A stretch of DNA of 64,000 bases from assembly GCA_902763185.1 (NCBI GenBank), contig CACWQT010000005.1, positions 4,248 through 68,247 on the forward strand. Reading direction: 5' to 3'. Shown one piece after another: positions 1 through 64,000 of this stretch. The DNA is from an uncultured Rhodospirillales bacterium. Lineage in GTDB: Bacteria > Pseudomonadota > Alphaproteobacteria > RF32 > CAG-239. The notes beneath the pieces were generated by a model, which worked only from the letters and a program-made list of their open reading frames with translations, was not told the DNA's origin and did no database searches. The first letter of the stretch is position 1. Every line of letters starts with the position of its first letter. The translations under genes and the position numbers were made by a program.

Positions 1-582
1 CCCGATAATGCATGGCAGCGGATTCGCCATAACAGCCACGCGGTATCTTTCTTAAACGCCTTAAAAGCGCTTGCCGCATGGCGCGAAAATCGCGCCAAAC
101 ATCAGAACGTTTCCCGTCAAAACATCATCAAAGACGATTTGCTGATAAACATTTCCGTCGCTTTCCCAAAAAATATGGAAGAGATGAAACAAGTCCGCGG
201 GATGCGCCCCGATGTGGCAAGAAGCGTCTTGGCAGAAGAAATGCTTGCCGTGTTAAACAGCTTAAACGAAAAGAGTTTTGACCGGACTTTAAGCAAAGTG
301 GATAAAGAAAAAGACGTTTCCCTTGCCGCCGGCCTTCAATCGCTTTATGAGATATTAAAACTACTCTTAAAGATACAATGTAACGAGCACGGTGTTGTGG
401 CGCACCTTGTAACCTCAGAAAAGAATTTGCGCGAATACATTACCAATCCCAAAGCACCCAATCCGATATTAAAAGGCTGGCGTTATGAGATTTTTGGTAA
501 AGCCGCCGAAGAATTCCGCCAAGGAAAACTCGCCTTAACCTACAACCCAACCACTCACGATATTGAGATTAAAAAGCTGTAA
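1..582 (+). CDS. rnd: Ribonuclease D, C-terminal portion (5' end lies outside the window)
   Basis: Frame +1 is open from nt 1 (PDNAWQRIRH...). 'LAAWRENRAKHQNVSRQNIIKDDLL' fits the HRDC-region pattern of RNase D as I recall it. The 139..582 track ORF is only the part after an internal Met. Confidence 0.6.
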   Translation, partial: PDNAWQRIRHNSHAVSFLNALKALAAWRENRAKHQNVSRQNIIKDDLLINISVAFPKNMEEMKQVRGMRPDVARSVLAEEMLAVLNSLNEKSFDRTLSKVDKEKDVSLAAGLQSLYEILKLLLKIQCNEHGVVAHLVTSEKNLREYITNPKAPNPILKGWRYEIFGKAAEEFRQGKLALTYNPTTHDIEIKKL

Positions 583-603
583 AATCATATATTGCAAAAA
601 AAA

Positions 604-632
604 TTGACAACTAAATTTTTATAAAATATCCT
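604..632 (+). promoter_or_regulatory. sigma70-like promoter (TTGACA-N17-TATCCT)
   Basis: TTGACA at 604-609, a 17-nt spacer, then TATCCT at 627-632. It lies just after the rnd stop and upstream of a structured region. Confidence 0.4.
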
Positions 633-639
633 AATCGTG

Positions 640-826
640 CATTAGTTGATAACTGATGTGAGGTTTGAAACCCTCTTACTTACGGTTGCCCCTGAGGCGT
701 AAAACTACCTTTTTGCTTAACGGCAGGAAGGTAGTTAATAAGGCTATAATAAGCTCAATACACTACACTATTCCGTAAGATAGGTTTCAACTTCCTGCCA
801 CCCTTCATCAAGGTGGTATTTTTGTT
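640..826 (+). ncRNA. Candidate structured RNA, either a cis-acting leader of the downstream glycosyltransferase gene or a stand-alone sRNA, ending in an intrinsic terminator
   Basis: Long-range helix cttacgg(679-685)/ccgtaag(773-779), extended by gaaacc/ggtttc. Local hairpin aactacctt(703-711)/aaggtagtt(728-736). Competing pairing ggcaggaag(722-730)/cttcctgcc(791-799), which overlaps the terminator arm. Terminator ccacc(798-802)/ggtgg(812-816) followed by a T-run at 819-823. No convincing ORF. Confidence 0.35.
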
Positions 827-837
827 AATGGGATTTA

Positions 838-3066
838 TTGTATGAAACTTATTTAGGAATACTAATGAGAATTTTAAAAAAAACAAAATTTCAAAAAGGT
901 GATACTCTCGTAAAAAAATACAAATTTTGCGGTTTATCTGTGCTCAGAAAAGAAAAATCGTTAACTAAACAAAAGTATAAATTTTTAGGGATAAAAATTA
1001 GCAAAAAAAATAAATATACTGAAATTGGCAAAAAAAATAAATATACTGAAATTAGCATAGATAAATACTCTGATATATATATAACTGATTTAATTAATTA
1101 TTATTCCACCTTACCTAAAAAATTTATTTCAAATAATGTAAATTCAGCAACAATCATCATTCCGGTATATAATGGATTGGAACATTTATTAAAACTTATA
1201 CCAAGCTTACAGCTTCACACACCCAAAAACGTAAAAATTATTATTATAGATGATTGTAGTCCAGATGAAAAGATACAATCATATCTTAAACAAATTAAAG
1301 AGTATGAAAATATTATCATTTACCGGAATAATAAGAACCTTGGTTTTGTCGGCTCCATCAATGTGGGCATGCAATTAGTTACAACACGTTTTGCCGTGTG
1401 GCTAAATTCCGATACTGTTGTACCGGAATATTGGCTAGAACGTTTATTAGCCCCTTTCAATAAATATGATAAAATAGCAACAACTACTCCATTTACAAAT
1501 TCTGGATGTGGATTTTCTTTTCCAAATTTTGGTGAAAATAATAAATTAATTAAGCCATTAGAATATGTTGATAAAATTTTTCAGAAAATAAATACTTTTG
1601 ATGTAAAACTAAATACAACATACTCAGGTACGGGATTTTGTATGGCCATTGATATGAATTGTTGGAGAGAAATAGGAAAACTAGATGAGAAAAATTTTGG
1701 GAAAGGTTATGGAGAAGAAAATGATTGGTGCTTCCGTGCTCTACAGCGTGGATGGAAACATATGTTGGTTCCAAATTTATTTATTCAACACTGCCATGGT
1801 GGAACATTTCTTTCTGAAGAGAAAGCAAAATTAACACAAGAACACTTAAATATTCTAAAACAAAAATATCCTAATGAAATGAACGAAATTGTACCATGCT
1901 TTTTTAAGCAAGATCCTTGGAAAAAGTATAGAGCATTAGTTAGCATTTTATGTTGTAAAAATAAACCAGTGATAATTATTGATTTAAAAAAACAGACATC
2001 GGATCAATCTGGCGCCATTAGCTATAGTGAAAAAATGATAGAATCATTAATTAAAGACGGATACGACGTAATAGTGCTACAATATGAACGTAGTAGAGAT
2101 AACATTTGGGAACTTGTTCCTATTAGTATTTGTAATACGATGAGGATAAAATTAAAATACTTTAGTGAAATAAACATACTTTTTTCAATGATAAACATAG
2201 AGAAAGTTATAGTTAATAATTTCGCATATTTAATCAATCCACAAAAGGCTATTGATATTCTTTATGAGCTAAAACAAAAATATCCGTTTTCTATTGAATA
2301 TAAATTTCACGATTATTTATCGATTTGTCCTGCATTTTTTTTGATAAATTTCTTAGGGAAAAATTGTTTAAGTTTTGATAGAAGTTCAGAGTGCTCAATT
2401 TGTTTACATAAAAGTACTTTTAAAACAATCGCAGAAGATAATATATTTACATGGCGAAATATGTGGAATAAATTCTTTAGTGTTGTAGATGAATTTAGTT
2501 TTTTCTCAGAATACACCTTAAATAAAGTAAAAAAAGTTTATCCAATTGTTTTAAATAAATATAATATAAGAGAACATCAACCTTTATTTTCAGAAGAATT
2601 TACTAAATATACTCGACCAGCGAAAAACGCGCCTCTCAAAATAGCTTTCGTCGGAGTTTTTTGCTATGAAAAAGGAAGCAAATATTTTATAGAATTACAA
2701 GGAATATTTGAAAAACAAAATATTGCTGCTGAATTTGTTATAATAGGTGTAGATAATCCCCATATAAAACATAAGAATATTCATTTTATTTCCGGATATA
2801 ATAGAGATATATTAGGTAAAATATTAACAGAAAACAATGTGCATTTAGCTATCTATTCATCGATTAATAATGAAACTTTTTCATATGTTGCACAAGAATT
2901 AATGCTGTTAAATGTCCCGTTTGTAACTTTTGACAATGGCGCACATGCTGAAAGAATTAGAAAATATCAATATCCACTTGCAAAAATAGCCGAAAATGTA
3001 TCAGGAAAAGCGTTGTTTGAGGCTACAAGAAGTATATTAAATGAAGTATATTCAATCAAAATATAG
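838..3066 (+). CDS. Bifunctional glycosyltransferase: central GT2 domain plus C-terminal GT1/GT4-like domain. The real start is probably ATG 865.
   Basis: GT2 signature 'ATIIIPVYNGLEHL...KIIIIDDCSPDE...NLGFVGSINVG...WLNSDTVV'. The C-terminal part 'LKIAFVGVFCYEKGSKYF...ETFSYVAQELMLLNVPFVTFDNGAHAE' resembles GT4. The gene is very AT-rich and the track start at 838 is TTG. Confidence 0.8.
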   Translation: MYETYLGILMRILKKTKFQKGDTLVKKYKFCGLSVLRKEKSLTKQKYKFLGIKISKKNKYTEIGKKNKYTEISIDKYSDIYITDLINYYSTLPKKFISNNVNSATIIIPVYNGLEHLLKLIPSLQLHTPKNVKIIIIDDCSPDEKIQSYLKQIKEYENIIIYRNNKNLGFVGSINVGMQLVTTRFAVWLNSDTVVPEYWLERLLAPFNKYDKIATTTPFTNSGCGFSFPNFGENNKLIKPLEYVDKIFQKINTFDVKLNTTYSGTGFCMAIDMNCWREIGKLDEKNFGKGYGEENDWCFRALQRGWKHMLVPNLFIQHCHGGTFLSEEKAKLTQEHLNILKQKYPNEMNEIVPCFFKQDPWKKYRALVSILCCKNKPVIIIDLKKQTSDQSGAISYSEKMIESLIKDGYDVIVLQYERSRDNIWELVPISICNTMRIKLKYFSEINILFSMINIEKVIVNNFAYLINPQKAIDILYELKQKYPFSIEYKFHDYLSICPAFFLINFLGKNCLSFDRSSECSICLHKSTFKTIAEDNIFTWRNMWNKFFSVVDEFSFFSEYTLNKVKKVYPIVLNKYNIREHQPLFSEEFTKYTRPAKNAPLKIAFVGVFCYEKGSKYFIELQGIFEKQNIAAEFVIIGVDNPHIKHKNIHFISGYNRDILGKILTENNVHLAIYSSINNETFSYVAQELMLLNVPFVTFDNGAHAERIRKYQYPLAKIAENVSGKALFEATRSILNEVYSIKI
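1001..1054 (+). repeat. Perfect-to-near-perfect 27-nt tandem duplication inside the GT gene
   Basis: gcaaaaaaaataaatatactgaaatt(g/a) occurs twice back to back (1001-1027 and 1028-1054). It encodes KKNKYTEI(G/S) x2, and each copy carries an A8 tract. Confidence 0.9.
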
Positions 3067-3141
3067 GGATAAAATTTTATATATCAATTTCAACAAAAAA
3101 GAGTTCGCTTTAAGCTCCTTTTCTCCCCCACCTTATTCCTA

Positions 3142-3170
3142 TTGACAAAAGCGCATAAACAGAGTAGTTT
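3142..3170 (+). promoter_or_regulatory. sigma70-like promoter (TTGACA-N17-TAGTTT)
   Basis: TTGACA at 3142-3147, a 17-nt spacer, then TAGTTT at 3165-3170, about 25 nt upstream of the U32 gene start. Confidence 0.35.
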
Positions 3171-3195
3171 TCTTTGAAATCAATCGGAGTAAACT

Positions 3196-5301
3196 ATGAA
3201 ACACGAACTTTTAGCCCCTGCAGGGAATATAGAAGCCGGATACGCCGCCCTCTATTATGGAGCGGACGCTGTCTATTTGGGTTTAACCAAATTTTCGGCG
3301 CGTGCCGGTGCTGAGAATTTTACCGCTGAGGAATTAGACGAGTTCACCGCTTATGCCCATAGCCTAAAGAAAAAAGTTTGTGTTGCTCTAAATACGATTT
3401 TAACCGAAGAAGAAACAAAAGAACTCCCCGAGACTTTTGCCACCTTGAAAAAGGCGAAAGTTGATGCACTGATTATTCAGGATTTAGGCGTTTATTACTT
3501 AGCAAAAAAGTTCGCCCCCGAAATTGAACTACACGCCAGCACACAAATGGCCGTGCATAATGCCGAGGGTGCCAAATTCCTCTATTTGCTGGGGTTCAAA
3601 CGGGTGGTCTTGGCGCGCGAGCTGACGTTAGCCGAGATAAAATTGATTGCCAAAGCTGTACCGGAAGTGGAACTGGAAGTATTTATCCACGGCGCACTAT
3701 GTTATTCTTATAGTGGACAATGCTTGTTTTCAGCCCTTGAATACGGCAAAAGCGCCAATCGTGGCCGCTGTATTTATCCCTGCCGCGCCGAATATGGAAA
3801 ACAAGACCGCCTCAAAGCACACTATTTTTCTATGAAAGATTTAGCCCTTGAAGAACAAGTTTTAGATATTCCGGCTTATTCGTTAAAGATTGAGGGGCGT
3901 AAAAAATCGCCGCTTTATGTTGCCGCCGTAACCAACTATTATCGCCACATCTTAGACGGCAAAAAGAAAGATTTAAACGAGGCAGAAGACATCAAACAGA
4001 TTTTCTCGCGTCCGTGGTGCCGCTTCCATTTCAACGGTAAGGATAAAAACATCACTGATGAAGAGTTTGTCGGACATCGCGGTCTTCTGATAGGTAAGGT
4101 TGAAAAGATAAATAAAAATCGTTTGGGCTTCAAGTCTGCAAAACCTTTAGGGCGTTATGACGGTTTGCAGATAGATGTAAGTGGCTCAGAAAAACCGTTC
4201 GGCTTTGGTATAAAGGCGTTATATGTGAATAACAAATCCGTTTTTGAAGCACCTAAAAATCAATATGTAGAGGTGGAGTTACCCCCCGAGCATCCGCACT
4301 TAACCATTGGCGAACCGATATATTTAGCTTCATCTTCGGCAGTTAAAGGGCGCTATGGCTACCAAAAGCCCAAACCCAAAGAATATCAAAACGCCATCAC
4401 CCATGCCGTGCGCTTAGAAGTAACAGCAGACAAAATTTGGGCATTAAGCGGCAATATTGCAGTAGAAAGTAAGGGAACGTTTACCCCGGCAAAAGATACC
4501 GCCAAAACAACAGTTGCCGCAAAAGAGGCATTTGCTAAAACCGGTGGCACAGGCATTGTGTTTGATAATGTAGAAATTATAAATCCGAACAACTTATTTA
4601 TCCCTGTATCAATTTTAAACGATTTACGGCGCCGCCTGGTAGAGGCTTTGCAAGCAGAAGATACCGCAGAAATCCTGACCTTACCACCGTTAAAACCTTT
4701 ACCGCAAAATACCGATGCACCGAAAAATCTAAATCTGTTTTCTTTAAGCCAACACACCAACGTTGCGGAGTTAAACCAAGAAACAATAAATACGGCATGG
4801 TTTGTTTTACCGCAAATTTGTCGCAATACCAAAGCGTTAAAAGATACTATTGATGAATTGTATCATCAGGGCGCTCGCCAATTCGTTGCCGAAAATTATT
4901 ACGCTTTTGAAATCTTAAAATCCTATAAAGGGCTGAAAATTGCCGCCGGCTCTTTTTTGTATGTGATGAACAGCTACGCAGCACTTGCCTTAAAAGAAAT
5001 CGGCGTCTCATGGGCGACTTTGGCATTAGAGAGTTCGCCGGATAATATGAAAGAAGTAATAAGCCACTCCCCACTCCCTTTAGCGCAGGTTATAAAAAGC
5101 TATCCGCCATTGTTCACTTCTGCTGTTTGCCTGCGTAAAAATGCGTGTCAAGATTGCCCGCGTGGTGAGCTAAAGTGGAATATTAAAAAAGATGGCAAAG
5201 AATACACCGTTGTTTCCAAAGATTGCATGGTCCAGTTATTTGCCAAAACACCATACGAGCGCACCCCCATTACTGGTGTCTGGGGCATAATCAACGAATA
5301 A
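3196..5301 (+). CDS. Peptidase U32 family protein (long form with a C-terminal extension)
   Basis: N-terminus 'ELLAPAGNIEAGYAALYYGADAVYLG...FSAR' and 'EVFIHGALCYSYSGQCLFS...SANRGRCIYPCR...LKIEGRKKSP' are the U32 hallmarks. Confidence 0.85.
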   Translation: MKHELLAPAGNIEAGYAALYYGADAVYLGLTKFSARAGAENFTAEELDEFTAYAHSLKKKVCVALNTILTEEETKELPETFATLKKAKVDALIIQDLGVYYLAKKFAPEIELHASTQMAVHNAEGAKFLYLLGFKRVVLARELTLAEIKLIAKAVPEVELEVFIHGALCYSYSGQCLFSALEYGKSANRGRCIYPCRAEYGKQDRLKAHYFSMKDLALEEQVLDIPAYSLKIEGRKKSPLYVAAVTNYYRHILDGKKKDLNEAEDIKQIFSRPWCRFHFNGKDKNITDEEFVGHRGLLIGKVEKINKNRLGFKSAKPLGRYDGLQIDVSGSEKPFGFGIKALYVNNKSVFEAPKNQYVEVELPPEHPHLTIGEPIYLASSSAVKGRYGYQKPKPKEYQNAITHAVRLEVTADKIWALSGNIAVESKGTFTPAKDTAKTTVAAKEAFAKTGGTGIVFDNVEIINPNNLFIPVSILNDLRRRLVEALQAEDTAEILTLPPLKPLPQNTDAPKNLNLFSLSQHTNVAELNQETINTAWFVLPQICRNTKALKDTIDELYHQGARQFVAENYYAFEILKSYKGLKIAAGSFLYVMNSYAALALKEIGVSWATLALESSPDNMKEVISHSPLPLAQVIKSYPPLFTSAVCLRKNACQDCPRGELKWNIKKDGKEYTVVSKDCMVQLFAKTPYERTPITGVWGIINE

Positions 5302-5302
5302 T

Positions 5303-5338
5303 AAAAAACCGCCATCTTTTTCAAGATAGCGGTTTTCA
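5303..5338. terminator. Bidirectional intrinsic terminator between convergent genes
   Basis: Stem aaccgccatct / agatagcggtt, flanked by an A-run on the 5' side and a T-run on the 3' side. Confidence 0.7.
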
Positions 5339-5355
5339 TCGGGTTTAAAGAAAAA

Positions 5356-6123
5356 TCAAACATCGTAGCGCATTTTGGCGAGTGCATAGGTCTCAGCCTG
5401 TCCGAGTTTGTGATACACATCAGCCAGTTGGATAATCAAGTCATTAATCTCTTTGGAAAGTTCATCCAGTTTGATTTGCGCCTGAGTTCCTTTCGCAAAG
5501 CCGGATTTAGGATCTTCTTTAAGAGCAAGCAACAGAGCGTCAAGAGAGTTAGATTCACTTACTAACGAATTAATACGTTTTTGCAAGTCTGATTTCTCAT
5601 GACAAAGCTCATCTTTCAAGATCTCAATCTTCTGCTGAGTAGTTCCACCGGAGGGCGCGTCTTTCAAGAATTCATCTAAGACTTTTTGGGCCGTCCGATA
5701 TACTTCCTCATCAAGTTCAACACCCCAGTTAACCCAGTTAATAATTTCCTGAACCCCATCTGCTGGCGTGGTGTCAGCGCTAAAATCTGCCGCATAGCCG
5801 AAGCCGTCACTTGCAACAAAGTGTCCTTTTTTAGCCATCAATTCTCGTAGTGTGCACATGGCAAACTCGGTTGCCACGTCATGAACAGACTTAAGCAAAG
5901 AAAATGTCTTGCCTTTGTTTACGTCCACCAAAAGGCACATCAACTGTTTACGTGCGACCTTGGGGAGTTTGTTAAACGCAGAAACATTCCACACCAAAGA
6001 AAGTTTGTTCTTTTGTTGCCGGTCTAGCTCAATCTCTCCATAGATGAAGTTCATCACCTTAAGTTGGTCAAAAACCCCGTTTTCCAACCCGATTTTGAAT
6101 AAAGTTAAATCAAATCCTTCCAT
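5356..6123 (-). CDS. Hypothetical protein, tandem paralog A (255 aa)
   Basis: Long ORF with its own promoter and terminator. It shares clear blocks with the 6318..7100 product: MEGFDLTLFKIGLENGVF / MEQFDLTVLKIGLEKGVF, SLVWNVS.FN.LP, EIINW..WG..LD.EV, FLKDAP, GQAETY.L.K..Y.V. Confidence 0.7.
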   Translation of the reverse strand: MEGFDLTLFKIGLENGVFDQLKVMNFIYGEIELDRQQKNKLSLVWNVSAFNKLPKVARKQLMCLLVDVNKGKTFSLLKSVHDVATEFAMCTLRELMAKKGHFVASDGFGYAADFSADTTPADGVQEIINWVNWGVELDEEVYRTAQKVLDEFLKDAPSGGTTQQKIEILKDELCHEKSDLQKRINSLVSESNSLDALLLALKEDPKSGFAKGTQAQIKLDELSKEINDLIIQLADVYHKLGQAETYALAKMRYDV

Positions 6124-6255
6124 AAGACTAAATTTTAAGGGTGAATATTTAGAAAATTAAAAAAGATTACAAATTAAAATTTTGCTTATTTCAGAACTGT
6201 TTAACCACATATTTGTAAGTTCAATAATAAGCCAGAAATATAAATTTCGTTCCAA

Positions 6256-6284
6256 AGCCTAAAGAAAAAATAGCTAAATGTCAA
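6256..6284 (-). promoter_or_regulatory. sigma70-like promoter of paralog A (TTGACA-N17-TAGGCT on the minus strand)
   Basis: Reverse complement of 6279-6284 is TTGACA and of 6256-6261 is TAGGCT. The same arrangement occurs upstream of paralog B. Confidence 0.4.
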
Positions 6285-6291
6285 ACTAAAA

Positions 6292-6320
6292 TAAAAGGCG
6301 CTCCGAAGAACGCCTTTTTA
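6292..6320 (-). terminator. Intrinsic terminator of paralog B
   Basis: aaaggcg(6294-6300) / cgccttt(6311-6317), with A/T runs on both sides. Confidence 0.65.
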
Positions 6321-7100
6321 CACATTATAATGCCTTTTAACCAAATTATAGGTTTCAGCCTGTCCCATGAGAAGATGCACATTACAAAGATCAGAATATA
6401 AATCATCAACTTTTCTGGAGATAACCTCTTGTTGGATACCGGTCAACATTAATTTGCAAAAATCATTCACCACGTCATTTCCCTTAGAACCGGTTTCCCA
6501 TTTGAGCTGTTTATCTTCAATTGAAATTAGTTCACCTAATGACTTGTTTATATCCTTATTAAGCATTTTCTCACGTGTGTAAAGCTCAAATTTTTTAGCC
6601 ATAACGCGTTCATATACAGTTTCCCTTTCCGGTGCATCTTTTAGGAATACATTCAAAATTAAATTTGCTGTTTTCCACACTTCATCATCAAGTGTAATGC
6701 CCCATACTGCCCAATTGATAATCTCTTTTACACATATAACCGGTGTTGCATTAGCATTAAAAACTGCCGCTAGGAGATTGCTATCCGAAGAAGCCGGAGG
6801 AACGCTCGCCTGTAGAATGCTGTTTAAAGCACAAAATGCACAATTATGAGCATATACATCAACCTCGCCTACGGGGGTAAGAGAATTTTGCGGCTGATAT
6901 TTCCGCAACAATTGCACCAGTTGCTTGCGCACTGGTATGGGCAGATGATTGAAATTACTGACATTCCATACCAGACTGAAAGCATCGGGAGGAACTTTGG
7001 CATATATCAAATCACCATAGATAAGACGCATTATTTGGTTGGTCTGAAACACGCCTTTTTCCAAGCCGATTTTTAACACAGTTAAATCAAATTGTTCCAT
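6318..7100 (-). CDS. Hypothetical protein, tandem paralog B (260 aa)
   Basis: Paralogous to the 5356..6123 product (see the shared blocks there). Independent promoter and terminator. Confidence 0.7.
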   Translation of the reverse strand: MEQFDLTVLKIGLEKGVFQTNQIMRLIYGDLIYAKVPPDAFSLVWNVSNFNHLPIPVRKQLVQLLRKYQPQNSLTPVGEVDVYAHNCAFCALNSILQASVPPASSDSNLLAAVFNANATPVICVKEIINWAVWGITLDDEVWKTANLILNVFLKDAPERETVYERVMAKKFELYTREKMLNKDINKSLGELISIEDKQLKWETGSKGNDVVNDFCKLMLTGIQQEVISRKVDDLYSDLCNVHLLMGQAETYNLVKRHYNV

Positions 7101-7231
7101 AAGACTAAATTTTTAGGAGTGAATATTTAAGAATTTAAAAAATACAAAACTAAAATTCTGCCTCAAAAGAACCGATTAACCGCATTTAAAAGGTTCAATA
7201 ATAAAGACAGATGTATAAAATTGAGACCTTT

Positions 7232-7259
7232 AGCATAAAAGAAAATAAACAAATGTCAA
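7232..7259 (-). promoter_or_regulatory. sigma70-like promoter of paralog B (TTGACA-N16-TATGCT on the minus strand)
   Basis: Reverse complement of 7254-7259 is TTGACA and of 7232-7237 is TATGCT. Confidence 0.4.
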
Positions 7260-7298
7260 AACAAAATTAAAGGCGCACACCAAGGCCTTTATATCTTC

Positions 7299-7410
7299 TA
7301 AATTGTCATCCCACGAGCGAAGAATGAGCGAGTTAAAGGATCTTCCTTGTTATAATATTGAAGATACCTTACTTCGCAAACTAATGTTTGCTCAGAGGAT
7401 GACAAGTAAA
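7299..7410. repeat. About 110-bp imperfect palindromic element (MITE/REP-like, or a long alaS 3' hairpin)
   Basis: Terminal inverted repeats ttgtcatcc(7303-7311)/ggatgacaa(7397-7405). The inner arms also pair (gagcgaag.../...cttcgcaaa, ggatcttc/gaagatacc). It lies directly after the alaS stop codon. Confidence 0.45.
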
Positions 7411-7412
7411 AA

Positions 7413-10040
7413 TTAAATCGCTTTTTTAACTTCTTCAAAAGCAGCTTCAAGCTTGCTGGCATCCGGTCCGCCGGCTTGTGCCATATCAGGACGACCGCCA
7501 CCGCCTTGTCCGCCAACCGCCGCGGAGGCAATCTTGACCAAATCAACCGCTGAGTATTTACTCGTCAAATCCTTTGTCACCCCGACAACAATAGAGGCTT
7601 TGCCGTCTTTATTCGTTGCTAAAACCATTACGCCCGAGCCGATATTTTGGCTCATTTCATCAATAAAGCCTTTGAGCTCTTTCGGGTGCACATCAGGGAT
7701 AACCTTGCCGATAAATTTCACACCATTAATTACTTCCGCTTCGCTACCTTGCGCTGTGCCGCCTGATGCTAATTTCTTTTTAAGTGCAAGAATTTCGGCT
7801 TCCATTTTCTTTCTTTCGGCAAGCATATTGTTAAGTCTTGCTTCCAAATCATTAACATTGGTTTTTAAGATATCGCACGCAGTGTGGAGCTTGCACTCAA
7901 TATCATCAACATATTCCTCAGCACACTGTCCGGTTACGCACTCAATACGACGCACGCCTGCTGCAACCGCTGATTCGGATAAGATATTGAAATAGCCGAT
8001 GTCGCCAGTTTCGGTAACGTGCGTTCCGCCACAAAGCTCACGCGAGAAAATCTCACCGTCTTTTTCCATGGTAACCACGCGCACTTCTTCACCGTATTTT
8101 TCGCCAAACAAAGCCATTGCACCGGTTTTCATCGCTTCATCTTGATTCATCAACACCGTGTTGACTTTGTAATTCTCGCGTATTGCGGCATTAACCATAT
8201 CTTCCGCCAGTTTCAGTTGTTCGGCAGTAATCTGTTGCGGATGTGAAATATCAAAACGCATTCTGTCAGGCGCAACCATTGAGCCTTTTTGCATCACATG
8301 TTCACCCAAAATCGTGCGCAGAACCTTGTGTGCAATATGGGTAACTGAGTGATTAGCGCAAATCTTCTTGCGGTTAGAGAGATTGACTTCAAAGTTAGCA
8401 AAGTCTTCAACTTTTGCTTCGCCCTCAATCATCTTGCAACAATGCACAAATACGGTATCAAGCTTGCGCTTGGTGTCATAAACTTCTGCCTTAAAGGATT
8501 TGCTTGTAATCATACCGATATCGCCGACCTGACCGCCACACTCACCATAAAACGGTGTCTGATTGGCAACCAGATAGAACTCACCATCTTTGACGCTCTC
8601 AACTATTTTACCGTCTTTAACTAAAGTTTTGATAATACCGTCACTCTTGGTGGTGGTATAGCCTAAGAATTCGGTGCTACCGATATTTTCTTTAACTTCA
8701 AACCAAACCTTTTCTGTTCCTTCATCGCCTGAGCCGGCCCAGTTTTTGCGAGCTTCTTCTTTTTGCTTTGCCATTGCTGCATCAAAACCTTTGGTGTCAA
8801 CCTCAATTCCTTTGAGTTTCAAAGCATCTTGGGTCAAGTCAAGCGGAAAACCGTAAGTATCATAGAGCTTAAACGCTGTTTCACCGGAGAGCGTATCGCC
8901 TTTGCTAAGTGAACGTGTTTCATCATCTAAAAGGCGCATACCTTTATCAAGAGTTTTGCCAAAGCGTGTTTCTTCAGCCTTAATCGTCTCCGTAATCAGC
9001 TTTTCAAAACGATAAAGCTCCGGATACGCATCTCCCATTTCTTGTTGCAAAACCGGCAACAGTTTATACATCATCGGTTCCTTAACGCCCAAGAGATACG
9101 CATGACGCATTGCTCGGCGCATAATCCGGCGGAGAACATAACCGCGTCCTTCATTAGACGGCAACACACCGTCAGCAATTAAAAAGCTCATGGCACGCAA
9201 GTGGTCAGCAATCACATTATGCGAGGCTTTAAGTTCGCCGTTCGGGTCTGTATCGGCCAAATCGGCAATTGCCCCGATAATATGCTTAAACGTATCAATA
9301 TCAAAGTTAGAGTGAACACCTTGCAAAATTGCAGCGATTCGCTCTAAGCCCATACCTGTATCAATAGAGGGCTTTTTAAGGTTAATCCGGCTTCCGTCCG
9401 GCAAATCTTCAAATTGGTCAAACACCAAGTTCCAAATCTCAATAAACCTGTCGCCGTCTTCTTCCGGTGTTCCCGGCAGCCCACCCCAAACTTCCGGACC
9501 ATGGTCATAAAAAATCTCTGAGCACGGACCGCACGGACCGGTATCACCCATCTGCCAAAAATTATCTTTGGTGGCAATACGAATAATACGGTCATCTTGA
9601 AGACCTGAAACTTTTTTCCAAATGTTATACGCTTCTTCATCAGTATGAAAAATCGTTACTGCCAATTTCTCTTTGGGCAACTGAAACTCTTTTGTCAGCA
9701 ATTCCCAAGCATAATAAATCGCCTCTTCCTTAAAATAATCGCCAAAGGAGAAGTTACCGAGCATTTCAAAAAATGTATGGTGACGCACGTCATAACCGAC
9801 ACTGTCCAAATCATTATGCTTGCCGCCGGCGCGCACGCTTTTTTGGGAAGTGGCAGCTCGCGTATAATCTCTTGTTTCATTACCGGCTAAAATATTCTTA
9901 AATTGCACCATACCGGAGTTTGTAAACATCAACGTCGGGTCATTGTCCGGAACGAGTGATGATGCCGGCACGATCTTATGTCCGTTCTTTTCAAAATAGT
10001 CTAAAAAAGTTTTTCTTATTTGATTAACGCTTATTGTCAT
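7413..10040 (-). CDS. alaS: Alanine--tRNA ligase
   Basis: 875 aa. '[10 protein letters not shown]', 'KHNDLDSVG...[19 protein letters not shown]', '[14 protein letters not shown]' and the C-terminal DHHA1-like '[13 protein letters not shown]' are diagnostic. Confidence 0.97.
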
Positions 10041-10169
10041 TGTTACTTCCCAAAATTAAATTAAACTTTAACCGCATTACGCTACAGCAATTTTTTTTAA
10101 CTGTCCAGTTTAAATTTTAAGAATAGGGCGCTTTGTAAATTAAAAACGGAAATCGAGTACCAGTGAACA

Positions 10170-10199
10170 AAAAAAGAGGTCGTTATGACCTCTTTTTTA
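10170..10199 (-). terminator. Intrinsic terminator (functional in both orientations)
   Basis: aaagaggtc / gacctcttt stem with a 5-nt loop, A-run on the 5' side and T-run on the 3' side. Confidence 0.7.
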
Positions 10200-10577
10200 A
10201 GTCCGTGGTTTCCGTTTAAGTTCATAGGTCTGAGAAATTTTCAGCACCTCTCTAAACGACATGACCGATCCGGTTATAACAGAGGAATCTAACTGATTGC
10301 TAGGTTTATCCGCCGCATAACATAAAATTTCTTCCACATTAGCCTCACCATCGGTTTGCCTGACCGTAATTTTTACCGTATCACCGACATTATAGCCTGT
10401 TTTGTTAACAAGAGACTCCTTGTCTGTGAAAAATCGGACGGGATTTCTCTGAATGACCTGAATTTTTCCCTCAATGGTAATCATAAAAGTCGACACAATG
10501 AGCTCTAATGTGTCATTTTGAGAAGTGTCCTTATTTATTTTGACACTCTCAATAGCTCCTCTAAAAATTGCTTTCAT
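10197..10577 (-). CDS. Hypothetical protein (126 aa)
   Basis: Clean ORF followed by a strong terminator. I recognise no motif. Confidence 0.55.
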   Translation of the reverse strand: MKAIFRGAIESVKINKDTSQNDTLELIVSTFMITIEGKIQVIQRNPVRFFTDKESLVNKTGYNVGDTVKITVRQTDGEANVEEILCYAADKPSNQLDSSVITGSVMSFREVLKISQTYELKRKPRT

Positions 10578-10764
10578 ATCTATATCTATTTAATTGTTTA
10601 ATGAAACTATGGTAAAAAAGAATATTTATGAAGTCAAATAAAAATTACTGAATTTGAAATTTTAGGTCGCAGAACTTTCTCCAAAATATGCCCTATAAAA
10701 TCAATAGTGTATTAGTACTTTGCTCTTGTATTTATAATAAATCCGCGATACAGTAATTTTCAAA

Positions 10765-11106
10765 ATGCAAGACGATGAAAGGTTTACGATGGGCTGGTTT
10801 TATTTATTTTTAAGTATTATCTGCGAGGCAATAGGTATTTGTTTCTTAAAACTCACCAACGGATTTACCGTATTGCTGCCGTCCGTAGGCACCATTGTGG
10901 CACATTTATTCTGCTTCTATTTCGGCTCACTTGCCCTAAAAACCATAGACATCAGTGTGAGTTATGCCGTCGGTAGTGCCTGTGGTATTGTCTTAATGAC
11001 GTTGATTGGGTATTTTTATTTTCACGAGAACTTTTCCGCCCTTAAAATCGTTTTTATCACCCTGATTTTAATCGGAACCGTCGGGTTAAGGCTGATAGAA
11101 AGATAG
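10765..11106 (+). CDS. SMR-family small multidrug resistance transporter (the start is more likely ATG 10789, giving 105 aa)
   Basis: Four TM segments. 'GWFYLFLSIICEAIGICFLKLTNGF' carries the conserved membrane Glu. The size is typical of EmrE/SugE. Confidence 0.75.
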   Translation: MQDDERFTMGWFYLFLSIICEAIGICFLKLTNGFTVLLPSVGTIVAHLFCFYFGSLALKTIDISVSYAVGSACGIVLMTLIGYFYFHENFSALKIVFITLILIGTVGLRLIER

Positions 11107-11126
11107 GTGAAAAGAGGGTATAAAAT

Positions 11127-11903
11127 ATGTTCGGAGAGAAAAATAATAACAAATTACTGGTTCATTTACATTTATATTATCATAATCAACTGGATTACTT
11201 TATATCCAAATTAAAGAATATAACTTGCGAATATGATTTATATGTAACGTATGTAACAGAGAATAAAGACAGCAATAATAAATTATATCGCCTAAAAAAA
11301 GATGTGCATTTGCTTTTATTAGAAAACAAGGGATATGATTTATATCCCTTTATTGAGATAATAAATCAAGTAAATTTAGATAATTACACATACATTCTTA
11401 AACTACACACCAAGAATTACAGAAAAGCATACTGGACATATAATGGAATAAGTTATATTCACTATCAGTGGCGAGATGCTCTGGTAAATGCGTTAATCGG
11501 CAGCAAAAGAATTTTTCAAAACAATTTGAAAAAACTATCAGAAGAACACATTGGTATGATAGGCAATAAAGATTTGATATATCACAGAGGGCATATCAAA
11601 AATGAAGGTCATCGTTTACAAATATGTCAAAAATTAGGATACAATCCGGATTATGATGAGTTTATTGCTGGCACAATGTTCTTATGTAAAAGTTATTTAA
11701 TGAAAGATATTCAGTCATTACATTTAGAAGCAAAAGATTTTGATTTCAGCACTTCGACCGGTGCAGTTGGAACACTGGCACATGCGATAGAAAGCATTCT
11801 CGGACATACGGTGCAAAACCATGGCCAAAAAATTTATGGACGTCGTATTTTTAGTCTTTGTAAAGTTATTTCATATTTTCGTAGAACTAAGGAAAAAAAG
11901 TAA
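11127..11903 (+). CDS. Rhamnan-synthesis protein F (RgpF)-like polysaccharide biosynthesis protein
   Basis: 'LVHLHLYYHNQLDYFISKL...DLYVT...ENKGYDLYPFIEII...ILKLHTK...WRDALVNALIGS' matches the RgpF family pattern as I recall it. AT-rich. Confidence 0.6.
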   Translation: MFGEKNNNKLLVHLHLYYHNQLDYFISKLKNITCEYDLYVTYVTENKDSNNKLYRLKKDVHLLLLENKGYDLYPFIEIINQVNLDNYTYILKLHTKNYRKAYWTYNGISYIHYQWRDALVNALIGSKRIFQNNLKKLSEEHIGMIGNKDLIYHRGHIKNEGHRLQICQKLGYNPDYDEFIAGTMFLCKSYLMKDIQSLHLEAKDFDFSTSTGAVGTLAHAIESILGHTVQNHGQKIYGRRIFSLCKVISYFRRTKEKK

Positions 11904-12001
11904 AACTGACGAAGAATATGATTTTCTCCTTTCTGAAATAAAAAAATCGCTTACTAACAAAAAAGCCGGAATAATCCGGCTGTTTCTTTCCTTTAAGACT
12001 T

Positions 12002-13564
12002 TTATTCACCACTCGGGTTTAAGAATTTCTGCTCTTCTTCAATATTAATACGAGGGAAGAGCGCTGTTCCCATATTGACCGTGACATCTTGATGCAATGT
12101 TCCGAAATTATAGGTGGAATCCCAAGTCTTTTCATCATCATTAGCTCCAATTCTATGAAGAACCTCCGGCATTGTATTGGGCATAAACGGTTCAAGTAAA
12201 ATTGCACTGATACGAATTGTTTCCAATAAGTTGTATAAAACGGTAGCAAGTCTGTCCTTAGCATTTTCATCTTTTGCTAAAGACCACGGCATTGTTTCAT
12301 CAATGTATTTATTGGCTCTTGAGATGAGATTGAAAATCACTTCCAGCGCATCGCTTAAGTGCATCGAATTGATTTTTTCTTCCACTTGTGCCGGAATATC
12401 TTTAACAAAGTTTATCAAATCCGTATCAATCGCATCAGCTTTTCTTGTCTGAGGTAACGTGCCGCTAAAGTATTTATTGACCATAGAAACGGTGCGAGAA
12501 ACTAAATTCCCTAAGTTATTTGCTAAGTCTGTATTAATTCTTTGTAAGAACAATTCACTGACAAACACGCTGTCACCGGCATAGGGCATTTCTCTCAAGA
12601 TTTCATATCTTAAGGCATCAACCCCATAGCGCTCACCTAATACAAACGGGTCGACCACATTGCCAAGTGACTTACTCATTTTCTTATCACCCATGGTAAT
12701 CCAGCCGTGCGCATATAATTTCTTCGGTAGCGGTATGTCTAAAGCCATCAACATGGCAGGCCAAACCAAAGAGTGAAAACGAACAATTTCCTTAGCCATG
12801 ACGTGAACATCAGCCGGCCAAAATTTTTCATAATCCTGATAGGTATCATTGTGGTAGCCTAACGCCGAGATATAGTTAGAAAGCGCATCAATCCAAACAT
12901 ATACCACATGCTTTTCATCAAAATTGACAGGAACGCCCCACTTAAAGCTTGTTCTTGAAACGCACGTATCTGCTAATCCCGGTTTGATGAAGTTATTAAC
13001 CATCTCTTTAACACGGCTTTCCGGCTCTAAGAAGTTGCCACTCTCAAGCAATTTTTGCAATTTATCGGCAAATGCGGAAAGCTTAAAGAAATAGGCTTCT
13101 TCAGCTGTTTCCACCACATCACGCCCACAATCCGGACATTTACCGTTCACAAGCTGAGAGTCAGTCCAAAAACTTTCACACGGTTTACAATATTTTCCGG
13201 TATATTGGCTTTTGTAGATATAACCGCGCTTATACAATTCTTCAAACACATATTGCACTGTTTGAATATGATAATCATCGGTTGTCCGGACAAAACGGTC
13301 ATAAGAGATATTCATAAACGTCCATAACTTTTTGAACTCATTAACAATCTTATCAGCATAAGCCTGAGGTGCTAATCCGGCTTCTGTGGCTTTGTCTTCA
13401 ATTTTTTGCCCGTGTTCATCGGTCCCCGTTAAAAACAGCACATCAAAACCTTTTGCTCTTTTATAACGAGCAACGGCATCGCAAGCAACAGTTGTATAGC
13501 AGTGTCCGATATGCGGAGAACCGGAAGGATAATAAATAGGTGTTGTTATATAAAATTTACTCAT
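12002..13564 (-). CDS. metG: Methionine--tRNA ligase (short form)
   Basis: 'FYITTPIYYPSGSPHIGH' (HIGH motif), 'KMSKSLGN' (KMSKS motif) and the zinc knuckle 'CKPCESFW...GKCPDCG'. Confidence 0.96.
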   Translation of the reverse strand: MSKFYITTPIYYPSGSPHIGHCYTTVACDAVARYKRAKGFDVLFLTGTDEHGQKIEDKATEAGLAPQAYADKIVNEFKKLWTFMNISYDRFVRTTDDYHIQTVQYVFEELYKRGYIYKSQYTGKYCKPCESFWTDSQLVNGKCPDCGRDVVETAEEAYFFKLSAFADKLQKLLESGNFLEPESRVKEMVNNFIKPGLADTCVSRTSFKWGVPVNFDEKHVVYVWIDALSNYISALGYHNDTYQDYEKFWPADVHVMAKEIVRFHSLVWPAMLMALDIPLPKKLYAHGWITMGDKKMSKSLGNVVDPFVLGERYGVDALRYEILREMPYAGDSVFVSELFLQRINTDLANNLGNLVSRTVSMVNKYFSGTLPQTRKADAIDTDLINFVKDIPAQVEEKINSMHLSDALEVIFNLISRANKYIDETMPWSLAKDENAKDRLATVLYNLLETIRISAILLEPFMPNTMPEVLHRIGANDDEKTWDSTYNFGTLHQDVTVNMGTALFPRINIEEEQKFLNPSGE

Positions 13565-13704
13565 ACTCTTTATGCCTTAATAAAATTGATTCAACATTTC
13601 TCCATTAATAGGCAGGAAAAAATAATTTTGCAATAAAATATTTTTTCTGTATTTAAGGCATAGAGATTAGTTTATTTGTAATATTTGTATTTTTGTTCCA
13701 ATAC

Positions 13705-14178
13705 TCAATTCAAAAATACGATTGAAATATTAAGATACGTTGCAAAAAATAGCCATATGATATAAGGCACAAACAGCCACGTTGCTGCTTTTGAAATTTC
13801 CCACAAAGTATGCATCAGCATTATGGCAATCAAATCCAGAAGCACAATCACAATTGCCGAAACAGCAATCATTTGCAGATAAAAGAAACTGAATGTCCAT
13901 AAAATCTGCACAAAGAGCGATGTAACAAAAAGCGTATTTAGGTCATAAAATTGCTCTAAAGTCTGAAATTTCATCAATGCGATGTAAAAGCACAAAAAGA
14001 GCAAAGCATAAAGCACATTCCAAATATAGGCAAAATAATGCTTGTCAGGCGTTGACTCCGGCACATCCAAAAGGTCATAAAACGGCACTAACCCGATATG
14101 AACAAAATATTTGCTAATCCATGCAGTTAACGCCACAAGACTAAAAGCATAAAGTCCGATGCGAAATTTTATGAGCAT
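13705..14178 (-). CDS. tspO: TspO/MBR family tryptophan-rich sensory protein
   Basis: Five TM segments. 'FAYIWNVLYALLF', 'QILWTFSFFYLQ' and 'LFVPYIIWLFFATYLNISIVFLN' fit the TspO pattern. The start at 14178 (MLIKF) is preceded by AGGAGG; the upstream extension in the track ORF is unlikely to be translated. Confidence 0.7.
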   Translation of the reverse strand: MLIKFRIGLYAFSLVALTAWISKYFVHIGLVPFYDLLDVPESTPDKHYFAYIWNVLYALLFLCFYIALMKFQTLEQFYDLNTLFVTSLFVQILWTFSFFYLQMIAVSAIVIVLLDLIAIMLMHTLWEISKAATWLFVPYIIWLFFATYLNISIVFLN

Positions 14179-14335
14179 ATTTTCCTCCTTTAACCATAAT
14201 AGGACAATATATGCCTTGATTGATAAAAGAACAGATGAAGGATAAAAATTTTTATAAAACAAAGTTGCATTTTAAATTTTAACGATATATAAGATATAAA
14301 CAAAACTAGAACAAAACCTTAAAAGGAGTAAAAAA

Positions 14336-15136
14336 TTGGCAACAACGGATAGCAACGGTATCAAAATTTATGAACCGGCAGATTTTGAAGGAATGCGCAA
14401 GGCGGGCAAGCTTGCCGCAGAATGCTTGGATTATATCACGGATTATGTTGATGTCGGTGTCACAACCGAACGCTTAGATGATTTGTGTCGTGAGTTTATT
14501 ACTTCGCATAATGCGATTCCTGCCTGTCTTGGCTATCACGGCTATCCCAAAACAATCTGCACCTCTATCAATCACGTCATTTGTCATGGAATTCCCGATG
14601 ACCGCAAACTTGAAGACGGAGATATTGTCAATATTGATGTTACGGTGATTTTAGATGGCTGGTTCGGGGATACATCGCGTATGTATTATGTAGGCAAACC
14701 GAAGCTCAAAGCCACCCGCTTATGCGATGTGACTTACGAGTGCTTAATGCGCGGTATTGATGTAGTCAAACCCGGCGCGCGTTTCGGTGATATCGGTGCG
14801 GTGATAGAAGAATATGCTCATTCTTATGGCTATTCAGTGGTAGAAATGTTTTGTGGTCATGGCTTAGGCAGAGTTTTTCACGATGAACCGAATGTCCTTC
14901 ATTTTGGGCATAAAGGCACAGGCCCGCTTATCAAAGAAGGAATGTTTTTTACCATCGAACCGATGATAAATATCGGTAAAAAATACGGCTCCATATTGCC
15001 AAACGGTTGGACAGCCGTAACCAAAGACCGGAGTTTGTCAGCCCAATTTGAACACTCTTTAGGGGTGACCAAAGATGGTTGCGAAGTATTTACTTATTCC
15101 CCCAAAGGTCTGGATAAACCGCCCTATAAAAAATAA
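14336..15136 (+). CDS. map: Methionine aminopeptidase, type I (TTG start)
   Basis: 'NHVICHGIPD', 'DIVNIDVTV..DGW.GDTSRMY', 'GHGLGRVFHDEP', 'FTIEPMI' and 'AQFEHS' are the metal-ligand motifs. Confidence 0.95.
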   Translation: MATTDSNGIKIYEPADFEGMRKAGKLAAECLDYITDYVDVGVTTERLDDLCREFITSHNAIPACLGYHGYPKTICTSINHVICHGIPDDRKLEDGDIVNIDVTVILDGWFGDTSRMYYVGKPKLKATRLCDVTYECLMRGIDVVKPGARFGDIGAVIEEYAHSYGYSVVEMFCGHGLGRVFHDEPNVLHFGHKGTGPLIKEGMFFTIEPMINIGKKYGSILPNGWTAVTKDRSLSAQFEHSLGVTKDGCEVFTYSPKGLDKPPYKK

Positions 15137-15150
15137 GCAAGGAACATCAG

Positions 15151-15879
15151 ATGACAAAGGAAACTAAAGAACCAGAAACACAACAGCTCGAGCCTGATTA
15201 TATAGGCCATCGCCAGCGTCTGAAAGCGCGATTCGTATCGGATCTCGGACGTTCTATGCCGGATTATGAACTTTTAGAGTTGTTGCTGACTTATGCTCTT
15301 CCGCGTCGTGATGTCAAACCCTTGGCCAAGGAGCTGATTCGTCACTATTTGAATTTAGCCAACGTTTTGGTTGCTCCTCCTGATGAGCTGATGAACTTAA
15401 AAGGGGTAGGGAGCAGTGCAGCTGTTTTGTTAGCTGCCGTCCACGCTTGCGCTAAAAAAATCACATGGGAAAATCTTGAAAATCGTGATGTTCCGATTTT
15501 TACGGATAAAAAAATGATAGCAGAGTTTTGCCGTTCAAGTATCGGACATGCCGGTCAGGAACAACTGTTGGTCATTTATATGGATATTAAAGGAAATTAC
15601 TTGCGCGATGAAATTGAGCAGGTCGGAACAATCGGCGCCGTCATGATAAATCCGCGCGATATTGTGCAAAAAGCATTGATGTATAAGGCAAGCCGTATTA
15701 TCATTTCACACAATCACCCCACCGGTGATTGCACGCCGTCAAAAGCCGATATAGAAATGACCAAAGAGTTGCAATCCGCATTAAAAACGGTTAAAATGCG
15801 CTTGGAAGATCATATCATCATAAGCCCGAGAGAAAGCTTTAGTATGCGTGACCATTTTCCGTTTATGAATATATTTTAA
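15151..15879 (+). CDS. radC: RadC-family JAB-domain protein
   Basis: 'GHRQRLKARF', the HhH segment 'LKGVGSSAA', and the JAMM motif 'IIISHNHPTGDCTPSKADIEMT'. Confidence 0.9.
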   Translation: MTKETKEPETQQLEPDYIGHRQRLKARFVSDLGRSMPDYELLELLLTYALPRRDVKPLAKELIRHYLNLANVLVAPPDELMNLKGVGSSAAVLLAAVHACAKKITWENLENRDVPIFTDKKMIAEFCRSSIGHAGQEQLLVIYMDIKGNYLRDEIEQVGTIGAVMINPRDIVQKALMYKASRIIISHNHPTGDCTPSKADIEMTKELQSALKTVKMRLEDHIIISPRESFSMRDHFPFMNIF

Positions 15880-15986
15880 TTATCCACAAAAGTTTGCTCT
15901 TAAAATACGCAATAAAAAATTTTTAAGCCCAATCAAGCGTTTAAAAATAAGCATAAAAAATACGCTACAATAAGTTATTTTTTTTC

Positions 15987-16049
15987 TTGTATGACAATGA
16001 AATTTATGATTCGTTGATTAACGAAAAAGTAACAATTATTGTCATACAA
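15987..16049. repeat. Perfect 12-bp inverted repeat with a 39-bp spacer in an AT-rich intergenic region
   Basis: ttgtatgacaat (15987-15998) and attgtcatacaa (16038-16049). Confidence 0.8.
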
Positions 16050-16204
16050 TTATCACGTATTAAATGGAGTTTTAGCTGTTCCTCAGGCTAAAATATTGTT
16101 GTTATGCCGGAGATTGTCAGGGCATAATGAGGTGAAGAAAATACTATTATACTCATTATAACGAGCATATAAAAATTCGCAGGGAGATTTGATATATACT
16201 CCAA

Positions 16205-16247
16205 AACAGGCAGAGAAACTTTCAAACCAGTTCCTGCCTGTTTTTTT
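16205..16247 (+). terminator. Orphan intrinsic terminator; it may close an unannotated sRNA of roughly 150-180 nt
   Basis: aacaggcag(16205-16213)/ctgcctgtt(16234-16242) followed by a T7 run. It lies about 330 nt after radC with no credible ORF in between. Upstream hairpins: ttttagc/gctaaaa, ttatgcc/ggcataa, aatgag/ctcatt. Confidence 0.5.
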
Positions 16248-16285
16248 ATGTCTTATTGGATTCTCATTAAACCGATTAAATTTTC

Positions 16286-16314
16286 TTGACAAAGCAATAA
16301 TGTTCTGTCAATAT
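16286..16314 (+). promoter_or_regulatory. sigma70-like promoter (TTGACA-N17-CAATAT)
   Basis: TTGACA at 16286-16291 and CAATAT at 16309-16314, about 50 nt upstream of the PRT-like gene. Confidence 0.35.
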
Positions 16315-16365
16315 CTCGCCTGCGTTAATTCTTACAATTAGTAACAATTTTTAATTAATTATTCT

Positions 16366-16860
16366 ATGGATTTACAAACTTTAGTATCAGACTATGCAAG
16401 CAAGGCTGAGCATGGCGCAGTGATTAACATGGCAGCATTGGCCGGTAATGAAGAGTTCCGTCAGGAAGTGATTGAAGGCGTTTTGAAGTATTTGGAAAAG
16501 CATCAGGGAGCTTGTGTCCTTCTGCCGTCTTATGGCATCGTGGACAATCGCAACCCGCATCTTTGCGCCCTGACCAACGAACTGGCGGCAAAGATTGCCA
16601 TCAAGACTCTGGTTACCGGTGAAGTTGAGGGTATTACCGGTCTCCGCAAGCTCCCTGAAGATGTTATCATCATCAAGCAAGCGTTCCGTACCGGAGAGCA
16701 TCTGGCGAAGGATGTTGAGCTTCTGAAGAACCACGGATGTAATGTTGGTGTGCTGTGCCTGATCGCTCATTCCGGCGCGCGCCTGCAGAACTTCGGACAT
16801 CAGTATGATGTGGAAATCTCAGCATTGGTGAAGGTGGACGAGATCCGCTATCTGCAGTAA
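16366..16860 (+). CDS. Phosphoribosyltransferase-fold protein with a non-canonical PRPP loop
   Basis: The C-terminal half 'EDVIIIKQAFRTGEHLAKDVELLKNHGCNVGVLCLIAH' has type-I PRT architecture (hydrophobic strand, loop, TG). The usual acidic pair is replaced by KQ. GC content is visibly higher (about 45-55% in hand-counted lines) than in the flanks. Confidence 0.5.
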   Translation: MDLQTLVSDYASKAEHGAVINMAALAGNEEFRQEVIEGVLKYLEKHQGACVLLPSYGIVDNRNPHLCALTNELAAKIAIKTLVTGEVEGITGLRKLPEDVIIIKQAFRTGEHLAKDVELLKNHGCNVGVLCLIAHSGARLQNFGHQYDVEISALVKVDEIRYLQ

Positions 16861-16968
16861 TGTATAGTCCCTAACAGTAAAAAGACTGGCTCACACGTAA
16901 AGTGAACCGGTCTTTTTTTATGCATAAAAAAGCGGAGCCGAAGCTCCGCCTCTGAAAAGATAAGAATA

Positions 16969-18072
16969 TTATCTTTCTTTAGCCACAACAGGTGTCGGGG
17001 TGGCCAAAGAATCAGACTTTTGTCCATGATCTTTTTTAGATTCCTCTTTTTCTTTCTCTTTAAGTTTCTTTAAGATTTTTTCATCCTTAAAGCGCTCTAA
17101 AGCGACTTCAGCAAGAAATTTAGCATCTTTTTCACTCAAAGTTACACCTTCAGGACTCTTAAAGTTAGCCAAATCTGCAGCAAAAGTTTCTTTTTTAACC
17201 GCATCAATTGCTTGCGGAGAAATAGCCGGAGCTTGAGCATCTACAGTCGGCACGGCAGGTGTTGCAGCCTCTTTTCCATCCGGAGCCTTAACCCCTTTAC
17301 CCTCTAAGGAAGCCGATTGAGGAGCCAAAGAAACATCCGGTTTAGCATTGGATTTATTGACATTTTCAATGATACCGTTTGCTTGGTCAATTTTAGCATT
17401 AATTCCACGGAGTTTTTCAACGCCTGCAGTAACATCTACTAAAACATCTTTACCATTGGCATCTTGCACCTTCATCATCCAGCAAGCGCCTTGCTCTTTA
17501 ATATCCAAACCGCTTAATTTCAGTTTTTCAATTTTATCAAGCATTTGCTTATCTTTTTCAGCGGCAGTTTTAGGCTCTTTATCGTCTTTGCCTTTTTCAT
17601 CTTTTTTCTTTTTCTTATCTTCTTTTTCTTTTAATTTAGCCAAATCCTTATCATTCTTAGCGCTTTTATCTAGGGTATCTTTTTCTTTCTTAGCAATTTT
17701 ATTTAATCCATTTTTTTCTTTTTTGGCTTTTTTAGCTTCTTTAGCTGCTTTCTTAGCCGCTTTCTCGGCAACTTTTTCTGCCGCCTTTTCTTGCGCCGGC
17801 TTGTCTTTTACTCTTTTTAAGCGCTTGGCAACGCTACCACTTTTACCTTCATCACCTGCGGTTACTTCTTTCTTTTTGGCAACCAAAGCTCTTGCTTCTG
17901 CAAGTGCATTTGCAGGAGTTCTTTTTTCAGCAACAATATCCTTTTTGGGCAATTCAACTTTTTCATAAGCCTTTTTTAATGTCTCGGCAACAGTCTGAAT
18001 ATCAGCGCCGGAACTAATAACCTGAGCGACAGATTTGCCAATCTCTTTATTAGGATTCAATTCATTTGCCAT
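16969..18072 (-). CDS. Lys/Glu/Ala-rich low-complexity protein (367 aa), function unknown
   Basis: Long ORF with an RBS (GGAGAAAGACAATG on the minus strand) and a downstream hairpin gcggagc/gctccgc. The central part is a run of KKAAKEAKKAKKEK / KEKEDKKKKKDEKGKDDKE. Confidence 0.65.
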   Translation of the reverse strand: MANELNPNKEIGKSVAQVISSGADIQTVAETLKKAYEKVELPKKDIVAEKRTPANALAEARALVAKKKEVTAGDEGKSGSVAKRLKRVKDKPAQEKAAEKVAEKAAKKAAKEAKKAKKEKNGLNKIAKKEKDTLDKSAKNDKDLAKLKEKEDKKKKKDEKGKDDKEPKTAAEKDKQMLDKIEKLKLSGLDIKEQGACWMMKVQDANGKDVLVDVTAGVEKLRGINAKIDQANGIIENVNKSNAKPDVSLAPQSASLEGKGVKAPDGKEAATPAVPTVDAQAPAISPQAIDAVKKETFAADLANFKSPEGVTLSEKDAKFLAEVALERFKDEKILKKLKEKEKEESKKDHGQKSDSLATPTPVVAKER

Positions 18073-18180
18073 TGTCTTTCTCCTTGTTTTGGATCTTTCC
18101 TATAGTCTTATGATAACACAAAAAAAACGAACCTGCAAGATTTTTCGGAACACCTAATTCGGAAAGTTTTGTTACAATTT

Positions 18181-18528
18181 TTATTGCAAATGTCTCTCAA
18201 TCCACGTCATCAAAAGATTAACGATATATTCTTGCTCAGAGGGCGTTAGATCTCGTCCTTTAGGAATATGATGCCATTTTTCCAAGCACCCGCGACAACA
18301 ACAGGCGGTGGCATGCTGTGCCACAAATACCGGATGACCGCGCATCGGCGTTTGTTTGCCGTCATTCGAGATATTTGCCGGTGCAAGTCTTGTTGCCACA
18401 AAATCGCACGCATGCCGATAAATCACTTCTTTTCCTTTTTTCAGGGCATAATCTCGGTCTTTAGGAGAAAGCCTAAATTTGCTCCGAAACGGTGATTTTG
18501 CTAATCTTTGCCAAATATCTTCTGTCAT
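18181..18528 (-). CDS. DUF4186-family protein
   Basis: 'MRGHPVFVAQHATACCCRGCLEKWHHIPKGR.LT..E..YIV.L...WI' fits DUF4186 as I recall it. The start is set at MTEDIW (18528) because the longer track ORF runs into tRNA-Thr. Confidence 0.6.
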   Translation of the reverse strand: MTEDIWQRLAKSPFRSKFRLSPKDRDYALKKGKEVIYRHACDFVATRLAPANISNDGKQTPMRGHPVFVAQHATACCCRGCLEKWHHIPKGRDLTPSEQEYIVNLLMTWIERHLQ

Positions 18529-18540
18529 GTTATCGCTAAA

Positions 18541-18566
18541 AATAAAAGGCGACTTATGTCGCCTTA
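18541..18566 (-). terminator. Intrinsic terminator after tRNA-Thr
   Basis: aaggcgac / gtcgcctt stem with a 4-nt loop and a T-run on the minus strand. Confidence 0.6.
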
Positions 18567-18574
18567 ATAAAAAC

Positions 18575-18650
18575 TGGTGCCGACACACGGACTCGAACCG
18601 CGGACCCACTGATTACAAATCAGTAGCTCTACCAACTGAGCTATGTCGGC
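18575..18650 (-). tRNA. tRNA-Thr (anticodon UGU), CCA encoded
   Basis: The reverse complement gccgacatagctcagttggtagagctactgatttgtaatcagt...ggttcgagtcc...tgtcggcacca folds as a cloverleaf. The anticodon loop is ttTGTaa. Confidence 0.92.
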
Positions 18651-18663
18651 ATCAACAAAAGAG

Positions 18664-18692
18664 CTTATACAAGACACTTTTTTGATTGTCAA
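18664..18692 (-). promoter_or_regulatory. sigma70-like promoter of tRNA-Thr (TTGACA-N17-TATAAG)
   Basis: Reverse complement of 18687-18692 is TTGACA and of 18664-18669 is TATAAG. The tRNA-Lys promoter has the same -10 hexamer. Confidence 0.5.
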
Positions 18693-18783
18693 TAAATATT
18701 TGCAAAAAATTACCAAAGTGAAAATAACGCTTGCTTTTATAAATGAGATTATTAGTATCTAGGCATAAACAAAGGAGACTCAA

Positions 18784-19302
18784 ATGACACCAGAAGATAT
18801 TTTAGCTAACATTCGTAATATACCGGATTTCCCTAAAAAAGGAATTTTATTTAAAGATATCACAACGGCCCTTCAAAAACCTGAAGTTTATAATGCAATT
18901 ATAGAGAATTTATACAGTCTTATCAAAGATTTAGATATTGACTATATTGCGGCCATAGAGAGCCGTGGTTTTATCTTTGGTGCACCGTTGGCCTATAAAA
19001 TGGGGGTTGGGCTGGTGATTATCCGTAAACCGGGCAAATTGCCTGCTGATGTTTATCATGAAGAATACAGCTTGGAATATGGCACAGACTCATTGGAGAT
19101 GCATAAAGATGCCGTTAAAAAAGGCGATAATGTATTAGTTATAGATGATCTCTTAGCTACCGGAGGCACAGTTGCTGCCACTTGTCGTTTGGTCAAAAAA
19201 GCAGGTGCCAATGTAGTCGGCACGTTGTTTTTAATAGAATTAACTGAGCTCTCACAAAACGTCAAACTTCCCGCACCGGTTTACAGCCTACTTAAGTGCT
19301 GA
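18784..19302 (+). CDS. apt: Adenine phosphoribosyltransferase
   Basis: 'FPKKGILFKDIT', 'ESRGFIFG' and the PRPP motif 'VLVIDDLLATGGT'. Confidence 0.93.
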   Translation: MTPEDILANIRNIPDFPKKGILFKDITTALQKPEVYNAIIENLYSLIKDLDIDYIAAIESRGFIFGAPLAYKMGVGLVIIRKPGKLPADVYHEEYSLEYGTDSLEMHKDAVKKGDNVLVIDDLLATGGTVAATCRLVKKAGANVVGTLFLIELTELSQNVKLPAPVYSLLKC

Positions 19303-20040
19303 TTCTTCCCAATCGCATAAAAACAAGCAAATATCTTCGCCGGTTTCCGCATGTGTCAAAACATGTAGGGTTTGATTTTCACTTATCATCTGCACTTTAG
19401 AAATAAGCTTTTCGCCTAATTTAATTTCTTTCTTAAAAGCAATATCTAAAGTTTTCAATTGATGATATTTCTTAAAATCATAAGAGAGCGGTTCTAAAGC
19501 CCAAATGATATAATTACCGTTATTAGCATGTCTGTTGCCGTCAATATCATTATATCTTACCTCAAATTCTTTTTTGGCATCAACCTGCGTCATCGGTGGA
19601 ATTTTGCTAAAAGTTAAATCATTTTCTCCGGCTTCAAATTTGCGCATATAGGGGCTGTCAAAAGACGTCTCAACATTAACCAAGGTTTTTGTCCTAAAGT
19701 TTATTAAAGACCACAGAGTTGAGGCTTTTGCAATAAGCTTTTCGTTATCAGACATTTCAAAATTACGATAAGCAAATAACCGATGAAATCCGCGCGGTTC
19801 GGTCTTAAGCGTAAGTGTTTTAATATCAACCGGATAGTGCGTAAATTCAATGCGATATTTTAAGAGCACCCACATCAAATCTCTTGGGGTTGTAGCGGAT
19901 TCGCCAAAACCGCACTTCTCGGCATTATCAACGGCAATATCTTGAAAGAAATTCAAAATAGAAACCGGCTTTAAGCGCTTCCTAAAATCCAAATCGGAAT
20001 ATCTGATATTGATAGTTTCTTCTGAAACGGCAGTATCCAT
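19288..20040 (-). CDS. Acyl-ACP thioesterase family protein
   Basis: Double hot-dog pattern: 'IRYSDLDFRKRLKP...FQDIAV' and 'EVRYNDIDGNRHANNGNYIIWALE'. Its 3' end overlaps the apt 3' end by 15 nt (convergent genes). Confidence 0.7.
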   Translation of the reverse strand: MDTAVSEETINIRYSDLDFRKRLKPVSILNFFQDIAVDNAEKCGFGESATTPRDLMWVLLKYRIEFTHYPVDIKTLTLKTEPRGFHRLFAYRNFEMSDNEKLIAKASTLWSLINFRTKTLVNVETSFDSPYMRKFEAGENDLTFSKIPPMTQVDAKKEFEVRYNDIDGNRHANNGNYIIWALEPLSYDFKKYHQLKTLDIAFKKEIKLGEKLISKVQMISENQTLHVLTHAETGEDICLFLCDWEESALK

Positions 20041-20062
20041 TTTTATGCTCCATAATTTAAGT

Positions 20063-20926
20063 TTATTTCATCAAAATAATAGGTAGCGCAAATAAAAACG
20101 CCAAACAACCGAAAATAAGCTGATTTTTAACGGTTTGCTCTTTGTATTTTATTGCGGAAACAACCATTACAATCGGCGCCGCCATTCGTCTGAAAAAGGC
20201 CACAAACGAAACCGGCAAAATATTAACCGACGCACCGATAATAGTAATTTCCAATAAAGCCCCGACAATACCGGCCAAAGCCACCTCTTTGGTCGTAAAT
20301 ATCATTTTAAGTCGTTTATAGTTCAATCCAGTCAATAAAGTAAAGACAAACATTGTGGCATTGGAGATAACAAAGTATGTATACCGCCCGATACTGCTAA
20401 TCGCCGCATGGTCAATAATAGGGCAGGCGGCAGAAAAGAATGTGGCAATTCCAAAAGAAATCAGCCATTTGCGGCTCATCCGTTTAGCATCGCCCATAAA
20501 ACAAAATAAAGCCCCTAATAAGCCGAGCCCTAAGATTGAGACCAGATGAATAAGTGCCAGATTTTCATGGAAGAAGAGATTAATCGTAAGCGAAGCAATT
20601 GCTAATGAGATAAACGGGAAGAAAACGGTAGAAGATGTACTGTCGCGATTGATAAATTGTGCATAACGGAAGGCAAACCAAATAAAAAGACCTTTAACCA
20701 ATGTAAAAAATATCGCCACAGGATGATTGATAGCGATTGCTTTGATGTTTGTAAAATCTTGATACATAAAAGGCAAAGAAATAAAGATAACTACCATCAT
20801 CCACACGGAAGTAAAATCAGCGGCAAAGCGTGCCGGATATTTTTCGGCCAGTGGACGATATAAAAAGGGCTTGATAATCGATATCAACAGTAATGCTAAA
20901 ATTGTACCGTATTGTAAAAGTGTCAT
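20063..20926 (-). CDS. Polytopic membrane protein, possibly a DMT/EamA-like transporter
   Basis: 287 aa with about 10 predicted TM segments in two halves. No strong motif recognised. Confidence 0.4.
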   Translation of the reverse strand: MTLLQYGTILALLLISIIKPFLYRPLAEKYPARFAADFTSVWMMVVIFISLPFMYQDFTNIKAIAINHPVAIFFTLVKGLFIWFAFRYAQFINRDSTSSTVFFPFISLAIASLTINLFFHENLALIHLVSILGLGLLGALFCFMGDAKRMSRKWLISFGIATFFSAACPIIDHAAISSIGRYTYFVISNATMFVFTLLTGLNYKRLKMIFTTKEVALAGIVGALLEITIIGASVNILPVSFVAFFRRMAAPIVMVVSAIKYKEQTVKNQLIFGCLAFLFALPIILMK

Positions 20927-21028
20927 TTGATTTACCTCATTTTATCACACTATCACACATTCCTTACCATTTATTTAAAACTCTAAAGGACCTAGAAACA
21001 TTTCGTTTCTAAGTCCTTTGATAGTCAA

Positions 21029-21958
21029 TCAGATAACCTCCGTCTTGCCTTTGTTTTTAGCAAACATACGGCAGAAACAGGCCTGTTCCTTCAGCACAAA
21101 GCTGTAATTATAGGAGAGGAAGCCTCTATCCTCACACAGTGTCTTTGTCAACCAAATCAGATCTTTTGAAAAAATCAAGTCAACATTAACATTGTAGGCG
21201 GATAATTGAGCCAATGTATCATTGATGCTGTCTTTTTCTTTAGCAACATCATCAACATTTTCCTTTTCCGGCAAATCCACTCTGAGTTGCGGGGTGGAAA
21301 GCGACTGGCCTAATGCAAACCCTTTATCTACTGTCATCTTCTTTGGCTCATAGGTCAACTTCATACACAGGAATCTCTTACCGACATGAAGCCCCCACAG
21401 CTTGTCTGTGAGCTCCGGATGAAAATCTGGCGAGATTTTAAGCTGTCCGTCAATAAGATATGCCAACGGATAACCGACATCAATCGGCTTTTTCGTGGTA
21501 TAGCGGCTGACTAAGCGGGTATAGCCGTTAGACATTTCCTTCGGCTCAAATCCGATACGTCCTTTTCCCATATACATAACGGTTGCTTTATCACCGTCAT
21601 CCTCCGTTGACCAATAGGCCCCTTTGCGCCAAGGTTCAGCTTTGATGCCATGTGCATTTAAGATATCCACCGTTGCATTAAAATCCCACTGATACATACA
21701 TGCTACATCCAAAGCAGTCGTAGAGGGCATTGTCGCGCGGCTTAAAGTATCACCCAGCTCAATAGCTGAATCCCAATCACCATCTTCTTCATGGACAAGG
21801 CGAAACACCAGTCCGTGAATGGCGATACCCCAAATTTTACTTTTTAGCCTTATATCCACATAAGGGCGAAGCCAAAAGTAACCTTTAAGAGGGTCTCTGT
21901 AAGCGATAAGACACGGCGTATGCACCGGAATTATCCTTCTTGTCTCTTTTGTTTCCAT
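21029..21958 (-). CDS. Hypothetical protein (309 aa) with two similar modules
   Basis: Clean ORF transcribed divergently from the amidoligase operon. The two halves share a pattern (IWGIAIHGLVF...MPSTT...YWSTEDDGDKATVMY versus LWGLHVGKRF...LPEKE...IWLTKTLCEDRGFLSY) that loosely recalls DUF1566/Lcl-like modules. No signal peptide. Confidence 0.55.
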   Translation of the reverse strand: METKETRRIIPVHTPCLIAYRDPLKGYFWLRPYVDIRLKSKIWGIAIHGLVFRLVHEEDGDWDSAIELGDTLSRATMPSTTALDVACMYQWDFNATVDILNAHGIKAEPWRKGAYWSTEDDGDKATVMYMGKGRIGFEPKEMSNGYTRLVSRYTTKKPIDVGYPLAYLIDGQLKISPDFHPELTDKLWGLHVGKRFLCMKLTYEPKKMTVDKGFALGQSLSTPQLRVDLPEKENVDDVAKEKDSINDTLAQLSAYNVNVDLIFSKDLIWLTKTLCEDRGFLSYNYSFVLKEQACFCRMFAKNKGKTEVI

Positions 21959-22052
21959 ATCCGTAGGTTTATAATAATTTGATTTTGTCTAAATAGTAAT
22001 ATAAATATATTTTTTGTCAAGAAAACAATTTATATCTATAAATTTAATCCTC

Positions 22053-22081
22053 TTGACAATTATAAAAAAATAAAATAACAT
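22053..22081 (+). promoter_or_regulatory. sigma70-like promoter (TTGACA-N17-TAACAT) of the sORF-amidoligase operon
   Basis: TTGACA at 22053-22058, a 17-nt A/T spacer, then TAACAT at 22076-22081. Confidence 0.45.
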
Positions 22082-22118
22082 CCCCCTTAGTTTTGTGAAA
22101 ATTTTAGGGAAAGTCTTT

Positions 22119-22238
22119 ATGACAACCGCAATGAGCATATATTTATTTAAGCTCGCTTTAAGACGCAAAGGTCTTAAAGGTGCGTTGTCTGTACTTATTC
22201 TCCCCCTCATTTTGATTGCTCTCCTTATTAGCTGCTAA
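22119..22238 (+). CDS. Candidate small ORF (39 aa, MTTAMSIYLFKLALRRKGLKGALSVLILPLILIALLISC)
   Basis: ATG at 22119 lies about 38 nt after the -10 hexamer, preceded by a weak AGGGA about 9 nt upstream. The peptide has a basic centre, a C-terminal hydrophobic helix and a terminal Cys. The stop TAA at 22236-22238 abuts a bipartite hairpin. This ORF is below the length threshold of the track. Confidence 0.35.
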   Translation: MTTAMSIYLFKLALRRKGLKGALSVLILPLILIALLISC

Positions 22239-22280
22239 CTCTAAGTGCTTTAACCTTGCTTAAAGCCCGAACACTTAGAG
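22239..22280 (+). promoter_or_regulatory. Bipartite hairpin between the sORF and the amidoligase gene (no T-run; possible processing or attenuation element)
   Basis: Outer stem ctctaagtg(22239-22247)/cacttagag(22272-22280) and inner stem gctttaa(22247-22253)/ttaaagc(22260-22266). Confidence 0.5.
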
Positions 22281-22344
22281 AGATTTGCTTGAGGGCTTTA
22301 AGAAATCAACAGAAAACAGCACAAATTTTAATGAGGGAACAACA

Positions 22345-24051
22345 ATGAAAAAATCACAATCATCAGACGAAAGTGCGAGCGTGCCAAGCGTCAATAATGT
22401 CAAATCAGCATTTAATGAATATTTTTCCACTACCGGACACAAAAATTTCAAACAATTTTACTATGATTGGCACATTAACGCCATGATAGAGCCGTTTGCT
22501 GAGTTAACCACCTATTTCACGCGCAAATATCCGGAAAATACCGCCGAACATTTTGATATGTTCGTTAAAGATTATGCGCAAAGCGTTGAAAATTATAATT
22601 TGGATTGCGAACGCTTCTGTTCGGTAAAACAGGGCATTGTTGATAAAGATAAAGAGCTTTCTAAAATTATTGATAAAATAGAAACATTTAGCTTTGAACT
22701 CCGTCAATTTGCTTACAGTTTTGCCTCAACTGAGGATTATAAAAAGGAATTTGGGGCTTGGGTATATAAGCCCAATTACCCTTATGCTCATTTACATGGT
22801 TTGTCTGTTTCTGTTGATATCTTAAATATGCTCTCAAGAAATTTTTATGCTTTGGAAAACAAAAACACTGCGGAAGATACCCGCTATTTAACGGATAACT
22901 ATCTTCGCACGGTTATTGCGCCTGAGTATCGGTATAATAACCAATATACTTATGCCGTGCGCCAAGATATGATAAATGAGATGGTTACAATGCGCAACCA
23001 AATGGCAGAAGAATACCAAGCCGGAAAATACCAAAATAAAATCGATATGTTTCAAGTGGAAACCGGTAAAAAAGCGCATTTCGGCACATATCGTCCCAAT
23101 GGTTTTGAGCTGGAGTTTTATGTGCCGGAAGAATTTGGCGATTATGCCAAGTTAATAGATTACTTAAAGGAAAAACACGGTTGGAAGCGTGTCTATACCA
23201 CAAGCAAAAATCCCGAAGTTTATAAAGATGGAGAAGCCGCTGGCGTGATAGAGCGCGATGAAAGTTTAGCCGCCATGTCAGGGTTGGCACCGGTCGAATA
23301 CGCCTCACGGATTATGAAATCCCAAAAGGACGAACAAGAATGTCTCAAAATTATGGATTCGTTTGACAAAGGTTATGCCAACGTGCATTGTTCGCTTCAT
23401 CAACACGTTTCTGCCGCAGGGTTTGATTTGCCGATTTATAAGCGCTTAGTTAAGCGTATGATGCAACACGAAGCCTATATTGTTGAGAATTTTGCCGCAC
23501 CCGAGCGTCGCGATAATAAACTTCTTTATGCAACCTACATCAGCCGCAATTTAAGCTCGGACGGTGCGCGTGATTACCCCTTTTTATGCGTTATGGTAGA
23601 TATGTGTGAAAACCTAAATGAATTAAGAGATATGGTCGGATTCGGACATAAATACAAAACCTTAAACATCATGCCCGATAAAACGGTTGAGTTTCGCTAT
23701 ATGAACGCCAACTTTAACCATCAATATGTGGCGGCATTCTTGCAGTTTAATCGTGATTTTGTAAATAGTGCCGTCAATAATGAGGGGACACATATCAATC
23801 GCCCTCTTGCCAACCGATTTAATTGGATGCAAAATCTGACAGAGGATGACAAAACGGTTCTGCGTCAGTTAAGTTACTACTATCAAAAGCCTTATGACCA
23901 GTTCCGCCCCGATAATACGGTTGATGCGCATACGATTTATGAAGAAAATGTCTATGCGCGCCATATTGCCGAGGCAATGAGTCATACCAATAAATTCGGT
24001 TACTACAACAGTTGGTTTAATAAGAGGGTAAGAGATGCCAGACGAGCCTAA
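22345..24051 (+). CDS. Amidoligase (glutamine-synthetase-fold COOH-NH2 ligase, Amidoligase_2-like) with an unknown N-terminal region of about 270 aa
   Basis: The C-terminal module has the ordered motifs 'GFELEFYVPEE', 'VIERDESL...PVEYASRI', 'CSLHQHVS', 'APERRDN' and 'KTVEFRYMNANF'. The start at MKKSQS (22345) follows GAGGGA; the track ORF begins at TTG 22285. Confidence 0.65.
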   Translation: MKKSQSSDESASVPSVNNVKSAFNEYFSTTGHKNFKQFYYDWHINAMIEPFAELTTYFTRKYPENTAEHFDMFVKDYAQSVENYNLDCERFCSVKQGIVDKDKELSKIIDKIETFSFELRQFAYSFASTEDYKKEFGAWVYKPNYPYAHLHGLSVSVDILNMLSRNFYALENKNTAEDTRYLTDNYLRTVIAPEYRYNNQYTYAVRQDMINEMVTMRNQMAEEYQAGKYQNKIDMFQVETGKKAHFGTYRPNGFELEFYVPEEFGDYAKLIDYLKEKHGWKRVYTTSKNPEVYKDGEAAGVIERDESLAAMSGLAPVEYASRIMKSQKDEQECLKIMDSFDKGYANVHCSLHQHVSAAGFDLPIYKRLVKRMMQHEAYIVENFAAPERRDNKLLYATYISRNLSSDGARDYPFLCVMVDMCENLNELRDMVGFGHKYKTLNIMPDKTVEFRYMNANFNHQYVAAFLQFNRDFVNSAVNNEGTHINRPLANRFNWMQNLTEDDKTVLRQLSYYYQKPYDQFRPDNTVDAHTIYEENVYARHIAEAMSHTNKFGYYNSWFNKRVRDARRA

Positions 24052-24772
24052 AGTATATGAAGTCTTAAACAAAGAGAGCTTAAATCCGCTGATTTTAACG
24101 TGCGAACACGCTTCGGCCATAATTCCTTCAAGCTATCATAATCTGGGGGTAAAGGAAGATTTGCTTGATACCCATATCGCACGCGATAAGGGGTGTAAAG
24201 AGTTGACCGCAAAATTGTCGGAAAAACTGAATTGCACCGCGTTTATAGCCGGCTATTCCCGACTTTTTATTGACTATAATCGCCGCGAAAACGAGGATAG
24301 TCTTATTTTAAGCGAAAGCGATAAAGTTCTTATTCCGGGTAATCTTAATCTGACCGATAAAGAACGCCAATTCCGCATAGAAAACTATCATCGCCCGTAT
24401 TATACCGCGATTTTACAAAAGATTAAAGCACTTCAGCAACAGGGCATCACCCCAAAGATTTTTTCTATTCACGGTTTTACGCCACAGCTTAGGGGCGGTA
24501 ATTATCGCCCATGGCACGCAGGTGTTTTGTATGTCAAAGAAAATCCTTTGGCATTAGAGCTACTTAACGGCTTAAAGCGCTATTCGGAGTTAAAAACCGA
24601 TGCCAATGTGCCTTATGATTTGCGCCAATACAATACCGGTGCATCGGCAATCTGCGGCGAAGATATTGGGCTTCAAAACGCTGTCATAGAAATCCGCGAT
24701 ACCGAGTTTGATGACATTTCTCGCGGTGCCGATAAATGGACGAATATCTTAGCGGATATCTTGGAAAAATAA
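24035..24772 (+). CDS. N-formylglutamate amidohydrolase (FGase/HutG-like) family hydrolase
   Basis: 'LILTCEHASAIIPSSY', 'DTHIARDKG', 'YSRLFIDYNR', 'ENYHRPYY' and 'IFSIHGFTPQLRG' follow the FGase family order. It overlaps the amidoligase 3' end by 17 nt. Confidence 0.7.
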   Translation: MPDEPKVYEVLNKESLNPLILTCEHASAIIPSSYHNLGVKEDLLDTHIARDKGCKELTAKLSEKLNCTAFIAGYSRLFIDYNRRENEDSLILSESDKVLIPGNLNLTDKERQFRIENYHRPYYTAILQKIKALQQQGITPKIFSIHGFTPQLRGGNYRPWHAGVLYVKENPLALELLNGLKRYSELKTDANVPYDLRQYNTGASAICGEDIGLQNAVIEIRDTEFDDISRGADKWTNILADILEK

Positions 24773-24829
24773 TCCCTTTACAAGCCCACAAAATTGTGGT
24801 ATTCTATAAGTGTTAAAAATCATACGATT

Positions 24830-25282
24830 ATGAAAAAGATATTATTAATGGCTATATTAGCCATTGGTCTCGCAGTTCAAGGCTACGCGCAGAGACCACA
24901 CCACCACCATCATCACCACCCAATGCCCAGTTGGTATATTTGGAATGCAGTTGCAGGGTATTATTACTATTCAGCACTCAACTGCTACTGGTGGGGACCT
25001 TCATGGAGTGAGCCCAATAAGGTAAGGGTAGATTGCATAGAGTTCAAAAGAACATCTAGAGGGCGTCTCCGTATCAAAAATGGGAACCTCGAAAAAGAGT
25101 ATTACTCTATGTGGGAGGAAAACTCGTGGAGATTCCGTTGCCCTAATGGGGTGATTGCAGATGTCTCGACCGGAAACGGTCAAACCAAAATCAAGGTACG
25201 CAGTCAGGATGGCAAATTAACTTCAAGTTATACACTGACCGCAAGAAGAATACCATACACATACTATGGTTACTACTACTAA
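24830..25282 (+). CDS. Secreted His7- and Tyr/Trp-rich small protein (150 aa)
   Basis: Signal peptide MKKILLMAILAIGLAVQGYA, then QRPHHHHHHHPMPSWYIWN...GYYYYSALNCYWWGPSW, ending ...YTYYGYYY. Followed by a strong terminator. Confidence 0.65.
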   Translation: MKKILLMAILAIGLAVQGYAQRPHHHHHHHPMPSWYIWNAVAGYYYYSALNCYWWGPSWSEPNKVRVDCIEFKRTSRGRLRIKNGNLEKEYYSMWEENSWRFRCPNGVIADVSTGNGQTKIKVRSQDGKLTSSYTLTARRIPYTYYGYYY

Positions 25283-25284
25283 GA

Positions 25285-25309
25285 AAAGGAGGCGCAAGCC
25301 TCCTTTTTG
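25285..25309 (+). terminator. Intrinsic terminator
   Basis: aggaggc(25287-25293) / gcctcct(25298-25304), GCAA loop and T-run. Confidence 0.75.
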
Positions 25310-25491
25310 CATTTTAAATTCCGATTCGCAAATCTCATTTACGTTCATTTTCTAAATTTTCATCACAAACATATAACCCTATATGTGCTTTTCAGCACAT
25401 AATTCTATAAATTCGGTTTTCCCGCTCACATATACCTAAATCAACTTGATTATCACAAAATAGCCTGCTAATTTAGCTTAGGAGAACAAAC

Positions 25492-26016
25492 ATGAAAAAA
25501 CTGATACAGCATACCGAAATCTTAAAACACTTACCACGCACCGGATGGCTCCATCATCATATTGAAAATCCCGAAACCGTTGCCGCACACAGTTGGCAAA
25601 TGGCAATGATGGCCATGCAACTTTCCGGCACTTTAATAGAAGAACCTTATGATTTTAATAAGCTCATCAAAATGTGCCTCTGTCACGATTTAGGCGAAAG
25701 TATAATCGGTGATATTACCCCGAGTGATGCCAAGTATAAAGATAAACAACAGGCGGAATTAAAAGCTGTCAATTATCTTGCCGAGTGTTGCGATATGCCG
25801 GAAGTGATTTTATTGTTTGAAGAATATGAAAAAAACGAAACCAAAGAGGCAAAGCTCGCTCATGATTTGGATTTATTGGATATGTATGCCCAATCCTTGG
25901 ATTATGAAAAAAAAATTCCCGATAAAGACTTAAGCGAATTTCGTCAAACGGTCATCAATAAATTGCAAACCCCATTGGGAAGTGCGATTTTAAAAGACTT
26001 AACGCCTAAAAGCTGA
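25492..26016 (+). CDS. HD-domain 5'-deoxynucleotidase (YfbR/HDDC2-like)
   Basis: 'LPRTGW', 'ETVAAHSW' and 'CLCHDLGESIIGDITPSD'. Confidence 0.8.
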   Translation: MKKLIQHTEILKHLPRTGWLHHHIENPETVAAHSWQMAMMAMQLSGTLIEEPYDFNKLIKMCLCHDLGESIIGDITPSDAKYKDKQQAELKAVNYLAECCDMPEVILLFEEYEKNETKEAKLAHDLDLLDMYAQSLDYEKKIPDKDLSEFRQTVINKLQTPLGSAILKDLTPKS

Positions 26017-26138
26017 TAACTTTTTTCTTGCGTCAAAAAAACTTTACTTTATACTGCCCTCTGTCAAAGAAAGTAAAAACTTTGAATTTTTATGTTTCTT
26101 TGGTGAAGGTTATAACATCTTTTCACTAAGAGGAATAA

Positions 26139-27227
26139 ATGAAAATACTCGTTGGTTTAAGCGGCGGTGTCGATTCGTCCGTCACAGCTTGCTTATTAAA
26201 AGAGCAGGGACATGAGGTTATCGGTGCCACTATGTCTATATGGGATAAGAGCAAACACTATAACATCACCGCCCATAAAGATGCCTGCTTTTCTCCGCAT
26301 GAAGAAGAGGATATTAAAGTAGCTCAAGCTTTGTGTGAAAAATTAGATATCCCGTATCATGTCATAGATTGCACCAAACAATATCAAAAATTGGTGTTGG
26401 ATAATTTTAAACAAGAATATTTAGCAGGTCGCACACCAAATCCTTGCGTGATGTGCAATGCGACCATTAAGTTTGAAGCACTCCCCAGAAGTGCCACCGA
26501 GCAAGGGATATTATTTGATAAGTTTGCAACCGGTCATTATGCCAGATTGTCATATAATGAGGACTTAAAGCGTTATCAGCTCCGTCGTGCGGTGGATGAA
26601 AAAAAGGATCAGAGTTACTTTATTTATCGCTTGCAACAAGAGCAATTATCAAGAGTTTTAATGCCGTTGGGTGAATATACCAAAGACGAGGTTCGCAACA
26701 TCGCTCGTAAATACGGCTTGGAAGTAAGTGATAAAAAAGACAGTCAGGATTTTTATACCGGCGATATCAATGATATTTTGGAGCAAGCCCCTCAAGTTGG
26801 TAATTTTGTAGATAAAGACGGTAAGGTCTTAGGCAAGCACCAAGGTATATGGAATTTTACCATCGGTCAACGCCGCGGCTTAGGAATTAGTGCTGACCGG
26901 CCGCTTTATGTTATTGGGCTAAATAAAGAGCGAAACGAAGTTGTTTTAGGTTACGCCGAGGATGGCAAGAGAGAAACCCTCATAGCCAAAGATGTCAACT
27001 GGCTCTCAATTCCCCCGATGACTGCCAAAACAAAAGCCTTAGTAAGACTTCGCTCATCGCAAATACCTGTTTTAGCAGAGTTAGAGCCGCTTGCGGATAA
27101 TGAAATTTCAGTCAAATTCTTAGAGCCTCAATCAGCCGTTGCTGCCGGTCAATCCGCTGTCTTTTATGATGATGAAGGCTATGTTTTAGGCGGTGGCTTT
27201 ATCAAGGGTGCCGATAATGCTAAATAA
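26139..27227 (+). CDS. mnmA: tRNA-specific 2-thiouridylase
   Basis: PP-loop 'ILVGLSGGVDSSV', 'GRTPNPCVMCN', 'ATGHYAR' and 'KDQSYFIY'. Confidence 0.93.
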   Translation: MKILVGLSGGVDSSVTACLLKEQGHEVIGATMSIWDKSKHYNITAHKDACFSPHEEEDIKVAQALCEKLDIPYHVIDCTKQYQKLVLDNFKQEYLAGRTPNPCVMCNATIKFEALPRSATEQGILFDKFATGHYARLSYNEDLKRYQLRRAVDEKKDQSYFIYRLQQEQLSRVLMPLGEYTKDEVRNIARKYGLEVSDKKDSQDFYTGDINDILEQAPQVGNFVDKDGKVLGKHQGIWNFTIGQRRGLGISADRPLYVIGLNKERNEVVLGYAEDGKRETLIAKDVNWLSIPPMTAKTKALVRLRSSQIPVLAELEPLADNEISVKFLEPQSAVAAGQSAVFYDDEGYVLGGGFIKGADNAK

Positions 27228-28209
27228 ACAAGAAATAATATCTTTATTGCAAGATGAGGAAAACCAAGCCGATTTGCTCAAAAGAGCCGATGAAGTGCGA
27301 CACCAATATGTTGGCGATGAGGTGCATTTAAGGGGCTTAATTGAGTTTTCAAACATCTGTCGTAACAACTGCCTTTATTGCGGTATCAGACGCGGTAACA
27401 CCAAAGTTTGCCGCTATCACATGGATGAAAATGAGTTAATAGAAACCGCACGCCGCGCCGCAGCTCTTGGCTTTAAGACCATTGTTATGCAATCCGGCGA
27501 AGACATGTATTATACTGAGCCTCGCCTCTGTCGCATTATAGAAGCGATTAAAAAGTTTGACGTTGCCATAACCTTGAGTATCGGGGAGCGCACCTATGAA
27601 GAATACAAAGCCTTCCGGGAGGCAGGCGCAGACCGTTATCTGATGAGGATAGAAACAACTGATAAAGAGCTATATCACAAACTTGATCCGGAGATGAGTT
27701 GGCAACACCGCTATGAGTGCTTATTGGCAATCAAAGAATTAGGTTATGAACTCGGCTCCGGTATAATGGTGGGGCTTCCCGAACAAAGTATAGAAAGCAT
27801 TGCCGAGGACCTGTTGTTCTTAAAAGAGTTAGGCGTTGATATGGCGGGTATCGGTCCGTTTATTCCGCACCCTGAAACACCTTTGGCTCATGAAAAAGGC
27901 GGCACTTTAGGCTTGGCATTAAGAACCATGGCGGTTATGCGTCTGTTACTACCTGATATAAACATTCCGGCAACAACCGCCATGGAAAGCCTTCACCCCG
28001 AAGGGCGGATTATGGCACTTAAAGCCGGCGCTAATGTGGTAATGCCAAATGTCACCGAAGGCGAATATCGCAAACTCTATGAGCTTTATCCCAATAAAAT
28101 TTGCGTGAACGATACGCCGGCACATTGCCGCAGTTGTATCGGTATGAAAATCCAAATGATTGGACGCCAAATCGGCACCGGCTATGGCGCACACAAAAAG
28201 GCTTCATAA
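27217..28209 (+). CDS. Radical SAM protein, HydE-like (BioB/HydE/PylB clade)
   Basis: 'EFSNICRNNCLYCGIRRGN' (CX3CX2C motif), 'IVMQSGED' and 'GSGIMVGLPEQ'. The start at MLNKQE overlaps the mnmA stop by 11 nt. Confidence 0.65.
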   Translation: MLNKQEIISLLQDEENQADLLKRADEVRHQYVGDEVHLRGLIEFSNICRNNCLYCGIRRGNTKVCRYHMDENELIETARRAAALGFKTIVMQSGEDMYYTEPRLCRIIEAIKKFDVAITLSIGERTYEEYKAFREAGADRYLMRIETTDKELYHKLDPEMSWQHRYECLLAIKELGYELGSGIMVGLPEQSIESIAEDLLFLKELGVDMAGIGPFIPHPETPLAHEKGGTLGLALRTMAVMRLLLPDINIPATTAMESLHPEGRIMALKAGANVVMPNVTEGEYRKLYELYPNKICVNDTPAHCRSCIGMKIQMIGRQIGTGYGAHKKAS

Positions 28210-28265
28210 AAAATAAAGCATTTTATGTGACAATACTTCAAAGAGATTTTAAGCGGAGCTATCAA

Positions 28266-28982
28266 ATGAAAAAGTTTTTGAGCATCTTTATTTTAGCCAT
28301 AAGTTTAATATTGGGCGAGGCAAAAGCCGAAACAATTGCACATATACCGGATAATCCGTCATCAGCCCTTATCATTATTCATGGTTATGGTGGAAATGCC
28401 CATACACTTTCTTGGATGACCGATAAACTAAAAGCATCTCTCCCTGATACGGCATTTTATTACCCAGAAGCACCAGATAAAGCTCCTGTAGGAGATTATC
28501 AATGGTTTGTTGTTCCTTACATGGGTGAAAAAATCGCAGATGAAACGATGTATCAAGAGATGATGAAAGATGCTCTTAAAAATGTTTCAGTTATTCATCA
28601 ACTCATAGATGATATTCACAAAAGCCAAAATATTCCTTATGACAAGATTTACGTTTCAGGTTTTTCACAAGGGGGCTTAATGGCTGTATTAACGGGCTTA
28701 ACCCACAAACACCAGCTGACAAAAGTCATTTCTTTTTCGGGTGTTCCTGTGCTTTTTACGCCTGATTTTAAGCCCAATCATATTATTGCCGCACCGGATA
28801 TTTTGCTCATCCAAGGTGATAGCGATAATGTTATTCCTAAAGACAGCTTAAAAATGAGCGCAACCACGTTGGTTTTAGTCGGCATAGAACCTTATATCCG
28901 CGTTATCAAAGGAATGCCCCACAGCATTAACCGCCACGCCGGACAATATTTGATTGATTTTATCAATGACAATATGGATTAA
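28266..28982 (+). CDS. Secreted alpha/beta hydrolase (phospholipase/carboxylesterase family)
   Basis: Signal peptide MKKFLSIFILAISLILGEAKA, 'IIHGYGGN', nucleophile elbow 'GFSQGG', and the later 'GDSDNVIP' and 'MPHSI'. Confidence 0.75.
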   Translation: MKKFLSIFILAISLILGEAKAETIAHIPDNPSSALIIIHGYGGNAHTLSWMTDKLKASLPDTAFYYPEAPDKAPVGDYQWFVVPYMGEKIADETMYQEMMKDALKNVSVIHQLIDDIHKSQNIPYDKIYVSGFSQGGLMAVLTGLTHKHQLTKVISFSGVPVLFTPDFKPNHIIAAPDILLIQGDSDNVIPKDSLKMSATTLVLVGIEPYIRVIKGMPHSINRHAGQYLIDFINDNMD

Positions 28983-29959
28983 TTCTGATATTTTAACTTT
29001 CCGTCTTTAAGCTCTGCCGCTCCCCCTAACGGTATCGTCAACAGCGGCGCTGAATGCCCAAAGTCAACATTAGCTAAAATCGGTAGATTTTTAAGCTGAG
29101 GCTTAGTATTAAGAATATACTCTAAACCTTCGCGCGTTACCTTGGAGCCTTTTTGAAAACGCCCGATAACGAGCCCTTTAACGTTCTTAAAGTCATCCTG
29201 GTAAATAAGCGATTGTAGCAGGCGTTCAAATTCCGGCAACGAACAGCCTTCCGTATCTTCAATAAATAAAATCGTATCTTCTTCAAATTTCGGGCGATAG
29301 GGGGTGCCGAGCAACAAGCAGAATGTGCCGAGATTACCGCCGATAATCTTTCCTTTAGCCACACCGTTATGAATATTCCAATAGCCCTCATTTGCATCAA
29401 ATTCACGTTTTTCTTGATCCAAAAACCACAAATCATCGCTCCAAACTTCTGAAGGCTCTATTTCATCTTTGCCGTCTGTAACAAGCATCTTGATAAAATG
29501 TTCAAATGTATAATCCGCTCCGTATTTCATCCCAAGCGAACTAAAGTGCGGACCATAATAAGTAACAAGTCCGGTTTTGGCACCGATTGCTCCGTGAAGT
29601 GCGGTAATATCCGAAAAACCGCAAAAGATTTTGGGGTTAGCCTTGATTAGATCATAATCAATAGAGGTAATGAGTTGGTTTGAGTTAAACCCGCCAATCA
29701 TCGTCAAAATCCCTTTAACGCTCTTATCGCCAAAAGCGGTATGAATGTCGGTAACTCTTTTCTCAACTGAACTTGACCCCATATAATCCCAGTTTTCATC
29801 AGAGGTATTCGGCGCAAAAACAACTTCTAAGCCTAAACTTTCTAATCTTTGTCGCGCAATCTCACGACAGTCTTGTCCGATAATTTTAATGCCGCGGGCA
29901 GGGGCAATCACCATCACTTTGTCGCCTTTTTTCAATCTTTCCGGAATTATTTTTTGCAT
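28979..29959 (-). CDS. LD-carboxypeptidase (peptidase S66, LdcA/MccF-like)
   Basis: 'KGDKVMVIAPA', 'GGFNSNQL', 'FCGFSDITALH' and 'FGHSAP'. Confidence 0.8.
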   Translation of the reverse strand: MQKIIPERLKKGDKVMVIAPARGIKIIGQDCREIARQRLESLGLEVVFAPNTSDENWDYMGSSSVEKRVTDIHTAFGDKSVKGILTMIGGFNSNQLITSIDYDLIKANPKIFCGFSDITALHGAIGAKTGLVTYYGPHFSSLGMKYGADYTFEHFIKMLVTDGKDEIEPSEVWSDDLWFLDQEKREFDANEGYWNIHNGVAKGKIIGGNLGTFCLLLGTPYRPKFEEDTILFIEDTEGCSLPEFERLLQSLIYQDDFKNVKGLVIGRFQKGSKVTREGLEYILNTKPQLKNLPILANVDFGHSAPLLTIPLGGAAELKDGKLKYQN

Positions 29960-29977
29960 TTTTTTCTCCTTAATAAA

Positions 29978-31657
29978 TTAGTCATCACCTTGGTTATCAA
30001 GGTCTTCCTCCCAATGCACATGGAGCATGGTTACAGGCTTAATATCCGTCGCACTAAATACACGGCGTCTGATTTGCCCGCGAATAAAGTCTTCAAGAGA
30101 GTTGCGTTTCGGCAGTTCCTGAAGCTTTTTCTCTATTAACGGTTTAACCTGTTTTAATATTTCTTCTGAAAGCACATACCACTCATTTTCTTCTAGAATA
30201 TCAATCGAGCTGATTTCAAGAGATTTCAAGTGGTAGTCTTTGCTGATAACCGCGCTGATAAAGAGCGAGCAGTTATACATAATCCGCCGTCTGTTTTTAA
30301 TCAAATCAGAGCCGAGAGAAACCGGACGTTGCCGATCAAGTCCCATTGTTTCCACCACAATTTGCTCCAAAAGCTTTATCTGATTATCATGATAGAGGCA
30401 AATATCGCCGTTTTGTGCGGAAAAGACGTCTTGCACGCCGGAGTTTAAAGCAAATCTCTTGTGTTCGCGGATAAATTTCTTATCTCCATGCACCGGCAAA
30501 ACGATTTTGGGGTTTAAGAGTTCATACATCTTTTTAAGGTCATGTCGGTTAGCATGTCCTGAGGTGTGTACCGGATATTCTTCTTCGGTAATCAAATTAA
30601 CCCCCTGCACACGCATTTTTTCTTGTAATCGCTCAATTTTATCTTCATTGCCGGGGATAATTTTTGATGAGAATATTGCGTTATCATCTTTGCCGAGTTT
30701 GATGTATTTGCTTTCGCCGTTAGCAATAATCGTCATAGCGCTGCGATAATTTGCCTGCGAGCCGGTGCAGATATAAAGCGCTTTATCGGAGGTAATCCCC
30801 GAGACTTGGTCTATTGTGTAGTAGTTACCGCAATTTTGAAGGTATCCGCAATCTTTGGCAATTTTGGCATTTGTAACCAAGCTCCGCCCCACCAAAACCG
30901 GTGTTCGATTGGCTTTTTCTGCGGCCATTATCAAACTTTCCAGCCGCATAATGTTAGATGCAAAGCAAGTGGCAACAATTCCACCACTTAAAGTCGGTAT
31001 AAGCTCCATCAAATTTTTTCTGACGTCAAGCTCACTGGTTTGTTCTTTATCAACCAAAACATTGGTAGAATCACAAACAAAAATATCGACACCGGTTTCG
31101 GATGCTCTCTTTAGAGCCTCAAAATCGGTCTTAAGCTCCGGTAATTTGTTGTCGTCAAACCGCCAGTCAGTAGCGTGCATCACATTTCCATATGGGGTTT
31201 TGATAAACAGAGCTGAGGTTTCCGGCACCGTGTGTGCCACCGGGATAAATTCAATTTCAAATGGGTCTAATTTAACAATCGGATTTTGATTAACCGAAAC
31301 AAGCGGCACAATGTCTTCCATCTTATATTCACTTAAGCGTGATTTAACAAGTCCTAACGAGAAATTCGTGCCATAAACCGGACACTGTAAAGAGGGCCAA
31401 ACTTGGGCAATTGCCCCCAGATGGTCTTCATGTCCATGGGTAATAAACAAACCTAAAATATCATCTTTGTAATTTTCTAAAAACTCCGGCGAGGCATAAC
31501 ACATATCCATCCCCGGATAATCATCGTTTAGAAAACCATATCCGGCATCTACCACAATGAGTTTACCTTGAACAGCATAAACATACATATTCATTCCGAT
31601 TTCATCGGATCCACCCATTGGTATAAAATACAATCCTTTTTTCTTAAAATCGTTCAT
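29978..31657 (-). CDS. rnj: Ribonuclease J
   Basis: Metallo-beta-lactamase motif 'ITHGHEDHLGA', beta-CASP 'CDSTN' and 'VHTSGHA'. 559 aa. Confidence 0.9.
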   Translation of the reverse strand: MNDFKKKGLYFIPMGGSDEIGMNMYVYAVQGKLIVVDAGYGFLNDDYPGMDMCYASPEFLENYKDDILGLFITHGHEDHLGAIAQVWPSLQCPVYGTNFSLGLVKSRLSEYKMEDIVPLVSVNQNPIVKLDPFEIEFIPVAHTVPETSALFIKTPYGNVMHATDWRFDDNKLPELKTDFEALKRASETGVDIFVCDSTNVLVDKEQTSELDVRKNLMELIPTLSGGIVATCFASNIMRLESLIMAAEKANRTPVLVGRSLVTNAKIAKDCGYLQNCGNYYTIDQVSGITSDKALYICTGSQANYRSAMTIIANGESKYIKLGKDDNAIFSSKIIPGNEDKIERLQEKMRVQGVNLITEEEYPVHTSGHANRHDLKKMYELLNPKIVLPVHGDKKFIREHKRFALNSGVQDVFSAQNGDICLYHDNQIKLLEQIVVETMGLDRQRPVSLGSDLIKNRRRIMYNCSLFISAVISKDYHLKSLEISSIDILEENEWYVLSEEILKQVKPLIEKKLQELPKRNSLEDFIRGQIRRRVFSATDIKPVTMLHVHWEEDLDNQGDD

Positions 31658-31671
31658 TTCTTATTATTCCT

Positions 31672-32400
31672 TTATGATATAAACAAATCTCCGGCAATGA
31701 TTCGTTCCTCTTTATCTTCTGTTTTTAATATCAAATAACCGTTGTCGTCAAGAGTTAAAAACATGCCTTTTTGAGATTTTTCATCATTTTTTATCGTAAT
31801 TTCTTGGTTAAGATTAAGCGCTAAACTAAGCCACTCTTCTTTGAGCCTGCCAAATCCTTCTTCCCGATAGACCATCAAATCACGGCTATATTGCTTAAAA
31901 TAAGCCTTCAAAAACTCAATGCGGTCTAGTTCAATCCCGTTATCGGCAAGTGAAGTCGCTTGATACGGCATATCATAAATTTGCGGTGCGCCTTTAATAT
32001 TAACCCCGATACCAATTGCCCATAAATTATCCGAAATATTTTCAATCAAAATTCCGGAAAGCTTTTTATGCGCCAGAAACACATCATTCGGCCACTTAAT
32101 TTTAACATCTGCCTTTAAGGACAGTTTGATTACTGTTTTTGCAAGTGATAACCCGATTAAACAAACAAACCGGCTGAGTTCAGAGGGCTCAATTTCTTCG
32201 CTATATGTAAAATAGAGATTACCTTCCACACTTTGCCATTTTCTGCCGCGTCTACCTTTACCGCCGGTTTGTTTAACCGCGCTTAAAATAACCGGAAACC
32301 TATCTTTATCCCATTTCTTTATTTCATCGTTTGTAGAGCCGACCACAGGCGCCTCATACCAAGCCCAACGGCAAATTTGTTCTTTATAAGAAAACGACAT
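31672..32400 (-). CDS. birA: Biotin--[acetyl-CoA-carboxylase] ligase (class I, no HTH domain)
   Basis: 'GSTNDE', 'QTGGKGRRGRKWQS' and 'KWPNDV'. The start at MSFSYK overlaps the end of the nuoN-like gene. Confidence 0.88.
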   Translation of the reverse strand: MSFSYKEQICRWAWYEAPVVGSTNDEIKKWDKDRFPVILSAVKQTGGKGRRGRKWQSVEGNLYFTYSEEIEPSELSRFVCLIGLSLAKTVIKLSLKADVKIKWPNDVFLAHKKLSGILIENISDNLWAIGIGVNIKGAPQIYDMPYQATSLADNGIELDRIEFLKAYFKQYSRDLMVYREEGFGRLKEEWLSLALNLNQEITIKNDEKSQKGMFLTLDDNGYLILKTEDKEERIIAGDLFIS

Positions 32401-33799
32401 AAAACATATCCTTAATTCGTTCAAAAATATGACACGGGTTAAACACTAACAATGTAATCATTAAAACATTAAGCACCATATAAAGCAATACCCATCTGTT
32501 TACGGTATCAAATATTCTCACTTTATGCTCAAAATAGGCGGTTTTAATAATTTCCAGATAAGCCTTAAACATAATGAGTAAAAAAGCAAAGGTAATACTT
32601 AAAGAAATAAAATATTTAGCCTGAATAATCTCATAAGCAAAATTAAACATTCCCCAAAAACCGATAAGCGGTGGAATACCGATAAGAGAAAACAAACTGA
32701 CAGACAAAGCTCCTGTGGCATAAGCGCGTGTTTCTGCCAACCCTGCAATTCCGGTAATAGAAGACAAATATTCACCGTGGCTTTTAAGACTATAAAAGAC
32801 CAAATATGCGCCGTTTAAGCTTAAAAGATATGCAAAAAGGTAGATAAAGGCAGCAAAGTCTGTATGATTATGTCCGAGCGAGAGTAAAAGTAAGACCAAT
32901 CCCAAATGATAAAGCGAGCTATAAGCATAAATGCGTTGTAAGTTAATGCGTGCATTTGCGCCAATCGCCCCGAAAATAACGGAAACAAGTGCAAATACGA
33001 GATAAATCTGTCCCAAAACATCCGGATATACATCATATAAAATAATATTTAATTTAATGAATGCGCCCAAGTAGGCTAAAGGCAATACAATGGCAAAGAA
33101 GTGACTGACCGGTAGAGCGGATAAGCTTAATTTATCTTCTGTGGCAATGTGCAACGGTGCAATTCCCAAAGCATAGAAAAAGGGCAACACAAGTGCCGTA
33201 ACAGCCCCAAAACAAAGTATTGATGTCGGATTTTGTTGCAAAAAAGTTTTAAGTTCCGCATACCCCAAACGCCCATTGAGTTCATAATAAAAATAACCAA
33301 CGGCGGCAGCAAATAATCCCAAAACAATTATGCCCGAAATACCGGATCTTAAAGAGATTTGTATTTTATTATCACTAATGCGCACAAGACCATAGTTTAT
33401 TATACTAAGGAAGACATAGCATGAGAATAAAGCCAAAAGATTATTTGTTTCAACTAATAGGCTTAATACCAAAGATGCCGCCAAAAGTAATATATCAAAT
33501 CGGCAACCGGTCCGATTTTTAGAAGAAAACCACGAGACCGATAATCCTAAGATGTGATAAATCAGCATGTAAATAATCAGGATAAATAAAAGACTGTAAG
33601 CATTGTTCTTAAAGATCTCTGCAAATGGTGAAGCTTCGTAAAAAACAATTCCGAAAAACAACGAAATAATCAGCCAAAATCGTGCAATTCTTGAATAAAT
33701 TTTAGCACGATCCTCATAAAAAATATATAAAAATACCAAGTGCAGAATGCCTACGGCTAAAGCAATGTAAGGAGTAAAAATTAAAAGATTTTGTATCAT
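32384..33799 (-). CDS. NuoN-like antiporter-type membrane subunit, strongly diverged
   Basis: 471 aa with about 14 TM segments. 'GIAPLHIA', 'YSSLYHLGLVLL' and 'FSLIGIPPLIGFWGMF' match the order of Proton_antipo_M-family motifs. It sits directly upstream of birA-rnj. Confidence 0.6.
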   Translation of the reverse strand: MIQNLLIFTPYIALAVGILHLVFLYIFYEDRAKIYSRIARFWLIISLFFGIVFYEASPFAEIFKNNAYSLLFILIIYMLIYHILGLSVSWFSSKNRTGCRFDILLLAASLVLSLLVETNNLLALFSCYVFLSIINYGLVRISDNKIQISLRSGISGIIVLGLFAAAVGYFYYELNGRLGYAELKTFLQQNPTSILCFGAVTALVLPFFYALGIAPLHIATEDKLSLSALPVSHFFAIVLPLAYLGAFIKLNIILYDVYPDVLGQIYLVFALVSVIFGAIGANARINLQRIYAYSSLYHLGLVLLLLSLGHNHTDFAAFIYLFAYLLSLNGAYLVFYSLKSHGEYLSSITGIAGLAETRAYATGALSVSLFSLIGIPPLIGFWGMFNFAYEIIQAKYFISLSITFAFLLIMFKAYLEIIKTAYFEHKVRIFDTVNRWVLLYMVLNVLMITLLVFNPCHIFERIKDMFYVVFL

Positions 33800-33811
33800 A
33801 TTTTTTTCTCC

Positions 33812-41562: not shown

Positions 41563-43335
41563 TTAATGTAATTGTGTGCGATAAAGCGAGGCATAAATGC
41601 TGTTTTCTTTCTTCAACAATTCTTCATGAGAGCCGATTTCTGCAATTTTACCATAGTTTACTACCACAATCTTTGTTGCATTACGGACAGTTGACAGTCT
41701 GTGTGCAATAATGAATACGGTTCTATCTACCATTAAGTTATCAATTGCCTGTTGCACAATCGCTTCAGATTTATTATCAAGAGCTGAAGTCGCCTCATCC
41801 AAAATGATAATCGGCGCGTTCTTAATAAAAGCGCGTGCAATGGCGATTCGTTGCTTTTGTCCGCCAGAAAGGAGCACTCCCCGCTCACCGATTTCTGTAT
41901 CTAGACCTTTTTCTAAAGAATTAATAAACTCTTCTAAACAAGCACACTTAACCGCTTTCTGCACTTCTTCCTCACTGGCCTTTTCATTACCGAGTAAAAT
42001 ATTCTCTCGGATAGTGCCGCCAAATAAGAAGTTATCTTGGAATACAATCGCGATATTATCCCTTAGCGAATTCATATCAAGTTTACGAATATCCACCCCA
42101 TCAATTAGAATTTCACCACTTGTCACATCATAAAAACGCGGTAACAAGTTAACAAGCGTGGATTTTCCGCCACCGGAGTTTCCTACAAAGGCAATGGTTT
42201 CCCCAATCTTGATATCTAAATTAATATGTTCAAGCACAGGTTTACCTTTTTCATACTCAAAGCAAACATCTTTGTATTCAATATTATGCTGCGGTTTACG
42301 CATGGTCTGCGGGTTATCGCAGTTGCGAACATCAGGAATTGTTTCCAATAAACTAAACACACGCTCCATTGCTAAAATGGCCATCTGCACACTGTTAAAG
42401 TTATTACCGATACTCTTAATCGGGTTATAAAGCATAATAAGAGCGGCAATAAACGAGACAAAGCTACCGGCAGTTAACTGATGCGTAACAATCAAATAGG
42501 AGCCGAGCCAAATCACCAATGCAATTCCGAGAGATACGATAAAGTGCATCAAAGGCGAAAGCATACCGGTACGCTGAATCATTTTCATACCGATTTTAAA
42601 CACACTGTCGAGCGTCGCGCGAAAACGCTGATTTTGATAATCATACAGATTATAAGAAGATATAATTCGGTTACCGCTATATGTTTCATTAAAATGCGTC
42701 ACCACTGCAGAACCGGAAAATACCGCCTGTCCCATCAGATTTTTAATTCTTTTGCGCACTCTAGTTAGTGGAAATAGGGCTGCCAACAAGACAAGAGTCG
42801 CAACAATGGCTAATTGCCACGAGTTGTAAAATAGCACCCCGATTAAAGAAATAGAAGAAAACAATCTGGTCGTAAACAGTTTCAGGTTATTTAAAAGTCC
42901 TCCGCAAGCCATATCAACATCGTTACTGAAACGGAAAACCACATCTCCTGATTTTGTCTTGTCAAAAAAAGCAGCATTATAATGCATCAGCTTGTAAAAT
43001 AAGTCTTTTTTTACATCCATAGAAATTTTTTGCCCAACCCATGTATTCAAATAAGTTGCCGCATAAGTCAAAAGGCTTTGTAAAGAGCTGAAAACAATAA
43101 TAAGGATAGGAATCCATGCCGTTGAGCCACCTAAAAAGGTGTTCTTTTCCACCATAACTACATCCATATAAGGCTTTAAGGCCCATGCAATCACGGCATC
43201 CATCGCACCAATCGGCATCGTAATCAAAACAGCCACAAGCGCCCGAACCCAATAAGGTTTAACATAAGGCAACATTTTTTTGTAATTAACAACGATATTA
43301 AGACTTAAAAACTTAGCTTTTAATTTCTGAAACAT
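41563..43335 (-). CDS. ABC transporter, fused permease/ATPase (MsbA-like exporter)
   Basis: Six-TM N-terminal domain, Walker A 'GNSGGGKST', signature 'LSGGQKQR' and Walker B 'IIILDEATSALD'. Confidence 0.88.
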   Translation of the reverse strand: MFQKLKAKFLSLNIVVNYKKMLPYVKPYWVRALVAVLITMPIGAMDAVIAWALKPYMDVVMVEKNTFLGGSTAWIPILIIVFSSLQSLLTYAATYLNTWVGQKISMDVKKDLFYKLMHYNAAFFDKTKSGDVVFRFSNDVDMACGGLLNNLKLFTTRLFSSISLIGVLFYNSWQLAIVATLVLLAALFPLTRVRKRIKNLMGQAVFSGSAVVTHFNETYSGNRIISSYNLYDYQNQRFRATLDSVFKIGMKMIQRTGMLSPLMHFIVSLGIALVIWLGSYLIVTHQLTAGSFVSFIAALIMLYNPIKSIGNNFNSVQMAILAMERVFSLLETIPDVRNCDNPQTMRKPQHNIEYKDVCFEYEKGKPVLEHINLDIKIGETIAFVGNSGGGKSTLVNLLPRFYDVTSGEILIDGVDIRKLDMNSLRDNIAIVFQDNFLFGGTIRENILLGNEKASEEEVQKAVKCACLEEFINSLEKGLDTEIGERGVLLSGGQKQRIAIARAFIKNAPIIILDEATSALDNKSEAIVQQAIDNLMVDRTVFIIAHRLSTVRNATKIVVVNYGKIAEIGSHEELLKKENSIYASLYRTQLH

Positions 43336-43426
43336 TAATCTTCCTAAAACAAGTATCAGCGAATAACACAGCCTATGTAACAGAAAATTTGTAAGATGTA
43401 AACAAAAAAATAAGGTTATAAAATTA

Positions 43427-43453
43427 AAGCCGCATCATGGACAATGCGGCTTA
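43427..43453 (-). terminator. Intrinsic terminator after cspA
   Basis: aagccgcat / atgcggctt stem. Confidence 0.6.
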
Positions 43454-43463
43454 AAAATAATAG

Positions 43464-43667
43464 TTATAAAAGCTCAATGGCTCCGGCGGCGGTTCGTCCG
43501 CGGTCATCATAAATTTCGTAGCTGACACGTTGACCTTCATATAATTTGCGCAACCCTTTTTCTTCTAATTTAGTGATATGCACAAATACATCCTTTCCGC
43601 CGTTTTCGGGTTGAATGAATCCATAGCCCTTACGGGAGTTAAACCATTTTACAGTTCCTATTGTCAT
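43464..43667 (-). CDS. cspA: Cold-shock protein
   Basis: 'GTVKWFNSRKGYGFI' (RNP1) and 'VFVHIT' (RNP2). 67 aa, with a long upstream leader. Confidence 0.93.
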   Translation of the reverse strand: MTIGTVKWFNSRKGYGFIQPENGGKDVFVHITKLEEKGLRKLYEGQRVSYEIYDDRGRTAAGAIELL

Positions 43668-43827
43668 ATTATCTCCTAACGATAAAAAAGTTTAAAATTC
43701 TACGGTTGGCAATCCAACCAATATAATTATATAGTTCTATATTATTTATAATCAATAAATATTCACACTAAAAAATTGTATTTATTTCAATTGATTTCAA
43801 AAAAGTAAAAAATAACAGTAAAAACAG

Positions 43828-44178
43828 TTATATCTCATCCAATTGTTGCTTAATGAACTCGCGGAATTTCGGGTTAATACTCTTGTCATGCGATTTATCT
43901 TGCAAGATGGCCACTATATCATCACGATACTGCTTTTTATTGAGAGCAATTTTCACCAGATAATAAACAGTCCCTTCAAAAATCTGCTTTTCTTCATTTT
44001 CTAAGCCGGAAAGAATAGATTGATAAGTCGGCGTAAAAGTCTTTTGGATTTCCGCTTGAGAAAGAGCATACGCCGCTTTTTGGATTTTTTCAGCCTCAAT
44101 CGGGGTAATCTCACCGGCTCGTCTACTGAAAAATTCTTTAATTTTTGTCAGCATAGAAGAATTTATCGCTTCGCTCAT
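43828..44178 (-). CDS. Hypothetical helical protein (116 aa)
   Basis: ORF with AAAGGA placed before ATG 44178. No motif recognised. Confidence 0.5.
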   Translation of the reverse strand: MSEAINSSMLTKIKEFFSRRAGEITPIEAEKIQKAAYALSQAEIQKTFTPTYQSILSGLENEEKQIFEGTVYYLVKIALNKKQYRDDIVAILQDKSHDKSINPKFREFIKQQLDEI

Positions 44179-44350
44179 AACAGATCCTTTCATTATTCAC
44201 ATACTTAACATAAAGGAATGAATTATGTTTTGACAACCGAATTTTCCAGTTTATCAAACAAAAAATCCTAAAGACAAAGCTTTAGGATTTCTTGTGATAT
44301 CCGGATATTATACTCTGCGATATATAGCATTATGTCCGATAAATGATACT

Positions 44351-45163
44351 TTATTTTTTGGCAGTTAAAAAACTGAAGCTCACATTTTCTTCTTCGGTCA
44401 CGCGAGGTAGGACTTTTTTATCGCTAAAATAAAGTCCTAATACTTTGTATTCACCATCATTTTTTAAGACAATGTATTGATTGGCAAACAAAGCATTTTT
44501 GCCTGTTTTATCAAGCACATTCACATGGTCAAAGAAACACTTATCCGCATGATAAATGGCAAACTCTGCACCATTTAAAATTGACACGATTTTCTTATTA
44601 AAATAATGTCCGTCTCTGATAAATGCTGTTTCACCGATGCGCATACCGAGTTTCTGCTCACCGGAATTTGTATTGCACAAATTATGCCAACAAGCAGGAT
44701 CTTCAGCTAACGTAAACAAAAAAAACTTAGCCTTTCCGTAAGTTAACAAGCAGTAATTTCTAATTAGCAATTTACTTTTGCTTGCACCATAATAACTATT
44801 GCGGCAGGAATGATTAACCACGGTCATCTTATATGTATTATGTTTCCGTTTATATAAGTAAACTTGTTGCGAAAAAACTTCACGTCCATTCTCTCGCGTG
44901 ACCAACTTATAATAATCATCGGCGCCGATAATCACATCAATAAAAGCAAGCAAAATGCAAATAACAGAGGAGATGCTTAACACATCAAAGGCCATATCTA
45001 TATGAGATATGCCCGTCGGCTTTAAGCTTTGCATGCACCAGACACACAGAACTACAACAACAAAACCCACCCACACTTCATGGTGGATAAGTAAGCTTTT
45101 CCAACCGTCTTTTCTCATAAAACGGTGCGCTCTCCAAGAGCAGATAGACTTAAATAATCCCAT
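44351..45163 (-). CDS. Hypothetical membrane-anchored protein (270 aa)
   Basis: Two N-terminal TM segments followed by a Cys/Tyr-containing soluble domain. No motif recognised. Confidence 0.5.
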   Translation of the reverse strand: MGLFKSICSWRAHRFMRKDGWKSLLIHHEVWVGFVVVVLCVWCMQSLKPTGISHIDMAFDVLSISSVICILLAFIDVIIGADDYYKLVTRENGREVFSQQVYLYKRKHNTYKMTVVNHSCRNSYYGASKSKLLIRNYCLLTYGKAKFFLFTLAEDPACWHNLCNTNSGEQKLGMRIGETAFIRDGHYFNKKIVSILNGAEFAIYHADKCFFDHVNVLDKTGKNALFANQYIVLKNDGEYKVLGLYFSDKKVLPRVTEEENVSFSFLTAKK

Positions 45164-45269
45164 ACGCTAAAATAATTTAAATTAGACATAATTGTTTGTT
45201 ATTTGGACACTCAATATAACGAGAAATATGCTTTAGTCAATAGAAAGTACTAAAAAAATTATTTTACAT

Positions 45270-46193
45270 TTATTTCATTTTCCGCTTCATTACTTCGAAT
45301 AATTCGGCAATTTTTTGTGCTTGGCTTTGGGTATTCCATTGTTTGGCTATATCATATAACGCGGCACGACGTTCTTTGACCAATGACGGATTGCTTAAGA
45401 ACATTCGCGCCTTAGATAAAAATTCTTGCTCGTTTGCATACATGAGTAATGTATTCCTAAATATCTTGGCTATACCGTTATTATACCGAACATACGGAAG
45501 CCCTCCTGCTCTAAGAACAGTAAGAATACGACGATTAATCTGTTCTAGAGCAATTTCTTCATCACTTTGGTCAACTAATACCAAACTATATGATGCAAAA
45601 TCTTTATTTTTAGGCGTTTCTTTTAAGGCATCAGTATAACCTTTACCGAATATATCAAAGTTAAGGTGAGCAATATTGGCTAAATGTTGCGCTAAAGAAA
45701 AATCTGTTTTGTCTCCATAATACATCACTTTGCCGTTAGGCGTATCGGCATTATAAGCTTCAATATCTATTGCATCAGGAATATAGGCCGTTCGCATATT
45801 AACTGCTTTGAGGTGCGAAAAAGAAGCAAAGCTCTTGACCACAATCACATCATATGCCCGAAGTGTTTCCGGCTTGTTTTCAATTATGTTTGGCAACCAC
45901 AAAAGATTAATCGCTTTACTGTCAACAACTATCGGTAAATTGCCCAGTTGATTATTGTTTGCCGCATATAGATTAAACAGTCCGCTCTTGAAGTTATCTT
46001 TATGAGATAAAACAGTGCGATATCCCTCGTTATTAAGAGCTTTTGCGAGCTTTCTTAAATTTTCAAAAGACACATCATCATTAGCGTTTAAATAAATCGT
46101 ATCTGCTTTTGTGTATTTGGGCATCAAATAAACGTAGCCACAAACCGCACATAAGACAATAGCAATAAAGAGACTAAGTATAACTTTTTTCAT
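45270..46193 (-). CDS. CgeB-like (Glyco_trans_1_2-type) protein with an N-terminal anchor
   Basis: N-terminal TM segment. The C-terminal part 'RRILTVLRAGGLPYVRYNNGIAKIFRNTLLMYANEQEFLSKARMFLSNP' parallels the C-terminal halves of the neighbouring 664-aa protein. Its start overlaps the upstream gene by 4 nt. Confidence 0.5.
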   Translation of the reverse strand: MKKVILSLFIAIVLCAVCGYVYLMPKYTKADTIYLNANDDVSFENLRKLAKALNNEGYRTVLSHKDNFKSGLFNLYAANNNQLGNLPIVVDSKAINLLWLPNIIENKPETLRAYDVIVVKSFASFSHLKAVNMRTAYIPDAIDIEAYNADTPNGKVMYYGDKTDFSLAQHLANIAHLNFDIFGKGYTDALKETPKNKDFASYSLVLVDQSDEEIALEQINRRILTVLRAGGLPYVRYNNGIAKIFRNTLLMYANEQEFLSKARMFLSNPSLVKERRAALYDIAKQWNTQSQAQKIAELFEVMKRKMK

Positions 46194-48184
46194 TTTTTGA
46201 CCTCATTTAAAAGAGAAAACAAATCTTTTATGTTTTGCCCAATCTTGGCATTGGTATAATTTTTTAAGGTTATCGCCTGCGCCGCCATAGCTTTCTCTTG
46301 CCGAGCCTTCGGGTGCGCTAAGTAAAAATCAACCAACTCCTTAAATTCTTGCTTATCCTTAAACATCGGGATTGTATCGCCAAAAATTTCTTTAATATAT
46401 GGGCTATATTCAGAAATGACAAATGCACCGGTAGCGGTGGCATCAAACAGGCGATTGACAACCAATCCCATTGCCCCTAAATCTTCGGCATGGTCACTTA
46501 AAACAATCTTTGCCGAGCTGTAATAGCGGTGCAATTCTTGATTATCTATAAACGAGCCTTTAAGATATTTGGGATCAATTTTTCCCTCCCAATTAAGCCC
46601 ATAGACCGATAAATCATATCCGAGCTCTGCGGCATATCGTGCACTGACGCGGTCATACCAAGTAGATCCGACAAACAGTAAATCTGTTTTAAGCTCATCA
46701 TCGGGCTCATAATGGAACTTTTGTGGATTCGTAAATTGTGGCACAAAGGTGGTTTTATATCCGCGCGCTTTAAGTTCTCTGTAAACGGCTTTGGCCGGTG
46801 TTGCAATCATATCAAAATATTCAAGTTCGTTGCTTAAGAAAGCATCAGTATTATAGATAAATTTATCCTCGCTATTCTTAAACTTGCCACGCTCTGGGAT
46901 AAAAGTCGGAAAATAAAGATATAAAATGCTCGTTTTATCTGCAACGCTCGGCTCTATATGGTTAAACTTAAACTGCATATATAGGAGATTTTGCGCTTGC
47001 TGATAAAAAGAATCTTTGTTAAACCCGTTATGGTAATAATAGCTTTTAACCTCTAAACCGCTTGCTTTTAACCCTTCTTCCAAATCCAGCCCCAGCCAAT
47101 AATCACCAATATATGAGCTTTGTTCATCCCACGGAAACTGTAACACTAATTTATTCGTATCTTTTAGATTCTCTGTTTTTTTAAGTGCTGTAAAAATATT
47201 TCTTGCCGCCACTTCATTGGTAAAATATTTGAGTGTAATTTGTTGTGCGGCTTTAGCCTTTTTAGCTCTTTCTTCCGGATGAGAAAGATAATAAGTTAAA
47301 AGTTCCGCTAATTCTTCTTTGGTCTTAAACATAGGAATAGAAGCGCCATAAAATTGCTCAATCTCCGGCATATAGTCTGAGATGAGAAATCCGCCACTTG
47401 CTGTTACATCAAATACACGATTACTGATAAATCCATCAGCCTTCATATCTGATCTTGTATCGTTTAAGACAATTTTTGCCGAAGCATAATATTTATGTAA
47501 TTCTTGGTTATCTATGTAACTACCATGGTAGTATTTAAGCGGAGCCTTATTTTGCCAACCATCGCCATACAAAGCTACATCAAATCCGCTTTCAATAGCC
47601 CACAGGGCGCTGATTCGTTCATACCCTGGTCGTCCGACAAATAAAATATCATGCGCCACTTTTTTATCATACTCATAATAAAATTTTTGCGGATTGGTAA
47701 ATTGCGGCACAAATACGGTTTTGATACCCAACCGCTCTATTTCTTTTTGGTAGACAGGCGAAGCAACTGCAATCAAATCATAATCCCAAAGCTCTGTCTG
47801 CAGCGAATACCATTCCGGCTCACGAATATTTTCAATATTCTTAAATTTTTCAGTGTTCGCTGTTTCAAGCGGATAATAAAGATACAAAACCTTAAGCTTC
47901 TCATCTTTGGACGGATTAAACGGAATAAAACCGTGCATATAAATATCTATATCGGTAGCTTGACTGCCTTCGGGATAATAATTGCCGATATAAGCCGGTT
48001 TGACTTGGTGCCCTAATGCCTCAATACCGGATTTTAAATCTTGTCCTAAAATATAATCCCCCCATGTCTTCCAACTTTCTGCTGCGGAAATTTTTAATCC
48101 GATATCAAGCGCAAAAACCGGCACGCAATAAAATTCTATAATTAAGGTAAATCCTAAAGATATAACCTTTAAGAACTTCTTCAT
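46190..48184 (-). CDS. Tandem-duplicated CgeB-like glycosyltransferase (two full modules in one 664-aa protein)
   Basis: Both halves contain 'FVPQFTNPQKF.YE', 'LFVG...Y.R.SA', 'SYIDNQELH.YY.SAKIVL.D', 'NR.FD.TA.G.F.IS.Y.P.I...FG..IPMFK.K.E...L..YYL.HP..R..KA.AAQ'. N-terminal signal/anchor. Confidence 0.7.
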   Translation of the reverse strand: MKKFLKVISLGFTLIIEFYCVPVFALDIGLKISAAESWKTWGDYILGQDLKSGIEALGHQVKPAYIGNYYPEGSQATDIDIYMHGFIPFNPSKDEKLKVLYLYYPLETANTEKFKNIENIREPEWYSLQTELWDYDLIAVASPVYQKEIERLGIKTVFVPQFTNPQKFYYEYDKKVAHDILFVGRPGYERISALWAIESGFDVALYGDGWQNKAPLKYYHGSYIDNQELHKYYASAKIVLNDTRSDMKADGFISNRVFDVTASGGFLISDYMPEIEQFYGASIPMFKTKEELAELLTYYLSHPEERAKKAKAAQQITLKYFTNEVAARNIFTALKKTENLKDTNKLVLQFPWDEQSSYIGDYWLGLDLEEGLKASGLEVKSYYYHNGFNKDSFYQQAQNLLYMQFKFNHIEPSVADKTSILYLYFPTFIPERGKFKNSEDKFIYNTDAFLSNELEYFDMIATPAKAVYRELKARGYKTTFVPQFTNPQKFHYEPDDELKTDLLFVGSTWYDRVSARYAAELGYDLSVYGLNWEGKIDPKYLKGSFIDNQELHRYYSSAKIVLSDHAEDLGAMGLVVNRLFDATATGAFVISEYSPYIKEIFGDTIPMFKDKQEFKELVDFYLAHPKARQEKAMAAQAITLKNYTNAKIGQNIKDLFSLLNEVKK

Positions 48185-49575
48185 CAGCGCTTATCTCCTA
48201 CATTCATGAGCGACCCTTTCGCCTTAACATTATACTTGTAGATATTGCAAATAAGCCATATACCGATTGGGATAAAGACCAACATATAAATCCAAAAGAT
48301 ATCGATAACTTCAATTTTCATACCCTCGCTTTCATGCTTGAGTAAAAATTTGGGAGCCATTAACACGAGCGAAGTTAAGAGCCTTCCCGTCATCATATTA
48401 ACCGACGATGATAGCGAACGAATTTTAGGTTCAATCAAGCGATGGAGTCGGCTGATATGCGCGATTGTAAACATGAGTTGCAAACCGATACAGATACACA
48501 AAAAGATAATAAAGCCCAAACAATAAATCGGAGGAATAGTACCCATCCGCATCAGAATAAACGAAAGTGAGCAACCGACGATTTCCATCACAAACGAAAT
48601 CACACCGAGCTTAAACAGTGAAACCTTGTTGGCAACTGCGGCAGCATAGTAGCTAAATGACGAGCGGATAAGGTTGTTGATAAAAATAACCACGCCCATA
48701 ACCTTGATGAAATCCAACCAATCCAAGGCAACAATATAATTCCATACGGTTTCACCAAATACGCGCGCATCCCACCCCATTGTATCAGACAGGTCTGTGA
48801 GTGATACTTTAGGGTTAATACCGGAGTTCTTCATTAAAGGCTGAAAGCTCCAAAAGAAAAAGTGCGATACGCCGACCATAAAGCCTGAAAAGATAACTAA
48901 ATAACGATATGTTTTTGATTTTAAAATATATTTGACGGCATACCAGAAATTCGCAAGTCGTTCCTTAAACGAGGCAATAACTTCACGAGATGGAATATGA
49001 GCATTTGGTAAAAACGCAAGTAACACAACCGCTGTTGAATAAATCACAAATTCCCCGATAAGTAAAACCTGAGAACCGAATTTTTCATACAAACCGGCAC
49101 CGATTAAAGCTGCAATTCCTGTTCCCAAATACATTGCGGCATTGAAATTAGAATAAGCTTTGACCATTTTCTGTTCTTCTTTGTTCTTTTTTAAGATATC
49201 AAAGATAAATGAAGAAGAAACTGAATCAAAACAAGCTTTAGAACAAGAATACAAAAATTCCCCGATAAGAATAATTTCAAATCCTCTGAAAAATATCCAA
49301 AGCGCTAACCGACACAAGAACAGCACATAAGCGGTAATGAGAATATATTTTCGTGGGAATTTGTCCCCCAAATAACCTGCCGGAATTTCAAATAAAAAGG
49401 CAAAAAAGACTATTAACCCTTGAATAAGATAAAAATCACTGACAGTCAAACCGTTTTCTTGGTAAAAAAACAATAATACCGGTAACAAATATATTTGCGA
49501 ACGTAAGAACGCCGCGGTGTTATACATGGCAAGCGGTAAGGATGACTTTAATTTACTCATAATTTTATATCTCAA
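48184..49575 (-). CDS. MFS transporter
   Basis: About 12 TM segments. The MFS loop motif 'GYLGDKFPRKY' is present. Its stop overlaps the start of the downstream GT gene (same operon). Confidence 0.65.
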   Translation of the reverse strand: MRYKIMSKLKSSLPLAMYNTAAFLRSQIYLLPVLLFFYQENGLTVSDFYLIQGLIVFFAFLFEIPAGYLGDKFPRKYILITAYVLFLCRLALWIFFRGFEIILIGEFLYSCSKACFDSVSSSFIFDILKKNKEEQKMVKAYSNFNAAMYLGTGIAALIGAGLYEKFGSQVLLIGEFVIYSTAVVLLAFLPNAHIPSREVIASFKERLANFWYAVKYILKSKTYRYLVIFSGFMVGVSHFFFWSFQPLMKNSGINPKVSLTDLSDTMGWDARVFGETVWNYIVALDWLDFIKVMGVVIFINNLIRSSFSYYAAAVANKVSLFKLGVISFVMEIVGCSLSFILMRMGTIPPIYCLGFIIFLCICIGLQLMFTIAHISRLHRLIEPKIRSLSSSVNMMTGRLLTSLVLMAPKFLLKHESEGMKIEVIDIFWIYMLVFIPIGIWLICNIYKYNVKAKGSLMNVGDKR

Positions 49576-49683
49576 TAAACCTTTTTTAATAAAACCTCGT
49601 ATAAAATAAATCAGATTATTGGTTTTGTCTTGTCTTTTTTTGCAGTTATCATAGCATAATTGTATAAAATCAGAGGATATAAT

Positions 49684-50721
49684 ATGCGTAAATCTTATAA
49701 ACCGTTGCTTATTTTTTTGGGATTTTTATTCTTCTTTGCGGGATTGTGGGGAGGCTGGATTATTTCTCATTCTAAGCCATATTACTTGAGTATTGCCGCT
49801 ATTATGAAAAACGAAAAGCCCTACTTAAAAGAGTGGATAGAATATCATCGTCTAGTAGGGGTAGAGCATTTTTATCTTTGTGATAACGACAGCACCGATG
49901 GCACAAAAGAATACCTCGAACCTTATATCAAAAAAGGTCTTATTACTTATATTGAACTTCCGGGAGAGAATAAACAGCTGGTTTGTTATGATAAAATTGT
50001 TAAAGAAAATAAAGATAAAACCACCTGGCTTGCACTTATTGATTTAGATGAGTTCCTTGTTCCACTTAAAGCTAAAAATATGCCGCAATTTTTAAAAGAA
50101 TTCGAAGATGTTTCAGAAGTGAGCCTGTATTGGATGAATTATGGCGATAATCATATCTTTAAGCGAGAAAACGGATTGGTTACAGAAGCCTTTAGAGCGC
50201 ACGGCAAAGCTCTGAACCACACCGTGAAATCTATTATTCGCCCTGATAAAGTAATAGATTTTAATGATAAATGGTCTAACCATTGGGTAAAGGTTGAAGG
50301 CAAAGCTGTTAACGAAAATCATCAGCCTGTGAACTATATGTTAGGTTTCAATATTTCAGGAGATAAAGCTCGGGTAAATCATTACATTATCAAATCTTTT
50401 AGCGAGTTTATGTTCAAAAAAACACGTGGTCACCCCGATCGTTCCAGGGTAGATTACGGTTATTATTTTTATCACAACGAGAACGATGTTGAAAATGATT
50501 CTGTTATGGAGCGCTTTTTGCCTCACTTAAAGAAACAAATGGCAAAAAGTCCGCTTGCAGATGTGCCACTGGAAAAGATTGAAAGTCTGCCGGACGGGTT
50601 TGATAATTTCTATTTTACACCTGAGGAAGTTGAACAAGCGCTTGGGATAAAAATTGACCATCCGCTGAGCTATAAAGAAGTTGAGTATCGTTATCATAAC
50701 CGACGCCCACAGTATAAATAA
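49684..50721 (+). CDS. Glycosyltransferase (Glyco_tranf_2_4 / GT92-like) with an N-terminal anchor
   Basis: 'IAAIMKNEKPYLKEWIEYHRLVGVEHFYLCDNDSTDGT' and 'WLALIDLDEFLVP'. The start at MRKSYK follows AGAGGA; the track start at 49660 is TTG. Confidence 0.7.
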   Translation: MRKSYKPLLIFLGFLFFFAGLWGGWIISHSKPYYLSIAAIMKNEKPYLKEWIEYHRLVGVEHFYLCDNDSTDGTKEYLEPYIKKGLITYIELPGENKQLVCYDKIVKENKDKTTWLALIDLDEFLVPLKAKNMPQFLKEFEDVSEVSLYWMNYGDNHIFKRENGLVTEAFRAHGKALNHTVKSIIRPDKVIDFNDKWSNHWVKVEGKAVNENHQPVNYMLGFNISGDKARVNHYIIKSFSEFMFKKTRGHPDRSRVDYGYYFYHNENDVENDSVMERFLPHLKKQMAKSPLADVPLEKIESLPDGFDNFYFTPEEVEQALGIKIDHPLSYKEVEYRYHNRRPQYK

Positions 50722-50843
50722 AATATTTTCAATATGATGCATGTTGTATATTGAATAAAATATATGAAAACAAATATATGTAAGGCCATCAAAAAACCGA
50801 TAAATCCTTCAAAGATTACCGGTTTTTCAAGCCATACATCAGA

Positions 50844-51227
50844 TTAAGCGATAGCTCGTGCCAGCGTTACAAGCAACGTGAAACCGACAAACGCTTCATA
50901 GATTGTTGCCCCAAAAAACGGAGATGCCAAAATCACCGCTGCCCCAAACACCGCCGCTGCCATAAAGCCTGCGTGGTAAAGCACCAACACAACACCAGCC
51001 ATAATAACCCAGTTAGCTTGCACATAAAGAACATTCTTTATTTTCCGCGCACGAAGGTTATCAACAAGGGTGTTACAAGCGCAAACCGCTACACCTGTCC
51101 AAAAGTAGGAAACGATTGTCTCCCAATTTGTGAGATGATAAAGCACACCCCACACGACCATAATCAAAGCAGTCTGAATAATCACTACTCTGGTGGCCTT
51201 CTTAAGCAAATAGATAAAGTAATGCAT
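50844..51227 (-). CDS. Small 4-TM membrane protein, unknown function
   Basis: 127-aa hydrophobic ORF flanked by terminator-like hairpins. Confidence 0.5.
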   Translation of the reverse strand: MHYFIYLLKKATRVVIIQTALIMVVWGVLYHLTNWETIVSYFWTGVAVCACNTLVDNLRARKIKNVLYVQANWVIMAGVVLVLYHAGFMAAAVFGAAVILASPFFGATIYEAFVGFTLLVTLARAIA

Positions 51228-51308
51228 AGTAATAAAGTTTACATAAATACTGTTTTTCTAAAAACTTATGTAACAACTTTTCATTTGTTTGTCAATGATT
51301 TGATAACA

Positions 51309-51335
51309 CAAAAAAACTCCGGCGAAACCGGAGTT
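51309..51335 (-). terminator. Intrinsic terminator
   Basis: aactccgg / ccggagtt stem, with a T-run on the minus strand. Confidence 0.7.
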
Positions 51336-51358
51336 CTTGATACTTCTTATGGATTATT

Positions 51359-52000
51359 CTAACGTTCTATTTGCGGTTGAACAGAAGGTGCTTCTCTTGT
51401 TTCACGCTTGATTACTGGCGCTTTCGGCTCAGGTTCGGATTTAGCCCCGGTTATCCGCTCATAAAGCTTTTGCAAGGCTGATTTTGATTTGATAACTCCA
51501 AAATGTTGTTGGCTATCTCTTTTCATTGCTTCAGCCACACCATCTTTACGGTTTCCATGTTCATCTTCAACAGGTGCTACCATACCAATCGGCTTACCGT
51601 TTGCATCAATCGGCATATTTTCTTCGTTCACACGAATAATTTTATTTCCAACCTCTTCAGTATGACCGTCGGCATAAAGCATATTAGTATCAGGCTCTAA
51701 CACAAACCAGTTGCCTTCTTTATCTTTAACAACTTGTTTTAAATTGCCTTCATCATCCTTAAAGACCAATGCGCTGAATTTATTGCCTTTTTCATCAACA
51801 AAATCCTTCTTTTCGGGTTTTATAACGGTTACACCTTCTGCTACGCGATTTTGGTTGTCAACCGGAACAACATTTGTGTCGTCTTCTTGAACACAAAACA
51901 TTTCACCGTCGGCACCGATGACAATTGTTCCTGGAGTAATATCAACAGGTTTACCGTCAATACCGGTAATCACTTGAATTGCATCATCTTTATCACTCAT
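51359..52000 (-). CDS. Hypothetical acidic protein with D-x-x-G-N/K repeats (213 aa)
   Basis: AAAGGAGAAAAC precedes ATG 52000 (MSDKDD). Repeated motifs: DGKPV, DEKGNKF, DDEGNLK, DKEGNWF, DANGKPI, DEHGNRK. Confidence 0.6.
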   Translation of the reverse strand: MSDKDDAIQVITGIDGKPVDITPGTIVIGADGEMFCVQEDDTNVVPVDNQNRVAEGVTVIKPEKKDFVDEKGNKFSALVFKDDEGNLKQVVKDKEGNWFVLEPDTNMLYADGHTEEVGNKIIRVNEENMPIDANGKPIGMVAPVEDEHGNRKDGVAEAMKRDSQQHFGVIKSKSALQKLYERITGAKSEPEPKAPVIKRETREAPSVQPQIER

Positions 52001-52080
52001 GGGTTTTCTCCTTTTTTGTTCCCTATAGACCAATTATAACTCATTTTACCATGAAGTGCAACAAAAATCGTCATATAAAC

Positions 52081-52113
52081 AAAAAGCGCTCTTGATGAAC
52101 AAGAACGCTTTTT
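52081..52113. terminator. Intrinsic terminator after tRNA-Asn
   Basis: agcgctcttg / caagaacgct stem with one mismatch, and A/T runs on both sides. Confidence 0.6.
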
Positions 52114-52115
52114 AC

Positions 52116-52190
52116 TGGCTCCGACTATCTGATTCGAACAGATGACCAATCGGTTAACAGCCGATTGCTCTACCGCTGAGCTAAGTCGGA
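52116..52190 (-). tRNA. tRNA-Asn (anticodon GUU), CCA encoded
   Basis: The reverse complement tccgacttagctcagcggtagagcaatcggctgttaaccgatt...ggttcgaatc...agtcggagcca folds as a cloverleaf. The anticodon loop is ctGTTaa. Confidence 0.9.
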
Positions 52191-52202
52191 ATAAATGATA
52201 CT

Positions 52203-52277
52203 TGGAGGCCGGTACCGGAATTGAACCGATGTTGAAGGATTTGCAGTCCTCTGCATGAGCCACTCTGCCAACCGGCC
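52203..52277 (-). tRNA. tRNA-Cys (anticodon GCA), CCA encoded
   Basis: The reverse complement ggccggttggcagagtggctcatgcagaggactgcaaatcc...ggttcaattcc...accggcctcca folds as a cloverleaf. The anticodon loop is ctGCAaa. Confidence 0.9.
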
Positions 52278-52312
52278 AACTCAACCTACCTGCATTACCG
52301 CGGTGATTTGTA

Positions 52313-52340
52313 TTTATACATGAAAAATTTTGAACGTCAA
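52313..52340 (-). promoter_or_regulatory. sigma70-like promoter of the tRNA-Cys/tRNA-Asn pair (TTGACG-N16-TATAAA)
   Basis: Reverse complement of 52335-52340 is TTGACG and of 52313-52318 is TATAAA. Confidence 0.4.
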
Positions 52341-52455
52341 CAGATTTTTTTGTAAATATGCAAAAAAAATTTTATCCTGTGCATATTTCTTATTTTGATG
52401 ACAATTTACCGTAGCTTTGCTAGCTTATGCCTAGCGCAATAATCAGGAGAAACAG

Positions 52456-52884
52456 ATGAAAATAGCAATTGCTTCCGATCACGCCGGTTTTGAGATGAAA
52501 ACCTTTATCATAGATTATCTTAAACAAAAGAACTTTGAAGTGCTTGACCTTGGGACAAATTCTGAAACCTCGGTAAATTATCCGGATTACGGGCATAAAA
52601 TGGCTGCAAATATCTTGGCACATAAAGCAGACTTAGGGATTCTCATTTGTGGCACCGGTATTGGTATTTCGATTGCTGCCAATCGCCACAAAGGGATTCG
52701 CGCGGCAGTTCTTTATTCTGATGAAGTGGCAGAAATGACAAAACGCCATAATAATGCTAATGTAATCGTTTTCGGTGGTCGCACCATGGCAAGATCTGAT
52801 ATAATAAAAAGAATAGAAATCTTTTTAAATACCCCGTTTGAAGGTGGCAGACACCAGGAAAGAATAGAGCTGTTGGATAAATAG
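52456..52884 (+). CDS. rpiB: Ribose-5-phosphate isomerase B
   Basis: '[15 protein letters not shown]', '[16 protein letters not shown]' and 'HNNANV..FG'. Confidence 0.92.
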
Positions 52885-52895
52885 AAAGGACTGAA

Positions 52896-54146
52896 ATGAC
52901 AGATTTAGAGAGTTTTGATAGTGAGATTTATAGTGCCATTAATGATGAGCTTAAGCGCCAGCAGGATAATGTTGAGCTGATTGCTTCCGAAAATATTGTA
53001 TCCAAAGCTGTTTTGGAAGCTCAAGGTTCAATTTTAACCAATAAATATGCCGAGGGCTATCCTGCCAAGCGTTACTACTGCGGTTGCGCTAATGTTGATA
53101 AAATTGAAACATTGGCGATTGAACGCCTGAAAAAACTGTTTAACGCTCAGTATGCCAATGTGCAACCTCATTCCGGATCGCAGGCCAATATGGCGGTATT
53201 TGCCGCGCTAGTAAAACCCGGCGACACAATTTTAGGGATGAGCTTAGATGCCGGCGGTCACTTAACCCACGGAGCCAAAGTCTCTGTTTCGGGTAAGTGG
53301 TTTAATGCTATCCAATATGGGGTGGAAAAAGAAAGTGGTTTTATAAATTATAATGAAGTTAAGAGCTTAGCCCTCAATCATAAGCCAAAGTTGATTATTG
53401 CCGGTTGCTCCGCTTATCCGCGCCAGATTGATTTTGCCAAGTTTAGAGCCATTGCCGATATGTGCGGTGCCTACCTTATGGTCGATATGGCACACTTTGC
53501 AGGGTTGGTGGCTAGCGGCCTTTACCCTAATCCCCTAAACTTTGCCGATGTTGTCACCACAACCACGCATAAAACTTTGCGAGGACCACGGGGCGGCGCG
53601 ATCTTAACCAATAATGACGAAATCGCCAAGAAAATCAATTCAGCAATCTTCCCCGGTATGCAGGGAGGACCTTTAGAGCACGTTATTGCTGCCAAAGCCG
53701 TCTGCTTTAAAGAGGCTTTAAGCGATGAGTTCAAAATCTATTCGGCACAAGTCATGAAAAATGCTAAAGTTTTAGGTGATACCCTCAGCAAGCGCGGTTT
53801 TAAACTTGTTACCGGTGGCACAGATACCCACCTTCTTCTGGTGGACTTAACCCCAAAAGGGATTAACGGTAAAGAATTGACCGATGCGTTAGACCTTGTG
53901 CATATGACCGCGAACAAAAATGCGATTCCTTTTGATCCGTTGCCTCCAACTGTTACTTCGGGTATTAGGCTCGGCACACCGGCAGGAACAACGCGTGGTT
54001 TTAAGGAAGCGGAGTTTGAACTGATAGGTCAATGTATTGCTGATGTTGCAGAGGCACTTAATACGCCCAAACAAGCCGAAGTGCTTAAAGATGTTGCAGC
54101 GCGAATTTTAGCTCTGACTGCCCGTTTCCCGATTTATCAGGACTAA
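52896..54146 (+). CDS. glyA: Serine hydroxymethyltransferase
   Basis: '[10 protein letters not shown]', '[14 protein letters not shown]', '[11 protein letters not shown]' and the PLP-lysine motif '[14 protein letters not shown]'. Confidence 0.97.
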
Positions 54147-54234
54147 ATCATTGGCAAATAATTTCTTGACAAGAATAGGAGGATAGACTATTTTCTCTAT
54201 CAAATCACTATTATTATCTTAAAACTTTAAGTAT

Positions 54235-54654
54235 ATGAAAAAGTTTGAACAACAATTATTGGAAACAGGCTCTCTGGAGCTTATTTGTTCTTATGTTGAA
54301 GAACATCAGGGAACAGCATCTGAGGAATTTCAAAAGGCATTGGCAGAGAAGATCAAAATTATTCTTCAATCCTTTGATTTTGAGCTTTCTTACTCTGGCG
54401 GTATACCCCATATTTCTCAATCTAAAGAAGACATTTTAAGCATGGAAGTAGAGAATTTTTTGGATAGATTTTACGACGGATATAAAAACTTTCCGAAAAG
54501 CTTTTTTAGCCAATGCAAAGAGACCAACATTAACACAGCTAAAGATTTGTTGGAATTTGGTCGCCGCAATGTCTTAAAGATGGATAAAGTCGGTAAAGTA
54601 ACAATTCGCATGATTGAGGATGCTTTTGTGAAAGCCGGCATTGAAACATTCTGA
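54235..54654 (+). CDS. Hypothetical protein with a C-terminal RpoA-CTD-like helix-hairpin-helix
   Basis: 'TAKDLLEFGRRNVLKMDKVGKVTIRMIEDAFVKAGIE' resembles the alpha-CTD HhH pattern. A promoter-like TTGACA is present at about 54169. Confidence 0.5.
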   Translation: MKKFEQQLLETGSLELICSYVEEHQGTASEEFQKALAEKIKIILQSFDFELSYSGGIPHISQSKEDILSMEVENFLDRFYDGYKNFPKSFFSQCKETNINTAKDLLEFGRRNVLKMDKVGKVTIRMIEDAFVKAGIETF

Positions 54655-54658
54655 TTGA

Positions 54659-54691
54659 TAAGTTGCTTACCCTAGGGTAAGCAACTTTTTA
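54659..54691. terminator. Bidirectional intrinsic terminator
   Basis: aagttgcttaccc / gggtaagcaactt (13-bp stem) followed by a T-run. Confidence 0.8.
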
Positions 54692-54697
54692 ATTTCT

Positions 54698-55489
54698 TTA
54701 ATACGCGTTTCTTTCAATATCTTTTAAATAAGTAACTGTTTCCTGCTCCAGTTTAGAGGCGGCCCCTTCATCACAAAGGTAAATTCCATGACGGTGAGTT
54801 TGCAAGGCGCTAACAGCCCAACGATGATTGATACTCCCCTCAATCGCGGCTTTGGTCGCATTAGCCTTTTCTTCGCCCGTTGCCAAGAGCAAAACTTCTT
54901 TAGCGTTCATAATCGTGCCGATACCAACGGTTAAAACCATATGCGGTACCTTTTGTATGTCATTATCAAACAGTTTAGCCTTAACTTTCATTGTTTCGGT
55001 TGTAAGTGTTTTAACCCGTGTTCTTGAACTCAAAGACGAAAAAGGTTCATTAAACGCAATATGACCATCCGAGCCGACACCGCCGACAAACAAATCAATA
55101 CCGCCTTTTTCTAAAATGGCATGTTCAAAGTTCTCGCACTCTTTTTCATAATTGTTGGTTTTACCGTCTAAGATATAGACATTTGAGGCTTTGCTGTCCA
55201 CATGGTCAAGCAGATATTCCTTCATATAACTGTGACAACTTTGCGGCGCTTTCTTATCAAGCCCGATAAATTCGTTCATGCAAAAGATGACGACATTGGC
55301 AAAAGAAAGTTGACGCGCTCTGTTCATCTCAACTAAACGCTTATACATTCCCTTTGGTGTATCACCCATCGGCAAACCTAAAACAAACGGTTTAGATGCC
55401 GTGGGTCTCGCGCGCTTAATTTTATAGGCAATATAGGTTGCCGCCCAGTCTGCTACTTCGTCATAGTTTGATTTGATAATTACGCGCAT
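54698..55489 (-). CDS. nagB: Glucosamine-6-phosphate deaminase
   Basis: 'VLGLPMGDTP' and 'GGVGSDGHIAFNEP'. 263 aa. Confidence 0.92.
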   Translation of the reverse strand: MRVIIKSNYDEVADWAATYIAYKIKRARPTASKPFVLGLPMGDTPKGMYKRLVEMNRARQLSFANVVIFCMNEFIGLDKKAPQSCHSYMKEYLLDHVDSKASNVYILDGKTNNYEKECENFEHAILEKGGIDLFVGGVGSDGHIAFNEPFSSLSSRTRVKTLTTETMKVKAKLFDNDIQKVPHMVLTVGIGTIMNAKEVLLLATGEEKANATKAAIEGSINHRWAVSALQTHRHGIYLCDEGAASKLEQETVTYLKDIERNAY

Positions 55490-55553
55490 GATACCCTCCT
55501 TTTGTTATAGCTTCTTATACCATGATAATAAACAAAAGAAAGTAAAATTTTTG

Positions 55554-57059
55554 CTAATCTATTTTGCGATATTCATACAATTTAGTTTTGGCATTATAGA
55601 TGCAATCGTGATCTTGACGACGGTATTCCGGCTTTAGGATATATAAGTCATCACGATTAAGCGGTTGATACATCTCATCAAGCAGGTGTTGGCTAATCCA
55701 ATGTATCGGATATTGTCCGATATGCCCATGATATTCCTGATAAGTATCATAGTAGTTGCCGCCATAAATAATTTTCGGACGATATTTGCGGATTAAACTC
55801 TCTAAATCAGATAACGGATAAAGTTTTATCATATCGGCAATCACATCAATTTGCCCCTTTAAGTTCCATACAAAATCAACATCTTTGTTAAACAAATTAT
55901 AGCCGATACGATAGCCGTTTAAGACATAATCACAACGATTGACATACTGCAACACAAATCCGGAAGCCCCATATTTATAACTATCTCCGACGGTTATTCT
56001 GTGGCTATAAAGATTGCCATATATGCCACCCAAGGTAAAAAAATAAATCACAAATATCCAAATTATATTTTTTTTGCGGCTGATGATTTCATGAACGCCG
56101 ACACCGGCCAAAGTAGAAGCAATAGCATGTAAAAAAATGTAGTAATAGAGAAACGGGGTAAAATAAAACAGACGTATCAGATATTCGCCGATAAATATCA
56201 TACTCACTGTTTTCACATAAACATTGCCTTTATAAGTGCACTTTGCCAGCGCATAAATGGCAAACAAAAGGGGAACCATCATTTCCAAACTTGGGGAAAC
56301 AAATCGTCTGACATCAAAAATGTCCGGAATATGTGAGTTAAGTTCAAAATTAGCCTTAAAATAGAACTCAAACACGCCTTCATACCACAAAAAGGCAAGA
56401 AACGCCGCATAGAGCATTATCGGTAGAGTTGCGCAGATTAAACAATCTTTCAAAACGAGCTCTTTCTCATATATCAACCATAGCCCGATTCCCCCGATAA
56501 TAAGCAAGGTCAATGCCGCTTTCTGCGTAATCATAAATGCTGCAAATAAAAACAAAAATGAAAAGACCAACGGAACAATCTTTTTATTTTTGATATAGCT
56601 GAGCAAATAATAAATCCCGACAATCAGCATAGTGGCCATAACATTATCCGGCTTAAAATCTTTATTAAACAGACTTTCATGCGGTAAAATAAAAAATGCC
56701 GCAGCAATTAATCCACTCAACTTATCAGTCAAAAAATCTTTGTTAATCCGAAAGATAAAGAAAGTTGTCACCCCCGTCAGGGTAACGGTCAGAATATTCA
56801 CCGCATCAACGGCGCGTAAACTGTATTCAAAAGCCCCCACAAACGGTGCCGCGATATACCATAACAAAGGATTATGGTGCTGGAAAAAATCTTTATAAGG
56901 AATTTGTCCGTGATAAACCAACCAAGAGGAATGCACGTGTTCCAAAGTATCTCCGTCCCCAGAACCACTATAAATAACCGCCCAATACAGCAGTCCTACA
57001 CCAAAGAAAACATAGGCAGCAACCAGAGCGGGAATATACTTCTTAAGGGAACTTATCAT
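55554..57059 (-). CDS. GT-C-fold (ArnT/PMT-like) membrane glycosyltransferase candidate, paralog 1
   Basis: About 11-12 TM segments. The first loop has the acidic motif 'GDGDTLEHVHSSWLVYHGQIPYKDFFQHHNPLLWY'. The C-terminal soluble domain is shared with its neighbour. Confidence 0.5.
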   Translation of the reverse strand: MISSLKKYIPALVAAYVFFGVGLLYWAVIYSGSGDGDTLEHVHSSWLVYHGQIPYKDFFQHHNPLLWYIAAPFVGAFEYSLRAVDAVNILTVTLTGVTTFFIFRINKDFLTDKLSGLIAAAFFILPHESLFNKDFKPDNVMATMLIVGIYYLLSYIKNKKIVPLVFSFLFLFAAFMITQKAALTLLIIGGIGLWLIYEKELVLKDCLICATLPIMLYAAFLAFLWYEGVFEFYFKANFELNSHIPDIFDVRRFVSPSLEMMVPLLFAIYALAKCTYKGNVYVKTVSMIFIGEYLIRLFYFTPFLYYYIFLHAIASTLAGVGVHEIISRKKNIIWIFVIYFFTLGGIYGNLYSHRITVGDSYKYGASGFVLQYVNRCDYVLNGYRIGYNLFNKDVDFVWNLKGQIDVIADMIKLYPLSDLESLIRKYRPKIIYGGNYYDTYQEYHGHIGQYPIHWISQHLLDEMYQPLNRDDLYILKPEYRRQDHDCIYNAKTKLYEYRKID

Positions 57060-57062
57060 TTG

Positions 57063-58592
57063 TTATTCCTTATAAAAATATTCCCAAGTATCAGTTGCAC
57101 TGTCATATCGACAACGCCGCTGATTCTGATATTCAGGTTTTAGCACAAATATATCCCTGAATAGAGATTGGTTATAAAATCGGTCACGCAATTCAGCATT
57201 GATTTGATGCACCGGCACAAACAAATCCAATTTGCGCATTTTCTCATTCCAGTATATTCCTGTATAGATGATTTTGGGCAAATATTGTGCAACCACTTTG
57301 TTTAAATCAGGCATGGGGGCTAAGCCGATTTTATCACCTATCACATCAAGTTGTCCATTTAAGTTCCAATAATAAGTAAGATCTTTGGTGAAAATGCCAT
57401 ATGTCAGACCATACCCGTTTAAAACCGTATCGCATTTATTTGTTTCTTGTATGATATAACGCGGTGTCACATAGCGATAAAAATTCGGTTCAAGCTTCCG
57501 CCATTGGCAATAGTCATAAAAGCACCAACATCCGCCGAGAGATAATACCATGAAGAAATAAATGCTCCATTTCCAACGCTTGATACAAAGATACACGATC
57601 GCGCCGGCTAATATTGCATCCAGCACATCCAAAAAGTAATAGTAGTGCCTGTTAAGCGAAAAATAAAATAACCTTTGCAAAACCTCTCCGAGCCACAAAA
57701 TGCATACAACGCGCGCAGCAACATTGCCCTTCCACATTAAATAAATAAATCCGATAAAAGCAAGCGCAGTTAACACATAAAATTCCGCTCTTGTCGGTTC
57801 CACAAGATAGTTATAAACATCAGGGATATAGAGATTAAAAATAAAATTCGCTTTCCAATATATTTCAAGCATATTATGTGAAACAAGCCATAATACAAAA
57901 AGTACCGCACCCAATAAAGGTAAAACTAAGGCCACCATAAAATCAGGTAATAAGACCTCTCTCTTCCACAGCAAATAGAGAACCATCAATCCGAATATGC
58001 CCAAAAAGAAAATACTTTTTTGCATAAACATAAAGGTAATGAACATAAAAACAAACGAGATAACAAGTGGTTTTGTCTTATGCGTATCCAAATAGGCAAA
58101 GAACTGATGTAATCCCAAAATAAAGGCAAACACCATATAGTTATCCGGTCTGAAATCCTGTCCGCTAAATATAACATAAGAGGGGAAAACCGCAGCAATA
58201 GTAAGCAATGTTGCAAAATATGAATGAGTTTTGCAAATAAATCGCCGCACGATTTCACCCGAAAAATAAAGTGTTGCTAACATTACGCAGGTTGAGATTA
58301 TACGCACGGTATCAAATACAGCAATATCATAGGCAAAAAAGCCGACTAACGGGGCAAACAAATACCAAAGTAAAGGATTATGGTGTTGAAAAAAATCAAT
58401 ATATGGAACTTTGTGCTGAAAGACGAGCCAAGTTGAGTGCAAATGTTCCACGTCATCGCCCGTTTGCGGTTGATGGTGTATCAACACCCAATAGGCACCG
58501 AACAGACCGACTAATATTTGTAAAATAAAAAATATTTTCGGAAAAGTTAAATACCAAAACTGTTGTGCTTTATCTTCCGTTTTGTTTGCCAT
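57063..58592 (-). CDS. GT-C-fold (ArnT/PMT-like) membrane glycosyltransferase candidate, paralog 2
   Basis: 'QTGDDVEHLHSTWLVFQHKVPYIDFFQHHNPLLWY' and the C-terminal 'CDTVLNGYGLTYGIFTKDLTYYWNLNGQLDVIGD' parallel paralog 1. A 3-nt gap separates the two genes. Confidence 0.5.
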   Translation of the reverse strand: MANKTEDKAQQFWYLTFPKIFFILQILVGLFGAYWVLIHHQPQTGDDVEHLHSTWLVFQHKVPYIDFFQHHNPLLWYLFAPLVGFFAYDIAVFDTVRIISTCVMLATLYFSGEIVRRFICKTHSYFATLLTIAAVFPSYVIFSGQDFRPDNYMVFAFILGLHQFFAYLDTHKTKPLVISFVFMFITFMFMQKSIFFLGIFGLMVLYLLWKREVLLPDFMVALVLPLLGAVLFVLWLVSHNMLEIYWKANFIFNLYIPDVYNYLVEPTRAEFYVLTALAFIGFIYLMWKGNVAARVVCILWLGEVLQRLFYFSLNRHYYYFLDVLDAILAGAIVYLCIKRWKWSIYFFMVLSLGGCWCFYDYCQWRKLEPNFYRYVTPRYIIQETNKCDTVLNGYGLTYGIFTKDLTYYWNLNGQLDVIGDKIGLAPMPDLNKVVAQYLPKIIYTGIYWNEKMRKLDLFVPVHQINAELRDRFYNQSLFRDIFVLKPEYQNQRRCRYDSATDTWEYFYKE

Positions 58593-58687
58593 TTTGTCAT
58601 TTACTCCTCAATTTGGCATAAAACTAACATATAAGAATGTTTTATGCACTCTTATTCTCAAAGATACACACAATCAATAGTGTGAGA

Positions 58688-59650
58688 TTATTCGCCCTCG
58701 GAATCATCAGCCGGCTTATCAGACGGCGGAACCACATCCGGCAAAATACCAATGGCTTTTTTACGCTTCAGTTTGTTCACAAACTTAATGGAACGTTGCG
58801 CATCCCATTTCTTTTTGCCTTCTTCGCGTTGGAAAATGTGCTTATAGATTTCTATTGCTTGGTCAAATTCCGAAAGCTTAGTCAAGCAAGAAGCAAGACC
58901 ATCATAGAGTTTATGATGATAACGTCCGTCAACCAAATTCTTGGCTTTGTTATAGCACTTCAAAGCATCCTTAAACTTGAACATTTTTTGATATACAAAG
59001 CCGATACTAATCCACGCTTGTATTTCACTGCTGTCAATATTTAATATCTTGGTAAAGCACTTTAACGCCGAGTCATTATCCCCCATCAACTGATAGGTTA
59101 CACCGATTCCGTTCCAAGCCTTAACATTGGATTTATCAAGCGCCAAAACTTTTTTGAAATAACCGATTGCCCGCTCATATTGCTTTAACTTCTGAAGCGT
59201 AACAGCAATACTCAACAGAGTCTGCGGGTGCTTCGGATCAACAGAATAGGCTTGTTGTAAAACGTCCAAGGCCTCCTTAAACAAAAACATATGTTGCAAA
59301 GCAATCGCTTTGCCGTTTAAGGCCTCAAGAGAAGTAGGGTCATTAGCAAATGCCTGTTCAAAGCAAGTAATAGCTTCTTTATAAAGACCGCGCATACTAA
59401 GCGTCACACCTTTATTGTTTAAAACCTCAACCGACTTTGGATTAATTAACAAAGCCTTATCAAAGCATTCTACTGCTTCGGTATATTTGCTCATCTTTTG
59501 AAAAGCAAAACCTTTTGAGTTAATAGCTTTCCAATTATCCGGTTGCTCTGCTAAAAACTCATCAAATTGAGCAATAGCTTCTTTACATAAACCGGCATCC
59601 AACAATTCTTGCCCACGTTTGTAGGCGTTATTATCACTTAACTTAACCAT
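58688..59650 (-). CDS. TPR-repeat protein
   Basis: About eight consecutive 34-aa repeats of the type 'A...N.G......G.Y.EAI..F..AL..DP'. Confidence 0.85.
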   Translation of the reverse strand: MVKLSDNNAYKRGQELLDAGLCKEAIAQFDEFLAEQPDNWKAINSKGFAFQKMSKYTEAVECFDKALLINPKSVEVLNNKGVTLSMRGLYKEAITCFEQAFANDPTSLEALNGKAIALQHMFLFKEALDVLQQAYSVDPKHPQTLLSIAVTLQKLKQYERAIGYFKKVLALDKSNVKAWNGIGVTYQLMGDNDSALKCFTKILNIDSSEIQAWISIGFVYQKMFKFKDALKCYNKAKNLVDGRYHHKLYDGLASCLTKLSEFDQAIEIYKHIFQREEGKKKWDAQRSIKFVNKLKRKKAIGILPDVVPPSDKPADDSEGE

Positions 59651-59776
59651 ATCTCTTCTCTACATAGTTTTACAAAATAATTTAACTCTTGTCAGTATAT
59701 GGAGATATTTTTGATTTTGTCAAGCTAAAATTTTGTTTATGCGACAGTTATTATGTTAAAATTAAATTGATAAAAA

Positions 59777-60100
59777 TTAAAGGACCAACATCGGCAAAAT
59801 ATTTATAACCGGTTCTTCATAAGGGTGAACGGCTTTAATGGCTGCAATCGTTTTTTCTAAGTTTTCGCTTTTAATTGATACTTCCACTTTAAGTTCGGGT
59901 TCTTCGCTTATCTCATTGAATTGACCGATGTAAGGTGAGGTATTTTCCAAAGGACGCCAAACGCCGGTTATTCTGCTATAAGATAAGCAACTGTCATAAT
60001 TACCGATATGTCCGGCATCAACATCTTGCAAAGCTTTTTGCAATGGCTTGAAATGTGTTTCCGGAATAAAAATTTCTAACTTATAAAAATCAAATTGCAT
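59777..60100 (-). CDS. Small NIF3-insert/PII-like (YqfO-type) domain protein
   Basis: 'KLEIFIPETHFKPLQKALQDVDAGHIGNYDSCLSY...G.WRP...SPYIG...E.E.K.EV.I......AIKAVHPYEEP' matches the stand-alone about 105-aa family related to the NIF3 insert domain, as I recall it. Strong RBS GAGGAGAG. Confidence 0.5.
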   Translation of the reverse strand: MQFDFYKLEIFIPETHFKPLQKALQDVDAGHIGNYDSCLSYSRITGVWRPLENTSPYIGQFNEISEEPELKVEVSIKSENLEKTIAAIKAVHPYEEPVINILPMLVL

Positions 60101-60121
60101 GGAATTTCTCTCCTCATATAC

Positions 60122-60144
60122 AAAAAATACCGCAAAACCTGCGG
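60122..60144 (-). terminator. Short intrinsic terminator after tRNA-Gln
   Basis: ccgca / tgcgg stem with a T6 run on the minus strand. Confidence 0.45.
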
Positions 60145-60154
60145 CAAATCAAAT

Positions 60155-60228
60155 TGGCTGCTTGACCTGGATTCGAACCAAGATTAACGGAGTCAGAGTC
60201 CGCTGTCCTACCATTAGACGATCAAGCA
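60155..60228 (-). tRNA. tRNA-Gln (anticodon CUG), CCA encoded
   Basis: The reverse complement tgcttgatcgtctaatggtaggacagcggactctgactccgt...ggttcgaatcc...tcaagcagcca folds as a cloverleaf. The anticodon loop is ctCTGac. Confidence 0.88.
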
Positions 60229-60248
60229 ATCGCTCAAAAGCAAGCATA

Positions 60249-60277
60249 TTGATAGTATGGAATATTTTAAGTGTCAA
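60249..60277 (-). promoter_or_regulatory. sigma70-like promoter of tRNA-Gln (TTGACA-N17-TATCAA)
   Basis: Reverse complement of 60272-60277 is TTGACA and of 60249-60254 is TATCAA. Confidence 0.4.
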
Positions 60278-60377
60278 TATTTTTTTGATAGTTTGCCTTT
60301 GCAATTGACAAGTAAGATAAGACAGTTAAACTACCTCCCTAAGAAACAGCGATGAATATTTTAAGGAACTCCTGATT

Positions 60378-62111
60378 ATGTCTACACATAAGAAACCTGT
60401 TAAACGCATTGTATTATCTGTATTGTTAGCCGCTATTTTAGTCTTTGCCACATTTCCGCTTTATATGAACGCTTTTAGTGTTAAAAGTATTCATAAAACA
60501 GGTAAAAATGAAACGGCAGTCGTTAATATCTGTGGGCACAAAAATTTTAAAATCAAGTCTCAAAACGAGAGTAAAGTTTTTCATCATCAAATAAAAGACC
60601 AAGCATGTGTAGATATTGAGTTGCCGATAAAACGTAAATTTAAGGATTATCAATTCAAAGTATTATCAGAAAATGATGATACTTTAAAATTACAATTATT
60701 ATCACCGGCAAAGAAAGAGCAAAATGATTACCAAATCTTAGTTGATTTTGCTAATTTAACCATTAATGGCATATCAGTCTTAAAAAATATTATGCCGGTA
60801 TCCAACCAACAACCATATACTTATCAAGCAAAAATAAGTAAAACTGAACCTTTAAGTATAAGTTTAGAGGTAAGGCGCCACAAATTATTCTTAATGGATT
60901 TATCTGAAAAGTATTCGATAAGCTATCTGATTTTATTTACCGTGGCCGTTTTGGCATTTTTGTTTTCCTATAAACTGATTAATTATTTGGCAAACTTCAA
61001 GCTTCTTCAACATAATTCACGTATAGACATTGTTTTTTTAAGTATGTTTTTCATAACCTTGTATATCCCGATGAGTTATATATCAAAAGAGGAAACATCT
61101 CCTAATGAAAACCGCGTTTTAGCCAAATATCCGAAGCTGTTGGGCGAAAACGGTATAAACACTTTATTTGGTAAAAAAGTTGAAAATTGGTTTAACGACC
61201 GTTTCTTCGGGCGTCGGTTTATGTTAAGCACTGAAGAAAAAATGAAGAGACTAATAGAACCTCATCGCGGTAACAAAAAAGTGATGGTCGGAAAAGAGGG
61301 CTGGTTATTTTATAAGGGTGGCAACAGTGTTAATAATTTCATCAACAAAAGTGAGTTGAGTTCTCATCAAATGGAAAAAGGAACTGAATACCTCATCGCC
61401 ATAAATAATTGGTGCAAGGCACATAATAAAAAATTTTACTATGTTCTCATTCCTGATAAACACCGCATTTACGGTGAATATGTGCAATATATCCAAAAAA
61501 TTCGTCCGGATAGTGAAAGTATAGATAATCAATGGGTAAATTACATTCGCCAACATTCGGATGTTAACGTTATTTACCTTTATGATACACTGATGCAACA
61601 CAAAGGCAGCGACTTGCTGTATTGGAAAGAAGATACCCATTGGAACCATTATGGAGCATACATTGGTTATAAAGAGATTATAAACGAACTTGCTGAAAAT
61701 TATAACATAAAGCCTTATGAAGTAACAAAATGGAAGGACGAAGTTAATCCGAACAGAGATTTATCCAAAATGTATACATATGGCTATCGGGATAAAGACG
61801 TAAAATATAAAGAACCGGTTATGGCGAATAAGTCATCTTCGTGTGAAAGCATAGATGAAGAAGATGCAAATAATACAGAATTATGCCATAATCTTAAGAA
61901 AAAACTTAAAGCATTCGTATTAAGAGACAGTTTCTCTACAGCTTTAATCCCATATTATGCTGAAACATTTGGCAAAGTTAAATTGGTTTGGCGTTATGAC
62001 ATTACCTCCGAAAATTTACAAGAAATCGCCGCTGAGTATGATATCGTGATTTTAGAAAATGTCGCACGTTTTATACCAAAAATCTTAAACAAAACATTTC
62101 CTGAGGAATAA
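60378..62111 (+). CDS. AlgX/AlgJ-like (DHHW-type SGNH) polysaccharide O-acetyltransferase partner with an extra N-terminal domain
   Basis: Signal/anchor, an unknown domain of about 170 aa, a second TM pair, then 'GKEGWLFY', 'YYVLIPDKHRIY' and 'WKEDTHWNHYGAYIGY'. Confidence 0.65.
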   Translation: MSTHKKPVKRIVLSVLLAAILVFATFPLYMNAFSVKSIHKTGKNETAVVNICGHKNFKIKSQNESKVFHHQIKDQACVDIELPIKRKFKDYQFKVLSENDDTLKLQLLSPAKKEQNDYQILVDFANLTINGISVLKNIMPVSNQQPYTYQAKISKTEPLSISLEVRRHKLFLMDLSEKYSISYLILFTVAVLAFLFSYKLINYLANFKLLQHNSRIDIVFLSMFFITLYIPMSYISKEETSPNENRVLAKYPKLLGENGINTLFGKKVENWFNDRFFGRRFMLSTEEKMKRLIEPHRGNKKVMVGKEGWLFYKGGNSVNNFINKSELSSHQMEKGTEYLIAINNWCKAHNKKFYYVLIPDKHRIYGEYVQYIQKIRPDSESIDNQWVNYIRQHSDVNVIYLYDTLMQHKGSDLLYWKEDTHWNHYGAYIGYKEIINELAENYNIKPYEVTKWKDEVNPNRDLSKMYTYGYRDKDVKYKEPVMANKSSSCESIDEEDANNTELCHNLKKKLKAFVLRDSFSTALIPYYAETFGKVKLVWRYDITSENLQEIAAEYDIVILENVARFIPKILNKTFPEE

Positions 62112-62114
62112 GCT

Positions 62115-63518
62115 ATGCTGTTTTCATCAATGACTTTTGTATTTATGTTTTTACCGATTGTTTGCACGGCCTATTTATTGGCGCGCAAAGATTTACAAAA
62201 TCACATTTTGTTAGTAGCAAGTATTTTGTTTTATGCTTGGGGTGAACCGCGTTATTTGGCAATAATGATAATGACGATTCTCATCAACTATATCGGGGCT
62301 AATTATATCAGCCGCAGCAAAAATGCAATACACCGGAAATGGCTGTTGGGCATAACCATTGTTTTAGATTTAAGTTTTCTTTTTTATTTCAAATACTTTA
62401 ATTTCTTTATTGAGAACATCAATGAGCTATTTAAAACCAACATTGATTTTGTTAAAGTCATCATGCCGATCGGTATTTCTTTTTATACCTTCCAAGCTAT
62501 GAGCTATCTGATAGATGTTTACAGAGGTGATGTAAAAGTTCAAAAAGACATTTATAAGCTAGCGCTTTATATTTGCCTGTTCCCGCAGTTAATTGCCGGA
62601 CCTATTGTAAAGTATCATGATATAGATGAACAAATTACCAACCGCGAAACCGGTTTTGATAAAGTCAATTACGGAGTTAAACGTTTTATCATCGGTCTGG
62701 CCAAAAAAATGCTGATAGCCAATACATTAGGCGCCGTGGCAGATAAAATCTTTTCTCAATCGGTCGAAAATTTTGATGCCTTAACCGCATGGATTGGTGC
62801 TGCGGCTTATAGTTTGCAGTTATTCTATGACTTCTCCGGTTATTCGGATATGGCTATCGGCTTAGGTGCAATCTTTGGCTTTAAGTTCTTAGAGAACTTC
62901 AATTATCCCTATATATCAAAATCTATTACCGAGTTTTGGCGCCGTTGGCATATATCTCTTTCCACATGGTTTAAGGAGTATTTATATTTTCCTTTGGGCG
63001 GCAACCGGGTAACCAAATCGCGCAACTATTTTAATTTATTGGTGGTCTTTTTAGCCACCGGTTTTTGGCACGGCGCAAGTTGGAATTTCATCTTTTGGGG
63101 TTTATGGCACGGCTTGTTTATTGTAATAGAAAAAATTACCGGATGGCATAAAAAGACCGGCGGTTGGCTAATATCGTTAACCCAACACATCTATTGCATA
63201 TTTGCTTTTGTCATCGGCTGGGTGATGTTTAGAGCTGATAATATGCTTTATGCATGGCAATATATCAAGAACATGTTCGGTTTGATTAAAGAACATCATA
63301 TTGCCACTGAGTTAGGTTATTATATTGGTAACACTGAAATAATAACTTTCGCTGCGGCCATTATCTGCGCTATGCCGATATTTAATCGCATTTTGGAAAC
63401 ACCTAAGAACAAAATTTTACATACGATTCTCAATGTTTGGCTAATGGGGCTATTCTTCTTATCTGCAGTACAAATTGCCGCATCAACCTATAATCCGTTT
63501 ATCTACTTCAGATTTTAA
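62115..63518 (+). CDS. MBOAT-family membrane O-acyltransferase (AlgI/DltB/PatA-like)
   Basis: 'GISFYTFQAMSYLIDVYRG', 'LFPQLIAGPIV', 'FWRRWHISLSTWFKEYLYFPLGGNR' and 'GFWHGASWNFI'. Confidence 0.9.
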   Translation: MLFSSMTFVFMFLPIVCTAYLLARKDLQNHILLVASILFYAWGEPRYLAIMIMTILINYIGANYISRSKNAIHRKWLLGITIVLDLSFLFYFKYFNFFIENINELFKTNIDFVKVIMPIGISFYTFQAMSYLIDVYRGDVKVQKDIYKLALYICLFPQLIAGPIVKYHDIDEQITNRETGFDKVNYGVKRFIIGLAKKMLIANTLGAVADKIFSQSVENFDALTAWIGAAAYSLQLFYDFSGYSDMAIGLGAIFGFKFLENFNYPYISKSITEFWRRWHISLSTWFKEYLYFPLGGNRVTKSRNYFNLLVVFLATGFWHGASWNFIFWGLWHGLFIVIEKITGWHKKTGGWLISLTQHIYCIFAFVIGWVMFRADNMLYAWQYIKNMFGLIKEHHIATELGYYIGNTEIITFAAAIICAMPIFNRILETPKNKILHTILNVWLMGLFFLSAVQIAASTYNPFIYFRF

Positions 63519-63540
63519 TGTATGTAGTAAGAATTAAGTC

Positions 63541-64000
63541 TTAAATATCCAAATCCTCGGCGAATTTGGCACGCTCTATGATGAATTTAAATCTTTGCTC
63601 AGGGTCTTTACCCATCAAACGCTCTACCAGACGGCGTGTTTCAAACGCTTCATCGCGTCCTTCTTCGGTATTTGCCGTCGGCACCGTCACACGAAGTAAC
63701 ACACGATTATTCTTATCCATGGTCGTTTCTTTAAGTTGCTGCGCACTCATCTCTCCCAAACCCTTAAACCGACTGATTTCAGGATGCTGATTAGCTTTAG
63801 CCTTTTTAAGAATTTTATCTTTTTCCTCATCATCAAGCGCATAGTAATTCTTGCCCCCGAACACGATTTTATAAAGGGGAGGGGTGGCAATAAACAAATG
63901 CCCGTTCTCAATGAGTTTGGGCATATACTGATAGAAAAATGTCATCAAAAGTGAGGTGATATGCGCACCATCCACATCAGCATCGGTCATGATAATGATT
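63541..64000 (-). CDS. parE: Type IIA topoisomerase subunit B, C-terminal part (ParE more likely than GyrB); the 5' end lies outside the window
   Basis: '[13 protein letters not shown]' (Toprim motif), 'PPLYK', '[19 protein letters not shown]' and the ending '...[14 protein letters not shown]'. The short PPLY-to-GLGEM distance favours ParE. Confidence 0.75.

Follow-up and report, generated by a model that had tools for sequence, protein, structure and literature searches.

Our results showed that a GS-fold amidoligase gene and an amidohydrolase gene stand behind a previously undescribed leader, in which a short open reading frame (sORF) is combined with a folded RNA predicted to hide the ribosome-binding site of the ligase gene. 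The locus lies in a stretch of 64,000 nucleotides from an uncultured Rhodospirillales bacterium (here, the window) and is akin to the amidoligase-plus-peptidase operons described by Iyer, Burroughs, and Aravind (2008; PMC2588565); its cis-regulatory leader is new. Taken as a whole, it is probably a cassette complete in itself, made up of two enzyme genes and their regulatory leader; it would be native to gut and rumen Alphaproteobacteria, gated by translation, and devoted to glutamyl-type chemistry. In base composition it matches the genome around it.

All features are on the forward strand. A sigma-70-type promoter (TTGACA-N17-TAACAT, 22053-22081) agrees with the consensus at 10 of 12 positions, and most of the homologous loci in the alignment have the TTGACA in the same place. 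The sORF follows at 22119-22238, with 39 codons from ATG (MTTAMSIYLFKLALRRKGLKGALSVLILPLILIALLISC, then the stop) or 47 amino acids from a GTG at 22095. The ligase gene occupies 22345-24051 and encodes 568 amino acids from ATG 22345, or 588 from TTG 22285; the ATG is the supported start, because a GAGGG lies 7 nt upstream and a database protein 99% identical to the window ligase (P0001) likewise has 568 residues. The gene of the FGase-family (PF05013) zinc amidohydrolase, of 245 amino acids, occupies 24035-24772 and overlaps the ligase gene by 17 nt. The promoter, the sORF, the two proteins, and the overlap had all been proposed in a first-pass annotation, and each was found at the locus, as were the motifs it quoted from the two translations.

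The two domain assignments made from those motifs proved correct in Pfam searches. The ligase matched Amidoligase_2 (PF12224) over residues 288-472 with 36.3 bits (cut-off 22; E 7.2e-9), and the hydrolase matched PF05013 with 95.3 bits (cut-off 28.9; E 8e-27). The AlphaFold2 model of the ligase is confident (pLDDT 89.8, pTM 0.90). It contains a catalytic domain of the GS/GCL fold at residues ~250-510 and an all-helical N-domain at residues ~14-236 (~240 aa). The annotation had called this N-terminal region uncharacterised, and it is indeed without a match in Pfam, NCBIfam, or the PDB; judging from the model, it is a new all-helical domain. Against the PDB, Foldseek placed YbdK (1tt4 and 1r8g) first, at a probability of 0.98-1.0, followed by GS and GCL, with low TM-scores because of the extra N-domain; phage amidoligases were also matched, down to E 3e-7. 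No PDB chain matched the ligase at the sequence level, and the YbdK/GCS2 ligases, glutamine synthetase, and glutamate–cysteine ligase, its best fold matches, belong to a different Pfam family.

The ligase keeps every family-invariant residue for binding metal, ATP, and the carboxylate. Residues G253, E255, E257, D305, S307, E318, N346, H352, H354, Y437, N441, E449, F450, and R451 are shared invariantly with 12 standalone Amidoligase_2 proteins, and the catalytic residues are likewise invariant within 33 family members. In the hydrolase, the residues invariant among 18 sequences include C23, H25, D80, N82, R83, H146, and E219. Its closest solved structure by sequence is Atu2144 of Agrobacterium tumefaciens (PDB 2ODF; E 1e-25), with which the CEHAS, SRLxxDxNR, HxFTP, and IEIR motifs align. 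Atu2144 is an FGase-family protein that was deposited as a hypothetical protein.

The pairing of the two genes extends well beyond this genome. Of 46 related loci, which all come from gut or rumen alphaproteobacterial MAGs, 44 have the two genes side by side, and one of the remaining two ends at a contig edge. In at least 38 of the 44, the ATG of the FGase gene precedes the 3′ end of the ligase gene by 11-20 nt. The ligase family occurs only in a single clade of gut and rumen Alphaproteobacteria, within which linkage to the FGase gene holds across 43-100% identity, and in one subgroup the gene order is inverted with the two genes still linked. The flanking genes, by comparison, differ completely from locus to locus. 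Among more distant two-domain relatives, a Peptidase_C26 gene lies directly downstream, in the position of the FGase gene, in three contexts, and a distant FGase of 39% identity adjoins a GCS2 ligase gene. These two observations support the coupling of ligase and hydrolase independently and argue that it is real. Other distant relatives adjoin racemase, FemX-like, and beta-lactamase-fold genes, an association more suggestive of D-amino-acid or envelope chemistry than of plain gamma-glutamyl chemistry.

As operon partners of Amidoligase_2 genes, a GAT-like thiol peptidase and an Aig2 gamma-glutamyl cyclotransferase have been described, and these operons were predicted to synthesize small peptide metabolites rather than to tag proteins (Iyer et al., 2008; PMC2588565). 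An association of the amidoligase–peptidase type is also known from a phage (PMC10945688). Our locus resembles the 2008 operons in its GS/GCL-fold catalytic domain with all family-invariant residues and in the gene for an amide-cleaving enzyme immediately after the ligase gene. It differs in the partner, a zinc hydrolase of the FGase family that has no relation to the two published ones: beside the ligase of the gut and rumen clade there is neither a GAT-like thiol peptidase nor Aig2 but the FGase, and the Peptidase_C26/GATase partner persists only in the distant two-domain relatives. It differs further in the ~240-aa helical N-domain, which has no known homologue, and in the conserved small ORF and structured leader before the ligase gene, since the 2008 description of the family remarked on the absence of small conserved ORFs (PMC2588565).

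All 40 loci compared have an equivalent open sORF of 33 codons or more, against a chance expectation of 1.7%. A Shine–Dalgarno-like purine-rich run precedes its ATG, and the position of a second in-frame stop (22242-22244) is conserved in other loci. The N-terminal half shows no codon-position bias and evolves neutrally, without amino-acid constraint; in the C-terminal half, constraint falls on codon position 2.

The RNA of the leader contains three helices. P1 pairs CUCUAAGUG (22239-22247) with CACUUAGAG (22272-22280), and its 5′ strand holds the conserved stop codon of the sORF. P2, which is interleaved with P1, pairs CUUAAAGCCC (22259-22268) with GGGCUUUAAG (22293-22302). What had been annotated as a bipartite hairpin is thus real, and is better described as two interleaved covarying helices, which form either an H-type pseudoknot or alternative folds, as far as the alignments can tell. 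For P1, 99.7% of the cells were paired in 39 sequences, with changes on both sides in 5 of 9 pairs, and for P2 89% were paired across all sequences, with such changes in 9 of 11 pairs; this covariation largely separates two clades, so the independent events are fewer than the cell counts imply. Within the ~50%-identity group alone, P2 was 97.5% paired, with changes on both sides in 6 of 9 pairs. None of 500 shuffles reached the values observed for P1 in the pair-count test, and RNAalifold predicted the same P1 helix. The stems are conserved and the loops variable: L1 (6-21 nt) and L3 (6-17 nt) differ among loci in both sequence and length, L2 has a constant 3 nt, and nearly all invariant bases of the region are stem positions. 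In the window, the sequence pattern of P1/P2 was found a single time (0.00 expected).

The third helix, P0, joins the last codons of the sORF (CCCUCAUU..GAU, 22204-22216) to a 3′ strand (AUU..AAUGAGGG, 22325-22337) that contains the Shine–Dalgarno sequence of the ligase gene, GAGGG at 22333-22337. The minimum-free-energy fold of the window leader (z = -2.3) contains this helix, and for most homologues RNAduplex and minimum-free-energy folding predict a counterpart of 11-25 bp. On alignment A3, 81% of the P0 cells were paired, with changes on both sides in 5 of 13 pairs. P0 is more weakly supported than P1 and P2, with a mean duplex z of only -1.7, and it is weak or absent in a few sequences (e.g., L017, L022, L037, and L038). 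Minimum-free-energy folds, RNAduplex, and pair counts agree that the ribosome-binding site of the ligase gene is paired with leader-ORF sequence. The leader RNA motif was located only 5′ of the ligase gene, and the leader keeps its place directly before that gene in a locus with the FGase gene upstream (L116), in one without the FGase gene (L117), and in a second copy in which the FGase gene is replaced (L040). In one divergent locus (L003), the sORF is kept, and an intrinsic terminator between it and the ligase gene takes the place of P1/P2, so the RNA mechanism is not uniform.

Covariation and folding establish these helices, and from them we infer how the leader may work. Transcription from the sigma-70 promoter would produce the leader transcript, on which an sORF of 35-45 codons would be translated. 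The last ~5-8 codons of the sORF would serve as the 5′ strand of P0 and the Shine–Dalgarno/AUG region of the ligase gene as its 3′ strand, so that the ligase gene would be off by default. P1, with the sORF stop in its 5′ strand, and the interleaved P2 would form a compact pseudoknot-like fold closed by P0. A ribosome that reaches the end of the sORF, or pauses or terminates there, would melt P0 and P1 and expose the ribosome-binding site; ligase synthesis would thereby be gated by translation of the leader or by stalling in it. The FGase gene would then be translated by coupling through the overlap.

Translational attenuation of the erm/cat type is the model for this gating. In the ermC, cat, and cmlA systems, the downstream Shine–Dalgarno sequence is paired with a leader that contains a short ORF, and a ribosome on the leader frees it. 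The leader described here shares the upstream ORF and the predicted pairing of the ligase Shine–Dalgarno sequence with leader sequence. In contrast to those leaders, the anti-Shine–Dalgarno strand lies in the last codons of the ORF, the stop codon lies within a helix, two interleaved covarying helices stand between the strands of P0, and the genes under control are not among the known resistance genes.

Other explanations of the leader can be proposed. Closure of a pseudoknot by a helix that masks the Shine–Dalgarno sequence is typical of OFF riboswitches, so P1/P2 could be a metabolite-binding aptamer that stabilizes P0, with the sORF incidental or modulatory, and the strong covariation and the constant length of L2 would suit such an element. 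We regard this as unlikely: no Rfam family matched the leader even at E up to 10, or the whole window at gathering scores; the variable loops and the location of nearly all invariant bases in stems are unlike known aptamers; and the ORF is kept at every locus, behind its purine run and with its stop inside P1, and in L003 even without P1/P2. The leader might instead be a classical transcription attenuator, whose peptide senses charged tRNA and controls a terminator. The sORF tails are Leu/Ile-rich in many loci, the terminator of L003 is clear, and several sequences of the ~50%-identity group can, by eye, pair the 3′ strand of P2 with a downstream GUGUG, behind which comes a U-rich tract. Against it, the window has no terminator-like site (G+C-rich hairpin and U-tract) between 22238 and 22345, the helix found consistently is the one over the Shine–Dalgarno sequence, and the tails are not specific for one amino acid, being Phe/Tyr/Ser-rich in L001, L041, and L117 and polar in L116; this makes an attenuator most improbable. 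A small membrane protein that anchors or partners the ligase, or a type I toxin, with the RNA fold controlling the peptide and not the ligase, is very unlikely too. In its favor, most sORF products have a hydrophobic tail of ~18-20 residues, as long as a transmembrane helix, their C-terminal half is conserved at codon position 2, and envelope or lipid genes adjoin some relatives (L040, ICMT-like; L051, an LPG_synthase_C fusion; L049, psd/pssA/kdsA). However, hydrophobicity is not universal, as the product of one subgroup (L116) is not hydrophobic; the U-rich codons are also demanded by pairing with the purine-rich Shine–Dalgarno region; and the peptide never occurred apart from the ligase in the loci examined, nor the RNA motif elsewhere than 5′ of it.

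The first-pass annotation had also read the two enzymes as a synthesis/removal pair for an amide-linked product and had pointed to the sORF peptide and a neighboring secreted protein for mass analysis. On this reading, an amide or isopeptide mark would be set by the ligase and taken off by the FGase, either on the sORF product (as a tag, scaffold, or RiPP-like precursor) or on the secreted protein. A small ORF strictly conserved beside the ligase, of a kind that the 2008 account of the family noted to be absent (PMC2588565), would be in keeping with such a role, as would the peptide ligation precedents of the GS-fold PafA/Dop and the ATP-grasp RimK and the biosynthetic-looking clusters (RimK, radical SAM, aminotransferase) around some distant relatives. 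Neither proposed target found support, and we consider the idea quite unlikely. The C-terminal residue of the sORF product varies among loci (Leu, Cys, Ser, Arg, and Trp), and no Pup-like Gly-Gly-Glu/Gln end or conserved acidic/Gln C-terminus is present among the products compared, in which residues are conserved only where the RNA imposes it. The N-terminal half is unconstrained, the L116 peptide is not hydrophobic, and a tail-anchored hydrophobic peptide would have its C-terminus outside the cytoplasm. The conserved 3′ codons are explained by base pairing with the ligase ribosome-binding site, and together with the Leu-stop by the pairing of P0 and P1. As to the secreted protein, the neighboring 162-aa and 309-aa proteins of the window are absent from all 46 related loci. 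The sORF is therefore most likely a regulatory leader rather than a substrate. We give practically no credence to the view that the FGase is simply the HutG of a histidine-degrading pathway and lies beside the ligase by chance. Public records do name the protein "N-formylglutamate amidohydrolase"; nevertheless, it scored 25.1 bits against the HutG equivalog TIGR02017, far below the cut-off of 278.75, hut genes were found neither among the window ORFs nor in any neighborhood examined, and its linkage to the ligase persists through wide divergence and the inversion of gene order. As far as sequence and gene context reach, a HutG identity is refuted.

With a regulatory leader as the preferred reading, the folds and residues established for the two enzymes indicate what they may do. 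The ligase would be an active GS/GCL-fold carboxylate–amine ligase that uses ATP to form an acyl-phosphate, which is captured by an amine; its helical N-domain is probably the acceptor-binding part. The FGase would be a carboxypeptidase-like zinc amidohydrolase that cleaves an amide of the N-acyl-amino-acid type. Glutamyl-type chemistry is most likely, given the C26 and Aig2 partners in related systems and the action of FGase on N-acyl-glutamate. From these comparisons, the pair most likely makes and breaks, or remodels in two steps, a small glutamyl-type amide or peptide metabolite, and does not tag proteins. Both enzymes may act on one bond, as "writer" and "eraser", in which case they would run a futile cycle unless separated in time, space, or substrate.

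A ligase and a dedicated hydrolase are also paired in putrescine catabolism, where PuuA, a GS-fold ligase, forms a glutamyl amide and PuuD, a C26-type hydrolase, later removes the glutamate. The present pair is alike in joining a GS-like ligase to a hydrolase, and differs in the family of the hydrolase and in having, within its clade, no oxidizing or other modifying enzymes linked to it.

The leader may, with a rather low probability, be a new kind of ribosome-sensing switch, in which the nascent peptide, ending in (L/I)I(S)L-stop, halts or delays termination when a small molecule is sensed, and the pair would be an inducible detoxification or salvage module. If so, arrest would occur while the ribosome unwinds the stop-containing pseudoknot, and would unmask the ribosome-binding site of the ligase gene. 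The molecule sensed could be the substrate of the enzymes or a ribosome-targeting gut compound, and the amine or carboxylate would be handled by reversible glutamyl-type amidation.

The elements that the first-pass annotation had listed, the gene overlap included, were all found in the sequence. A promoter matching 10 of 12 consensus positions (TTGACA-N17-TAACAT; 22053-22081 (+)) precedes a leader sORF of 39 codons, counted from its ATG (22119-22238 (+)). These are followed by the ligase ORF, which runs from ATG 22345 to 24051 (+) and encodes 568 aa, and by the FGase ORF (24035-24772 (+)), which overlaps it by 17 nt. ATG 22345 was retained as the ligase start; GAGGG lies 7 nt upstream, and a 99%-identical database protein is also 568 aa long. 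A TTG at 22285 was rejected as the start codon: it lies within two leader RNA helices (P1 and P2), and the homologues begin at ATG.

The large protein had been assigned to the amidoligases from its motifs, and the Pfam match of residues 288-472 to Amidoligase_2 is above the cut-off (36.3 vs. 22 bits). The protein retains all residues that do not vary among standalone Amidoligase_2 proteins (G253, E255, E257, D305, S307, E318, N346, H352, H354, Y437, N441, E449, F450, and R451), so the catalytic conservation that had been left for checking is complete. Since the same residues are invariant within the ligase's own family too, the ligase should be active as an enzyme. An AlphaFold2 model with 33 homologues as input (pLDDT 89.8, pTM 0.90) predicts an all-helical N-domain (residues ~14-236) packed on an alpha/beta domain (~250-510). 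Its only convincing fold matches in the PDB were YbdK/GCS2 (1tt4, 1r8g), then glutamine synthetases and glutamate-cysteine ligase; among predicted viral structures, phage "amidoligase" proteins matched it, down to E 3e-7. The whole protein had no match among PDB sequences, and the N-domain had none in Pfam or NCBIfam and only PDB fold matches at a probability of ~0.1 or less. The literature searched contained no experimentally shown function for the Amidoligase_2 family.

The 245-aa protein is an FGase, as proposed (Pfam, 95.3 bits; cut-off 28.9), and retains the motifs of that family. Its closest structure is the structural-genomics protein Atu2144 (2ODF, E 1e-25). A role as HutG in the hut pathway was refuted, TIGR02017 scoring 25 bits against a cut-off of 279.

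A collection of 5.8 billion proteins held 113 ligase homologues, nearly all of 555-590 aa, with identities down to 42%, and only 83 matches came from 1.84 billion cluster representatives that were searched exhaustively with a profile. All 40 genome loci came from MAGs of uncultured gut or rumen Alphaproteobacteria (e.g., CAG:495 and "Acetobacter sp. 46_36"), a clade that we take to be the GTDB order RF32. The pair is conserved across these genomes, a point on which the annotation had asked for comparison: of 46 loci, 44 have the FGase gene next to the ligase gene. Of the two exceptions, one is truncated at a contig end, and the other (L040) holds an additional copy of the ligase, its genome having a full ligase-FGase pair elsewhere (L033). 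The FGase start codon (ATG) falls within the ligase gene, by 11-20 nt, in at least 38 of the 44 loci; one divergent subgroup has the FGase upstream. The genes flanking the cassette are unrelated between loci. The cassette does not differ in base composition from the genome around it, and a horizontal island was rejected on this unremarkable G+C content. PADLOC and PHROGs gave no matches, and hence no sign of an origin in phages or defence systems. The cassette is native, and its two genes are strictly linked.

Some individual loci differ in their surroundings. In L040 (3980-7146), what follows the second copy of leader and amidoligase is not an FGase: a polytopic membrane protein of 435 aa, bearing a methyltransferase domain of the ICMT/PEMT type, is encoded there. 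In L117, a locus whose amidoligase has no adjacent FGase, a gene of the AstE/AspA deacylase family (1-181 (−)) stands ~2.8 kb upstream, on the opposite strand; N-succinylglutamate desuccinylase and aspartoacylase are members of this family, and the proximity may be coincidence. One relative (L005/L006, 338-5641) has a Cas9-Cas1-Cas2 locus immediately upstream of the cassette, with a CRISPR array of ~15 units and a 66-nt period at 4652-5641.

The leader is conserved together with the ligase gene. The TTGACA promoter stands at the same place upstream of the sORF in most of the homologous loci aligned, and every locus has an sORF of ~35-45 codons, located ~220 to 100 nt before the ligase start codon. 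An ATG-initiated ORF in frame, spanning 33 codons or more, was present in 40 of 40 loci, where chance would give 1.7% per locus. In the N-terminal half of the sORF, change is equal at the three codon positions and 26% of single-base differences are synonymous; this half is therefore kept open, and its sequence is not kept. Codon position 2 is constrained in the C-terminal half. The leader lies directly 5' of the ligase gene even where the FGase is upstream (L116), absent (L117), or replaced (the second copy in L040).

Three helices were found in the leader RNA. P1 (22239-22247:22272-22280 (+)) is paired in 99.7% of alignment cells, with 5 of 9 pairs changing on both sides, and P2 (22259-22268:22293-22302 (+)) in 89%, with 9 of 11 pairs changing on both sides. 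These values were reached by none of 500 shuffles and far exceeded all slid controls; in the ~50%-identity group alone, P1 was paired in 99.4% and P2 in 97.5%. The strands of the two helices alternate (a, b, a', b'), the three loops between them measuring 6-21, 3 (invariably), and 6-17 nt. Such lengths are compatible with an H-type pseudoknot; mutually exclusive folding is a possible alternative. In most loci the sORF stop codon lies within the 5' strand of P1 (CUC-UAA-G or CUC-UGA-G); in the window and in L009, a related locus, the sORF stops two codons earlier and a second in-frame stop is kept at the conserved position. In the third helix, P0, the Shine-Dalgarno/AUG region of the ligase is paired to the final codons of the sORF. 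Most loci are predicted to form this helix, and differences between them compensate; in the window (22204-22216:22325-22337 (+)) the predicted fold covers GAGGG (z = −2.3), and in locus L028 it has 17 bp (z = −3.4). On the alignment, 81% of P0 is paired, and both sides differ in 5 of its 13 pairs. P0 and P2 were tested with hand-specified structures; RNAalifold recovered P1 only, because P2 is interleaved with P1 and the 3' region of P0 is poorly aligned.

No Rfam family matches the leader. A metagenome scan with a 17-mer taken from the leader returned 59 stretches, two of which hold the full motif, both 5' of the ligase gene; the other 57 contain neither the P1 arm nor anything matching ligase or FGase and were probably hit by chance. 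By eye, in several ~50%-identity loci of leader alignment A2 (e.g., L001, L035, and L041), the 3' strand of P2 (CACAC) can pair with a GUGUG downstream of it, after which comes a conserved GUUUAAUUU; this pairing could form a third alternative hairpin. On the branch that diverges most, that of L003 (5818-6000), a clear intrinsic terminator (AAGAAGCGG...CCGCUUCUUUUUUU) takes the place of the P1/P2 fold behind the sORF. The same leader ORF thus seems to work there through another RNA mechanism.

The computed features, namely the domain identities, the intact catalytic residues, the linked and overlapping genes, the open sORF, the covarying P1 and P2, and the predicted SD-occluding P0, allow a working model. 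Ribosomes translating, pausing, or terminating at the end of the sORF would open P0 and P1 and permit ligase initiation, and FGase translation would follow through coupling at the overlap. The ligase would form an acyl-phosphate first and then the amide, which the FGase might cleave to limit or recycle it; alternatively, the FGase may supply one of the substrates.

The sORF peptide and the neighbouring secreted protein, for which the first-pass annotation had proposed mass analysis, were considered as targets of tagging by the module. Tagging of the sORF is disfavoured: its N-terminal half evolves neutrally, its C-terminus is variable, and its conserved codons are accounted for by RNA pairing. 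The neighbours fare no better as substrates, for neither occurs in any of the 46 related loci. One is a 162-aa ORF (24794-25282 (+)) with a signal-peptide-like N-terminus, a seven-histidine run (RPHHHHHHHP), and a Tyr/Trp-rich body, and without a match in Pfam, NCBIfam, PADLOC, or PHROGs. The other, a 309-aa ORF (21029-21958 (−)) that likewise has no match in four family libraries, is divergent from the cassette; the intergenic region they share holds a promoter-like site for the minus strand (22020-21993).

Other roles for the leader are also disfavoured. That the sORF makes a small membrane protein or toxin is made less likely by its exclusive association with the ligase gene in the loci examined and by the polar variant in L116, where the peptide is not hydrophobic and P0 and P1 are still present. 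The variable loops argue against a ligand-binding aptamer; they and the obligatory ORF make a riboswitch less likely. As for a tRNA-sensing transcription attenuator, the window leader contains no terminator and the sORF tails are not specific to one amino acid; attenuation by branched-chain amino acids was rejected on the tail composition across loci. The more probable reading is the one in which translation of the sORF would open the helices.

The Amidoligase_2 family was first defined in 2008 by computation only, with a GAT-like thiol peptidase or an Aig2 gamma-glutamyl cyclotransferase in its neighbourhoods, from which small conserved ORFs were noted as absent; it was predicted to make glutathione-like peptide metabolites and not to conjugate proteins (PMC2588565). 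A phage example of the gene set has been described (PMC10945688). In our profile searches, more distant proteins had part of the N-domain together with the catalytic domain, and three contexts have a Peptidase_C26/GATase hydrolase immediately behind such a ligase. Two of these also have RimK-type ATP-grasp, radical SAM, and aminotransferase genes. In L055 (1619-8552), a putative biosynthetic cluster, the order is PrnB-like (PF08933), aminotransferase, radical SAM (SPASM), RimK-type ATP-grasp, two-domain amidoligase, and Peptidase_C26; L053/L054 (1616-9045) keeps this order, except that its first gene encodes a 422-aa protein without PF08933 and a GNAT acetyltransferase follows Peptidase_C26. 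The third context is a bare ligase-hydrolase pair. A 39%-identical FGase adjoins a GCS2 (YbdK-type) ligase gene: the DUF4404-FGase-GCS2 triad of L047 (3721-5979) and L048 (1469-3727), with TldD/PmbA genes nearby, is an independent case of an FGase paired with a GS-fold ligase. These C26 and GCS2 cases show that the pairing of GS-fold ligase and amide hydrolase recurs and that both partners are exchangeable.

Since all three partner types act on glutamyl amides, we infer a small glutamyl-type amide as the product of the cassette. In L051 (8001-15097), a 953-aa fusion of LPG_synthase_C (aminoacyl-tRNA transferase-type) with a two-domain amidoligase precedes genes for alanine racemase, a protein of beta-lactamase fold, and a second amidoligase paralogue of 594 aa, which suggests D-alanine or cell-envelope chemistry. 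One distant relative sits after an Asp/Glu racemase-family gene, and one has no hydrolase neighbour. Given the racemase contexts, the chemistry may instead concern D-amino acids or the envelope.

The cassette belongs to a known kind, the operons of Amidoligase_2 with an amide hydrolase. It differs from those described (PMC2588565) in its FGase partner, in the new helical N-domain of its ligase, in its confinement to one clade of gut Alphaproteobacteria, and in its conserved leader of sORF, pseudoknot-like fold, and SD-covering helix, which Rfam does not list. Full-text literature searches, whose reach did not extend to the 2009 amidoligase survey, found no FGase-amidoligase neighbourhood. On its covariation, the leader is most likely a new cis-regulatory element, combining an sORF that is probably translated, a helix that contains the stop codon, a second helix interleaved with it, and an SD-occluding helix. 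It could reveal the inducing signal and, through it, the substrate, and is directly testable with reporters. Because FGase and C26 replace one another as the hydrolase partner, and a GCS2 ligase stands beside a distant FGase, partner identity can also guide substrate guesses. Well defined and testable, the cassette offers a compact entry point to Amidoligase_2, with two enzymes, a defined leader, and many natural variants. It serves as a marker of an entire clade of uncultured Alphaproteobacteria from gut and rumen, in whose habitat it may make or remove a small amide metabolite.
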